Below, in pieces: positions 1 through 64,000 of a DNA stretch of 64,000 nt (positions within the stretch are counted from its first letter, which is position 1; every line of letters begins with the position of its first letter). Where the stretch lies: positions 112,220,001 through 112,284,000 of the forward strand of contig NC_043003.1 of assembly GCF_006345805.1 (NCBI RefSeq). Reading direction: 5' to 3'. The notes beneath the pieces were generated by a model that saw only the letters and a list, made by a program, of their open reading frames with translations, was not told where the DNA came from and did not search any database. Position numbers and translations under genes: made by a program. Source of the DNA: Octopus sinensis (Eukaryota).

Positions 1-11
1 GGAAATTACTT

Positions 12-75
12 ATAAAAAGGGATCACAGTGTTATTCCAAATTAGCAAATTATTGATAAAAAGGGATCACAGTGTT
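12..75. repeat. 21-bp direct repeat (two copies)
   Basis: ATAAAAAGGGATCACAGTGTT at 12-32 and 55-75. Confidence 0.8.
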
Positions 76-549
76 GATACTTCACAGTGTACAATTGTGG
101 AACTGAAGGTTGCGTTTAATATAGAGAACTTGTAGGCACTTCATAGATATCTGAAATTTTCAAGTAATCGAATATATACGGAAGAGGCACAGGTCACTCC
201 CAATGGAAGTGATAATAAGTTTTGATCTTGTCATTCCGTTAGATACAAGAATTAATGAAAGAGTGATTAACACCATATGATTTCTTACAATCTAGTACTA
301 ATGGCTTTCGATGTGCTTAGAATAATAATATCAATTTAATATAGTAACTTGTATTCACTAGGAAATCACAGAACTTTCCAGCAGGTTGAATTAACGATAA
401 ATCTAATTTACTACACAGGAAACACCCAAATAAACGTAAGTTAACGATAATCAATTAAATATAGCTTTACTATTTCTACGAGATCAATGGAATTGATTTA
501 ATGGTTATGATGATTAAAAACATGCTTGTACACATCACTATACACACAT

Positions 550-580
<31 letters not shown>

Positions 581-595
581 ATGTATATATATGTG

Positions 596-623
<28 letters not shown>

Positions 624-629
<6 letters not shown>

Positions 630-707
630 TAGGAAAAAGCAACAAGAATGGATTAAAATCTCGGTACGAGATTTTAATCCATTCTTGTTGCTTTTTTCCT
701 ATTTATA
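624..707. repeat. Fold-back inverted repeat, ~40-bp arms, 3-nt loop
   Basis: Arm 624-663 (TATAAATAGG...AAAATCTCG), loop GTA, arm 667-707 is its reverse complement apart from one extra T in a homopolymer; abuts (TA)n. Confidence 0.9.
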
Positions 708-1019
708 ATCACCCCACTTGTCGTATGGTTAACACCATATAGATATCCGGTGCATCCTAGTTAAGGACCATATTCATGTGAATTCTTTAGAATTCACTAG
801 AATCTCAATTACTTAACCGTATATATATATATATACGTGTGTGTGTGTGTGTGTGTGTGTGTGTATTACTGCGTGTATTGCTATGTCTATTGTTAGTTAT
901 TTAATTTGTTTCTTCGAAGAAGGAGTTAGTTTCTAACAAGATTACAAATCTCCATCGATGGAATGTAGATAACGAAATCAATATCACATTTTAAACCTTA
1001 GAAAAACCTTGCATAGTTT

Positions 1020-3333
1020 TACTGTTCCGCTTCCAGGTTGTATTTGTAATGTGCGGATCAGTCAGTTAATTTATTTTTACGAAAATCCAAGCTCATGCAG
1101 ACTGACAGTAAAGCATTTACTTACAAAATCAAGTGCACATAGTATCAGTGGTATAAATGTAAATTTTTAATCGGAAGACGAAAGCTGGAGATTTTGATGC
1201 AGGTGTCTATAGTTATCCTCTTCCTCTTAGATCTTCAAAGAGATATTCACATCGGTAGGACAGCCGACATCTGTGAAGATATATACGTTTCTTGTCTATC
1301 CCAATCAACAATATCCGGCTTGTTAAGTTTACGCTTGACAAATGGTTTGACGGCAATGTTCTGCCAGTATTGCTTGAGCTGATATTTGCGTACCTATTCA
1401 ATAACAGGGATTCTCTATATTTGTTCCAGCACAGTTTTTTTCCCCGGATGTCCGTAAAGCCTAAATTTTTCTAACACATATTTTACGTGCCCTGCTTGTT
1501 AGTCCCGGGTTTGGTTTTTTTAATGAGTATATCATCAAGATATCTAATTACGAATTTACAGTCCGCTAACATTGCATCCAAAATCTGTTGAAAAATTTTC
1601 CGGTGCTACTTTTAAGCCAAATGGTACCCTATTGTACTTACACATCCTTTATTTGTGTTCATTGGTAGGTATTCAGAGCATACATCGTCTACATTAAATT
1701 GTAAGTACGCGCCAGACAGATGCAAGTTAGAAAATACCTTGACCCTGTTTAATTGCACAAGTATGTCCTCTGGAGTAGGCAGTGGAAAATGGCACGTTTT
1801 AACACATTCGTTTATACCACTGGGAAAATCAGCACAAACTCTGATTTTATAATTCTTAACGTACACAGCTGGTGCTGCCCATTGACTATATTCCACTGTT
1901 TTGATAACTTCAGTCTATTCTATTTCTGTAACAGAAAGTTTATCTGATCTAACGTTGCAAAAGGTACCGTTCGTTTCGATTTAAATAACGGTATAGTATT
2001 TTCTTTTACTTGAAATTTCACCTTTGTTTGGTGAACAGACCTAATTCATCAGACAAAGTGCAAGAAATGTATTTTTGATTGTTTTAAAATTCACCTGATG
2101 ACGTATTTGTACTTGCAGGAAACATTTACATTTTTAGAGAAAAGATTCATTCGGAGGTCCCATAAGTTAAATAATTCCATCCAATCTGTTCCAAAGAAAT
2201 TCGACGTATTGTACAACACAAAAACGTAGGCGTATCAATTCGCCCTTAAAATGTAATTTTTTTCCCTGAAACACTACGTGCAGTTTTCGAAGTATCTTTT
2301 AATCTACGTCTCTCGTTTCTTTTTCGATGTATCTGTGTTAATTATCGAGATATCACTGCCCGTATCCAATTGCAACTTTACATTTGTGTTATTAATTTTT
2401 ACATACACAGATTTACTTTGGGGCTTGTTCGTATTTCTTGTAACCGATAACCTGTTTACTTGATTTTTTCTGTTGACCTGTATTTTAGGTTTTTGTTTTA
2501 CAGTGTGATTTTTTATGACCTATTTAACCACATTTAAAACATTTTATATTTTTAAACGGACATTTACTTTTAGATTGTAGGCCACCGCATTCATATATAT
2601 TCTCTTGTTCATATCTGTAACCAGTCGACACGCATGAATTCGAGAGCATTCTTTTGCTTCAATTTTATTTGCGTCATATCTTAGATTTATATCCTCTCTC
2701 ATTCTTATATTACTGCCAGTAGAGTTAATTTTTTGTCATGTTCTGATATTGATAATATCCGAGAACGTATATCTGCATCTTTGCTTGCAGTTAGCTCTTG
2801 AATAAAAATTAGAGAGTTGAAAATGTCCGAGTTAAATTTATTTAAATTGAATTTTTCAAACTTTCTATTAACAAACTCAGTATAGGTGACGAAATCGTCA
2901 TCTTTTTCACCAAATTTAAACATTGACAGCGAGTATTAAACAGGGATCCTCTTTCATTAAAAATTTTCGATAAAAAATTGTCTCATCGAAACAAATATCA
3001 ACAGGATTCTTTGATAGAATGTAACTACTATATTTTTCATGTTCGGCAGAGGATACGTTTCTTAAAAGTAGTCGTACTTTTTTCTCGTCAGACCAATTTT
3101 TACATGCTTCTTTGAAGATTTCTTCGTATCTTCAAAAATATGCCGAGAAGGTAATTCCTTCTATTTATAACTGAGTTCTTCAATTGAGTTTTCTACGCTG
3201 TCTGATAAGTACGAACCTGAAGTATTTTCAGCAACTTTCGGTTTTGTTGTTGCAGTTGTACTTGCTGTTGCAGCAGCTATTATTGTTGCAGCTGTTGATG
3301 CAACGGCACCACGGATGACAATATGTTCTCCAT
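1020..3333 (-). mobile_element. Degenerate Ty3/Gypsy LTR retrotransposon internal region (gag, protease, RT); many stops/frameshifts
   Basis: Minus-strand translation: Q-rich gag start (ATG 3333), gag core ..VNRKFEKF..LIFIQELTA.., Cys knuckle CFKCG*IGHKKSHC (~2500-2560), aspartic protease LDTGSDISII (DTG 2358-2366), RT SQWAAP..KIRVCADF..FPLPTPED (ORF 1612-1896) and FQQILDAML..YLDDILI (YLDD 1531-1542). No LTR or integrase recognised; lower boundary approximate. Confidence 0.9.
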
Positions 3334-4429
3334 GTTAAACAAGTTGGTTTCGTAGCAAATAATTCTAAACGTCTAACGCCAGCTCCGAATAACTTCAAAA
3401 TATTTCATGTAAACAATATTAGAAATGGAAAGAAATGTCGATAAGAAAATTAAAACTAGAACTTCCATGCAAGCAAGTTATTTCATAAAGACAGACAGAC
3501 ATGTAGATAGGTAGGTAGGTAGATACCTATCACCTCACTGCCCTACCACTCCAGCGACTCCAGTCCGACCCCTCCACTTCGCACATCTTCCCTAACCTCA
3601 AAACAGCCCACAATCTACGAGACCACTTCGTCCACAGCTTCTTCCCTAACCTAACTTCCCAACACGGCTCGTTCCCTGTTCCCACCTAGTTGCCACCTCT
3701 CCTCTCTTGTTTTGACACCTGCTTCCCCTCCTCTCCTACCCACCTTCTCCCTTTCACCCTTTCCCTTCATCATCATCCCCTCCCTCATTATTTCCCTACA
3801 TATTTCAACACCACCATCTCTATGCATCCTATCCCACACCCACCCCATCCCTTACACCTCACCCTTGCTTCCCCCACTTTCGCCTCCCCCACACCCCGAA
3901 ACCACCACACCATACCACACACAACATATGTATATATTCCGAAGAAAAAAAGGGAATACAGAGAAAAAAGGAGCTTCAGTCAATAGATAGATCAAGCGAG
4001 TAGAGAAACAGTGAGAGAGAGTAGGATAAATAAGGAAACAGGGAGATGAGGAGAGGGAGTGTTTCACAGCAGGTGCGCATATCATTTTCCTCAGACCCGA
4101 TTTAAATATATTAAAATAGATAGTATCAGATGGCATATGATATTTTCAGCTTCAACTTATTGATTTCAGGTGAGGGCTATTAGCGACTAAAAACAATATG
4201 GCAGCCATGAATCAGCGGGACACCCCGCCTTATCCTGCATCACTTGCCGCCTAACGATTGATTCAGTGAATTATAGGGTTATGCTCGAAAGTGATGTATT
4301 TTTAAAAGATCGTATCAATCACTTCATGGTGATAATTAATAGGTTTTATGAGATAACACACACATACACCCACGCACAGGCAGGCCTACATACGTATGAT
4401 TAGGTCTATATATGTAGATTTCAAACTAT

Positions 4430-4898
<469 letters not shown>

Positions 4899-5259
4899 AA
4901 AATGGTATTGAAATTCCGGCAAGAAAAAAGAACCATAATTATGGAAAATATCATAGTGGAGAACAAAACATCGCCATTAAGGAAGATAGTTATTGAAATG
5001 AACATGTTCAGTTCATATCAGATGGAGAGAATCCTACGTAGGAAGGAATATAGATAATAGTGATCCTTCCCAATAATGATGGTATATCAGCATCATTTTG
5101 ATGTTATGCAAAGGACTACAAGCAGCCAAATTTATGGAGTATTTTATGGAGACCGAAAAATGTTAAGCAATTGTCTGTAGAGGGAACTCTTAATTTGAAC
5201 CGTTAAAACTTTTTATATTTTATACTCCATATTAATTCATATGAAATACAAGTCTATAA

Positions 5260-5292
<33 letters not shown>

Positions 5293-5958
5293 AACATACA
5301 TATACATATTTATATATATATACATATATATATATATGTATATATGTATATAACGGTTGATCCTCTGAATTTCGATACCATATGACAAAGGCTAGAAATT
5401 CTGTCTTCTCTGTAATTCTGAGCTATTTTTCATTATTTTTTTCTAAAAAATACTCTAGTAAACACGGTTATAGAGCGAGCATACAGATGTAAGCATTGGC
5501 AGAAACATGCATTTAGTGCATATAAGTAGTCTCTATCATTATATATAATCTAAACATCAATTTCCTTTATATTTAACATTCACTATTAATATCCTTACTC
5601 TTTCTGTTAGCTACTTATGACGTTATATCGTATAACGTTTTTTTAAACAATATCAATAGCGTTCTGTCTATCGCTATACAAATCCATCATTTTTTGCTAA
5701 AATGTCTTATTGACGAGTTTCGTTTTTTTCACTTTCCTGTGGAGAAGATTGCATTGTTTATACCATTTATTCTTTTGAATAGTATCAATGGAATTTTCGA
5801 AACATGTGTCGAAAGTAAAAATATTTGATTATACCTGCGTTAACTCCATTTATATATATATATATATATATATAAAACGAAGTGAAGATGTAAGGTAAGT
5901 GGAAATACATATGAAAGAAAGTTTGAAAATACAATTTTAAAGATTGCATTTTCAAACC

Positions 5959-6005
<47 letters not shown>

Positions 6006-6318
6006 ATCGTAGAGAAGGTCACTTGTACCAACATGCTAGATGCAGAAATGCCAAAAGATACAAATATTTCTACCACTCTGTTGCACAAGGTGAATGGGAG
6101 GAAAGGAGCAAAACAATTTAGCCTAACTTTAACAGATAAACGCTCTCATGTCGATCGAATTCAGGCTCTGTAATTAATATTCAGCTCTCATTAGTGAGGT
6201 TTGCGATTATTAGCACATGTACGTAAATATAAATACATACATTCACACACTTATATACGAGGCAAGCCAGTTCGCCCATCACCTCATGTACTTTTCAAAT
6301 ACTATTTATCTATGTATG

Positions 6319-6422
<104 letters not shown>

Positions 6423-6800
6423 TATAGAAATAGAAATATGAAATTACTAAGTCTCTCTAAAGGAGATTACGGCAGCGTTAGTGGATATTAATAGTTATCG
6501 CCATACTAATATGGCAGTCTACATATAAGACTAAAGCTGTCGCTGATTAGCTCCAAGAGGCCACCGCCTCTAGCTAGCTATATGACACACGAACCTGCGT
6601 CCATTACAACCTTCGAACATCGTAGGTCAGCCGCTTCTCCTTGTTAGTCAGACATCTGCAGACATGTTTCAGGGTTGTTGCTCTTTATCAATGCAGCGTA
6701 GTCAGAAACAGCATGTGTCGCTACTGACCGTCTGTTCGAGGATTTTATTTATAGATGTACATGTAATATGTACACATATATATACACATATATACATGCA

Positions 6801-6841
6801 CTAGCACTATGACCCGGCAACGACGGGTCTTTAATGCTAGT
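6801..6841 (+). mobile_element. Orphan Helitron-like 3' terminus
   Basis: Hairpin GACCCG-gcaacga-CGGGTC (6811-6829) followed 7 nt later by CTAG|T (6837-6841); same design as 35555-35584. Confidence 0.5.
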
Positions 6842-7015
6842 ATAAGTTATGTACAGATTTTTGTATTTTCAATGTGTGAAAGCTGGCTTTAACAATATTT
6901 TACATTGTCTAATGGCATCAAGTAATATTTATATGTGTTTGACATATTTAAACTGTTGAAATTGCATTTTGCAGGATAATTTAATTGACATTTCACTAAT
7001 TATAGCTTTTCAATT

Positions 7016-7960
7016 ATGGAAGTGTCTAAGGAGCATTTGAGGGATATACTGCTTTGTGAGTTTAAAAGAGGGAACTTCACAGCTGAAAGGACTCGAAATA
7101 TTCACTCAGCTTATGACGAAGTGTGCCTGAATGAAAGAAGTTGCAGAAAATAATTAGTGAAATTCAGAAGTGGAGATTTCAGGCTTCAAGGGGAGGTCAG
7201 AACAGAACGTCCAATTGAGTTTGATGACATGTTCGTTTTGGCAGAACTTGAAAAAGATCATGCAGTTTCAGTCGAAAAATTGGTGTGCTAGATTCATTCA
7301 AGCCATAGAAGCTGTTCACCGCCATCTGTAACAGCTTCGATATGTCCCAGAACTCGGAAAGTGGGTGCCTTATGATTTGTCTTTAGGACACGGCACATCT
7401 CGAGTGGACATCTGCTCCTTTCTTCGATCTCGTGAACTCATCCCGCATTTTTTGGACACACTGGTGATGGAAAATGGGTCTTGTATCAAAATGTTTGTTT
7501 GGTGAATGGGAAATATCCGAAACGTAACTCCATGTGAAAAATATTCTTCTCTTTGTTTGCTGGGATTGCAAAGGGGTCACCCAATTTGAGTTGCTACCAA
7601 CTAATGCAGCAATCAATGCTTGAATCTACTGACAGTAATCAGAGCGTTTGAACGTTGCTTTGGAGAAAAAAACCCTGCTTTTGGGAATCAAAAGAGAAAG
7701 GGTGTTTCATCAGGACCATGCAAGACCCTACACTGCAAAGATCTCGTCACAGAAAACCGAGGAACTTGGCTGGGAGCAAATTGTTCGTTCGCCTTATTCC
7801 CCATCTGTACCGCAGTTGACAGAATCATTCGAACGTTTAATTCTGGAAACAACTGAGGAATTCGAAACTGATCTTTCTGAGTTATTCCCTTCGAAACCGA
7901 AAGAAGTTTTCACGAATAGGATTAAAAAGCTTACGAGTAGATGGAAAGATGTCATAGGTC
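7016..7960 (+). pseudogene. mariner-type transposase remnant
   Basis: MEVSKEHLRDILLCEFKRG..FRSGDF..RP.EFD N-terminus, GKWVPY, TGDGKW (~7460-7478), HQDHARP (~7708-7728), RSPYSP, C-terminal RIKKLTSRWKDVI; frameshifts, stops and deletions; TIRs not resolved. Confidence 0.85.
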
Positions 7961-7988
7961 CGTGGTTCCCAATCTGTGATCCGCACAT

Positions 7989-8050
<62 letters not shown>

Positions 8051-8073
8051 TGTGTGTGTGTTTGTGTGTATGT

Positions 8074-8364
8074 GGAGGCGCAATGGCCCAGTGGTTAGAG
8101 TAGCGGACTCGCGGTCGTAGGGTCGTGGTTTAGATTCCCAGACCGGGCGTTGTGAGTGTTTATTGAGCGATGCTTCGGCAGGGGGTGGTGGCTATCCCTG
8201 CTGTAGTCTTTTGCCACATCTTTCTCTCACGCTTTCTTCTGTTGACCTGCTCGCTTACCCAGCGGGGTGGCGTCATTTGAAGGCTAAAAACAATGCGAAG
8301 CGCATAGTGACCAGCGATGTGTAGCAAAATCTGATTGCTTGGTCGATCACGGTGATCATCACGT

Positions 8365-8368
<4 letters not shown>
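8074..8368 (+). mobile_element. tRNA-derived SINE, family C (tRNA-Arg-like head)
   Basis: GGAGGCGCAATGGCCCAGTGGTTAG A-box, TCG anticodon-like loop (GACTCGCGGTC), degenerate B-box, ends at (TA)n; related pieces at 29176 and 33120. Confidence 0.75.
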
Positions 8369-8407
<39 letters not shown>

Positions 8408-8557
8408 TATGGATAGGTATATAAAAAGGGTTTCGTGAGAAAGCTCATTTAAATAAAAGGGGTTCTCCTTAGTGAAAATTTTCGGAACCACGGCCATAGA
8501 TAATCATAGAAACTATGTGTTTCATTAAAATGTAAGAATCGATCAATTTTTATAGCC

Positions 8558-8985
8558 TCCTTCCCAATCTCATGGTTCCGGATTCAGACCAACTGCATGA
8601 CAACTTGGACAATTGCATTCTAATATACCCTGGAGCCGGCCGAAGCCTTGTAAGTTGATTTGGTAGACGGAAACTGAAAGAAGCCCGTTGTGTATGTATA
8701 TATATTTATGTATGTATGCATGTATGTATGTATGTATGTATGCATGTATGTGTGCATGTATGTATGCGTGTGTGTGTGTGTGTGTGGATTTGTGTGTCAA
8801 CGTCTGCCCTTCACTATCGCTTGACAAACGATGTTGTATTCTTTGCATCCCCGTAGCTTAACGGTGCGGAAAAAGTACTAGGCTTACAAAGAATAAGTCC
8901 TGTGGTCGATTTGTTCGACTAAAGGTGATGGTCCCGCATGGGCGCAGTAAAATGACATGGAAACAAGTAAGAGAATAAAAGAATA
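8558..8985 (+). mobile_element. SINE family A (diverged copy, internal microsatellite)
   Basis: Homologous to 44709-45056, 47467-47941 and 59287-59670 (TTTGGTAGACGGAAACTGAAAGAAGCCCG core, ATCGCTTGACAA, AAGAATAAGTCC tail). Confidence 0.85.
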
Positions 8986-9310
8986 TATATATATATATAT
9001 TTAAAGGTATGCATTTAAGTCTGTTTTTTATTTAATTTTTCATATGTCCTGCCCGCCAAATTTGGTTCTGGTGTTCGCTGAATTCTCCCTCTAGAGAATT
9101 TCCCTTGTAGTTTGATCGTTGATGATCTTTTTCTAGCATTCTGGCCGGCTACCTAGCAGGCCAGCCCTGCCAATATACACATATATTTGAATTTTCTCTG
9201 ACTCCTCAGATTTTTTGAATGCTGGACTACTGGTTTTAAATTGATATTAAAATTAATATTAATTTATCTCCCTCAATTTATATATATATATATATATATA
9301 TACATATATA

Positions 9311-10422
9311 CAGTGGGGGGAAATAAATATTCGTGCATGTCAAAATTCTTTATCTATTTACTTTCTAATGAACATAAATGGGATATACCAATACTATAGT
9401 TCCAAAGACATGCATAAACTAAGAATATGCAAAAGAAACTAATAAATCATACTAACTAAGGTATTCATATATAATTATAAATATTTAAGGGTGAAGAAAG
9501 TATTCGTACAGAATAAATTTATGATTTTCTATGCCACAAAATACTGTTAAAATACTATTTTTTTTTTACTAGATCTTTCTAGTTTGTTCCAATAATCTTA
9601 TCAGTTGTCATTTTTAAGTGTCAAAACGCTAGCTTCTTCATTCAGCACTCAGACACCATAAAGTAGTATCGTAATAATGGTGAAAAGTAAGGCGTCAAGC
9701 TGGCAGAAACGTTAGCACGCCGGGCGAAATGCTTAGCGCTATTTCGCCTGCCGCTACGTCCTGAGTTCAAATTCCGCCGAGGTCGACTTTGCCTTTCATC
9801 CTTTCGGGGTCGATTAAATAAGTACCAGTTACGCACTGGGGTCGATATAATCGACTTAATCCGTTTGTTTGTCCTTGTTTGTTCCTTCTGTGTTTAGCCC
9901 CTTGTGGACAGTAAAGAAATAAATAATGGCGAAAAGTAAATAACTCACAAATTAAGTGAAAAACTTAATTATTGAACAGTGGAAAGTAGGTAAAAGATAC
10001 AGGAAAATATTAGAGACCCTTTGTATTCCATTTTCTACCATATCTTCATTTATTGAATGACATAAAAAATCGGAAACCGTTGAAAACAGAATAAGATCAG
10101 GTGCACCACGCAAGATTTCCCCTAGATCTTTAAGAAAAATGAAATGAAGAATCGGAAAACAACGCAATGATCACCAGAAAGGTGTTGCTAGAAGATTTGT
10201 TAGCTTCAGGGACTAATGTTACACTACGAACAATCTGCAATGAAATTCATAGGAATGAACTGAAGTCAAGCTCTCCTAGAAAAACTCTGCTGTTGACTAA
10301 AAGGCATAGAGATGCCCGTATAGAATTTGTTTATGAACATAAAGATAAATCTGATACATTCTGGGAAAATATTCTATGGACAGACCAGTCGAAAATTGAA
10401 ACAACTCTTACCACCAAGGACC
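9311..10422 (+). mobile_element. 3'-truncated Tc1-like DNA transposon (IR/DR-type left end + transposase N-terminus)
   Basis: TA|CAGTGGGGGGAAATAAATATTCG terminus, inner repeat at 9489-9510; transposase MAKSK..IIEQWKVGK.YRKI..SGAPRKISPR..PRKTLLLTKRHRDARIEF..ILWTDQSKIE, truncated after the first catalytic Asp; split by a SINE at 9691-9921. Confidence 0.85.
9691..9921 (+). mobile_element. SINE family B (tRNA head, Nin-like central domain) with 18-bp TSD
   Basis: GAGTTCAAATTCC B-box, GTCGACTTTGCCTTTCATCC..GGTCGAT core; flanked by AATAATGG(T/C)GAAAAGTAA at 9673-9690 and 9922-9939. Confidence 0.9.
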
Positions 10423-12192
10423 TCATTTTGAATGGATACCATCTGGCACCGAAAGAAGGGTCCAAATTACTGTCAAGTTGAATTTGATTTCCTTGTTAAT
10501 TCCCAGTTCCATAACAGATTGTAAGTTTTAATTTTTGTATTTATGTCTTCTATGATGTTTAACTCACTATTTATAAATGTGTATGTAGATAATACTCAAA
10601 AACGGTTGTAATACATACAGTTATTTCGTTTCTTGATAATATCAGTCAATATAATCGTGTTTCTGTTATATGTCTAAGCTATGTTGGTATACACACACGC
10701 ACTATGTTGTGATAGAAACTGTAAAAAATATAGCGTGGCATATCGAGGTTTGCAAGTATCGCTTATTATTGATAAAAATAAAATAAGAAGTACATGTATA
10801 GTTTATATATCTCAAGAAGTGAAAGCCATGCAGAGTATTTAATAGTGCAAAAAAGATGAAATGGTCGACATACCATTGCATATTCACTGTACTTGAATTA
10901 ATTTATTAATATTCATAAATGGCACGTCTCTGTCGCCTATAATTACTCGCTCGGCTGGTTAGGTTTGTTAAGTATTTAAATATATAACGAAATGTTGCAA
11001 AATAATGGCAGTAATGAATTTAAATATTCAAATAGCTTCAAGTAGGTTAGATATTATTGAATTGTAAGATTTTAGCATCATTCCAAGGTATTCTGGATAT
11101 AAAATAAAGCAAACTGGCTTTTACCAGAAATAAAAATTAGTGGTGTTCACCAAAATATTATTAATAAGTAACATCAGTGTCAGTAGAATCATATTATCCA
11201 TTTCCTTTCAATTCAATACCAGATAATTGCATGATTTAATTAATTCAATACCTTTTCGAAACTTCGAATCTGTTGATATATATATAAAATTGACAGTTAT
11301 CTGCATATGTAAGTAAAGTTAATCTCGTTAAGGAAATAAAATTAACTTGGTTTTGAGTCAAAATTGGTGATCTGCAGAATAATTTGAAAGTAATAATTGA
11401 TATAAATAAAATTATTTTGTAAGTTAGTGATTTCAAAATATCTTTAAATGATCGTTCCTGAGTACAGGATATTTCTGAATGTCTGAAAGTCATTAGCCGG
11501 ACATAAACATTTGTTTGAAATAGTTGCCTAATATGAAAATAGACTGAAAAAAGTCAAAGAAAATATTTTAAATGGTTATCATAACGATATATTTCAATAA
11601 AATACAGTTTGGACTGGGAAAAACATAAGCATATGATATAGTTATTGTTATTGTTTATGATATGATGGCTAGAACGGTTGATGTCGGAGTAGTGATGGTG
11701 ATAAAGTATATCAAAAGGAATTGATCTATATTAAAGGTGATAAATTAAATGATTATTATGCCAATATATATATATCGATACAAATGTCATAGTTTAGACT
11801 GGATATACTGTAAGCAAAAAATATATTCATGTTTTATTGCATAATCCATACAAGTGTAATGTAGTTACCATGTCTTACTAAAGACAATATTTCGAAATCT
11901 CGTAAGACAACCGTTTTTGGGAGTTCGGTTATTTGCATGACCTGTTAATTAGTCAATAACTTCATCAGAAAACCTATGCAATTAATCGGGAATGGATAAA
12001 TGCTGTCTGACAAAAATTGATAAAAGCTACCTGATGGTGGATATAATTTAATAGTAATTACAGCGGTAGCAGTAGCATGACATTATAGGTCGATTATCCA
12101 GAAAAAAAGTTCTTTCTGTGATAATAACCCAAATAGTATGTTTACTGATACCCTCAATTTCACAGCAAGACATACGCAACGTTGTGCATGTA

Positions 12193-13808
12193 CAGTGGCG
12201 GCCAAAATGTTCAGAACGGCCTTATTTTCGTCAGAAAAGTAGATATAATTTTTTATCAAAGTTGTTTTATATACTATAATTTTCACAGACAATAAATACG
12301 ATATTATGTCTTATTGCCTGAGATTTCGGTGTAATTTTAGAGGATAATACAAGAGTTATGGAGGATTTAGTGATTTACTGCAAAACCAATGGCGGCCAAA
12401 ATTATTAGAACGGTTGCTTTTACTCCGTGTTTTAGTATATTTAACCGGCGAACTCTAATGTTTTGAATTTGTTTACGTGACGGTTCATTTACTAAACATT
12501 AGTACGAATATTTGCAGTGTACTTTGTTAATATAATGCCACTTACTCCGTTACCAATTCGTCAGCAGATTATTAAGCTTCGAAGGAAGGATAATTTAAGT
12601 ATTGGATCTATTGCAAAGATTGTTAACAAGCCAATAAGTGTTGTACACGGTATTCTTAAGGTCTACGATGATTGTGGTTCGTGTGAAGCAAGAAAGTTTA
12701 CAGGTAAGCCAAGAAAAACGACCAAGAGAGAAGATCGTGCTATGGTAAAGTTGGTTAAAAAGGACAGATTTAAAACTGCTGCTGCTGTTTCTCGGAAAAT
12801 GAGCATTTTATTGAAGAAAACTTTATCTCGAAAAACTGTGTCTCGTCGTTTAGTTGAACATGACCTACAAGCAAGAGCACCTGCAGTGAAGCCACTGATC
12901 ATCTCCAAAAATAAAAAAAGTGTCGTCTTACCTTTGCAACTGAACATGTGTTGTGGTCTCAAGAAAAATGGCAAATGGTGCATTTCAGTGGTGAATCTAA
13001 GTTTATGTTATTTATGTTATTTCGTAGAAAAGTAGCTGAAAACTTGTCACCTAAATGCCTTAAGACTAGTGTTAAATTCGGTGGAGGAAGTGTCATGGTT
13101 TGGGGGATCATATCTGGAAATGGTGTGGGCCCTTTGGTGCGATTACATGGAAAGGTAAATGCAGGAGTTTATAAACAACTTGTAAAAGATCATGTCTTGC
13201 CTGTGCTGAGAAATTCAACTAAGCGACCACCCATATTCATGCAGGACAATGCCCCATGTCACAAGGCTAAGGTGGTCATGAACTTCCTCAAGGCTGAAAA
13301 GGTTATTGTTATGGATTGGCCTGTTCAAAGCCCAGATCTCAATCCTATTGAAAATGTATGGAATATTATAGGAGAACGTTCGAAAGACAGAAATCCTAAA
13401 ACAACTGAGCGATTATGGAATGTCTTTCAGGAAGAATGGAATAAGATCACCCAGCAAGAAATTGAAAATTTAATTTCCTCATGCAGTCGAAGATGTCAGA
13501 GTGTGATTGAAGCTAAAGGACTTCACGCTAAATATTAAATAATTCCAGTATTCTCTGTCAAATTTTATTATTTTGTTATTTTTTCAACCGTTCTGATCAG
13601 TTTGGCCGCCATGGGTTTTGCAGTAAATCACTAAATCATCCATAACTTTTGTATTATGCTCTCAAATTACACCAAAATCTCAGAAAATAACAATTAATAT
13701 TGTACTTATTGTCTGTGAAAATTATAGAATATAAAACTACTTTGATAAAAACGTATACTTACTTTTCTGAGGAAAACAATGCCGTTCTGAACATTTTGGC
13801 CGCAACTG
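12193..13808 (+). mobile_element. Near full-length Tc1 element (1616 bp, ~225-bp IR/DR TIRs, TA target duplication)
   Basis: TA|CAGTGGCGGCCAAAATGTTCAGAACGG ... CCGTTCTGAACATTTTGGCCGCAACTG|TA; inner DRs near 12389-12414 and ~13589-13613. Confidence 0.95.
12535..13538 (+). pseudogene. Tc1 DD34E transposase, inactivated
   Basis: HTH N-terminus; frameshift near 12915; FSGESKF (first Asp replaced by Gly); short deletion; VKFGGGSVMVWG, FMQDNAPCH, WPVQSPDLNPIENVW; stop at 13538. Confidence 0.92.
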
Positions 13809-16071
13809 TATGTGTGTCTGTCTGTATTTTTTGCCTACTTCTCTGAATATGAAGATGTTCCTACGAGGGTAAGCACGCAAGTGTCTTTTTAATGCTCTAA
13901 GAAGTACATGCATCAAGTGGATATTTGTGTAGGTCGGCTGTAAGGAGAATACTGGAAAAGAAGCCAAAACTATAAGTAACACTACTAAAAACCTCAAAAT
14001 CAAACGACATTATTATATAATTAATTAGAAATAAAGCAGGTGTAATCTTTATGGCAATTGAATTAACTCGCTTCAGACCGTTATAGTATATGATTTCTCA
14101 GTACTTGTTATTCCATTTAGCTCAATTGAAATATGAACATCTGACAGATATGGTTATTTTCTTGGCTCTGAATATTGCTTAGTGAGACGTTTATAATTAA
14201 TAATGAACGGATTATGAAAGGAATTGACGTAGTGGCGAAATTAATTCATGATTAAATTTATGAAACAGGACAAACGTTGATAATAACTTAAACCTGACAT
14301 TTGTCATAAAACTAAAGCAAATGAAATACGTTTCATAACAATTTAGACAACACAAAATCAGAAAATAAACTTAGTCGACATTTGGAAGTAAGTATTAATT
14401 AATAGCTTGCAACAAGCCTTGTACAATCGTTTTAAGTGCCGGAGTACTATTAACAGACATAGACACCCTCTGGTCGATTCACACTTGAACAAGCGGAACA
14501 GAGAAGATGCAACAGCTGGAGAGAGGGTGATGAACTAGAAGTGTGCTGGTACTTATTTCCAGTTCAGCAGACAAGAACAATTACGCGAATTGATGTGTTG
14601 TGTACAAGATTACAATGTGCAGCCACCCCCACCTCACCAGTCTGTTTCAAACCGGTTCTTACACATGAACCACTAAGATGCACAGCTACATAAATATGCG
14701 TTGAAATATCAACAGTTTTAAAAACTTGTGTGTTACTAAGAATATAAATATACTCTCTGAAATGCTGGAGTAACTTTCAATTTATCTATCATAAACACAA
14801 AACTATGTAAAGGAGTAAATGTGGAAAATATTTGTAAAGAAATCTGAACAAGATTACACATACAACATAATAGTGTATTTTACGTGTGTATGAGTGTTGG
14901 TCTGTGTGTTTGTGTGAGCGTTGCGACAGAGTGATGCATAAGTTTGTATGATGATTCCAACCAAATTGATTTCAGTTCCCAAGAGTATAAAACCTATTTA
15001 AAATGTATATATTTACTTCCAACTGACTCATTTAAAAACTTAAGAATTATATTAAATTCAATTATTTTTTTTTTAGGTCGCATGATTTTTAAAAGTTTGA
15101 TTTTTAAACTAAGAATGACGGTATAAACGTACAACAATTTATGTTTCTTTGTTTTAAGCATTGGAATTACAGCCCATACAGGAGCACCGCGTTGGTAGTT
15201 GTATCGATCAAACCGGTCACATTCCTTATTTTAAACCTGATATATATTTGGACTCTTGTGACGAACAGCTAAGTTACAGAGCTATAAACAATTCGATTCC
15301 GAGTGTTAAGCAATACAGAAGCAAAATATAAAGATACATGCATATATAAACATACATAACATACATACATAAATATATATATATATATATATATATACTA
15401 TACATAAATGCTAGACGCTAGGAGGGAATCTTAAAATGAAAACTACCATATATATATATATATTTATTTATACGCGAAATTTAGGTTGTTAAAAATATTT
15501 TCAACATAGTTCTTCCAAATGATGATAGCATAATTACTGCAGTTGCTGAGGAGAAAAGAATTCTCATGGTAAAGGGTGTAAAAGGACCGTATATTCTCAG
15601 TGTCGCCATCTATCGTATCCTCAGACGTAGTGTTTCTGATTCCTTGGCTTTGACATTTATTCCATATAATCTGTCTAAGATGCAAATATAATTTGTAGCT
15701 AACTTGACATTTTTTGTTCCTGTTTCTCCGTTTCTGTATTTAGTAAGTTGATTATAGTTGTGCTTTTTTGTTGCTATGAGTTTAGGTTTGTCGGAAAAGC
15801 GCTGAAAATAGCCCACTACGTTGGGTATTCATTTTCATAGAGAGTGAAATGACAGCATGATTTAACAAGGCATTTATTTAAGATAATCATCTAAAGAAAA
15901 GGAAACATTGCTTCTACTCTGGGTGTTGATAGGAACTACAAAATACACTACGTATGTAAAGCTATGTCGAACCAATTGTAGTCATTTTAAATTACGAATG
16001 TCTTACACTTCATTTTCTTTTATCCATCAATTTATATCAACTCTATTGACATTGTGGAATATATACATATA

Positions 16072-16167
<96 letters not shown>

Positions 16168-16386
16168 AGACCCAAGTATCAAGGTGTAGGACGTCAGTAA
16201 GCTAGTGAATGGAGTACAAAATATGCACGCTGCATATGTTTCAGAGCTAGCAAAACCTCGGAAGTAGTAATTGCCCAAATGAGGGGCAATCCTCTAACTA
16301 CTCATGGGGGTCAATGAAGTTTGCATTGTCGTGATGGGATCCCATGTCAGCTCGCAAGAGATTCAATCGAATATATACATACATAC

Positions 16387-16452
<66 letters not shown>

Positions 16453-16461
16453 CTTATATAT

Positions 16462-16622
16462 ACGAACAGGCTTCTCTAAGTTTCCGCCCACCAAATCCAG
16501 TCACAAGATGTTGGTCGGCTTGAGGCTATAGTAGAAGACACTTGTCCAAGCTGCCACGCAATGGGGCCTGAACCATGTGGTTGGTAAGCAAGTTACTTAT
16601 CACACAGCCACTACTGTGCCTA
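16462..16622 (-). mobile_element. SINE family A, 5' half
   Basis: Reverse complement of the GTGGCTGTGTG.TAAGTA.CTTGCTTACCAACCACATGGTTC head and core. Confidence 0.8.
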
Positions 16623-16635
16623 TCTATATATATAT

Positions 16636-16850
16636 AGAAGTTCAGTAAAAATTTAGATTCAGTTGAATATTGTACTTAAGTTAAAGGCATCAGAGTTTGG
16701 TAAGGTATTATCCATATAAATCAAATGGGGTGATTATAATCAAAATAAGCAATAAGGATATCCAAAGGTAGTGCAGTACAATCGTTTCATGCGACTTCAT
16801 TTAATTAAACAATGCAAGTATTACATCAGTTTTAAAATGTAGGGCAATCT
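16636..16850 (+). repeat. Unclassified TA-flanked dispersed repeat (copy 1; copy 2 at 57651-57864)
   Basis: Collinear homology by eye (AAATTTAGATTCAG.TGAATAT.GTACTTAAGTTAAAGGCA...AATCAAAATAAGCAATAAGGATATCCAA). Confidence 0.8.
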
Positions 16851-17833
16851 TTAGCTGCATATGGATTATTTTAGTTAAATTGGCAAGATTTATTTTTATA
16901 CTTATTCCATTGGCCAACATTGCAAAGAGGGTAGATATATATATATATATATATGAACCCGAAATCGAGTTGTTACGAATAGAATATATTAACCACAAAT
17001 GTTAAAAAGCCCTCTTGAATTCCATTCGCTAATATTTGAGATATATTTACGTTTGAACTGAATAAATATTAATAATAATATATTATTATACATAAAGTCA
17101 GAAAGAAAACATTTTCTTTACCAATATGCTGAAAAATAGACGCAAAATCGTCGATTTGGTGTATTTTTTTCAGCATTTTGGCAAATAGATTTTGTTCTTT
17201 TTGCCCTTATTTGTAATTGTATAATTTTTACCTTAAAATATATTTTTCATATCCTGTCTACTGATGAAATTTTTTAATAAAATTTCATCCTTATATCAGA
17301 AGTAATAATATATTAATATTGTTTGTCCTTCAGAGGAATAGATTTCGATTGTTTCATCACTGAATACAATTTGACTATCATAATTATATATACACAGATA
17401 ATTTTCAAGAAAACTGCAATCTGTAAATATTGCTCGCATTTCACGCCTATGAGTGTACAATTTACGATACCTACTTAGGAAATTAATCAATAATTCGACA
17501 GGTTGAGGAAAGGTGCTGCTGAAAATAAAGAAGATAACAATAATAACAGTCATCGTCAACAAATATTGTTTATGATTTTACCGCATATATGAATATACGT
17601 TAGTATTTAATGCTCTAATCATTAACTGTGTTTTCACCTACTTAAATACGAAACTGAAACAAGAATCAGGCATTACCATTGAAAACAATTGAAACACAAC
17701 TTGGTGTGCCTTGCTTAGAAAATCGTCGCTAGGGAAATCAATGAAATATATGAATATAAAATCGTTTTATTCAATGAAGCTAGAAGTGCCAGTATGTGAA
17801 AAAGAATGACTTGAAGTGATTATCCACTTCAAA

Positions 17834-17872
<39 letters not shown>

Positions 17873-19089
17873 TGTGTGTGTGTATGTGTGTGTGTGTGTG
17901 TGTATGTGTGTGTGTGTGTTGTGCTTTTATGTACTTGCCTGTGTCCGAGTGTATGCATGCATGTGTATGTGAATGTCTGGTCGAACTGATTAAGTGTAAT
18001 GCAGAAAGATGGACATAAACATATTTAGATTTCACCAGTACTTTATTCATTGAAATATCAGTTCCCTGGAGATTAGCTCATGTTTCAGGACAGCAGTATT
18101 TTTCTTTACATTCCAGCGGACGTCATCAGTTTCTATGTACCATGCGATGCTTCAATATTAACTTCTATATTAGATAAATTCTGATGGGAATTATCAACAT
18201 GAATATAGTTGAATTGGATCCAAATATCAAGCATTCAGTGACATGTCCGTAATAATAGGCAGAAGACAAAAACGTAAAGAGGAAAAACTGTGGTCGATTA
18301 AATCATCCTCAATAGTTAGATGGTAAAAATTTTACCGAGTAGGATAAAGGATTAAAGACAATCATCCACATCTCGTGACACAATTTGAATGCTGGATGAT
18401 AAACACGCAACTAAATATCGCATTTCATTTCGTCCAGTGCCCAGCTGTTTCAGATATGCCGGACAAAAATGTTTTCGTTCTACTCCTGCATGTTATGATG
18501 CTCCATGTAGGCGAGTTCAAATTGCCATTTGATCCTTCTTGGCACTAAAATATCTAACAGTCACTTATTAAATCAAATTTATCTACGATAATCTCACCCA
18601 GGAAATTAGTATCAAGGTACTGAAATTTAAAATCTTTGTATTTATAGAAGAGCTTCGAAATAAATATTTTGTGATATTTGTTCCGAGTTTTTTTCATATT
18701 AATTTCAACCTCACTGAGGCCAACTTTATCCTCCATCCCTCCTAGCTCCATGAAATAAATTAACATTCAAGTTCTAGTGACGAGGGTATAGACTAGCATC
18801 CCACATTCAAAATTTGTAGCACTCTTCCAAAATCAAAAGTAATTATTATGATATATGTGGTCTTAAGTGGTGAGCTGGAAGAAAGGTTTGTCATTGTTTC
18901 TGAGTAGAAAGTGTGTACGCTCTATGTGAGTCCTGTTATTGTTAACCTGTTATTGTAAACCTGTTATTACTTGAATTTGTGGGAATTGTTGTTTGTCTTC
19001 CCCATTTATGGGCGAAGTTGTGAAATACTGATATTTTTCTAAACATCAGCGATAACCACTTCACAGTAAATGAGATTACTATTTCTGTA

Positions 19090-19133
<44 letters not shown>

Positions 19134-19254
19134 AAATCATATCAACTGAAAGATCTGAAAAAATCTTTTCACAATTGTAGGTATGAATCGCATGCCAGAC
19201 ATCTAAAATATTGCAACAAATTCCCAAATCGTCTGAATTTGAGGTCAGCAGCGC

Positions 19255-19318
<64 letters not shown>

Positions 19319-19699
19319 CCACCTACTACAGAACACTAACTAACAAATATTTATTTCCGTCAGTTCACTTCGCGGATAACCAAACTGCCGGATCCTGGTG
19401 AAGCTGCACCGACAATAATGCAAGGTTGCATTTGTAACAGTGAGAGGTCACTGCAGCGGAAACAAGTGTAGGTCATTGTAATATGTTGCATATAACTAGG
19501 AAATACATTTTATGGACGTGCAGTCTCCATACTCTCAAGTTTCCATACTATTATTAATGATAATATATATACACCAGACAATTTTTACCGTCCAGCGATG
19601 TGTGCACAGAATTATCCATCGGAAGAATGCATGGAATATCTAGCAACAAATTGTAGTCAAGATTCTAAATACGGAATTGCAGGGGTCATCTGCTGACTG

Positions 19700-21217
19700 A
19701 ATCTTAATTGAGAGAATAGACAATTACAAACAGGGTTATGCTGCGGTGACTTGCAAAAGCCTGTCAGCGGAGCTACTGCACTGTGAAATAGAAGTCAAAG
19801 ACAAAGACTTCAATATATACAACACCTTGTTGAGAAAGGAGGGAAACAGTGTCAGACTGACGCCTCCCAAGGAGGTTATTGAGAATATGGAAAAGAGAAC
19901 TATCATCTATAGAACGTAAAAACATAGCGTCGAAGGAAGTAAAGATAGCAGCCGTAGAAGCAGTAGACGAATATTTGAAAGAGGTGAAAGAATCGAGTAC
20001 ATTCTACACCAAAGGACAGAAGTTCGGCATAATGGAGATGCGCTTCGTAAACAAAAATGAAGCAAAGAAGTGCTCCACTGTATCTCTGAAATCAGCGGAG
20101 TGGGCACTACTACGTACTTACTGTGTCAAGCGTGCGTCCAGAGTAAGGATAGGTAGAGTGCCTCTGAAATTGATGAGACATGGCTGGTGGCAGCCATCTT
20201 CTATGATACAGAGGAAGAAGTAAAAGTGTTTAAAATATCAAAGACTACAGCGGTGAACTGATAGGGATATGGGCTACAAATAATAGGCCATATAAGCCTA
20301 CCAGGCCTCCATAAGATTGTGTTGCCAGAACAGACCAGATTGAGGATTGCTGTGGAGGGTAGACCTCCAATAGGGTTTGCGTGTGAAGGCCAAGTGTCCC
20401 CAGAAACATGAGGAGGGAATAATAGAAACAGAAATTCAAAAAGAGAGTACAGATGTAGCAGAGAAGAAAATAGACGAGCAATTTACGGTCGTGAAAAGAC
20501 AAAAGAATTTAGAATCACCACCTAAAAGCCCCAAGGAGAAAGAAAGAAAAACAAACGAGGAAGAGAATAAGAAAGAAAAGAAGAAAAATGGAAAATCAAA
20601 TGAAAAAGCAAGTGAAATAGGAACTCAGGAACCGTTGCCTTCAACCAGTAAGGAAGAATGAAAGCGAAAGAGACAGCGAATTTGAGACTGAGAAAATTTT
20701 ATCGGACGAAGAGAGTGGTGTAAGCTATCAGAGAAAGATACCTACAGGGAGAAATTTACGAAAGTGTTGAAATCGAAAAGAGGGTAACAAAGATGAAGAA
20801 TGTTTTCAGAGTGAAAATGCTATCAGAGGGTAAGAAAGGTGTGCTAATGGAGAGAGAAAGGGGGGAGATATTAGTAAAATTGTTTGGAAAAAAAAGAGTT
20901 GTAATACCACCACTTGAGTTTAGATACGTCAAGTTGCGGCCTGTTGTAATTTTCGACGATCTTCTGCAATATTTGTTGTAATTGTGTGATTAAAAAACAA
21001 AAAAAGTTACATGACTATTAAGTGAACTGTAATTTAAAAGTACAGTAAAAGGGAACTGCTTGCTTTGGGGGACGAGTACGCCATGTCATGCTCATTTCTT
21101 ATTACAGTCATAGTCCATTCGGCATGTGTTTTATATGAACCCCCCAATTTTGTCTTGTTTTGTATATCCTTATGATGTTCCCTCTTTATAAAGGTCATGT
21201 GACTAAATAAAAGAAAT
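19700..21217 (+). mobile_element. ORF1-only L1/Tx1-type derivative (E1)
   Basis: Disrupted ORF1 (YAAV.., FYTKGQKFGIMEMRF, RASRVRIGRVP, K/E-rich tail) then a 3' UTR ending GATGTTCCCTCT..GACTAAATAAAAGAAATC (AATAAA 21206-21211), similar to the LINE 3' ends at 40-43 kb; no APE/RT between them. Confidence 0.65.
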
Positions 21218-21590
21218 CGAGCTAGCAGACTAGTTAGCGTCAGACAAAATATTCCGCAGCTTTTCCTCCGGTTCTTTACGTTTTAAGTTCAAATTCCACC
21301 GAGGTCAAATTCGTATTTCATAATCTTGGAGGTCTAAGCTATCGACTATACCCCACTGCTAATATTGCTAACTTGTGCAAAAATTCGGAACCGTTATTGT
21401 GAAAATGATGGACGTGGAAAAATGTCAGCGCGTCGAAATAAATAACTCGCAGCATATTTTCCTAAGTGTTTTCATTCTGAGTTCAAATCAGGACTAGGTC
21501 AATTTTACATTTCGTCCATTTGGAGTCGATTAATTAAAGTAGCAGTGAAATACTGGGACCGATTTATCTACTATCCCCACCCCTTCAACG
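21218..21590 (+). mobile_element. Two degenerate family-B SINE remnants
   Basis: (G/A)AGTTCAAAT B-boxes and GAGGTC/GAGTCGAT core residues at ~21215-21355 and ~21405-21585. Confidence 0.5.
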
Positions 21591-21885
21591 TTTCATGTTT
21601 TATGCCCATAGTAGAAAATATTATCATTATTGTATGTTTGACTTTTGCTTTATATTTGTACAAGTTGGCTCCAAGTCTCACCCAGAGACCTCAAGAGACA
21701 ACAGGTTGGAAGTTCATGTTATTGTTATGCCTAGTGTGCCATATAGTTGGTTTTGTAGTTAGTGTTGTACTAGTGAATGTATAAAAAAACATACGAAAAT
21801 TACGTTTGTTTTAAAACTTGAGATTACATAGAAAGTATTTTGCGTAGGATATGAGCAGATCCCATGAGCACTATCGTTTGAATTT

Positions 21886-21890
21886 CTACT

Positions 21891-21921
<31 letters not shown>

Positions 21922-21937
21922 TTATTATTATTATTAT

Positions 21938-22023
<86 letters not shown>

Positions 22024-22025
22024 TA

Positions 22026-22062
<37 letters not shown>
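21886..22062. repeat. Compound (TAT)n(TAC)n(TAT)n microsatellite
   Basis: Directly visible. Confidence 0.95.
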
Positions 22063-23635
22063 TTCTTTTTTTAGACTCTATACTTCAGTGGAGAATTTTT
22101 ATGTATTATTCAAATAGAGAGGGAGAAAGTGAAAAAGAGAGTTTACTTGTGTTTGTAAACATTATAAGCCCTTATATTTCTATATAATTGATATTTGCTC
22201 TGTACCGCATAAGTAAATATATTTTAGTTGTTTACTGTTCCAATCATTAGCTATGTCCTCACCTACACAAATCTGAGACAGCTATATGAACCTAAGACTG
22301 AAATCAAATGATAATAATCAAAACTATTCAAAAGTAACTTAGTGTGCAGAGCTTACAAAACGTCTGCAGGGAAATCAATAAAATGCATAATATATGTTAA
22401 ATGTGAGGCTATAAAAATTGAATTCTATATTAAAATTAAAAGTGCGTATGCCAAAATCAGTATTTTGTCTGTACATACCTTGGCAGCGGAAAGTCGTATA
22501 TAAAGACGTTACGGGGGAGATTACAATTTTGTAATACAGGGTCGTTTGTGCCGAAAATTATTCTTTTATCTGTCATCAGCCGAAGAAAATATTTTTATAT
22601 GTAAAAGGTCTGTAACATTGTTACTAGTCCGTTGCATGTTTCAGGTTGAATGCTGTGTATTTGAAGTATTTAAAGACTTTATTTCCTCAGGTCATTTTTT
22701 TCTGTTGAGACAAAAATAGCTTCTATTCTGCGAAAGTGTATGCCGTGTGTTTATAATTATATCATACTGATTTCCCTATATTTTCCATGTTTCAATGTAC
22801 TTCCATGCTGGAGAGAGAGTATCACAACTTTTGCATGATTTTATATGAGACAGAAAAGTATTCTGGTCATTTCTCAGATCCCAATTGCCTGGAAAAGGAA
22901 GAGGACACCAAACCAGGACATTCTTGCTAATCACCTCATTAAATTTACCTGAGATCGTGCCAATCTGCGTTAAACAAGGCACTGGTCAAATACAAACTGT
23001 GCACTAATCAGAAGTACATTATCATTGATCTAAATACCTTAAATATATTGATATATCAATGGAAAATATGACGGCAATTTGGAAGTTATTTCTAATATGA
23101 CGGAAGTTCTGTGTTGTGACGATGACTTGAATATTAAGATAATAGGAGAACTTTCAGTACTCTGCGACATGCAGTGTATGTTTGAATACGTTTAGTTTCC
23201 TTTCTTTTACACGACTGTAATTGAATTGTCTTAATAAATTGCCGCATTTTCAAAACTTTTATTATTACAAGCTCGAAAATTGTTTAACTCTTTCTGTTAT
23301 ATTTGCGTTAATATGTTATAATGGTTCGACTTTTCACACTGTGACTGGGATTTCTAGGAAATTTGTTTCACTGGGCCAACATCTTCAGCACAGCATTATT
23401 TCAAAACATCCAACTATAATATCAAAAATTACAATAGATTCATGGTATATATAAATAACTATTTTTTTATTTCTACGGATCTATATATTTTATCTAAAAT
23501 ACTTTAAACAGATCTTTCTCTCACGTTCTCCATACACATATTTGGGGGTGAGTGTGTGGGTGTGTGTATACGCATGTATATACAAATATCGCGTATGTAT
23601 GTATAGATAGATAGATACATACATACATACATACA

Positions 23636-23669
<34 letters not shown>

Positions 23670-23744
23670 GATGGATGGTTAGATAGATCATATTAGATTC
23701 TAATCAGTACGTGACCATGAAATCTTGTCATTCAGCACCTACTA

Positions 23745-23897
23745 AACATTTATAAAGAGGTCTTACAGCTGTTTCCTGGATAATTTATATATCCCTTCAT
23801 CGCAGACGGTGCGAGAAAATGGTTAAGCAATAGTCATTCTAGAAAAGATATGAAATAGAGAGTGAAGTGGTGGAATGAAGTGAGATATGCAGAGATA
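23745..23897 (-). mobile_element. Pseudo-LTR-like fragment containing a type I hammerhead-like motif (23760-23807)
   Basis: Minus strand: GTCT-GCGATGA-ag-GGATA..TATCC-ag-GAAA-CAGCTG-TA-AGAC; diverged inverted copy of 24009-24169. Confidence 0.6.
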
Positions 23898-24008
23898 TTG
23901 CATCTGCAGTTTTATTATTTAAACAGAATGATAACATATAATTGTATACGTACACACATGGTACAGGAAACTTATATGTTTTAACTAATGGGAACTGCAT
24001 TTGATAAA

Positions 24009-24169
24009 TATCTGCATATCTCACGTCTGTTTTTATTCCTCCACTTCACTTTCTATTTCATAACTTTTCTAGAATAACTATTACTTAACCATTTTCTCGC
24101 AACGTCTCCGATGAAGGGTTATATATGATATTCCGGAAACAGCTGTAAGTCTGTCTCTTTATAAATGTT
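24009..24169 (+). mobile_element. Pseudo-LTR-like fragment containing a type I hammerhead-like motif (24104-24151)
   Basis: GTCT-CCGATGA-AGGG..TTCCG-GAAA-CAGCTG-TA-AGTC; palindromic stem III CAGCTG. Confidence 0.6.
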
Positions 24170-24367
24170 CTGAAAAGTTTCGCAGCCTTGGATATTTATC
24201 TCATTCCGTTAATTCTTTTATATATATGCATGCTAATATATGACCTACATTGGAATCCTCATTCGCATCATCACCGAACCTGGAGTTTAACTATAATCTG
24301 TCCATAGAACTTACTTAGTGTTACCAAACATTTTGGGGTCTTCTTGACACCATGGCCTCTGATAACT

Positions 24368-24428
<61 letters not shown>

Positions 24429-24585
24429 TATATATATAATAATATATATATTATATATATATAATATAATATAATATATTTTACTATAAAATTGGATTTA
24501 TCCTAAATCTGATTTTTCCCTGTAAGTTTCGATTTATTCCCTAATATTTTATTACATATATATATTATATACATTATATATATAT

Positions 24586-24616
<31 letters not shown>

Positions 24617-24713
24617 TGATAAAACGGTAAGATAACAAAAGAAGAAAGAGACCTCAATATTATGTAAATAGAGGAAATTTATCTATACAATATGTTACAT
24701 TACTCGGTAGTCA

Positions 24714-24776
24714 AGATAAAACTCTGAGTTTCAGATGCCGAAGTGGAAATCCACAACACCATCTCTTCGGTTATCT
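24714..24776 (-). ncRNA. Type I hammerhead ribozyme-like motif in the inverted pLTR
   Basis: Reverse complement of 27650-27712. Confidence 0.6.
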
Positions 24777-25339
24777 GGCTATTTGAAAACGTTATGAAAA
24801 AATACCGTTAAAAATGAAGGAAATTACTCTGTTATAACTCTGCTTTGCCTGCGTACTTATACATCGCTCGCATTTTTCGTCATAAAAATTATATAAAAAT
24901 ACATAAAAATATATAAAAATATATAAAAATATATAAAATCTTCTTGGGACATAACACAGAAAGCATGTTCTATCCGTTTTCTTTAGGGGACCAAAAACGT
25001 AACAGAAATTTAGTCACATGTGGGCATGATCCGAAAAGCTCTGTCCTTGTGTTTAGACATGTGGTAGGGTCTAAGCTGCTTTTCCAGATAAGCCATCTCT
25101 CCATGTCGCATAAACCGCACCTTCCGCTGCCGTTAGTATAGGGCTTACATCTGTTAGTATAGGGCTTAAATTTCCTCTATTTACATAATATTGAGGTCTC
25201 TTTCTTTCTTTTGTTATCTTACCGTTTTATCAATAAATCACCTCCCGGACGACGTTATTCTCAACTAAGAGCTAATACGACCTTTTTGGGATTATCGCCT
25301 AACATCGGTTGAGGACTCTCACAAACAAAAGAATCTAAT

Positions 25340-27463
25340 ATGGACGCATATCACATAGATTATTCTATGAAAAATATACCGATCCCATCAAGGATTTTTT
25401 ACTCTAAGAAACTTCTGCAAAAAATTACTGATGTAATTAAGCGTATGAGATGGAAGGCTTTCTTTTTGACACAGAAGCGAACACCAAGGAAAACATTTGC
25501 TATCGGATAAAATCCAAAAAATTCCCTCCTAGGATTAAAGGCTTGGAAGATTTCGAAGCGGACCTGCTGAAGATCATGAGCAAAATAAAGTTTCGTAAGT
25601 CTTTTAACAATTTCCAACATAAATTGAAAAAAGATATTGATCATATAAAAAGCTCCAAGAAAAAAGCACTTTTTTCGGATAAAACCAAGAACTTATACCT
25701 GGTAGATAACAGCAAATACACACAACTCTTACACAACACAGCATCATTAATAATTATACTAAGGCTAGGGCACAGACATATAACGAAATTAATAAAGAAG
25801 CTAGCGTCATCGCCGCTAAACTTAAATTAGAATAAAAAAATAGAAACCCTCCCCCAAAAAGAGGCCTTTATTACTATTAAAGACCACAAGAAAACTTCCT
25901 TTCCAACCCTAAATGTAGGCTTATCAACCCAGCCAAGTCAGAACTAGGAATTATTAGCAAAGAAATTTTAGATAAATAAATACGAAAATTAAGACCGATA
26001 CTAGGCTAGTGCAATGGTCCAATAGTATAGAAGTCGTAGACTGGTTTAAAGCTATTGAGAATAAGAAAAAAGCGAGGTTTACACAATTCGATATTGTTGA
26101 TTTTTATGCCTCTATCTCTAAAGAACTGCTAGATAAAGCCCTAATCTTCGCTAGTGACTTCATAGAAATTAGTACCAATGATAAGGATATGATCTCCATG
26201 CTAGAAAGACATTACTTTTCAGTGAGAATGCAAAGTGGGTAAAAAACACCGACACGGAGGGCGCTTTCGATGTGAGCATGGGTTCATATGATGGGGCAGG
26301 CATCTGTGATCTAATTGGACTCTTTCTCTAGATACCTTCGGTAAGACATTCCTAACGTACATTTCGCCATCTACAAAGATGATGCCCTCGCCTTAACAGC
26401 TAATACAAATGGACCAGCACAAGATCGTTTTAGGAAGGATATTATCCAGTTAATGAAACACTTCGGACTTAGTATAACTATAGACACTAACCTGACGGTT
26501 GTCAATTTCTTAGACGTTTCCTTAGATCTTAATAATAATATTTATAAGCCTTATAGGAAGCCCAATGATACTAAGTTATATTAATGTAGGTTCATGCCAT
26601 CCCCCTATAGTATTCAAAAATTTAGTTAAAAATATTAGTAAGAGGATTTCTAGCCTCTCATCTAATGAGGACATCTTCAATAGCGTTGCCCCAGTTTATA
26701 ATAAAGCTTTAAAAGATAGTGGTTTTAGCGAAAAAATAAAATATACACCTATCACCAGCCCAACAATAAGGAAAAGAATAATAAAATAGGAAGGTCATCT
26801 GGTTTACGCCCCCTTACTCACCCGAGGTGGCCTTCAATATAGGTAAATATTTCCTAGCACTGATAGATAGACATTTTCCAGTTAACCATGCTTATAGGAA
26901 ACTCTTTAATAGACACAATTTAAAAATTAGTTTTAGTTCAACTACCAATTTAAAAACATAATCAATCATAACATACAAAAAACACAAGAAGAAAACAGCT
27001 GTTCATGCAGGAATAAAGAATTGTGCCCGCTAAATGGAGCTTGCATGTCCAAGACCATCATATATGAAGCTACCGTAACTCTATAACCACTAAAGACAAA
27101 CGACACCGTTTCGACGAAGAAATACGTGGGCCTGACAGAGGGTAATTTCAAGGCCAGGTTCAATAACCACACTTTGAGCTTTAGGCACTGGAACAAAAGA
27201 AAAGCGACACAATTATCCAATCATATTTGGTCTTAAGAGATAAAGGTGTCGATTATAACATACAATGGAAGATTTTGGCCAGATGTAAGCCCTATACTAA
27301 CGGCAGCGGAAGGTGCGGTTTATGCGACATGGAGAGATGGCTTATCTGGAAAAGCAGCTTAGACCCTACCACATGTCTAAATACAAGGACAGAGCTTTTC
27401 GGATCATGCCCACATGTGACTAAATTTCTGTTACGTTTTTGGTCCCCTAAAGAAAACGGATAG
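25340..27463 (+). pseudogene. Penelope-like RT / GIY-YIG endonuclease ORF (multiple frameshifts)
   Basis: [79 protein letters not shown] (26372-26383), NFLDV, HPP, WFTPPY, CSCRNKELCP, IIYEAT..YVGLTEG (27057-27140), C-terminal RCGLC..ELFGSCPH. Confidence 0.92.
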
Positions 27464-27649
27464 AACATGCTTTCTGTGTTATGTCCCAAGAAGATTTTAT
27501 ATATTTTTATATATTTTTTTATGTATTTTTATATAATTTTTATGACGAAAAATGCGAAGCGATGTATAAGTACGCAGGCAAAGCAGAGTTATAACAGAGT
27601 AATTTCCCTTCATTTTTAACGGTATTTTTTCATAACGTTTTCAAAAGCC

Positions 27650-27712
27650 AGATAACCGAAGAGATGGTGTTGTGGATTTCCACTTCGGCATCTGAAACTC
27701 AGAGTTTTATCT
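27650..27712 (+). ncRNA. Type I hammerhead ribozyme-like motif in the 3' pLTR
   Basis: Stem I AGATAA/TTATCT (6 bp), core CCGAAGA, stem II (A)GATG/CATC(T) with inner GTGG/CCAC, GAAA 27694-27697, palindromic stem III CTCAGAG, UH = UU (GUU triplet). Confidence 0.6.
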
Positions 27713-27738
27713 TGACTACCGAGTAATGTAACATATTG

Positions 27739-27804
<66 letters not shown>

Positions 27805-28007
27805 CATACACAACACACAGACACATACAAGCAAACATATATGCATACCTATATACCACTTACACACATATATACACACATGTATGCATACGCACACCCA
27901 TATATATTTATTGACTAAACTGGCAAAATGACCATTCCGAATATAACAATATGTTTCAACAACACATTTCACATAACAAATCTTGCACAACAAATATACA
28001 AACGTAC

Positions 28008-28067
<60 letters not shown>

Positions 28068-28934
28068 GCCAGGCAGATCCCTTTAAGTGCTCATCTAGAA
28101 ACATACTACAAGTGTCCATAGGTAGTATTATCTAGTTTATTATGGATTTGAGGTTAAGGGAATAGCAAAAGGAATCAGTGCTACTGATGCTCAAATGAAC
28201 AGTAATGCTCTTTTAAATTTGCTTTTATTTGAAATATTATCTCCCAAAATTGTAAACTTCATCTCCTTTTCAAACCCATGATACTACCATGTCGTTCCAG
28301 ACACTGTTGCTATTTGAATGGGAATAGTCATTTATATATTTATCTGAATATTAATGCTACGTATATATTTATCTAAACATAAATGTTATTCTATAAATAT
28401 TCACCTGCTGAATGTTGTACAAACAGAAAAGTACTTCTCTACAAACACAGAAAGAAAATAGAAACGAAGTTGTTAAAATACGATTATGTTATATGTTATA
28501 TGGTATGTATAAATAGAAATTGTATGTACAAGTAGATGTGTGGCTACTACTGTTAGGTTTAGAGCTCCATTGTGCTTTTTGTAAAGTTGTTAGATAAATT
28601 CTATACTGATTAGTATTTCTAGTCATAACCCACAAAGCAAACGGAGGAATATTAGAATAAACAGAAGTCAATATTAAAATTCCTGTGCACTTTTCACTAT
28701 GGCGGATGTTTAGAACTTTGCAATAGATATTCCAAATAGATATAGATTATCAACTACTGCAACTCCTTAGAGAAAACTGAATTGTAGTACGTTCAAAATA
28801 TCTCCGGGGCTTTAAGCATTAAGAATATAAACGGGTATCTATAGTTATTCTTCCCATTACACACACACCACACACACAGACATATACACACGCACGCACA
28901 CACACACACACAGACACGCAGATACACACACACA

Positions 28935-29130
28935 GTCGCCATGATAGAACGTTAGCCACTACACACATTTTTTCTCTCCTTGTTTCTCTCCTTCTTTTTT
29001 TGTGTCCCTTTCTGTAGAAGAGCGTAGGCTCGAAACGTAAAATACTTTTTCTATTCCTGAGCGTTATATTAATACATGTCTGTTTTGTAAACTACCTGTC
29101 TTCGTCTTTTGTTTTTTTCGTAAACTCTCC

Positions 29131-29132
<2 letters not shown>
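28935..29132 (+). mobile_element. Short (~200 bp) microsatellite-flanked element with a minimal hammerhead-like motif (29008-29043)
   Basis: CTTT-CTGTAGA-A-GAGC-gtag-GCTC-GAAA-CG-TA-AAA; homologous copy at 57143-57337 (-); partial inverted copy at 29490-29579. Confidence 0.6.
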
Positions 29133-29170
<38 letters not shown>

Positions 29171-29175
29171 TATAT

Positions 29176-29262
29176 GGAGGCACATGGCATAGTGGCTAGA
29201 CACACAGCGGACTCGAGGTCTAGGGATCGCGGGTATGAATCTCAGACGTGGGATGCGTGTGT
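29176..29262 (+). mobile_element. SINE family C head fragment
   Basis: GGAGGCACATGGCATAGTGG..GCGGACTCGAGGTC, homologous to 8074-8140. Confidence 0.65.
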
Positions 29263-29402
29263 ATACAGATTCCGACTTACAATTTCACTCACAATCTTCT
29301 TGTGAATTCGATTTTATAGGAAAGATTAAAAGCCACGATGTGTGATGGAAGGCGAGATCGCATGGTTTCGAAGATTAGATATTGATATTGATATACATAT
29401 AT

Positions 29403-29488
<86 letters not shown>

Positions 29489-29489
29489 T

Positions 29490-29579
29490 GGGGAGAGTTT
29501 ACGAAGAAAACAAAAGACGAAGACAGGTAGTTTACAAAACAAACAGATGTATTAATATAACGCTCAGGAATAGAAAAAG
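29490..29579 (-). repeat. Inverted copy of 29045-29132
   Basis: Near-identical reverse complement by eye. Confidence 0.85.
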
Positions 29580-29589
29580 AATAGAAACA

Positions 29590-29671
<82 letters not shown>

Positions 29672-30805
29672 CTATGAGTGTGTGTTTGTGTGTATATATA
29701 TATACAAGCACATATATAATAGATTTGTATAAGCTTATTCCAGGTTTACACGTTTCCAAAAAAATGTTGGAGATGGCTGATCCTGCAGTAGACAAACGAA
29801 CCCGCACACTCATATATATACATACATATACATATATACATGTTTGTGTATGTGAACGCTTGCGTGTGTGTGTGTGTAATCATCAAAGATTGAAAGATGA
29901 TCACGAAAGAAGACGCCTTTGGAAAATTCAATGACTATATCATGCGTCTGTACACCTCATTACAGACTTACAGATACGCACCATTTACGCAGAAGAAAAT
30001 CTAAATGGTAATGCCAACATTGCTGCACTAAGAATGTTTCAGTAGCTATACTGCATCGCCAAGGAGTCAGTGAGAGAAGGTAACATTTCTCTAGTATACA
30101 TCGATGCATAATATAACCTAACCGAATATTTTGGCAAAACAAACCTTGTTAATAATTGTTATTACATATCTTGTTAATAATTGTTATTACATATATTGTT
30201 GGCAAATGGTAGTCATGTATATGAAATAAACTACGGCATTCAGAAATAAAATGTTGTTAATTAGGTGTGCTGTACCTTGTGAGATATGCTTATATTACAG
30301 ATTAATGGCTTTCAAATATTCATAGACATCCAATACTTTCGCAAAGCCGAGATATGGAAATAAGTTTCTATATTATATACACACTAATCAGGATAATGAG
30401 GCGAAAATAAAACGGTATGTGTCTACGATGTCTGAATGTCTACGATGTGTGGACGGCTACGAAGCCTTGTTCATGCTTTGAGGCAGGACTGTTATGTTAA
30501 ATCAACTTAATAGCTGGAGATTTTCTTCAGACTGTAATCATAAAGTTAGTTTTGTATTTCTTTTCCTCTTTTGAATACCATAACGAACGATAGAACATTG
30601 GGAACATTGGTTGAGCATTGAATAACATATCTTGGATTATTCAGTCATGTTGCTCTATATAATTTTAAATAATACCTATCTGTTATTTATTTCAGTCTTT
30701 GGACTGCGGCCAAATTGCGGAGTCACGTTGAAGGGTTTTGGTTAAAGAATTAGCTCCGGTACTTTTTAAAGCTTGGTACTCATTCTATCGGTATTTCTTG
30801 ACAGG

Positions 30806-30951
30806 TTTTTCGGTTTCGGCCTAACAAATCCATTCACAATTCTTTAGTCGCCCCGAAGCTATAGTAGACGAAACTCGCCCAAGGTGCCACACAGACGGAC
30901 TAAACCCGGAACCATGTGGTTGGGAAGCAAGCTTCTTCTCACACAACCACG

Positions 30952-30953
<2 letters not shown>
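30806..30953 (-). mobile_element. SINE family A, 5' half
   Basis: Reverse complement of GCGTGGTTGTGTGAGAAGAAGCTTGCTTCCCAACCACATGGTTCCGGGTTTAG. Confidence 0.8.
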
Positions 30954-31043
<90 letters not shown>

Positions 31044-31502
31044 TATATGTGTGTATATAAATATGTATATATTTTGGTTCGACAACCATTCGTGCAACGT
31101 CGATATTCGTCTCTGTGCCTGTTAAATGTTTTGTCCCTGCTGTAAGGTTTTATTTCCACACACTCCAGCTTAATTTAATTCGTCCTTAGTCGAAGGAAAA
31201 CTGTTGTTATGTCCTGTTATTTGCATTTGCATTTGGGTAAAATTTCTGCGATATTTTTCCGTCCTTGTTTTCGTATACGTTCACTACATTCTTCCAAGTA
31301 ATCTAATGTTCTTAGATTAGTTTTCCTTGGGGCTAGTGAAATTGGAGTATAACAAGCCTAAATTTCAAAGATAACCTGGAACTTGACTGAGGAGAGATAA
31401 CTCCGAATGATCCGTCCTTGTTTTCTTTGTATCGTCTGTCTGGATGCTTTTCCCATTTTTGTATTTTATATATATATGTGTGTGTGTGTGTATGTATGTA
31501 TG

Positions 31503-31545
<43 letters not shown>

Positions 31546-31561
31546 ATGTGTGTGTGTGTGC

Positions 31562-31592
<31 letters not shown>

Positions 31593-32339
31593 ACTAATAT
31601 TAATACGCTAATCTTTCTGTTTTTGTACGTACCTGATGTGTGTGTCACATTTACTTCAAAGAAATGGTAAAGCGAGAGACGGGATGTAAGAGAGAGATAG
31701 ACAGCCAGACAGACAGTTAGAGAGTGAGAGAGTAAGTGAGAGAGTGAAAGAGAAAGAGAGAGAGAGTAAGTGACAGTGAGTGGTGACGGCATTCGTTATG
31801 TATTTTTAAATGTTTATCACATCGCAAGAGAAGTAGATACATATATACATATACACATTGTTAAATCAAAAGCGTGGGGGAAGGGGAACAAAGGAAGTAA
31901 AAGAGAAAGAGTGAAAGTGAGAAAGACAGTAGATACACAAATCGAAAGAAAAGTTCATAGATACATAGACACAGCAAATATTGGCTGTCAGCTTGACTTT
32001 TCATTACCACACGAGGATAAAATTAACTCACAACCGGCTGAGTACTCCACAGACATGCAAAACATTAACGTAGTTCTCAGGATCATTCAGCCTCACACAG
32101 AAAATAACAAGTTTAGTCCATTTGAATTACATCCACAACTCGATATATATATATATATATATGAATGCATTTGTGTGTGTATAGTATAGGTTAGTTAAAA
32201 CATGTTTGGAATAATAAGTGTCGTGTGGTGGAAAACACAATTACCAAACTTTCATTCATAAATCCATTTAATATTTCGTCCTTTTGCATTTCGACTTGTA
32301 CATTTGTACCCAGAAATTTTCAATAACTGCCCACCAGAA

Positions 32340-32998
32340 GAAATGGATAAACGAGTAATTTTATCTCCTAAAAATTCTGTCTGTCTTGCAATAAATTAAA
32401 AACTTACTAATACTATACCAGAGGCATTTAAACCGTACTTAATCACAGATACAGTGTCCTGCAATAATTAAGAGGAGGTTCAGAACTATCCATTCGAATT
32501 CATAAACTCACTCACTCCATCCGGTATGCCTCCTCATCGCATCCACTTAAAAGTAGGGGTTATTGTAATGCTGCTAAGAAATCTTTCGATCAGTCAAGGA
32601 TTATGTAATGGAACTCGCATGAAAGTGCAAAGACTTCGTGAACATCGTATAGAAACATCATTAGTAATAGGCCCCAACATGGGTCATACAGTTCTAATTC
32701 CCAGAATTAAACTTAGCTCAAGTGATGCAAATATTCTATTCACACTAGACAGACTTCAGTTTCCACTTCGATTGCATATTCAATGACAATTAATAAGGCT
32801 CAAGTGCAAACATTTGAAAAAGTTGGAATACATTTGTCTGAACCGGTATTTCCTCGTGGCCAATTATATGTCGCATTTTCAAGAGCACGATCTATGAACA
32901 ATATCAAAGTAAGAGTTATGGCACTCAATTGGGATAACAGACAAGGACAAAAACGTGGTGCGACATACTAACAAAGTATTGTCTACCATGAAGTACTG
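32340..32998 (+). pseudogene. Helitron RepHel C-terminal PIF1-type helicase fragment
   Basis: ILSPKN, NYPFEFINSLTPSGMPPH.IHLKVG..VMLLRNL...GLCNGTRM, VLIPRI, RLQFPLRL/AYSMTINKAQ.QT...VG, GQLYVAFSRA, IVYHEVL. Confidence 0.9.
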
Positions 32999-33119
32999 TG
33001 TGGAAGACCACCGCACCAGCTAGCATCACCACCATACAAGTCACTCCATCATTACATATCCACATTACACTTTAATATCAGGGAACCAGTTAAGGGCCCG
33101 CTGGATCTCTCAGCAAACC

Positions 33120-33205
33120 GGCTAAAACAATGCGAAGCGCATTGTGACCAGCGATGTGTAGCAACATCTGATAGCCTGGTCAGTCACCGTGATCACGGTG
33201 ATATG

Positions 33206-33236
<31 letters not shown>

Positions 33237-33395
33237 ATTATGTATGTATGCGTGTGTGTGTTTGTGTGTGTGTTTGTCCCACCACCACCATTGCTTGACA
33301 ACCGATGTTAGTGCTTTTGCGTCCTTGTAATTTAGCGTTTCAGCAGAAGAGACTGATAGAATAAGCACTAGGTTTGCAGAGAATTATTCCAGGGG
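33120..33395 (+). mobile_element. 3' fragments of SINE family C (33120-33201) and family A (33262-33395)
   Basis: GGCTAAAACAATGCGAAGCGCATTGTGACCAGCGATG matches 8282-8320; GCTTGACAACCGATG..GATAGAATAAG matches family A. Confidence 0.75.
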
Positions 33396-33665
33396 CCCAG
33401 TTCAACAATGCCTATAAAGGCTAAATTTTAAAAAACCCACTCCTTTGTAGAATCCAATCGAATAAACAAATACCAAATGGCTGCAGAAATTTCAGTATTC
33501 CTCAGAATACCGGGAAATAAAATAGTCCAACACAGCATGGAAACAGGCAACGATTCGCAATAACAATTTTAAACAATTATTTTCAACAACAGTTTACAAT
33601 AAATAACAGAGTTTCAACAATAAAAATGATAACTCACAGAGCACAAAAAGTCTTTAATCCGGAAG
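33395..33665 (+). repeat. Conserved flank repeat, homologous (inverted) to 48140-48440
   Basis: Collinear homology over ~280 bp (e.g. TCGAATAAACAA, CCAAATGGCT.CAGAA, GTTTACAATAAATAACAG). Confidence 0.85.
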
Positions 33666-35140
33666 CAAGCTTCTTTATTTCTATGAAATTGGTCATGAGC
33701 CGTTCATAAAGGGGACAGTACAAGGTGGGGACAAAAAAGACAAAACGAATTAAATATAATGAAATATAATGAAAGATGAAATGAAGCCGGTCGGCCACAT
33801 CTCCGAGCAATTTCATTTAACCTGTTAATACGTATTTTTTTATGACACTAGTTTACACAGCTAATTTCCACTTTTACACTAAATGTCTATATTATATTTT
33901 TTTTTAATCTCAAAATAACTTACCCGTTCTGGTATGGTGCTGGTGTTTATTTTCTTAACCCACAACTAAAGGCATTCCTCGTAATCCTTCAATCTCGCGA
34001 GATACGCCGAGTTCACCAACGCACGGCGGATGTACTCCGGCAATCCCCTTACTCCTGTTATATCCACTTTTATCGCTGCATCCGATGCGACGACCCCATT
34101 ATACAGTTCTTCATTTTGTCCCTTGTACAGTACAATATATATTTATCCCAGGGTGAGGGTGGGGGAATTTGGGGCTGCTGTGTGCTTGCGCTTGTCTTTG
34201 TGTCTGTTGGAGCAAAAGCGGGTTGGTGTCTGTATGGAGTGGTTGGGGTAGAGTGGGTGTCGGTGGGAGACGGATATGTGTGGTAAAGGGGTCGTCATTT
34301 ATAACGTGTACTGTTTTCTTCTCTTTCTTCTCAGCCCCTTCCCATCCGTTTCTTTCCTCGTTCACTTCCTCCTCCGCGACGCTGGTACTGGTTTTCGTCG
34401 GTGAAGTCGCAATTTCCTTCTCGCTATAGTGTTTCTCTTTATTCTTCACGGGTGGTGGAGGGCAGTCCGCTCTAATGTGGTAGCACCGCCGGATCCTTCC
34501 TTCCACTCTGACTCTGAGTGTTACCTCTCCGACCGCGATGGTCACGATCATATTTTCAATGTCTTCCAGGCCCATCTGTACTATGATGTCTAAGCACTGC
34601 CCTTGCCAATTCTTGTGGGGTGTTATGGTGGCCTGCAGGCCCACAACCCTCTCCTCAATGCCTAGCAGATGGCAGCCACCAGCCTGGCTACATCCACTTC
34701 TGGGGGTATGTCTTCTACCCTAACCATGGAAGGTATGCGGGTAGAAGTACCACTTCGTCTGTTTTAGAGATGTTACTGAGTGCAGCCTGGCGGTAGCTGT
34801 CTCCCAGGACGGCACCTCCACTGTTCCAAACTTTCTTCTTCTGGCAAGGTAGGAAATCCCTTGCTAGATTGGTTTACTTGCCTTTCCTACTTGAACCGTC
34901 GACATAACTTCAATTTTCTTGGTTGCTTCTGAATACTTCCTGTAAATTATTGTTTTTTTTCTTGTTTTTCATTCTTTTTTTTTGGGGGGGGACACTTTCT
35001 CTTCGTTCCCCCATCAAATAATAGGGAAGACGTCAAAGAGTACCGCTGCAAGACAGCCAAAACATGCGTTTCACACAAAGACAACCGTTCGAAAAACAGT
35101 CAACAAACCGGAAGCTAGCTTCTTACTTCACAACCACGCT

Positions 35141-35142
<2 letters not shown>
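33665..35142 (-). mobile_element. ORF1-only L1/Tx1-type derivative (E2)
   Basis: Minus strand: 5' UTR, YLARRRKFGTVEV, VTLRVRVEGRIRRCY(H)IRADCP eroded knuckle, E/K-rich tail, 3' UTR ending GTCCCCTTT..GACCAAT..AATAAAG (33674-33679); no ORF2. Confidence 0.7.
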
Positions 35143-35221
<79 letters not shown>

Positions 35222-35227
<6 letters not shown>

Positions 35228-35584
35228 GGCAGTTTGTCTGTGTGTGTTTCTGTGTGTCTGTTTGGTTGTACCCGCACCCTGACCACGGCTTTCAACCGAT
35301 TCTGATGACATTGACACACACATAGCCCAATGTCATAATTCAAAACTAACGCAGCGAAAATTTCCCCCAGTTCTGAAAAAGATCGATGAATTCGATATGG
35401 GGTCGACAATCAGAAACACAAACCACAGATGGTCTAGGGGACGCAACTCGACCTTTTTAACTATCAAAAAAATTTACCATAATTTTTTTTCCCATTTTTT
35501 GCTATTTTTTGGCTATAACTCTCTAAAAATGCTTTATAGTTATTTCCCTTACAAACCCGAGCAACGCCGGGTGATACTGCTAGT
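35222..35584 (+). mobile_element. Non-autonomous Helitron-like element
   Basis: Starts in (TA)n, internal (TG/CTGT) repeat, 3' hairpin ACCCG..CGGGT (35555-35572) then CTAG|T (35580-35584). Confidence 0.75.
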
Positions 35585-35704
35585 ATATATATATATATAT
35601 TAGAGGGTAACCGCTATGTGGACACCCTTATGCTAGAAATGCATCCGCTATGGTCTTATCACTAAGAAATTTCTTAGTGGTAAGGCAAATATATGAACAT
35701 ATTA

Positions 35705-35752
<48 letters not shown>

Positions 35753-36169
35753 GGTGTGTCAATATTTAAAGAGGTGTGTATAACTGAAAGGAGAATATAT
35801 GAGAATAAGTTTTCCTCAAGCATTGCATTGAATATTTAAATGCAATTCTATATTGTCATACTCCTCAGGGTGTAACAAGCAAAAGTTGTACCCATAGATG
35901 TAGTCGCATAAAGGAGTAGGTATATATTATGATATTCATGCCAATTTACGTGAAAGATTGCAGCATGGGACTGTAATACATATGAAATTAGACAAGAAGA
36001 TATCGCATTTCTGAGTATTATTATTTCGTTCCTTTTTACTTCTAACAAGAACAAGAGTGTTTTATATCGTTGAGAGGTGAGAATTTTTTTCGTTTACATT
36101 TGTTACTTCAATTGTTATTTGCAAAATAATCCACAAGACAATTCCTTTCAGTTATTATCAATATTATTT

Positions 36170-36185
36170 TTATTATTGTTATTGA

Positions 36186-36231
<46 letters not shown>

Positions 36232-36339
36232 GTTGTTGTTGTCGTTGTCGTTGTTGATGTTGTTGTTATTATTATTATTATTATTATCATTATTATTATT
36301 ATTATTATTATTATATTACTATTATTATCATTATATTAC

Positions 36340-36371
<32 letters not shown>

Positions 36372-36410
36372 TAATTATTCCATTATTATTAGTGATGTTG
36401 TAGTAATCAT

Positions 36411-36479
<69 letters not shown>

Positions 36480-36480
36480 T
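36170..36480. repeat. Compound (TAT)n/(TGT)n/(TAC)n/(TAG)n microsatellite
   Basis: Directly visible. Confidence 0.95.
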
Positions 36481-36715
36481 TTTCTTCTATTCTTTCTTCG
36501 TAAGAGGTAATTTGATTCATGTTGTTTACGTTATTCTCCATTGAAATCAATAGTAATTCACGTTCTTTATATATTTAAAATAATATCTCCACAGCTTCCG
36601 CCTTTGTGTATTTGTATGTCTGTGTTCCTCTCAGCTTCTTTTTCATGAACAGAATACAAACGCACACATCCACACTAACACACATACGTATATTCATATC
36701 CACACATACATATAT

Positions 36716-36758
<43 letters not shown>

Positions 36759-36969
36759 CTCCGTAATTGCGGCTCCATTGCGTCCTGTCTCTAGTATACT
36801 CTACTTCTATAGGCGCACAAATAATCTCACACAAATGAACACGAATAAACACCAACCCATACACATATGTATAGTGATGCGTATGTTTGAGCGTATGTTG
36901 TTGCAAATATATGAAAATATATGTATATGTAGACATACACATAGCTAAGTATGTATGCATGTATGCATG

Positions 36970-37019
<50 letters not shown>

Positions 37020-37142
37020 ATATATATGTGCGTGTGTGTATGTATATACATTTATGTGCAAATATTATCTACACATTCGTGAACATAGAGCATTCCACAC
37101 AATTATGAACATATATACGTAGACATCTGTATATACATATTT

Positions 37143-37223
<81 letters not shown>

Positions 37224-37429
37224 ATACATATATATAGTTAGAAACTGACATAGACACAGACTCACTGCTACACAGACACAGACACATATGAAGAGGGTGT
37301 AGGAGATATAGATGCATATATTCACATATAGCACAAGAAGTATTTGGCTCTAACATAAGTCGGGTTAGAAAGAAACTTTACCGAACGGAATTGAATTATA
37401 CCATTTCTCCTTTATCTCTCCCTCTCTCT

Positions 37430-37520
37430 CCGTCTGTGATAAGAACTTTTTTTACGACCATATGGTTCCGTGTTCAGTCCCATTGCGTGGACTCTCGACA
37501 AGTGTCTTCTACTACATCAT
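37430..37520 (+). mobile_element. SINE family A head fragment
   Basis: ATGGTTCCGTGTTCAGTCCCATTGCGTGG..CAAGTGTCTTCTACTA. Confidence 0.65.
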
Positions 37521-37689
37521 ATAGTTTTTTCGGTCGTGATACCACGGTCATGCTGGGGTACCAGCTTTGACAGTTTATAATCGGATTAATCGATTCCAGT
37601 ACATTTTGTTTTTCTGTTAAGCCTGTTATTTATTCAGTCGATACCTTATGCCGAACCGCTAAGTTACGGGGACGATTGTCAAGTGGTGG

Positions 37690-38660
37690 TTGTGAAAAAG
37701 GGGACAATTATCAACCAAACTAGTAACACCTTCATCAATGATCTGTCTGTTTCCCCTGTATCTGGCGAAGAATGTTACAGGTATATACGGATGGGTGAAA
37801 ATATATCCTACAATGGCACCTGTAACAAAACACATGTCACTAAAGAATATGACAGCTGAATAAAAACAATTTGGACCTCAGAACTTACTGTATTCAATAA
37901 AACTGTCTCACAAAATTTTTGCTCTGCCAGTGCTCATACCAACACTTGCGATGCTTGACTGGACGATTAATGAGAGTCAACCCATTGATGTGAAAACCTG
38001 AAAAATATTTACAAGCACTCATAATTTCGACATGAACAGTGACGTAAACCAACTCTACCTAAAACGAAAACAAAGCGGCAGAAGCTTAACATCGATCCAA
38101 AATGCCTTTGAATGCCACATCGTATCCCATCGGTAACATCTTTTAACCACCATCACGGTATTATCTACTGATGCGACATATTGTTTTAGCTAGGAGACTC
38201 TATAATGAAATCCCCCGGAGTGATAATCCCGAGGACAAAGAAATAAGAGCAAGCCATATGGTATTGCACGCATAATAAAAAGGCATACTCGGACAAAGTC
38301 CCACTGAAGACCTCAAAAAAATGTAAGCGCAACAGACCTGATATAATTTGGGATAAGAAAAGAAACTGTGCACAATTAGGGAAATTAGCTGCCCAGCGGA
38401 TGTTAACATAAAGCTGAAGATCAGTTTAAAACAGAACACCTATGCTGAACTATTGAGAAATCCTCAGTTACTCTATCCGGATTACGTGTTCATGTTTATA
38501 CCTGTAATTATTGGGGTCCTGGGATATGTAACACACTGCCTAAGTACCAATCCTGAGAAATTAGGCTTCTCAAAAGGAGAAAGCTAATTCGAAGACTACA
38601 GACCGAATCCATCACTGAAACTGTAAAAATCTGTAAAACTTCTCATAGGTTTATCATTGA
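37690..38660 (+). mobile_element. 3' fragment of an R4/Dong-like non-LTR retrotransposon (RT thumb + restriction-like endonuclease)
   Basis: CYRYI..ENISYNG, IWTSEL, FALPVL, LYLKRKQSGRSL; RLE NRPDII.WDK (38331-38342)..EISCPADVNI..TYAELLR..FIPVIIGVLG; internal deletion and frameshifts. Confidence 0.75.
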
Positions 38661-38726
38661 AATATATATGAGGATTTCTAGATATGCAATTATATGCATG
38701 AGAATATATAAAACACACAAATCTGC

Positions 38727-38759
<33 letters not shown>

Positions 38760-39189
38760 CATACATGCATACATACATACACACATAGTTACATACATAC
38801 ATACATACTTACATACATACATGCAAAAATACTCCGTTGTTGATGTTGAAATTCCAATGAAGAAGCCTTGAATCTGGGTTAGAAACCAGTTCTTTCACTA
38901 CTGGCAAGAAATCTTGAAGTAAACTGAATAATGTCATGTATACATACATATACACATATGTGTATATATGTAGAAGTATAAATTGCGATTATAATACGAT
39001 TTAGAAGTTGAATTGCATGACAAATAACCAGTATTTAGAACTCCATGTATATACCCGTATATCTGAAGGGAAAATGAGAAAATCATTACTTGTCATTCAA
39101 ACGCGTTGGTGTAACTAAATATTTTTCTTATTTCCAGAGATGATCAAGATTTGCGCTTTTGGTTTCTCTCATATGTGTGTGTGTGGGGC

Positions 39190-39296
39190 GGGGGGTTCTG
39201 TGTGAGTGCTTGTATGTATATATATATAATATATATATATATATATTATATATAATATATATATATATATAATATTATATATATAATATATATATA

Positions 39297-39347
<51 letters not shown>

Positions 39348-39370
39348 GTATGTATATATGTGTATATATG

Positions 39371-39410
<40 letters not shown>

Positions 39411-39525
39411 CATATGTATACATATATATATATATATGTATATATATGTAGATATATATGTATATATATATGTATATATATATATATACACACATATATA
39501 TATATATACATATACACACACATAT

Positions 39526-39575
<50 letters not shown>

Positions 39576-39590
39576 TATATACATATATAT
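39190..39590. repeat. (TA)n-rich compound microsatellite
   Basis: Directly visible. Confidence 0.95.
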
Positions 39591-40031
39591 CTCAAAGAAG
39601 AAATCGTCTTTCACGTTAGTGATACCTTACCACGCTACAATGGGAACAGCATCTGATGTTATGATGTGCATTGAAATTATCTCACCGTGTGATTTAGGCA
39701 TCATCTCTAACCAACTACCAAAGCCTCATTATTGTCAATAATGGTCATTAATGGCGTAAACAATTCTTCTCTTCATGTAGTTCCAGTTCGTGAGAAGGTT
39801 TATTCCGTATCGCCATTATAGTGCGGTATCATTTATTTACCTTACGCTTAAATAAATAGATGAATGAATGGATAAATAAATAAAAAAACAACAAATAAAT
39901 AAATAAATAGAGAGGCATTTGAATAGAGTGATATAGTGATGGTTCGAAAGACAATGATAGAGAGCTACCAAAATAGTACATGGAGGAGATAGATTAGATA
40001 GGTAGACAGATAGATATATAGATAGATAGAT

Positions 40032-40422
40032 ATGTTTCTTTATTAGCCACACAGGGCTGCACACAGATAGAACAAATTACAAGGTAGAGCTTTTCTTTTT
40101 GGGGTAAAAAAGAAGGAGAGTGGTGGTTTTCGATCAAAAGGGATCGTAAAAGGAAAGAAAAAGGACAAAAAAAAAGGCAGGGGTTAAAAAAGGGGGGGGG
40201 GAGAGAAAAAAAATGAATAATAGGGATCGTTATCACAGAAATGTCAATATGAATTGTAAAGGGGAGGACAGGTGAGGTTTACCCGTGGAAAGAAAAGCCT
40301 ACGGAAAAGACCACGGTAACCTCGGTCAATGAAGTCACATGTTATATTTCTTTTTTTTTTTGCAAATAAGCAACTCTCTGTATTAATTTTTATGGTTCAT
40401 AGAATCATAGTCAAGGTGGCTT
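40032..40422 (-). mobile_element. L1/Tx1-type LINE 3' end, stacked copy 1 (3' UTR + last codons)
   Basis: Homologous to 40451-40840; 3' end CCCTGTGTGGCTAATAAAGAAACAT|(ATCT)n. Confidence 0.85.
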
Positions 40423-40450
40423 AGATAGATAGATAGATAGATAGATAGAT

Positions 40451-41431
40451 ATGTTTCTTTATTAGCCACACAGGGCTGCACACAGATAGAACAAATTACA
40501 AGGTAGAGCTTTTCTTTTGAGGGTTTAAAAAAAAAAAGGAAGGGGGAGTTTCGATCAAAAGGGATCGTAAAAGGAGAGAAAGAGGACAAAAAGAAGGGGG
40601 GTTAAAAAAAGGGGGGAGAGGAAAAAAAATTGATCAATAGGGATCGTTATCACAGAAATGTCAATATGAAGTGTAAAGGGGAGGACAGGTGAGGTTTACC
40701 CGTGGAAAGAAAAGCCTACGGAAAAGACCACGGTAACCTCGGTCAATGGAGTCACATGTTATATTTCCTTTTTTTTTTGCGAATAAGCAACTCTCTGTTT
40801 TCAATTTCTGGGTTCATAGGATCATGCTCAAGGGGGCTTCGTCATTCATACGTGCCATTCTTGCTACATTCACCCATCTTTTTTTAAAACATTCGCTAAA
40901 CAAAGCTTGCCTCTCTACTCTCACTTTCCTTTTCAAGTGGTACTTGAAGAAGTTGATGAGAGATTGACCAGAGAGGAAAGTGTTTGTCTCCAATCCTTTC
41001 AGACGCGTCCACCAGATACATTCTTTCGCCATAGCCACAAGGATGATGAAAATAGCTCTTCCTTCCCGTTTGAAGGAGGGAGGCGTGACAATATTGACGA
41101 TAGACTCAGCTGATAAACCGACACGTCCCACACGTGACAGCAGTTGTTCGACATAAGCCCACAGGTCGGAAATTGTTGGACACTGCACGAGTGCGTGCAG
41201 AACGGTTTCGTCGCTCTGACCGCATCTCGGGCAGGTCGGCCCCGTGTTTCTCGCGCCGTGTCTGTAGAGCTTATCCCGAACGGGTAGCGCTTCTCGGTAG
41301 CACTGCCAGGCCAGGGATCTCTGGAAGTTGTCCATGGGCCCTGGCCCGAAAGTCGTCCTGAACAGGCGGGTCAGGTACTCCTCGTCTACGTCCAGGTTCG
41401 CCCCGAGCTCTTCGTCGTACCTCCCCTCCAC

Positions 41432-41432
<1 letters not shown>
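40451..41432 (-). mobile_element. L1/Tx1-type LINE 3' end, stacked copy 2 (intact C-terminal CCHC zinc-knuckle region)
   Basis: FQRSLAWQCYREALPVRDKLY..CPRCGQSDETVLHALVQCP..LSMIL*, then 3' UTR with AATAAA; both ends in (AGAT)n. Confidence 0.9.
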
Positions 41433-41466
<34 letters not shown>

Positions 41467-41475
41467 GTAGGTAGG

Positions 41476-41553
<78 letters not shown>

Positions 41554-41564
41554 CATAGATAGAT

Positions 41565-41602
<38 letters not shown>

Positions 41603-41617
41603 GTAGATAGATGGATG

Positions 41618-41661
<44 letters not shown>

Positions 41662-41678
41662 TATAGATAGATAGAAAA

Positions 41679-41759
<81 letters not shown>

Positions 41760-41771
41760 AAGATAGATAGG

Positions 41772-41836
<65 letters not shown>
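41433..41836. repeat. (AGAT)n tetranucleotide array
   Basis: Directly visible. Confidence 0.97.
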
Positions 41837-41838
<2 letters not shown>

Positions 41839-42834
41839 GTTTCTTTATTGGCCACACAGGGCTGCACACAGATGGGACAAGTTACAAGGTAGAGCTTCTC
41901 TTTTGGGGGATGAAGAGAACAAAAAACAAAAGAAAAAAAAGGGGGTGGCGTAGGTTTTCGATCAAGAGGGATCGTAAAAGGGAAGAAAAGAACAAAAAAA
42001 ATTGAATAAAATAAAAAGAATAAAAAGAAAAAAAAAGAAAAGTAAAAGGAACAAAAGGAAAGAGAAATGAAAAAAGAAGAAAAAAGGGGAAAAAAAGGGG
42101 AAGAGGAAAAAATAAGAACGATCAATAGGGATCGTGTATCACAGTGTTATGATATATGGTGTAAAGGGGAAAGCAAGTAAGGTTTATCCGTGGGAAGAAA
42201 AGCCTACGAAAAAGACCACGGTAACCTTGGTCAATATTGTTACATGTTACCACATTTGTTTGCAAGTGGGTAACCCTCTGTTTTCAATTTCTGGGTTCAT
42301 AGGATTATGCTCAAGGTGGCTTCGTCATTCATACGTGCCATCCTTGCTACATTCACCCATCTTTTTTTAAAACATTCGCTAGACAAAACTTGCCTCTCTA
42401 CTCTCACTTTCCTTTTCAAGTGGTACTTGAAGAAGTTGATGAGAGATTGACCAGAGAGGAAAGTGTTTGTCTCCAATCCTTTCAGACGCGTCCACCAGAT
42501 ACATTCTTTCGCCATAGCCACAAGGATGATGAAAATAGCTCTTCCTTCCCGTTTGAAGGAAGGAGGCGTGACAATATTGACGATAGACTCAGCTGATAAA
42601 CCGACACGTGACAGCAGTTGTTCGACATAAGCCCACAGGTCGGAAATTGTTGGACACTGCACGAGTGCGTGCAGAACGGTTTCGTCGCTCTGACCGCATC
42701 TCGGGCAGGTCGGCCCCGTGTTTCTCGAGCCGTGTCTGTAGAGCTTATCCCGAACGGGTAGCGCTTCTCGGTAGCACTGCCAGGCCAGGGATCTCTGGAA
42801 GTTGTCCATAGGACCTGGCCCGAAATTCGTCCTG
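41837..42834 (-). mobile_element. L1/Tx1-type LINE 3' end, stacked copy 3
   Basis: Coding part nearly identical to copy 2 (12-nt deletion at LLSRV-GL); distinct 3' UTR variant. Confidence 0.9.
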
Positions 42835-42861
42835 ATAGATAGATAGATAGAAAGTCGTCCT

Positions 42862-42940
<79 letters not shown>

Positions 42941-43037
42941 GGATGGATGGATGGATGGATGGATGGATGGATGGATAGGCGGAGGTACGGAGGGACGGAT
43001 AGAAAGACAGACAGACTGATAGAACATAGACAGATTG

Positions 43038-44690
43038 ATTCTTTATTAGCCACACAGGGATGAATACAGAGGGGACAATACAATGTAGAACTTTTCTTTT
43101 CGAAAGAAAGATAGATAGAAAAAAGAAAAGAAAAATTGAAATCAAATGGGATCGAAAGCGTTTGGGACCTGTAAACAGCAAAATAAGGGGGTGTAAAAAG
43201 TGTAAATCAGATTAGATTTCTCCTTGGAAAGAAAAGCCTACGAAAAAGACCACCGTAACCTTAGGTAGGGAAAGAAACATATGAGAGGAAAACTCTCTCC
43301 CTCCCTCTCTCTCTCTCTCTTTTGGACTTACAGGATCATGCTCAAAGTGGTTCCGTCATTCACGTGTAACATCTTTGCAACATTCACCCGCCTTTTACTG
43401 AAATTTTCATGAGACAAACCTTCCCTCTTGGTTGGATGGCATGGGCATTTTTCTTCAGGTGCCAAGCCGCAAACCCACTAATTTTTCCGAATTATTTTCG
43501 TTCCCGTTACTGCTTCGAATTCTTTTAGTGTCTCGTCGACCAGGTCGATGTAATTGTGGCTCGACACTATCACGGTGATATCGTTCACGTATGCAGACAG
43601 GCTTCTCCCTCATCACCGTTCATGCGGGATGTCCCACAGCGTAGTTAGTTTCCGCAATGTTGGCTCTAGAGTCAATAAATACAGAAGCGACGAGAGGGGG
43701 CATCATTGACGGACCGAATGCGTGATGTTAAATGGTCTGGATGCATGACCATTTACGCGAACTACCGAGTGGATGCCGCTGTATAAGGCAGCGATCCTAC
43801 CGTGGAAGTCGGGACCGAATCCAGCCGCTATAAGGACAGCCTGTAAGTAACGATGGTTGACCTTATCGAAAGCTTTCGATTCATCCAAATTAATCAGCGC
43901 CCGACAAATGCCGGGTTCCTTAACTATCCTGTCTATGATATAGCGTATCAGATGGAGGTTGTTACGGATACTCCTGCCCGTCACGGTGCATGTTTTCGCT
44001 TGTCGACCAGTTCCTCCATGACTAGCGACAACATCTCGGCTAGCACCTTGGCCAAAATTTTCAAGTCTGCGTTGAGCAGACTGATAGGCCTGAAGTTATG
44101 TATGACGTTTCCCTTTCATTAGCAGTGCCACCGCTCATCGGCTCACAAAACTGGGGAAACTCGCGTTTTGCTGCCAGTTGCAGTAAACTGCTGCCAAGAC
44201 GCCTCCAAACAAGTCTGGCATAAGAACAATGTACATTATTACTATCCACTGCCCTACAGAATACTCTATCCAAATACGATCTGGACGCCCGATGCGGTTG
44301 CTCCATGTCAACACTGGTAAAATCGGGTGGTCTAATCAGTACCTCTCAGACAGTTGGAACCTCTGAGCAGGTCTTTAAGGCATTTACATCCCTCTTTTCG
44401 TATCTCTACCCATGTAGACAACATGCATGTCCAACGTAGCGTTCCAATCCCCCACTAAATGTAACGGTCGAGACGTTCCCAAGAAAACGTCTAGACGTCG
44501 AAAGAAATACGGCCAACCTGTTAATGACGGTGCATAAACTGTTATCAGTCGAAATGCAAACATATTACTGCCATTGACATCTAAGACGACGAGCCTACGC
44601 TTCGGTTCTAGGAATATTGCTCTTACTTTGAGGTCCAGAATCTTCCGAAAAAGCACTGCTGTACCATCTCCGCCCAATCTCGGCAGATAC
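43038..44690 (-). mobile_element. L1/Tx1-type LINE ORF2 remnant, stacked copy 4 (APE + RT, internally deleted)
   Basis: APE TVYAP..GDWN (44441-44452)..SDH; RT DESKAFD (43865-43885), RQ*CPLS, SAYVNDIT; fused by deletion to ..LSMIL* and the same 3' end. Confidence 0.85.
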
Positions 44691-44708
44691 TGAGAAAAAA
44701 ATATACAA

Positions 44709-45056
44709 GGCGCAGGATTGGCTGTGTGGTAAGTAGCTTGCTTACCAACCACATGGTTCCGGGTTCAGTTCCACTGCGTGGAATCTTGGGCAAGTGTCTT
44801 CTGCTATAGCCTCGGGCCGACCAATGCCTTGTGAGTGGATTTGGTAGACGGAAACTGAAAGAAGCCTGTCGTATATATGTGTATATATATATGTATGTGT
44901 GTGTATTTGTTTGTGTGTCTGTGTTTGTCCCCCCGCACCATCGCTTGACAACCGATGCTGGTGTGTTTACGACCCCGTCACTTAGCGGTTCGGCAAAAAG
45001 AGACCGATAGAATAAGAACTGTGTTTACAAAGAATAAGTCCCGGGGTCGATTTGCT
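44709..45056 (+). mobile_element. SINE family A (tRNA head, CORE-like domain)
   Basis: GGCGCAGGA.TGGCTGTGTGGTAAG A-box, GGTTCAGTTCC B-box, CTTGGGCAAGTGTCTTCT CORE-like segment. Confidence 0.9.
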
Positions 45057-45424
45057 TTCGTCATTATTCGTATAGTCGTTGTTAAAAAGTGTGTGTGTGT
45101 GTTTGTGACAGTGTATCAATGTTTTGATTGTTATTCGAAGTTTTCGTTGTTGGCAATGGTGGAAATTCGAGTTCAAATTTAAAGAAGAGAACGCGGGCAG
45201 TCTTAGGAAGACTATCCATTTTTCCAGAGAGATGAAAAAAATTTATAAAATAAGATTTGAAAATTTGAAAATTTACACTCAAAGGGTGAATCCTCAAGCG
45301 AAAGCTTCAATTGAGGCCACGGAAAAGGTGTTAGGTACCTTTTTAACACAGGGAAATACAGATACACATAAATAAAACCGAAAGAGTACCTCACTTTACG
45401 GGAGTCGACGTGACAAGCAGGCAA

Positions 45425-45880
<456 letters not shown>

Positions 45881-46543
45881 TATGATGGCTGCAGTAAAAA
45901 CAGCCTTCCAGCACACGAAAATGAAGTAAGTGAAATCTCCTGGGAAATCGCAGGATAGTCAATCTTATTACGTTTGTTTTGTGTGTTATAAATTTTCGAC
46001 ACGTGTATGGAAATGTGAATATTTCTAAATCTCTGTATAATTATTTGCTCATATAAATTTATGTCCGCACGAGTGCTGTTATATTTTATTTTATTTCCAT
46101 TTTTTCTTGTCTAATGCAAGGAGAAATTGCTGAATGTTATCTGATAGTGTATTTTATTGATAAAATTCACTGAGTAGACAAAAACGAGACCAGGCACATC
46201 AAAACCTTTACACAACAGCAATACAATTAGTCTGAAAACGTTACACATTTCCATTGGCATTTTGTGCTAGACGGTGTACGTCATATTAACGTTATGGTTT
46301 CCAGGAGATATGTCATATCGTTAATCAAATTTATACCTATCTCTCCATATATTCTGTCATACTGCGCTCGACATGAGGAGGTGAAAAATTTAGACAAGAG
46401 TAGAGAGATAGACCAGACAAATCAAGATGAGACACATACAACGATACCAAACGATAATACGTACCTGTTGGTAGGCATATGTGTGCGCCTCCCTATAAAT
46501 GTAAATACATATATTCATACATATGTGTGTATATATATATATA

Positions 46544-46593
<50 letters not shown>

Positions 46594-46628
46594 CATTCAC
46601 TTCTGGTGGTATGGTGCATATATATGTA

Positions 46629-46673
<45 letters not shown>

Positions 46674-46685
46674 TTAGGCTCAGGA

Positions 46686-47654
46686 TAGGTTGTGTGGTAA
46701 GGAGCTTGATTAGGTTATGGTTGTCGAGTTGCATTGTTGGATCTGTTTGGCACACACATATTTTTGGGGCTGTCCTGGCAGAGCGACGTTTTCCCTCTTG
46801 TATAGTCGAGGTATTCTTCCAAATAATGTGATTCGTCTGAGGAGGAATCACTTGAATACTTAAAGAAGATAGACTAAGAAATGGAGAAGAGGAATTATGC
46901 AGCAGCAGCAGCAAGAGAAAAATTTGAAGTGAGTCTGGAAGAGTTGAGCGAGTTTAGGGAAATGCTTGAAAGGGAGAGGAACGATGTGAAGGTGCCCCAC
47001 TCCAAAAAAGTACTAAAGGACAAGGAAGAAAGGACGATCGTCTGTAGAACCTACGCTACAGCAACAAGGAAAATAGAAGTGGTGTCGAAAGCACAGGTAG
47101 AAAAGGCACCGAGGTTAGTCTGTCAGGAGATATACCTCACCAGGGAACGAAAATATGGAAGTGCAGTTTAAGGATATAGCAACTGCCAGTCTGTGCTTGG
47201 CCACACTGCTGAAGACAGACGAGGTGGTGCTTGTACCCGTGTACCTTGGGAGACGTACTTCCAGGGTTCGGGTGGAATACCAACCACCAGAAGTGAATGT
47301 AGCCTGGCTGGTAGCTGCCATACTGCGAGTGGTGGAAGAAAAAAATGACATCTGTAAAATGTCGGAAAGAATAAGGTACGTCGACATTTTAAACAAATAT
47401 AATATAGACATTAAAAAAAATATGTGGAATGACTGTTGTCAATGAACTGAAAAGATGTATAAACTAGGCGCAGGAGTGGCTGAGTGATAAGCAGCTTGAT
47501 TACCAACTAAATGGTCCCGGGTTCAGTCCCACTGCGTGGCACATTCGGCAAGTGTCTTCTACTATAGCCTCGGTCCGACTAAAGACTTGTGAGCAGATTT
47601 GGTGGACAGAAACTGAAAGAAGCTCATCGTTTTATAAATATATATATGTATATA

Positions 47655-47713
<59 letters not shown>

Positions 47714-48140
47714 CATATATGTGTGTGTGTGTTTGTGCGTTTGTGTTTGTCCCCCAACATCGCTTGACAACCGATGCTGGTGATTTTACGTCCCCGTAAC
47801 TTAACAGTTCGGCAAAGAGGGCCGATAGAATAAGTACTAGGCTTACAAAGAATAAGCTCTGGGGTCGATTTGCTCGACTATAAAGGGCGGTGCTCCAGCA
47901 TGGCCGCAGTCAAGTAAACAAGTAAAAGAGTAAAAGAGTAAACTGTCAATGCAAATGGCAATACAAACGGTGTAGTAACAGGTTCAATAAAGTCGTCCGG
48001 AGGTGGGGGCCGAGCGACTTCCTTTCATCTTTCATTATATGATTTTATTCATTCCATTCGTTTTGTTATGCTTTTTGTCCCCAACGTGTGATGTTCCCTC
48101 TGTGTAAGGCCTTTATGGCCAATTTTCATCAAATAAAGAA
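46686..48140 (+). mobile_element. ORF1-only L1/Tx1-type derivative (E3), interrupted by a SINE
   Basis: MEKRNYAAAAA.., YLTRERKYGSAVEVQF, PVYLGRRTSRVRVEYQPPEV; 3' end GATGTTCCCTCT..GGCCAAT..AATAAAG (48132-48137) homologous to E2. Confidence 0.6.
47467..47941 (+). mobile_element. SINE family A, full length
   Basis: Head, core, internal (TA)n, (AAAGAGTA)n tail. Confidence 0.9.
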
Positions 48141-48440
48141 TCTTGATTCCGGTTGAAGACTTCGGTCGTGTTTTCTTTTTTTTTTGCGCTCTTTGAATTG
48201 TCATTTTTTTAATATTTTTGAAACTGTTATTTATTGTAAACTTTTGTTGAAAATTCATTGTTGAAAATTGTTATTGAGAACTGCTGTCTGTTTGCAGGCT
48301 GTGTTGGATAATTGTATTTCCCGGTGCTCCGGCGAATAGTGAAAATTCTGTAGCCATTTGCCAATTGTTTATTCGACTGGATACTTTAACAGTGCATTTT
48401 TAAAATGTAGCCTTTGGGGGCGTTGTTGAACTGCGCCCCA
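48140..48440 (-). repeat. Conserved flank repeat, homologous to 33395-33665
   Basis: See 33395-33665. Confidence 0.85.
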
Positions 48441-49586
48441 CCCTCAAACAATGATTGGATTTGAACTGTTGTTCCTATTGCGGGGAATTTAATTTTTGAA
48501 ATACAATTTTCTTTTGAAAAACAAATTGTTTTCAAACGTTTAAGTCTCTGTGTCTGAGCAGCGCCCCTTCCTCTGACGGGGGTGGGATTTGGACTATTGT
48601 TCATCTTGAGAGGAAGTAATTATTTTTAACAGAAAATTCTGTAGATTGTAAGCTATTTGTTGTATAATATCTTGCATTTCGGCAATTTCAACCAATAAAT
48701 GACGTCTATTGAGGTGAATACAATATCTCCGGATATTTGTCAACAACAAGTATTTGCGGTGTCATATGAATTTTATATTCATATAGTGATATTTAACGGT
48801 AAGTTCCAAGGATCAAAGTATAGGAGTTTAGTAAGTTGCGAGCATTCCGTAGAAGGAATAAAAAACACAAATTTCAGGAACAATTTTGGTTTACTGAGGT
48901 AGAATGTTGTAAATTTTTCTCATACCGAAGTTCGATATGCTGAAAAATGTTCTTCTATAGGGTCAAGGTTATCAGCTGGGTTGATGTGTAGGTAAATAAA
49001 AATCTAAAATTAGTGAATAGTGAAGAGAAAAACGAGGTTTACATGTGTTTCGTAGTTAGCAGAATATCGGAAGTAGTAATTAACCAAACGAGGGATAATT
49101 ACTACTTATGTGGTTCTGCTAGTTATGAAATATATGTAGACTAGATTTTATTAACTCTAATCCCTAATTGTGTGTATATATATATATATGAGTGTAAATC
49201 AAAAATCATCCGCACTTTCGTCATAACATATTTATTATTGTCACACTGCCTTCTGCGCATGCGTGCTTATAGCTGGAGCTATTGTGCTCATGTGATTGAA
49301 CTTTGAGCCTGATTACGCCATTTTCCATTCTGGTTTCACAAGCTAAGCATGGCCGCTCCAATAACAATGAGCACCAAAGAAGAACAAAGAACAGTAATCC
49401 GAGCAACAAGTGCATATTCCCTCTTTCTTCTTCGAGGGAATATGCAAACTTGTAGACCGCTGCACGAAGTGCTTCGAAAAGGAAAGTGACTATATAGAAA
49501 AGTGACGTACTTGTTTATATTCTGCCTTTGTGTAAATACATTGAAAAAACAAGAGTGTATAATTTTTGAATCTCTCGTATATATGC

Positions 49587-49631
<45 letters not shown>

Positions 49632-50054
49632 GGTCCCGGGTTGATTCGGGGTTAACCACAGTAAATAGGTACTCAATACATAGCAGAGTAAAATTAATTT
49701 ATTATATAGAAGGAGCTTCTACAGGACTAGAACTGTTTCATTCAAGAGAAATCTTCAGGAAGCTAGTTAACAAGAATTGTATTGGCATTTATACATTTAG
49801 GCAGGTTTAAAGGGGTGTTGGTGGGGGACTTTTTGGGGGTAGGCATAGCGCAAAATATCATACTTGGGGGAGTGGTCAAGGAGTCAGTGTTAAATTAGAT
49901 AGAAGAATAAATAAAAAAATAAAAAAATAAAAAAAAATTAAAAAATAAAATAAAAAAATAAAAAAATATATATATAAAATAAAAAAATCTATATATAAAA
50001 TAAAAAAATCTATATATAAAAAAAAGGGGAATAGAGTTTTAGGTAAATAATACC

Positions 50055-51472
50055 TATGCACACATGTATACATACATACACACACATACAAACATATATA
50101 CATATACATACACACATACATACACACACATATATATACATATATATATACACTTACACATTACGTATACATATCTACACATACACATATATGTATACAT
50201 ACACACACTCACATGCATACACGTATACACACATGTATATATACACACACGACCACACATACATATACGCACAGAAAAATATATATACACATACACACAC
50301 ATACTCACATACACGCATACACACACATATCCACACACACACACATGCACACACAGCACACTAGTCCCTATATACACATATATACACATACACACACATA
50401 TACACACACATACATACATATACATACATGTATATATATATATATATACATATGTGTACCTATGCATACCTACACATACACACATATATATACACATACA
50501 AATACAGACCCATTCCCTAATTTTAATTTTATTATTATTATCTTCGTTTATTACTTTTGTAATCTTTGGCCGCTTGGTCACAAACATCTTGGCTATGACA
50601 GCCAGTCCATTTATCTGTCTACTGGAAAACAAGCACTCATTCACTCACGCACACTCTTTAGCACGTACATTCACTCATTCGTACACTCATACACATACAC
50701 GCACGCACGCGTTATATTCATACATACATACATCTACATACATTCACGTATATACACATACGTACGCGTACCTACAGATTCATGTCTACACTCTTAGAAG
50801 GCTAGTCTATATATATACACCAATAAATATAAATACACACACATACATATACACCTACATACAAATACATACATGTATATATATTCTCTGATTCCTTCTT
50901 TCTCTCTCTTCTCTCTCTTTGTTGCGTTTTGTCCCCCTTCTCTCTCTCTCTTCCTTTGCTTCTCTTTCTTTTCTTTTTCCTCTTCTCTGTCACGTGACTG
51001 TTGGCCGAAATCTGCCTTTCAGCTCCTGACCCTCGTCGTGTTAACATCGTTGTTTTTCGTCCGCCGCTATAAATGCTTTTTCCAATGCGCCAGAGAAAAA
51101 TTTGTTTGCTTGTTATCAGTCGTAAGACACTTGTTGTTTTCACCGTTAATGCTTCTGTATTTCATGTTTCTGTATTCCATTATTGTTTTTTGTTTTTTTT
51201 ATATCTGTCCCTTTTGCTGTCCTGGTGTTCGTATGCATTCGATCCTTCTTCCAGGAAATCTACGCTTCCAGCTTAGTTTTTCTAATGCTCGTTGCTTAGT
51301 TTTTCTTGGAGGGCTGGCCGTGATCTAGTAATCTCAAGATTAATCAGCCGAAATTACTACGATGATCCGGTTCTTGACTGAAGACTGAGGGGTTCGAATG
51401 TCCTGTCCATGTTTATTGTATCGTCTTCTAAGAGTTATACGTTCTTGTCCATGTTGTATTTTTCTACATACC

Positions 51473-51514
<42 letters not shown>

Positions 51515-51716
51515 CATATATATACACACATATATATACATATATATATACACACACATACGCATACACACACATATACACATATGTACACACATACACA
51601 TACATACATATACACACATACACATACATACGTATACATACATACATACATACATACATCCATACATACATACATTTATACACATACACACACCCACATA
51701 CATACATATATATACG

Positions 51717-51756
<40 letters not shown>

Positions 51757-52137
51757 TACACACACATACATATACATACATACATATACAAATATACGCA
51801 CACACATACATACATACTCATATACTCATACACGCACATACACATGTACATGCGTACCCATACACACACACACACGCGCGCGCATCCATATATACACATA
51901 AGTACACACATGCGTAAAAGTATACATATATCTATGCTTACACATACACACACACGCGCGCCTCCTTATATTCATACTTACATGCATACTCAAAAAATAA
52001 GTAAATAGTAAAATATATATACGCGCAGTTATTCATACATGCATACTCAAAAATAAATAATAAATATTAAGTATATGTACGTGCAGTTACCTATTATATA
52101 GACGGATACATACATATAAACTTACCACACACACATA

Positions 52138-52173
<36 letters not shown>

Positions 52174-52178
52174 ATATA

Positions 52179-52230
<52 letters not shown>

Positions 52231-52310
52231 CATATACAGATATATATACACATACACATATACATACATATATATATACACACACACACATACACATATA
52301 TATATACATA
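50055..52310. repeat. Long degenerate (CA/TA)n microsatellite tracts (interrupted at ~50510-50640 and ~50880-51475)
   Basis: Directly visible. Confidence 0.9.
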
Positions 52311-54155
52311 TATATAAATTATTAGAGAGTTATCCACTATGTGGATAACTCTAGTGCTAAAAATAGCTCCGAAGCAACCACAGAAGATCCGTTTCCAACT
52401 AGAATCAACACACATTTAACTGAAGGAAAGTGAAATACAACGAATAAAAGAGATTGACTCTATACAATTGTTTCATTACTAATGCAATATGTAGTGTTAC
52501 TTACACTTGCATCTATCTATAATCTTCGGTAAAGTTTGTCAGAAATGCAATTAATTAGATCGATTCGGGCGTCAAAAACACGAGCGGTCCAACCAATTAC
52601 ATTTTTAGTTATGTCTCAAATTCCGCGCCAAAAGCATGCCTAGACTCCATTGGAAACGTATGCCGCATCAAATAAAATATTGACTGCCGCGTAGTTAAAT
52701 TTATAAAATTATAAATGAGGGTGAAAAATCGATATTAATTTAATAATACCGTCAATTTAACACCAAGTGGCTTAGCACAAAAAACTACGGAGGAAATACA
52801 AATTTATACATAAATTATTAGAGAGTTATCCACTATGTGGATAACTCTAGTGCTAAAAATAGCTCCGAAGCAACCACAGAAGATCCGTTTCCAACTAGAA
52901 TCAACACACATTTAACTGAAGGAAAGTGAAATACAACGAATAAAATAGATTGACTCTATACAATTGTTTCATTACTAATGCAATATGTAGTTTTACTTAC
53001 ACTTGCATCTATAAATCTTCGGTAGAGTTTGTCAGAATGCAATTAATTAGATCGATTCGGGCGTCAAAAACACGAGCGGTCCAACCAATTACATTTTTAG
53101 TTATGTCTCAAATCCGCGCCAAAAGCATGCCTAGACTCCATTGGAAACGTATGCCGCATCAAATAAAATATTGACTGCCGCGTAGTTAAATTTATAAAAT
53201 TATAAATGAGGGTGAAAAATCGATATTAATTAATAATACCGTCAATTTAACACCAAGTGGCTTAGCACAAAAAACTACGGAGGAAATACAATTTATACAT
53301 AAATTATTAGAGAGTTATCCACTATGTGGATAACTCTAGTGCTAAATATAGCTCCGAAGCAACCACAGAAGATCCGTTTCCAACTAGAATCAACACACAT
53401 TTAACTGAAGGAAAGTGAAATACAACGATAAAATAGATTGACTCTATACAATTGTTTCATTACTAATGCAATATGTAGTTTTACTTACACTTGCATCTAT
53501 AAATCTTCGGTAGAGTTTGTCAGAAATGCAATTAATTAGATCGATTCGGGCGTCAAAAACACGAGCGTCCAACCAATTACATTTTTAGTTATGTCTCAAA
53601 TTCCGCGCCAAAAGCATGCCTAGACTCCATTGGAAACGTATGCCGCATCAAATAAAATATTGACTGCCGCGTAGTTAAATTTATAAAATTATAAATGAGG
53701 GTGAAAAATCGATATTAATTTAATAATACCGTCAATTTAACACCAAGTGGCTTAGCACACAAAACTACGGAGGAAATACAAATTTATACATAAATTATTA
53801 GAGAGTTATCCACTATGTGGATAACTCTAGTGCTAAAAATAGCTCCGAAGCAACCACAGAAGATCCGTTTCCAACTAGAATCAACACATTTAACTGAAGG
53901 AAAGTGAAATACAACGAATAAAATAGATTGACTCTATACAATTGTTTCATTACTAATGCAATATGTAGTTTTACTTACACTTGCATCTATAAATCTTCGG
54001 TAGAGTTTGTCAGAAATGCAATTAATTAGATCGATTCGGGCGTCAAAAACACGAGCGGTCCAACCAATTAAATTTTTAGTTATGTCTCAAATTCCGCGCC
54101 AAAAGCATGCCTAGACTCCATTGGAAACGTATGCCGCATCAAATAAAATATTGAC
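52311..54155 (+). repeat. Tandem array of ~493-bp units, forward arm (~3.7 units)
   Basis: AGAGAGTTATCC recurs at 52324, 52820, 53309, 53800. Confidence 0.97.
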
Positions 54156-56693
54156 TAATAATTTATGTATAAATTTGTATTTCCTCCGTAGTTTTTTGTG
54201 CTAAGCCACTTGGTGTTAAATTGACGGTATTATTAAATTAATATCGATTTTTCACCCTCATTTATAATTTTATAAATTTAACTACGCGGCAGTCAATATT
54301 TTATTTGATGCGGCATACGTTTCCAATGGAGTCTAGGCATGCTTTTGGCGCGGAATTTGAGACATAACTAAAAATGTAATTGGTTGGACCGCTCGTGTTT
54401 TTGACGCCCGAATCGATCTAATTAATTGCATTTCTGACAAACTCTACCGAAGATTTATAGATGCAAGTGTAAGTAAAACTACATATTGCATTAGTAATGA
54501 AACAATTGTATAGAGTCAATCTATTTTATTCGTTGTATTTCACTTTCCTTCAGTTAAATGTGTGTTGATTCTAGTTGGAAACGGATCTTCTGTGGTTGCT
54601 TCGGAGCTATTTTTAGCACTAGAGTTATCCACATAGTGGATAACTCTCTAATAATTTATGTATAAATTTGTATTTCCTCCGTAGTTTTTTGTGCTAAGCC
54701 ACTTGGTGTTAAATTGACGGTATTATTAAATTAATATCGATTTTTCACCCTCATTTATAATTTTATAAATTTAACTACGCGGCAGTCAATATTTTATTTG
54801 ATGCGGCATACGTTTCCAATGGAGTCTAGGCATGCTTTTGGCGCGGAATTTGAGACATAACTAAAAATGTAATTGGTTGGACCGCTCGTGTTTTTGACGC
54901 CCGAATCGATCTAATTAATTGCATTTCTGACAAACTCTACCGAAGATTTATAGATGCAAGTGTAATAGAGTCAATCTATTTTATTCGTTGTATTTCACTT
55001 TCCTTCAGTTAAATGTGTGTTGATTCTAGTTGGAAACGGATCTTCTGTGGTTGCTTCGGAGCTATTTTTAGCACTGGAGTTATCCACATAGTGGATAACT
55101 CTCTAATAATTTATGTATAAATTTGTATTTCCTCCGTAGTTTTTTGTGCTAAGCCACTTGGTGTTAAATTGACGGTATTATTAAATTAATATCGATTTTT
55201 CACCCTCATTTATAATTTTATAAATTTAACTACGCGGCAGTCAATATTTTATTTGATGCGGCATACGTTTCCAATGGAGTCTAGGCATGCTTTTGGCGCG
55301 GAATTTGAGACATAACTAAAAATGTAATTGGTTGGACCGCTCGTGTTTTTGACGCCCGAATCGATCTAATTAATTGCATTTCTGACAAACTCTACCGAAG
55401 ATTTATAGATGCAAGTGTAAGTAAAACTACATATTGCATTAGTAATGAACAATTGTATAGAGTCAATCTATTTTATTCGTTGTATTTCACTTTCCTTCAG
55501 TTAATGTGTGTTGATTCTAGTTGGAAACGGATCTTCTGTGGTTGCTTCGGAGCTATTTTTAGCACTAGAGTTATCCACATAGTGGATAACTCTCTAATAA
55601 TTTATGTATAAATTTGTATTTCCTCCGTATTTTTGTGTGCTAAGCCACTTGGTGTTAAATTGACGGTATTATTAAATTAATATCGATTTTTCACCCTCAT
55701 TTATAATTTTATAAATTTAACTACGCGGCAGTCAATATTTTATTTGATGCGGCATACGTTTCCAATGGAGTCTAGGCATGCTTTTGGCGCGGAATTTGAG
55801 ACATAACTAAAAATGTAATTGGTTGGACCGCTCGTGTTTTTGACGCCCGAATCGATCTAATTAATTGCATTTCTGACAAACTCTACCGAAGATTTATAGA
55901 TGCAAGTGTAAGTAAAACTACATATTGCATTAGTAATGAAACATTGTATAGAGTCAATCTATTTTATTCGTTGTATTTCACTTTCCTTTAGTTAAATGTG
56001 TGTTGATTCTAGTTGGAAACGGATCTTCTGTGGTTGCTTCGGAGCTATTTTTAGCACTAGAGTTATCCACATAGTGGATAACTCTCTAATAATTTATGTA
56101 TAAATTTGTATTTCCTCCGTAGTTTTTTGTGCTAAGCCACTTGGTGTTAAATTGACGGTATTATTAAATTAATATCGATTTTTCACCCTCATTTATAATT
56201 TTATAAATTTAACTACGCGGCAGTCAATATTATTTGATGCGGCATACGTTTCCAATGGAGTCTAGGCATGCTTTTGGCGCGGAATTGAGACATAACTAAA
56301 AATGTAATTGGTTGGACCGCTCGTGTTTTTGACGCCCGAATCGATCTAATTAATTGCATTTCTGACAAACTCTACCGAAGATTTATAGATGCAAGTGTAA
56401 GTAAAACTACATATTGCATTAGTAATGAAACAATTGTATAGAGTCAATCTATTTTATTCGTTGTATTTCACTTTCCTTCAGTAAATGTGTGTTGATTCTA
56501 GTTGGAAACGGATCTTCTGTGGTTGCTTCGGAGCTATTTTTAGCACTAGAGTTATCCACATAGTGGATAACTCTCTAATAATTTATGTATAAATTTGTAT
56601 TTCCTCCGTAGTTTTTTGTGCTAAGCCACTTGGTGTTAAATTGACGGTATTATTAAATTAATATCGATTTTTCACCCTCATTTATAATTTTAT
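54156..56693 (-). repeat. Tandem array of the same ~493-bp unit, inverted arm (~5.2 units)
   Basis: TAATAATTTATG recurs at 54156, 54649, 55104, 55595, 56087, 56576; reverse complement of the forward unit. Confidence 0.97.
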
Positions 56694-57112
56694 ATACATA
56701 TATATACATATATATATACACATATATATATACATATATATATACATACTTACACACATGTACATATAAATACACACATAGATAACTCTACGTACCTACA
56801 TATACATAAACACACGAGCTTACGCGTATATGTACATATACACATACACATACACACGCATATATATACATACATACATACACATACACACATGTATACA
56901 CACACACATATACACATATATATACATACACATATATATACATATATATATATACATATATATATACATATATATATACATATACATACACACATACACA
57001 CACATATATACATGTGTGCAAACATACATAGATTCTCATACAAGCACACACACTTACATTTACATATATACACATACTTACACACATATTATATATATAT
57101 ATATTATATATA

Positions 57113-57142
<30 letters not shown>

Positions 57143-57143
<1 letters not shown>

Positions 57144-57337
57144 ACGGGGAGGTTTACGAAAATAAACAAAAGACGAAGGCAGGTGGAGTACAAACAAACA
57201 ATTGTATTAGTATTAGTATGGCGCTCAGGAATGGGAATAAAACAAGTCTTTTTACATTTTGAGCCTACGCTCTTCGACAGAAAGATACACAGAGAAGAAA
57301 CAAGGAGAGAAAAAAATGCGTGGAGGAGCTAACGATC
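57143..57337 (-). mobile_element. Short element homologous to 28935-29132, with a decayed hammerhead-like motif (57249-57284)
   Basis: Minus strand CTTT-CTGTCGA-A-GAGC-gtag-GCTC-AAAA-TG-TA-AAAAG. Confidence 0.6.
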
Positions 57338-57338
57338 C

Positions 57339-57511
57339 AACATACACACACATTTGAGGCATTTTTGTAAATCAATATTAACAGATGTATTTATATATAT
57401 GTATGTAAACATAACGATTTGAAAGAAAGAAATGTGATATTCTCTGACGGATATTGAACCATGGGTGTATCCGTCAGAGAATATCACATTTCTTTCTTTC
57501 AAATCGTTGTT

Positions 57512-57542
<31 letters not shown>

Positions 57543-57588
57543 CTGTTAATATTGATTTACAAAAATGCCTCAAATGTGTGCGTATGTT
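57339..57588. repeat. Fold-back inverted repeat, ~115-120-bp arms, 14-nt loop
   Basis: 57339-57453 vs 57468-57588; arms differ mainly in the internal (TA)n length. Confidence 0.92.
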
Positions 57589-57619
57589 ATATATATTATA
57601 TAACATATATGTACATATA

Positions 57620-57650
<31 letters not shown>

Positions 57651-57863
57651 AAAAGTTCAACAAAATTTAGATTCAGATGAATATGGTACTTAAGTTAAAG
57701 GCACCAGAATGTTGTTTAGTATTATCCATATAATTCAAATGGGGTGATTTTAATCAAAATAAGCAATAAGGATATCCAAGGTAGAGTATTACAATCGTTT
57801 CATGCTACTTCATTTTATTAAACCCCGTAAGTATTACATCAGCTTTAAAATGTCGGCCAATCT

Positions 57864-57864
<1 letters not shown>
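57651..57864 (+). repeat. Unclassified TA-flanked dispersed repeat (copy 2)
   Basis: Homologous to 16636-16850. Confidence 0.8.
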
Positions 57865-57896
<32 letters not shown>

Positions 57897-58526
57897 GTAT
57901 TATGTATCTATGTAAGTCTAATGTACACACGATGTCTTTACTTTGGTATTTGTGCTGAAGTAGCATCTATTATGGATGGGTTATGTTAATGAGCTATCCA
58001 CAAGAGATATAATCTCAGGATGAATAGTGCAGCAACTGGTCTATCGACAATGTGTATCCATTAAATGTGACACTCAGATGACTATCTTAATCAAATACTG
58101 TTTCAGTTGCGTATACTGGATGACTATATATACCTTAAAAAAATTTAATTGTTAGAAAGTCTTAAAGTCAAGTGCATGTCACTTATCTAAACTATCCTCA
58201 TGTTTTCCTTTCTGTTTTTGTTTTGGTAGTTAAGTGCCATGCTTACCAATCTTTTTGTCACCTTCCAATCTTTTTGGCAACTTCCACCGAATAAAAGAGC
58301 TAAACGCGTATGTATGTGTGAATGTGTGTATGTGTGTGTGTGTGTTTTGTACGTATGTGAATTTATCTATTTCTACGTGTGTCGATGTTTATCTTCAAAG
58401 AAATAATTCCAAAGCTGCGCACCAAAGTTATCACACATTAACGCGTGAACAGCAGAATCCAAGTACTTAGTCAACTCGGTTGAAAACGGGAAACAGAAAT
58501 ACTAACACTGAATGCTGGATCTCTAT

Positions 58527-58759
58527 GGTGGCGAGCTGGCAGAAACGTTCGCACGCCGGGCGAAATGCGTAGCCGTATTTCGTTTGCCGTTACGTTCTGA
58601 GTTCAAATTCCGCCGAGGTCGACTTTGCCTTTCATCCTATCCGTGTCGATAAATTAAGTACCATTTACGCACTGGGGTCGATGTAATCGACTTAATCCGT
58701 CTGTCTGTCCTTGTTTGTCTCCTCTGTGTTTAGCCCCTTGTGGGTAGTAAAGAAATAGG
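58527..58759 (+). mobile_element. SINE family B with 11-bp TSD
   Basis: TGGATCTCTAT at 58516-58526 and 58760-58770; homologous to 9691-9921. Confidence 0.92.
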
Positions 58760-59286
58760 TGGATCTCTATATGTATTAAACTTCCTCGTTCATATGTCAT
58801 ATAGTAAAAGGTTTCAAATACCGGATAAGATCAAAGATAATTTATTGTTTCATTGTTTCGCTATTAATTACATTTATAGGTTTAGCTATTATGCTTTTAT
58901 TTTTATATTTGTTTAATCATTGAACTGCAACCAATCTGGAACACTTCCTACAAATATTTAGCCGATAAAGCGTCATATTTGAGAAATAGAGGAAAGAACA
59001 CATCAAAATTGGTGCAGATTCTTTTCCCTAACAACCTCAAGATTAGCTTTAGTTTCGAGATACTTGCCACTGCGTATTTCGCAAAAGAATCATTTCCTGT
59101 TTGTACAATGGTCTTACAGTGGCTGCGAAACTGGGTAGCATCGACTAGGTTGTGTAATGAGGTAATTTTCTCCCGACAGTATAGGTCTTTCTCCTTGACT
59201 GGGCTACTAAAACATATGTAAGTGGACCACTTGGGGATAATGGGACATTGAAGTTTTGTTATGTGTGAGATATGAAAAAAGATATG

Positions 59287-59670
59287 AAGTGGCTGTGCGG
59301 TAAGTAGCTTGCTTACCAACCAAATGGTCCTGGGTTGAGTCCTACTGCGTGGCACAGTGGGCAAGTGACTTCTAATATAGCCTCGGGCCGACCAAAGCCT
59401 TGTGAGTGGATTTGGTAGACGGAAACTGAAAGAAGCTCGTCGTATATATGTATATGTATATATATATGTGTTTGTCCCCACAACATCGCTTGACAACCGA
59501 TGCTGGTGTGTTTACGTCTCCGTCTTTTAGCGGTTCGGCACAAGAAATCGATAGAGTAAGTACTAGGCTTACAAAGAATAAGTCCTGGGGTCGATTTTCT
59601 CGACAAAAGGCGGTGCTCCAGCATGGACACAGTCAAATGACTGATACACGCAAAAGAGTAAAAGAGTAAA
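59287..59670 (+). mobile_element. SINE family A, near full length
   Basis: Homologous to 47467-47941. Confidence 0.9.
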
Positions 59671-60526
59671 TAAGTCGAAGAAAATTCTTTAGAAATAAAA
59701 TGAGTAATCCGCCTGCATTATATGCAACAGGACTATATCATATAATAGGTAAATCAAATTTTGAAAATCAAATAACACATCTTATGGACTCGTCGCTTTA
59801 AAGTTAAGCAAATACGTTATAAACTTCATTGATTCAAACAAGAGAGAACCAGAAAAAAGAAACCGATAAATCATTGAGACTTACAGATTAAAAATACTAT
59901 TACGAATCTATAAAGGTATTATATTGCAGTTTGTAAAATAGAGAAAAATGTTCAATCACTGATATTGTTTATCGCCTGTATGAATACATTTACCAGCAAT
60001 TAAGTAATTTCTTTAAGACAACGATTTACTACGATATCACAAATAAATTATTCTGTTATGTGGGATGTACTATACTAACATAATTTATCATAATCTCTTA
60101 TTTATCTGTGCAGTTAAACTTATTCATCTCTTGTTCAATTACTTTGTGTCTTCCTTATTTGAGATTCTATGCGAATCGTTTCGGAGCAAAACGCACCAGT
60201 TTCGGTAAGTAGATTCCGAGCTATTACCAGAAGAGTTTAGTTTGGCAGTAAGGAACATGTTTATAAATCCTGAGTACTTTGCTTTAATCCATTACTCTCT
60301 CACTAGTTAGGCTTATCTGATGTTATCTGGACTTAGCAGTATGGAAATTCTCATATTTGTATTCGGCGCCTCTTGTTTAAGTCGTATGGTCGATTTGCTT
60401 TCATTTTCTTTCATATGTAATAATATAATCAGCACAACTAGAGTGACACACAATCATTGTTGTGAGTACATTGGGATATCACCTGTAATGTTATAGATAG
60501 ACAGAGGCTATCAACACAAGGAAAGA

Positions 60527-60690
60527 AGGAGAAGAAGAAGAAGAGAAGAAGAAGAAGAGAAGAGAAGAAGAAGAAGAAGAAGAGAACGAAGGAGAAGTAG
60601 GAAGAGTAGAAGAAGAAGAAGAGAAGAAGAAGAAGAAGAAGAAGAAGAAGAAGAAGAAGAAGAAGAAGAAGAAGAAAAGAAGAAGAACAA
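60527..60690. repeat. (GAA)n polypurine tract
   Basis: Directly visible. Confidence 0.95.
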
Positions 60691-60969
60691 GTCATAGCAA
60701 ACAAGTTGATGTTGACCAGAGGCACAACCCATAGCATGGTGATATTAGCCAGAAGCACAACAATTAGTAGCTACGAATTTTCGGGATAAAGGCAGAGAAC
60801 GATGCTTCATCTTAGCATTGAATTTCGTAAATGAACAAGCAGGTGTGTTTATTTTAATGGATTATCAATGCATAAAATTAGTTTCTTTGCCGTAGGTGTA
60901 GGGATGATATACAGCAAGAAATGGAAACAAAATTGAAATAACTAATAATAATAATAATAATAATATATA

Positions 60970-61176
60970 AATGGATGCCACAAGGCTTAAAATTTAGTGT
61001 GAGGGGTCAGTCGATTACATCATGGCAAGTGTTTCCCTGGTACTTAATTTATCGACCCCAAGACGAACAAAGGCATAGTCGACCTCGGCGGAATTTGAAC
61101 TCAGAACGTAGCGAAGGGCGTAAAACTGCTTAGAAATTCATCCAGCATGCTAACGATTCTGCCAGCTCGCCGCCTT
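60970..61176 (-). mobile_element. SINE family B
   Basis: Reverse complement of GGCGGCGAGCTGGCAG..GAGTTCAAATTCCGCCGAGGTCGAC. Confidence 0.85.
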
Positions 61177-61184
61177 AAAATATG

Positions 61185-61279
61185 TGCCTCAGGTGAGGAT
61201 CGGACTCGCGATCTCCAGATTCCTCAACTTCCTCTCCTTGTTTATGAGACTGGCATGCTGGCTACTGCGCTACCGAGGA
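61185..61279 (-). tRNA. tRNA-Met(CAT): Elongator tRNA-Met(CAT)-like gene with a 22-nt intron; probably a decayed copy
   Basis: Cloverleaf TCCTCGG TA GCGC AGTAGCCA GCAT G CCAGT CT CAT A [intron 61242-61221] A TCTGG AGATC GCGAG TCCGATC CTCAC CTGAGGC A; anticodon 61244-61246; U31-U39 typical of Met-e; TTTT 4 nt downstream; lesions at 1:72, D-stem/D-loop, T-loop and T-stem. Confidence 0.7.
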
Positions 61280-61499
61280 ATCCTAAAATAATAAGAATGG
61301 TGGTAATAACAACTTCCTTTATAAGCCACACGTGACAGCAACATCAAAAGGAAGGCAAGCATTTTGTGTGAGTATTTTTATAAAGGGGGAGGAGAAAGAA
61401 ATAGAAAAAAGAAGTGAAATGCGATGTAAGTGTACATAGTATACAATATAATAGCATGAATGATATACAGTCCTCCTGAGACAGGAGAAGCTCCAACTA

Positions 61500-61900
61500 G
61501 GACCAATCAAGAAACCTCAAAAATCTGGAATAATCCTGACCACCAAAGATACGAATCCCCTCTCCTACTCTCAAATATACAGGCGCATACTCAAAGTAAT
61601 GCCATTCCTCATGATTGATCCGGCCACCAGTCGGATTCATTTCTCCCGTGATAACATAGCTGTTATAACGATTTGATGTAACTCCACAACTTAGCAATAC
61701 TCGGACACAACAAGAGTGTATGCAGAACGGTTTCATCGCCCTGCGCACATCTTGAATATTACACCTAACAGCGCTTCTATGCCTGTAGAATTTAGCTTGA
61801 AGTCGAAAGCTCCCCAGTAGCATTGACAGACCAGAGATTTTTGGAATTTTTCCATGATAGTACGAGGCCCGAAAGTCCTTAAAAAAGCCCGGCGATTTCA
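61500..61900 (-). mobile_element. Diverged L1/Tx1-type ORF2 C-terminal fragment
   Basis: KFYRH..; another frame gives CAQGDETVLHTLVLCP, matching the knuckle of the 40-43 kb copies. Confidence 0.65.
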
Positions 61901-62083
61901 TCCTCGTCGAAACCTACAGTTTCCCGTAGATTGTATTGCTCTTACCCATCACTAGATTTCTATTTTATTCTAGCGTAACACATCTATCGATGATAGTGCC
62001 CGAAAGTTTACAAAAAGAAGAGAACAAAAGTTTTGCAACAGCAGCCGGGAGTCGAACCGGTCAACTCAATACAGAAAAATAAT

Positions 62084-62460
62084 TTAAAAAGTACACAAAT
62101 ATGTTACAACAGAAGGAACCACAGTCAAAGTAGAACCTCCACGGAGAGTGTTAGAAGCGGAAAAAAGAAAAGCAATAATATACAAAACGTACAATCTTGA
62201 AAACAGAAAAATAGACAGAATGGCTAATGAAACGGTGGGAAAAGGTTTATAACAAATATGGTCCGATACTGAATACTTAACACGCGGCAAAAAGTTTGGC
62301 ACAATAGAGGAGAGAATGGTAAGTGAGGAAAATGCGCAATACCATCCAATCGAAACTTTAAAGATAGACAACAGGGAATTCATACCTATATATATGGGAA
62401 GGAGAACATCAAGAATTCGAATAGGGAGTACCCACCGCAGGTGGACCCCAGTGGCTGATA
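62084..62460 (+). mobile_element. L1/Tx1-type ORF1 fragment
   Basis: VKVEPPRRV, YLTRGKKFGTIEE, PIYMGRRTSRIRIG; same motifs as E1-E3. Confidence 0.65.
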
Positions 62461-62725
62461 GCAGCCGATACCATGAACCTGGACGACATTTGGTGTTTCT
62501 CTGCTATGTTGAATTTTTGTTCATTTTATGTGTCTTGATTATACCTGCACTCACGATTAGAAAGTGCATTTTGTGCACTAACTATGAAATCATATGATTT
62601 AGGCTGTATCTGTCTTTAGGGGCTCGCTTGAAGAGTTACATTCCCTCGCATTCGGTACACTGTATTTATTATGGTAGTTTTGACTTTAAGAGTCCCTCAT
62701 AGCGTGAGCCATTTACGTGTAGCAA

Positions 62726-62769
<44 letters not shown>

Positions 62770-63179
62770 AGTGAGAGGTGAAGGGAGAGGAGATAAAATA
62801 CTAATACAGTGAAGGAGAAGAATTGAAAGTAATTGCCATGACTGAGAGGGAGTGAGAGAAAGTAGTGATAGTAAGAAGAAATGGAAACGAAGTGGCAAAG
62901 AGAGCGTTGTATGAATGAGAAAGGAAGGGGTGAAAGATGAATAACGAAGGAAAGATTTAAAAAGCCGATAAAAGGCGTTTGAAGTGTGAATATATGCGTG
63001 TGTAAAAAAAGAGAGATATGTTTGCGTGCGTGCGTGCCTGCGCGTGAGAGTGTGTGTGTGTGTGTACAATGGAGTTTGGATGATAAAGTTCAATGCTGAA
63101 AATGTGTGAGTATATGTAGATATGTATGTGCGTGAAAATGGGAACTATGTGGAACTATACATATACATGTAAAATAAAT

Positions 63180-63378
63180 AAAATCAGAATCGGTGCCATG
63201 TACCGGATCGATCCCAACATGTAATCAGTTTGTGCCAGTCACAGGTCTAAGCATCCCTGAAAGTTTCATCTGAATCCATCCACCGTTGAGATATCTTGTC
63301 CACGGACAAACAAAAAGACACAAACTCACACCACTGAAAACAATACCCCCGCCTTCGCAAAGGCGGGGGTAATAATAA
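63180..63378 (+). mobile_element. 3' half of a HINE/Pearl-like (Helentron-associated) non-autonomous element
   Basis: CCTGAAAGTTTCATCTGAATCC, (ACAA/GACA) core, TGAAAACAATA, terminal 11-bp hairpin ACCCCCGCCTT-cgca-AAGGCGGGGGT (63345-63370), then AATAAT. Confidence 0.65.
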
Positions 63379-64000
63379 TTTCAGATTTAGTTACAAGGCC
63401 AGCAATTCTGAGGGTATGGATTATTCAGTTCCACCGACTTAAGTACTTCACTGGTATTGTATATTACACACTCTGAAAAGAATGAAAGGTAAAGGTGACA
63501 TAAACGAAATTTGAACTGAGAACGTCAAGAACAAATCTGCAAAATAATTTTCTCTGCTAGCTCGCGGCTTTTATATTTATTTCTTGTTGAGAAATTAGGC
63601 CAGTGATATTTTAGGGAACCACTAACTCAATGACCTTAACGCAAGTATTTTAACTGTTACGACCGGATAGATGAAGGGTAAAGTTGGGTAAAGATTAGAA
63701 GAAATCCTGTTGAGCAGCTTTATAGATACTGACAAGTCGCCAAGAAACGAAAAGAACCCTAAACCTGACCCTAACTGCGATAGCTAAAACGAAAGAAAGA
63801 AAGAGAAAGAAAATATAAATGCTGAGAAATATGTCAATACTCATGAAGGCGCATGCATTACATGTGAACTGCAACGTGTGAAATATTACAGTAGATTGTA
63901 AGTAATTATTTTACAGCATTGTTTTCAAATGATCACACTATAGGATAGATTATCTCAATCTGGAAACAGCAATAAATCTTATTCCTCGTTTTTAGTTTAT

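What the first reader, a model, noticed from the sequence alone, without database searches (positions are those of the whole stretch)
52311..56693. 493-bp satellite array that inverts mid-way into a multi-kilobase palindrome with a 134-bp spacer
About 3.7 forward units meet about 5.2 inverted units at 54155/54156. Complementary arms end at 54156 and start at 54291, leaving a 134-bp spacer made of unit sequence, with 1-nt microhomology. The left arm is ~1.85 kb. The whole is embedded in (CA/TA)n, lacks ORFs and matches nothing else in the window. A short-spacer fold-back is the known signature of hairpin-capped breaks or replication template switching, and tandem-repeat-built inverted arms also typify Foldback-type transposons. 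It could be an undescribed foldback element, a rolling-circle product, or a long-read fold-back artefact.
Basis: partly seen in the sequence, partly recalled or inferred. Interest (0 to 1): 0.76.

Follow-up and report, generated by a model that had tools for sequence, protein, structure and literature searches.

The report
Fold-back tandem retroelement, Penelope-type insertion
The inverted 493-bp repeat array is real and is one copy of a young, non-coding jumping-element family (about 100-150 copies) in an octopus-type genome; its tandem-plus-inverted shape matches the known insertion signature of Penelope-like retroelements, so it is neither an assembly artefact nor a new kind of fold-back DNA transposon.

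Summary
Observation confirmed. Window 52315-54156 holds 3.7 forward units. Window 54157-56694 holds 5.2 inverted units. The innermost arms are 100% complementary across a 134-nt spacer.

The unit is dispersed: I counted 103 'T2' ends, at least 57 'T1' ends and about 268 internal unit junctions on many chromosomes, diverging by roughly 1%.

Features shared by the copies sampled:
- Each sits in a (TA)n tract.
- Both arms read the same strand from outside in.
- One end is T1 (unit position 1, beside a 12-bp stem-loop). The other is T2 (position ~384), in 37 of 38 two-armed copies.
- Each locus has its own centre, joined by 0-9 nt microhomology or short filler.
- All units of a copy share one haplotype.

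Target duplications of 8 and 18 bp, one abutting a truncated end, indicate copy-in during insertion, not cut-and-paste.

A second, unrelated 484-bp family shares the terminal 20 nt and the same architecture.

Tandem copies, an inverted 5'-truncated copy, an extension at one end and AT-rich/(TA)n targets are the published signature of Penelope-like elements. Those enzymes prime from both target strands at two internal sites. The genome carries thousands of GIY-YIG candidates.

The autonomous partner was not identified. This is a new member of a known kind; interest is moderate.

The parts
52290..52316 (.). Candidate left target-site duplication (27 nt), directly abutting the T1 end
   Evidence: The same 27-mer recurs at 56716-56742. 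It lies in a low-complexity context, so it is only a candidate.
52315..52325 (+). T1 end: outer terminus of the left arm (unit position 1), where (TA)n meets TAAATTATTAG
   Evidence: The same terminus occurs at 57 exact genomic sites and at one end of 37 of 38 two-armed copies.
52326..52352 (.). 12-bp-stem hairpin (loop TAT) 11 nt inside T1. It is repeated once per unit in both arms.
   Evidence: The fold of the minus-sense RNA gives -20.6 kcal/mol, z -5.2. The subfamily variant T>C at unit position 17 keeps the pair as G.U only in the minus-sense RNA.
52315..54156 (+). Left arm: 3 full units plus a partial unit to position 366. In RNA sense this is the inverted, 5'-truncated copy.
54157..54161 (.). 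Centre junction: 4-5 nt not assignable to either arm by exact extension. This junction is unique to this locus.
54157..54290 (-). 134-nt 'spacer': unit sequence (about positions 367-493 plus the start of the next unit) present only in the right arm
   Evidence: (I9)
54162..56585 (-). Right arm: five inverted units. The second (54655-55113) carries a ~35-nt deletion.
56582..56694 (-). Terminal 111-nt 'b' segment (unit 383-493), present at this end only. It corresponds to the one-sided 'tail' extension of Penelope-like insertions and ends in the T2 terminus.
   Evidence: One-sided in 37 of 38 copies.
56695..56715 (.). TA-rich 21-nt tract between the T2 end and the right copy of the candidate duplication
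56716..56742 (.). Candidate right target-site duplication (27 nt)

Best explanation
The locus is one insertion of a young, non-coding, non-autonomous retroelement with a ~493-nt monomer. It was most likely mobilised in trans by a Penelope-like element (reverse transcriptase plus GIY-YIG nuclease).

Proposed mechanism. Steps marked S are shown by sequence; steps marked I are inferred.
1. The template is single-stranded and of one polarity, the 'minus' sense of my unit numbering. Every arm in every copy reads plus sense from the outside in (S).
2. A staggered break is made in AT-rich DNA, usually a (TA)n tract, giving target duplications of variable length (S: 8 and 18 bp; 27 bp candidate here).
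3. Both 3' ends of the break prime DNA synthesis on the template at two internal start sites 111 nt apart. T2 is CACCCUCAUUUAUAAUU..UAUA after a GGUG..CACC stem. T1 is CUCUAAUAAUUUAUGUAUA after a 12-bp stem-loop. Hence one end carries the extra 111-nt 'b' segment and the other does not (geometry S; enzyme I).
4. Synthesis runs through several unit lengths of one template haplotype, so all units of both arms are born identical (S for the identity; I for 'rolling' or repeat-addition copying).
5. The two same-sense products meet head-to-head and are joined by microhomology, filler or an end-to-end template jump. This gives a locus-specific centre that is often nearly symmetric (S for the junctions; I for the process).

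In the window, T1 is at 52315, the centre is at 54156/54162 and T2 is at 56694.
For: - Dispersal and youth: at least 39 loci in the first search. 103 T2 ends, 57 exact T1 ends, 268 internal unit junctions. Between-element substitution divergence has median 1.0%.
- Polarity and order: plus arm then minus arm at every two-armed locus. The only minus-then-plus adjacency is between two neighbouring duplicate elements.
- Ends: 37 of 38 two-armed copies pair T1 with T2; L049 is T2-T2.
- Centres: all differ, with 0-9 nt overlap or 4-18 nt filler. Near-symmetric centres are enriched: 17 of 38 have |X-Y| <= 60, p = 0.005.
- Copy-in rather than cut-and-paste: an 18-bp direct repeat flanks L035. An 8-bp repeat flanks C6:43486742-43488125, where one end is T2 plus (TA)10 and the other is truncated at unit position 283 with 9-nt filler abutting the repeat. 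'One-armed' copies join (TA)n at TA microhomology or keep only ~9 nt of T1.
- One haplotype per element: 123 element-by-variant cases are fixed in all pieces and about 10 are not. Within-element polymorphisms comprise 138 singletons, 1 arm-specific and 13 other.
- A second family with 484-bp units, unrelated except for the terminal ~20 nt plus (TA)n, has the same tandem and fold-back layout.
- Stem-loop followed by CUC..AU-rich..UAUA occurs at T1, T2 and the second family's end.
- Published PLE signature: partial tandems, an adjacent inverted 5'-truncated copy, a 30-40-bp 'tail' at one end, (TA)n as preferred Naiad target, and non-autonomous multicopy head-to-tail relatives (PMC8557442). TSDs of 8-10 bp or none, microhomology junctions, palindromes at head-to-head junctions, and pLTR sufficient in trans (PMC3846280). 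A purified PLE protein cleaves and extends both strands and starts reverse transcription at two internal sites next to a stem-loop, with the 'tail' being the sequence between them (PMC11167929).
- The genome holds 5029 first-look GIY-YIG candidates. 147 scored above the Pfam cut-off, many with identical scores and in open frames of 600-883 aa. Penelope is listed among recently active repeats of Octopus vulgaris (PMC13282606).
Against: - No autonomous element sharing the T1/T2 sequences was identified.
- No hammerhead or other ribozyme was found. Canonical PLE pLTRs and animal retrozymes carry one, although Naiad-type PLEs do not.
- The 'tail' here is 111 nt, against 30-40 nt reported.
- Craig et al. 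describe cephalopod Naiads as ancient remnants, so the (TA)n-targeting clade may not be the active one here.
- An RNA intermediate is inferred from polarity, target duplications and one G.U-compatible variant. It was not observed.
- Only two target duplications are unambiguous, because most flanks are (TA)n.
- PLE transcripts are thought to be multicopy. That does not by itself explain why every element is born from a single unit haplotype.
Confidence: 0.6

Rival explanations
1. A LINE-dependent retroposon (RTE, Dong or another clade with a microsatellite tail). The fold-back arises by classical twin priming, as in L1 5' inversions, on multimeric transcripts.
For: The same core evidence applies: polarity, variable target duplications, 5' truncation with microhomology, and a TA-rich tract on the T2 side. 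LINEs with microsatellite tails exist in this window. RTE and Dong are reported as active in octopus (PMC9115989).
Against: About three quarters of sampled copies are inverted (37 independent two-armed against 11 one-armed). From my own knowledge, about a quarter of L1 insertions are. Three features are described as PLE-specific and not seen in LINE target-primed reverse transcription: multicopy tandems, a strict pair of start sites, and a one-sided extension. R2 and L1 proteins extend only the bottom strand in vitro.
Confidence: 0.17
2. DNA-level event. Breaks in fragile (TA)n tracts are repaired by microhomology-primed synthesis on a unit-length extrachromosomal circle of the repeat (rolling circle), with a template switch creating the inversion. 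This would be satellite dispersal without a dedicated enzyme.
For: All units of a copy are one haplotype, as expected from a monomer circle. The junctions to (TA)n are fuzzy by 2-4 nt and lie in the two longest AT-only stretches of the unit. The centres use microhomology or filler.
Against: A double-stranded circle would give arms of either polarity; only one polarity is seen in all sampled copies. Target duplications of 8 and 18 bp require a staggered cut. Two unrelated families share a specific 20-nt terminus beside a stem-loop, which points to enzyme recognition. Other TATA-containing sites of the unit are almost never used as outer ends.
Confidence: 0.1
3. A Foldback/Mutator-type DNA transposon, like Drosophila FB or the (TA)n-targeting MuTAnT of Medicago. 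New centres would arise from abortive gap repair or palindrome-centre deletion.
For: It has a fold-back shape with tandem-repeat arms. It is embedded in (TA)n, as MuTAnT is (PMC4486113). T1 and T2 share a weak motif, ATAAA(A)TTAT..GAG.G. At least 8-10 bp of TA lies on each side, compatible with a 9-bp duplication.
Against: Duplications of 8 and 18 bp do not fit a fixed 9-bp cut. A truncated end abuts a duplication. No arm-specific variants exist and all units share one haplotype, so arrays are rebuilt at each insertion. No two independent loci share a centre. No copy with a coding centre was seen. T1 lacks the 20-nt terminus that T2 shares with the second family.
Confidence: 0.06
4. An assembly or long-read fold-back artefact at this locus.
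For: Homopolymer-type indels among units suggest noisy long reads. Three loci show tandem duplicates of element plus flank that could be haplotype mis-joins.
Against: The same bounded palindrome, with T1 and T2 ends and different unique flanks on each side, recurs at 48 sampled loci, and the end sequences recur at more than 100 genomic sites. A missed-adapter read would mirror the flanks too.
Confidence: 0.01

Closest known systems
Insertion architecture of Penelope-like elements (Penelope/Poseidon, Neptune, Naiad): pLTR partial tandems, an adjacent inverted 5'-truncated copy and a one-sided 'tail'
   Same: Head-to-tail copies with a head-to-head inverted truncated copy. An extension at one end only, lying between two start sites. 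5' truncation. Short, variable or absent target duplication. Microhomology or palindromic inverted junctions. AT-rich/(TA)n targets.
   Different: There is no ORF and no detectable similarity to a PLE (none could be compared). The extension is 111 nt, not 30-40 nt. No hammerhead motif is present. The fold-back is almost obligatory. Arrays reach 5-6 units per arm.
Animal 'non-LTR retrozymes' and Chlamys non-autonomous elements such as MRC1 (non-coding tandem elements thought to be mobilised by PLEs)
   Same: Short non-coding monomers are inserted as multicopy head-to-tail arrays at dispersed sites. Mobilisation in trans via terminal cis sequences is presumed. A rolling-type copying has been proposed for retrozymes.
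   Different: Retrozymes are defined by a hammerhead ribozyme that makes circular RNA, and none is detected here. Systematic inversion and (TA)n targeting are not described as defining features for them in the texts I read.
L1 twin priming (5' inversion)
   Same: Both target 3' ends prime on one RNA. The inversion junction has microhomology, small gaps or duplications. Target duplication is retained (my own knowledge).
   Different: Twin priming occurs in a minority of L1 insertions and at arbitrary internal sites. Here it is the rule, uses one defined second site, and comes with tandem multimers.
MuTAnT (Medicago) and Drosophila FB / Tetris fold-back DNA transposons
   Same: Fold-back with modular or tandem-repeat arms. 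MuTAnT sits in (TA)n microsatellites. Tetris seeds satellite DNA.
   Different: Those have true inverted termini, a fixed 9-bp duplication and a transposase partner. Here the ends are unlike, the duplications vary and truncation occurs at insertion.

Membership tests
Penelope-like-element-mobilised (non-autonomous) retroelement | Copies inserted as partial or multicopy head-to-tail tandems | tested here: met
   There are 0-6 units per arm at 48 loci. The sister family has 484-bp tandems.
Penelope-like-element-mobilised (non-autonomous) retroelement | Adjacent inverted 5'-truncated copy, head-to-head | tested here: met
   37 independent two-armed copies against 11 one-armed. The 3' ends always point outward.
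Penelope-like-element-mobilised (non-autonomous) retroelement | Short extension ('tail') at only one end, delimited by two reverse-transcription start sites near a stem-loop | tested here: met
   The b segment (unit 383-493) is at one end in 37 of 38 copies. Stem-loops precede T1 and T2. Its length is 111 nt, against 30-40 nt published.
Penelope-like-element-mobilised (non-autonomous) retroelement | Target-primed insertion: variable or absent target duplication, 5' truncation, microhomology junctions, AT-rich target | tested here: met
   Duplications of 8 and 18 bp, with a 27-bp candidate. Truncated ends carry TA microhomology or filler. Every copy has (TA)n flanks.
Penelope-like-element-mobilised (non-autonomous) retroelement | Sequence shared with the 3'/pLTR region of an autonomous RT + GIY-YIG element in the same genome | not testable with these tools
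   GIY-YIG copies are abundant, with open frames up to 883 aa.
Penelope-like-element-mobilised (non-autonomous) retroelement | Hammerhead ribozyme in the repeated unit (canonical PLE pLTRs, retrozymes; absent in Naiad/Chlamys) | tested here: not met
   There is no ribozyme match at gathering score or at E <= 5 on either strand, nor in the sister family. This excludes 'retrozyme' in the strict sense. It does not exclude PLE dependence.
Foldback / Mutator-like DNA transposon (FB, MuTAnT) | Matching terminal inverted repeats and a fixed-length (9-bp) target duplication | tested here: not met
   T1 and T2 differ, with about 15 of 21 positions matching once gaps are allowed. Duplications are 8 and 18 bp.
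Foldback / Mutator-like DNA transposon (FB, MuTAnT) | Copies related by descent of the whole element (shared centres, arm-specific variants) | tested here: not met
   All independent centres differ. One arm-specific variant was found, against 123 element-wide fixed cases.
Helitron / HUH rolling-circle transposon | No target duplication, insertion between A and T, 5' TC / 3' CTRR ends with a 3' hairpin | tested here: not met
   Target duplications are present. The termini are not TC/CTRR. The hairpin lies near T1 only.
SINE (tRNA-derived head plus LINE tail) | Pol III head with A/B boxes; 3' end shared with a LINE | tested here: not met
   No tRNA was found. The apparent match of T2 to a SINE tail in L062 proved to be a truncated copy of the sister family lodged in a SINE's microsatellite.

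The most novel reading that the evidence does not exclude
The elements are copied from a unit-length template, either a circular RNA made without any known ribozyme or a terminally redundant monomer RNA. A telomerase-related PLE reverse transcriptase re-aligns on that template again and again (repeat-addition or rolling reverse transcription) from both target strands at once. This would explain three things together: why every unit of both arms is one haplotype, why the two ends always use the two different start sites present once per monomer, and why two unrelated families both have ~485-495-nt units. The families would then be a natural read-out of an undescribed 'double-primed rolling' mode of retrotransposition that seeds fold-back satellites.
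Probability: 0.22. Interest if true: 0.75.

Novelty: new member of a known kind. Interest (0 to 1): 0.5.

Why it matters
How Penelope-like elements integrate is still largely unknown. The published work I read calls for explanations of their tandem/inverted structures, the one-sided 'tail' and the microsatellite bias.

This small non-coding family gives more than 100 young insertions with base-resolved junctions. A sister family gives more. These insertions display, in a genome, the behaviour seen once in vitro: priming from both target strands at two internal sites. They add two quantitative observations that current models do not explain. The two start sites are paired almost without exception. 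Each insertion passes through a single-unit bottleneck.

It also shows a concrete route by which dispersed, palindromic mini-satellites arise in (TA)n tracts. Other 'inverted satellite' notes for this genome may have the same origin. Such loci should be treated as real, not as assembly errors.

Tried and rejected
- Ribozyme/retrozyme: Rfam found nothing relevant at gathering score on the whole window, nor at E <= 5 on 1.5 kb of the array and on the sister family.
- tRNA: none.
- 'T2 equals the 3' tail of a tRNA-derived SINE': I held this view after and dropped it. The shared module belongs to a second fold-back family, and one truncated copy sits in a SINE's microsatellite tail.
- Whole-unit homology between the two families: local alignment scored 71, against 59.5 +/- 8.6 for shuffles. 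Only the terminal ~20 nt are shared.
- Two polymerases confined to the same circle without overtaking: this predicts arm-length differences between -382 and +111 nt. Many copies violate that, unless arms are trimmed or unit numbers change later.
- Simple snap-back of one nascent strand: rejected because the T1 arm is often longer than the T2 arm and the ends are unlike.
- Autonomous partner: ORFs in the window and in 180 kb of fetched loci gave only LINE reverse transcriptases, a DDE_3 fragment and a PIF1 helicase. A GIY-YIG regular-expression scan found nothing credible. Cross-checking the coordinates of GIY-YIG hits and element ends by eye showed no adjacency.
- Earlier scan notes: none by place or sequence. 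Two notes on other inverted satellites of this genome turned up by words.
I did not try to read genome sequence by other means.
Full report
**1. Observation**

The array is as described. Tandem Repeats Finder gives 52309-54156 (period 489, 3.8 copies, 98% matches) and 54957-56694 (period 491, 98%). With one unit as query (window 52811-53303 = unit positions 1-493), BLAST finds forward units from 52315 to 54156, the last ending at unit position 366. It finds inverted units from 54162 to 56694, the last being only positions 383-493. The innermost arms 53884-54156 and 54291-54563 are 100% complementary with 134 nt between them. The flanks are (CA/TA)n. No ORF of 100 aa or more lies inside. Nothing else in the window matches. 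The window is C7:112220001-112284000 of a 2.72-Gb, 13,516-contig assembly. Earlier notes of this scan call the genome octopus-type; I did not verify the species. It is not human.

**2. It is a dispersed family**

The unit hits dozens of loci on many chromosomes at 95-99% identity, most with forward units followed by inverted units. Pattern counts give:
- 103 ends of one type, T2;
- 57 exact ends of the other type, T1;
- 268 internal unit junctions.

That amounts to roughly 100-150 elements and no large satellite block.

**3. Anatomy common to all copies**

(a) Every copy lies in a TA-rich tract with at least 8-10 bp of TA on each side. Often a different microsatellite lies beyond it.

(b) Both arms read the same strand from the outside inwards. 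The reverse order never occurs within an element.

(c) The outer ends are of two kinds. T1 is (TA)n-[C/T]A-TAAATTATTAGAG at unit position 1, 11 nt from a 12-bp-stem hairpin. T2 is (TA)n-TA[A/T]AATTATAAATGAGGGTG at position ~384. Of 38 two-armed copies, 37 pair T1 with T2 (one of these has T1 shortened by 17 nt), so the 111-nt segment 383-493 is present at one end only. L049 is T2-T2.

(d) The centre differs at every independent locus. It shows 0-9 nt of overlap or 4-18 nt of filler. Centres are nearly symmetric more often than chance: 17 of 38 lie within 60 nt, p = 0.005. In copies shorter than one unit per arm this is almost always the case, for example 123|123, 140|141 and 104|101.

(e) Sizes run from 83 bp to more than 4 kb.

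(f) 'One-armed' copies end at arbitrary unit positions, joined to (TA)n through a TA overlap, or keep only ~9 nt of T1.

**4. Copy-in, not cut-and-paste**

L035 is flanked by an 18-bp direct repeat containing the distinctive TTTGC.

The copy at C6:43486742-43488125 has T2 plus (TA)10 on one side. On the other side it is truncated at unit position 283 with 9 nt of filler. An 8-bp direct repeat flanks it, in a target that is not (TA)n.

Duplications of different lengths, one of them abutting a truncated end, mean a staggered break and truncation during insertion. In the window a 27-mer (52290-52316 and 56716-56742) brackets the element, with a 21-nt TA-rich tract on the T2 side. The context is low-complexity, so I rate it a candidate only. 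In all three cases the TA-rich tract is on the T2 side and T1 abuts the duplication.

**5. Each element is born from one unit haplotype**

I aligned 93 full units and then all partial and terminal pieces.
- Recurrent substitutions are all-or-none within an element: 123 fixed cases against about 10 mixed, ignoring the T2 junction columns.
- Within-element differences comprise 138 singletons, 1 arm-specific variant and 13 others.
- Sub-lineages are nested and mix long and short copies.
- Median substitution divergence is 1.0% between elements and 0.4-0.6% within.

So both arms come from the same template. The arrays are rebuilt from a single unit at, or soon after, each insertion; they are not inherited as arrays. 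One widespread variant (T>C at unit position 17, in 45 of 93 units) turns a stem pair of the hairpin into G.U in the minus-sense RNA, but into a C.A mismatch on the other strand. This is a small hint that the minus-sense RNA is the functional form.

**6. A sister family**

Searching the T2 end with one mismatch exposed a recurrent variant with 192 copies. I first took it for the tail of a tRNA-derived SINE, and that was wrong. One search showed an element with this end on both sides. One search showed a family with ~484-bp units in tandem and fold-back arrangement with locus-specific centres, for example C18:24931924-24933432 and C6:46124405-46126150. Its unit is unrelated to ours apart from the terminal ~20 nt and the TA tract. 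In the minus-sense RNA, T1, T2 and this family's end all read 'stem-loop, then CUC..., 10-14 AU-rich nt, then UAUA'.

**7. Comparison with what is known**

No ribozyme or tRNA was found.

Fold-back DNA transposons, including the (TA)n-targeting MuTAnT, do not fit sections 4 and 5.

The published signature of Penelope-like elements does fit:
- frequent 5' truncation, partial tandems, an inverted 5'-truncated copy adjacent, a 30-40-bp 'tail' at one end, (TA)n as a preferred Naiad target, and non-autonomous relatives that insert as multicopy head-to-tail arrays (PMC8557442);
- target duplications of 8-10 bp or none, microhomology junctions, palindromes at head-to-head junctions, and mobilisation in trans through pLTR sequences (PMC3846280);
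- a purified PLE protein that, unlike R2 or L1, cleaves and extends both target strands, prefers AT-rich DNA and starts reverse transcription at two internal sites by a stem-loop, the 'tail' being the sequence between them (PMC11167929).

Here T1 and T2 would be the two start sites, and the 111-nt segment would be the tail. The genome has 5029 first-look GIY-YIG candidates. 147 scored above the Pfam cut-off, many with identical scores and open frames of 600-883 aa. I take these, by inference, for a young PLE family. Penelope is listed among recently active repeats in Octopus vulgaris (PMC13282606).

**8. What remains open**

- I could not read any GIY-YIG element, so the partner is unproven.
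- The RNA intermediate is inferred.
- The near-absolute pairing of the two start sites, and the single-unit bottleneck without a ribozyme, are not explained by the published model of multicopy transcripts. A unit-length or terminally redundant template copied repeatedly by a telomerase-related enzyme would explain both, but this is speculation (probability about 0.2).

**9. Verdict**

- It is one copy of a young family of non-autonomous retroelements with a Penelope-type insertion architecture (confidence 0.6; any target-primed retro-type mechanism about 0.75-0.8).
- It is not an artefact and not a Foldback DNA transposon.
- It is a new member of a known kind, and interest is moderate.

Noticed in passing
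G000 C18:24931924-24933432, C6:46124405-46126150, C1:35913030-35913600 (L063), C1:47937900-47938500 (L062): A second non-coding family ('M') has ~484-bp units. It has 192 ends of the form (TA)n-TAATTAAAAATGAGGGTGTCTAAAAGACACC and the same tandem plus fold-back layout with locus-specific centres. It is unrelated to the 493-bp unit except for the terminal ~20 nt.
   Followed up: partly
L032 (C3:27077926-27082936); C8:14250646-14256004; C28:17849435-17852237: Whole element plus ~0.5-1 kb of flank occurs twice in tandem, with periods of 3246, 3146 and 1647 bp. The two copies share the same centre and unit-specific mutations. In L032 they have 2+2 against 1+1 full units. These are either real local duplications or two haplotypes assembled in series.
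   Followed up: partly
window 40000-47000, minus strand: A LINE-like element has zf-RVT ORFs at 40814-43181. Its ~420-bp 3' end is present twice in tandem (about 40060-40420 and 40480-40840), each copy ending in an (ATCT)n tail.
   Followed up: no
G000, e.g. C6:12733272, C6:12759897, C3:65736423, C1:207477583, C19:35627265, C10:27570372: GIY-YIG domains have identical Pfam scores in open frames of 781-883 aa, among 5029 first-look candidates. This looks like a young, possibly intact Penelope-like element family.
   Followed up: partly
C3:120296397-120299893 (locus C3_120296397): This copy is flanked by (CT)n(TA)n on the left and (TA)n(GA)n on the right, so the flanking microsatellites are themselves inverted repeats of each other.
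   Followed up: no
window 8071-8390; L062:150-535; L036:8832-9003: A dispersed repeat has a tRNA-like head (A/B-box-like motifs judged by eye). ARAGORN and Rfam do not call it a tRNA. It is probably an octopus SINE family with a TG/TA microsatellite tail.
   Followed up: partly
window 12948-13538 (+); L039:521-1219 (-): There is a DDE_3 (Tc1/mariner-type) transposase fragment in the window. There is also a PIF1-like helicase ORF (E 5e-56, Helitron-like) 3.5 kb from one element. Neither is linked to the family.
   Followed up: no
window 52315-52814: The outermost forward unit carries four private substitutions within 80 nt (unit positions 136, 182, 203, 215). They are not mirrored in the other arm. 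This is either a local mutation cluster or assembly noise.
   Followed up: no
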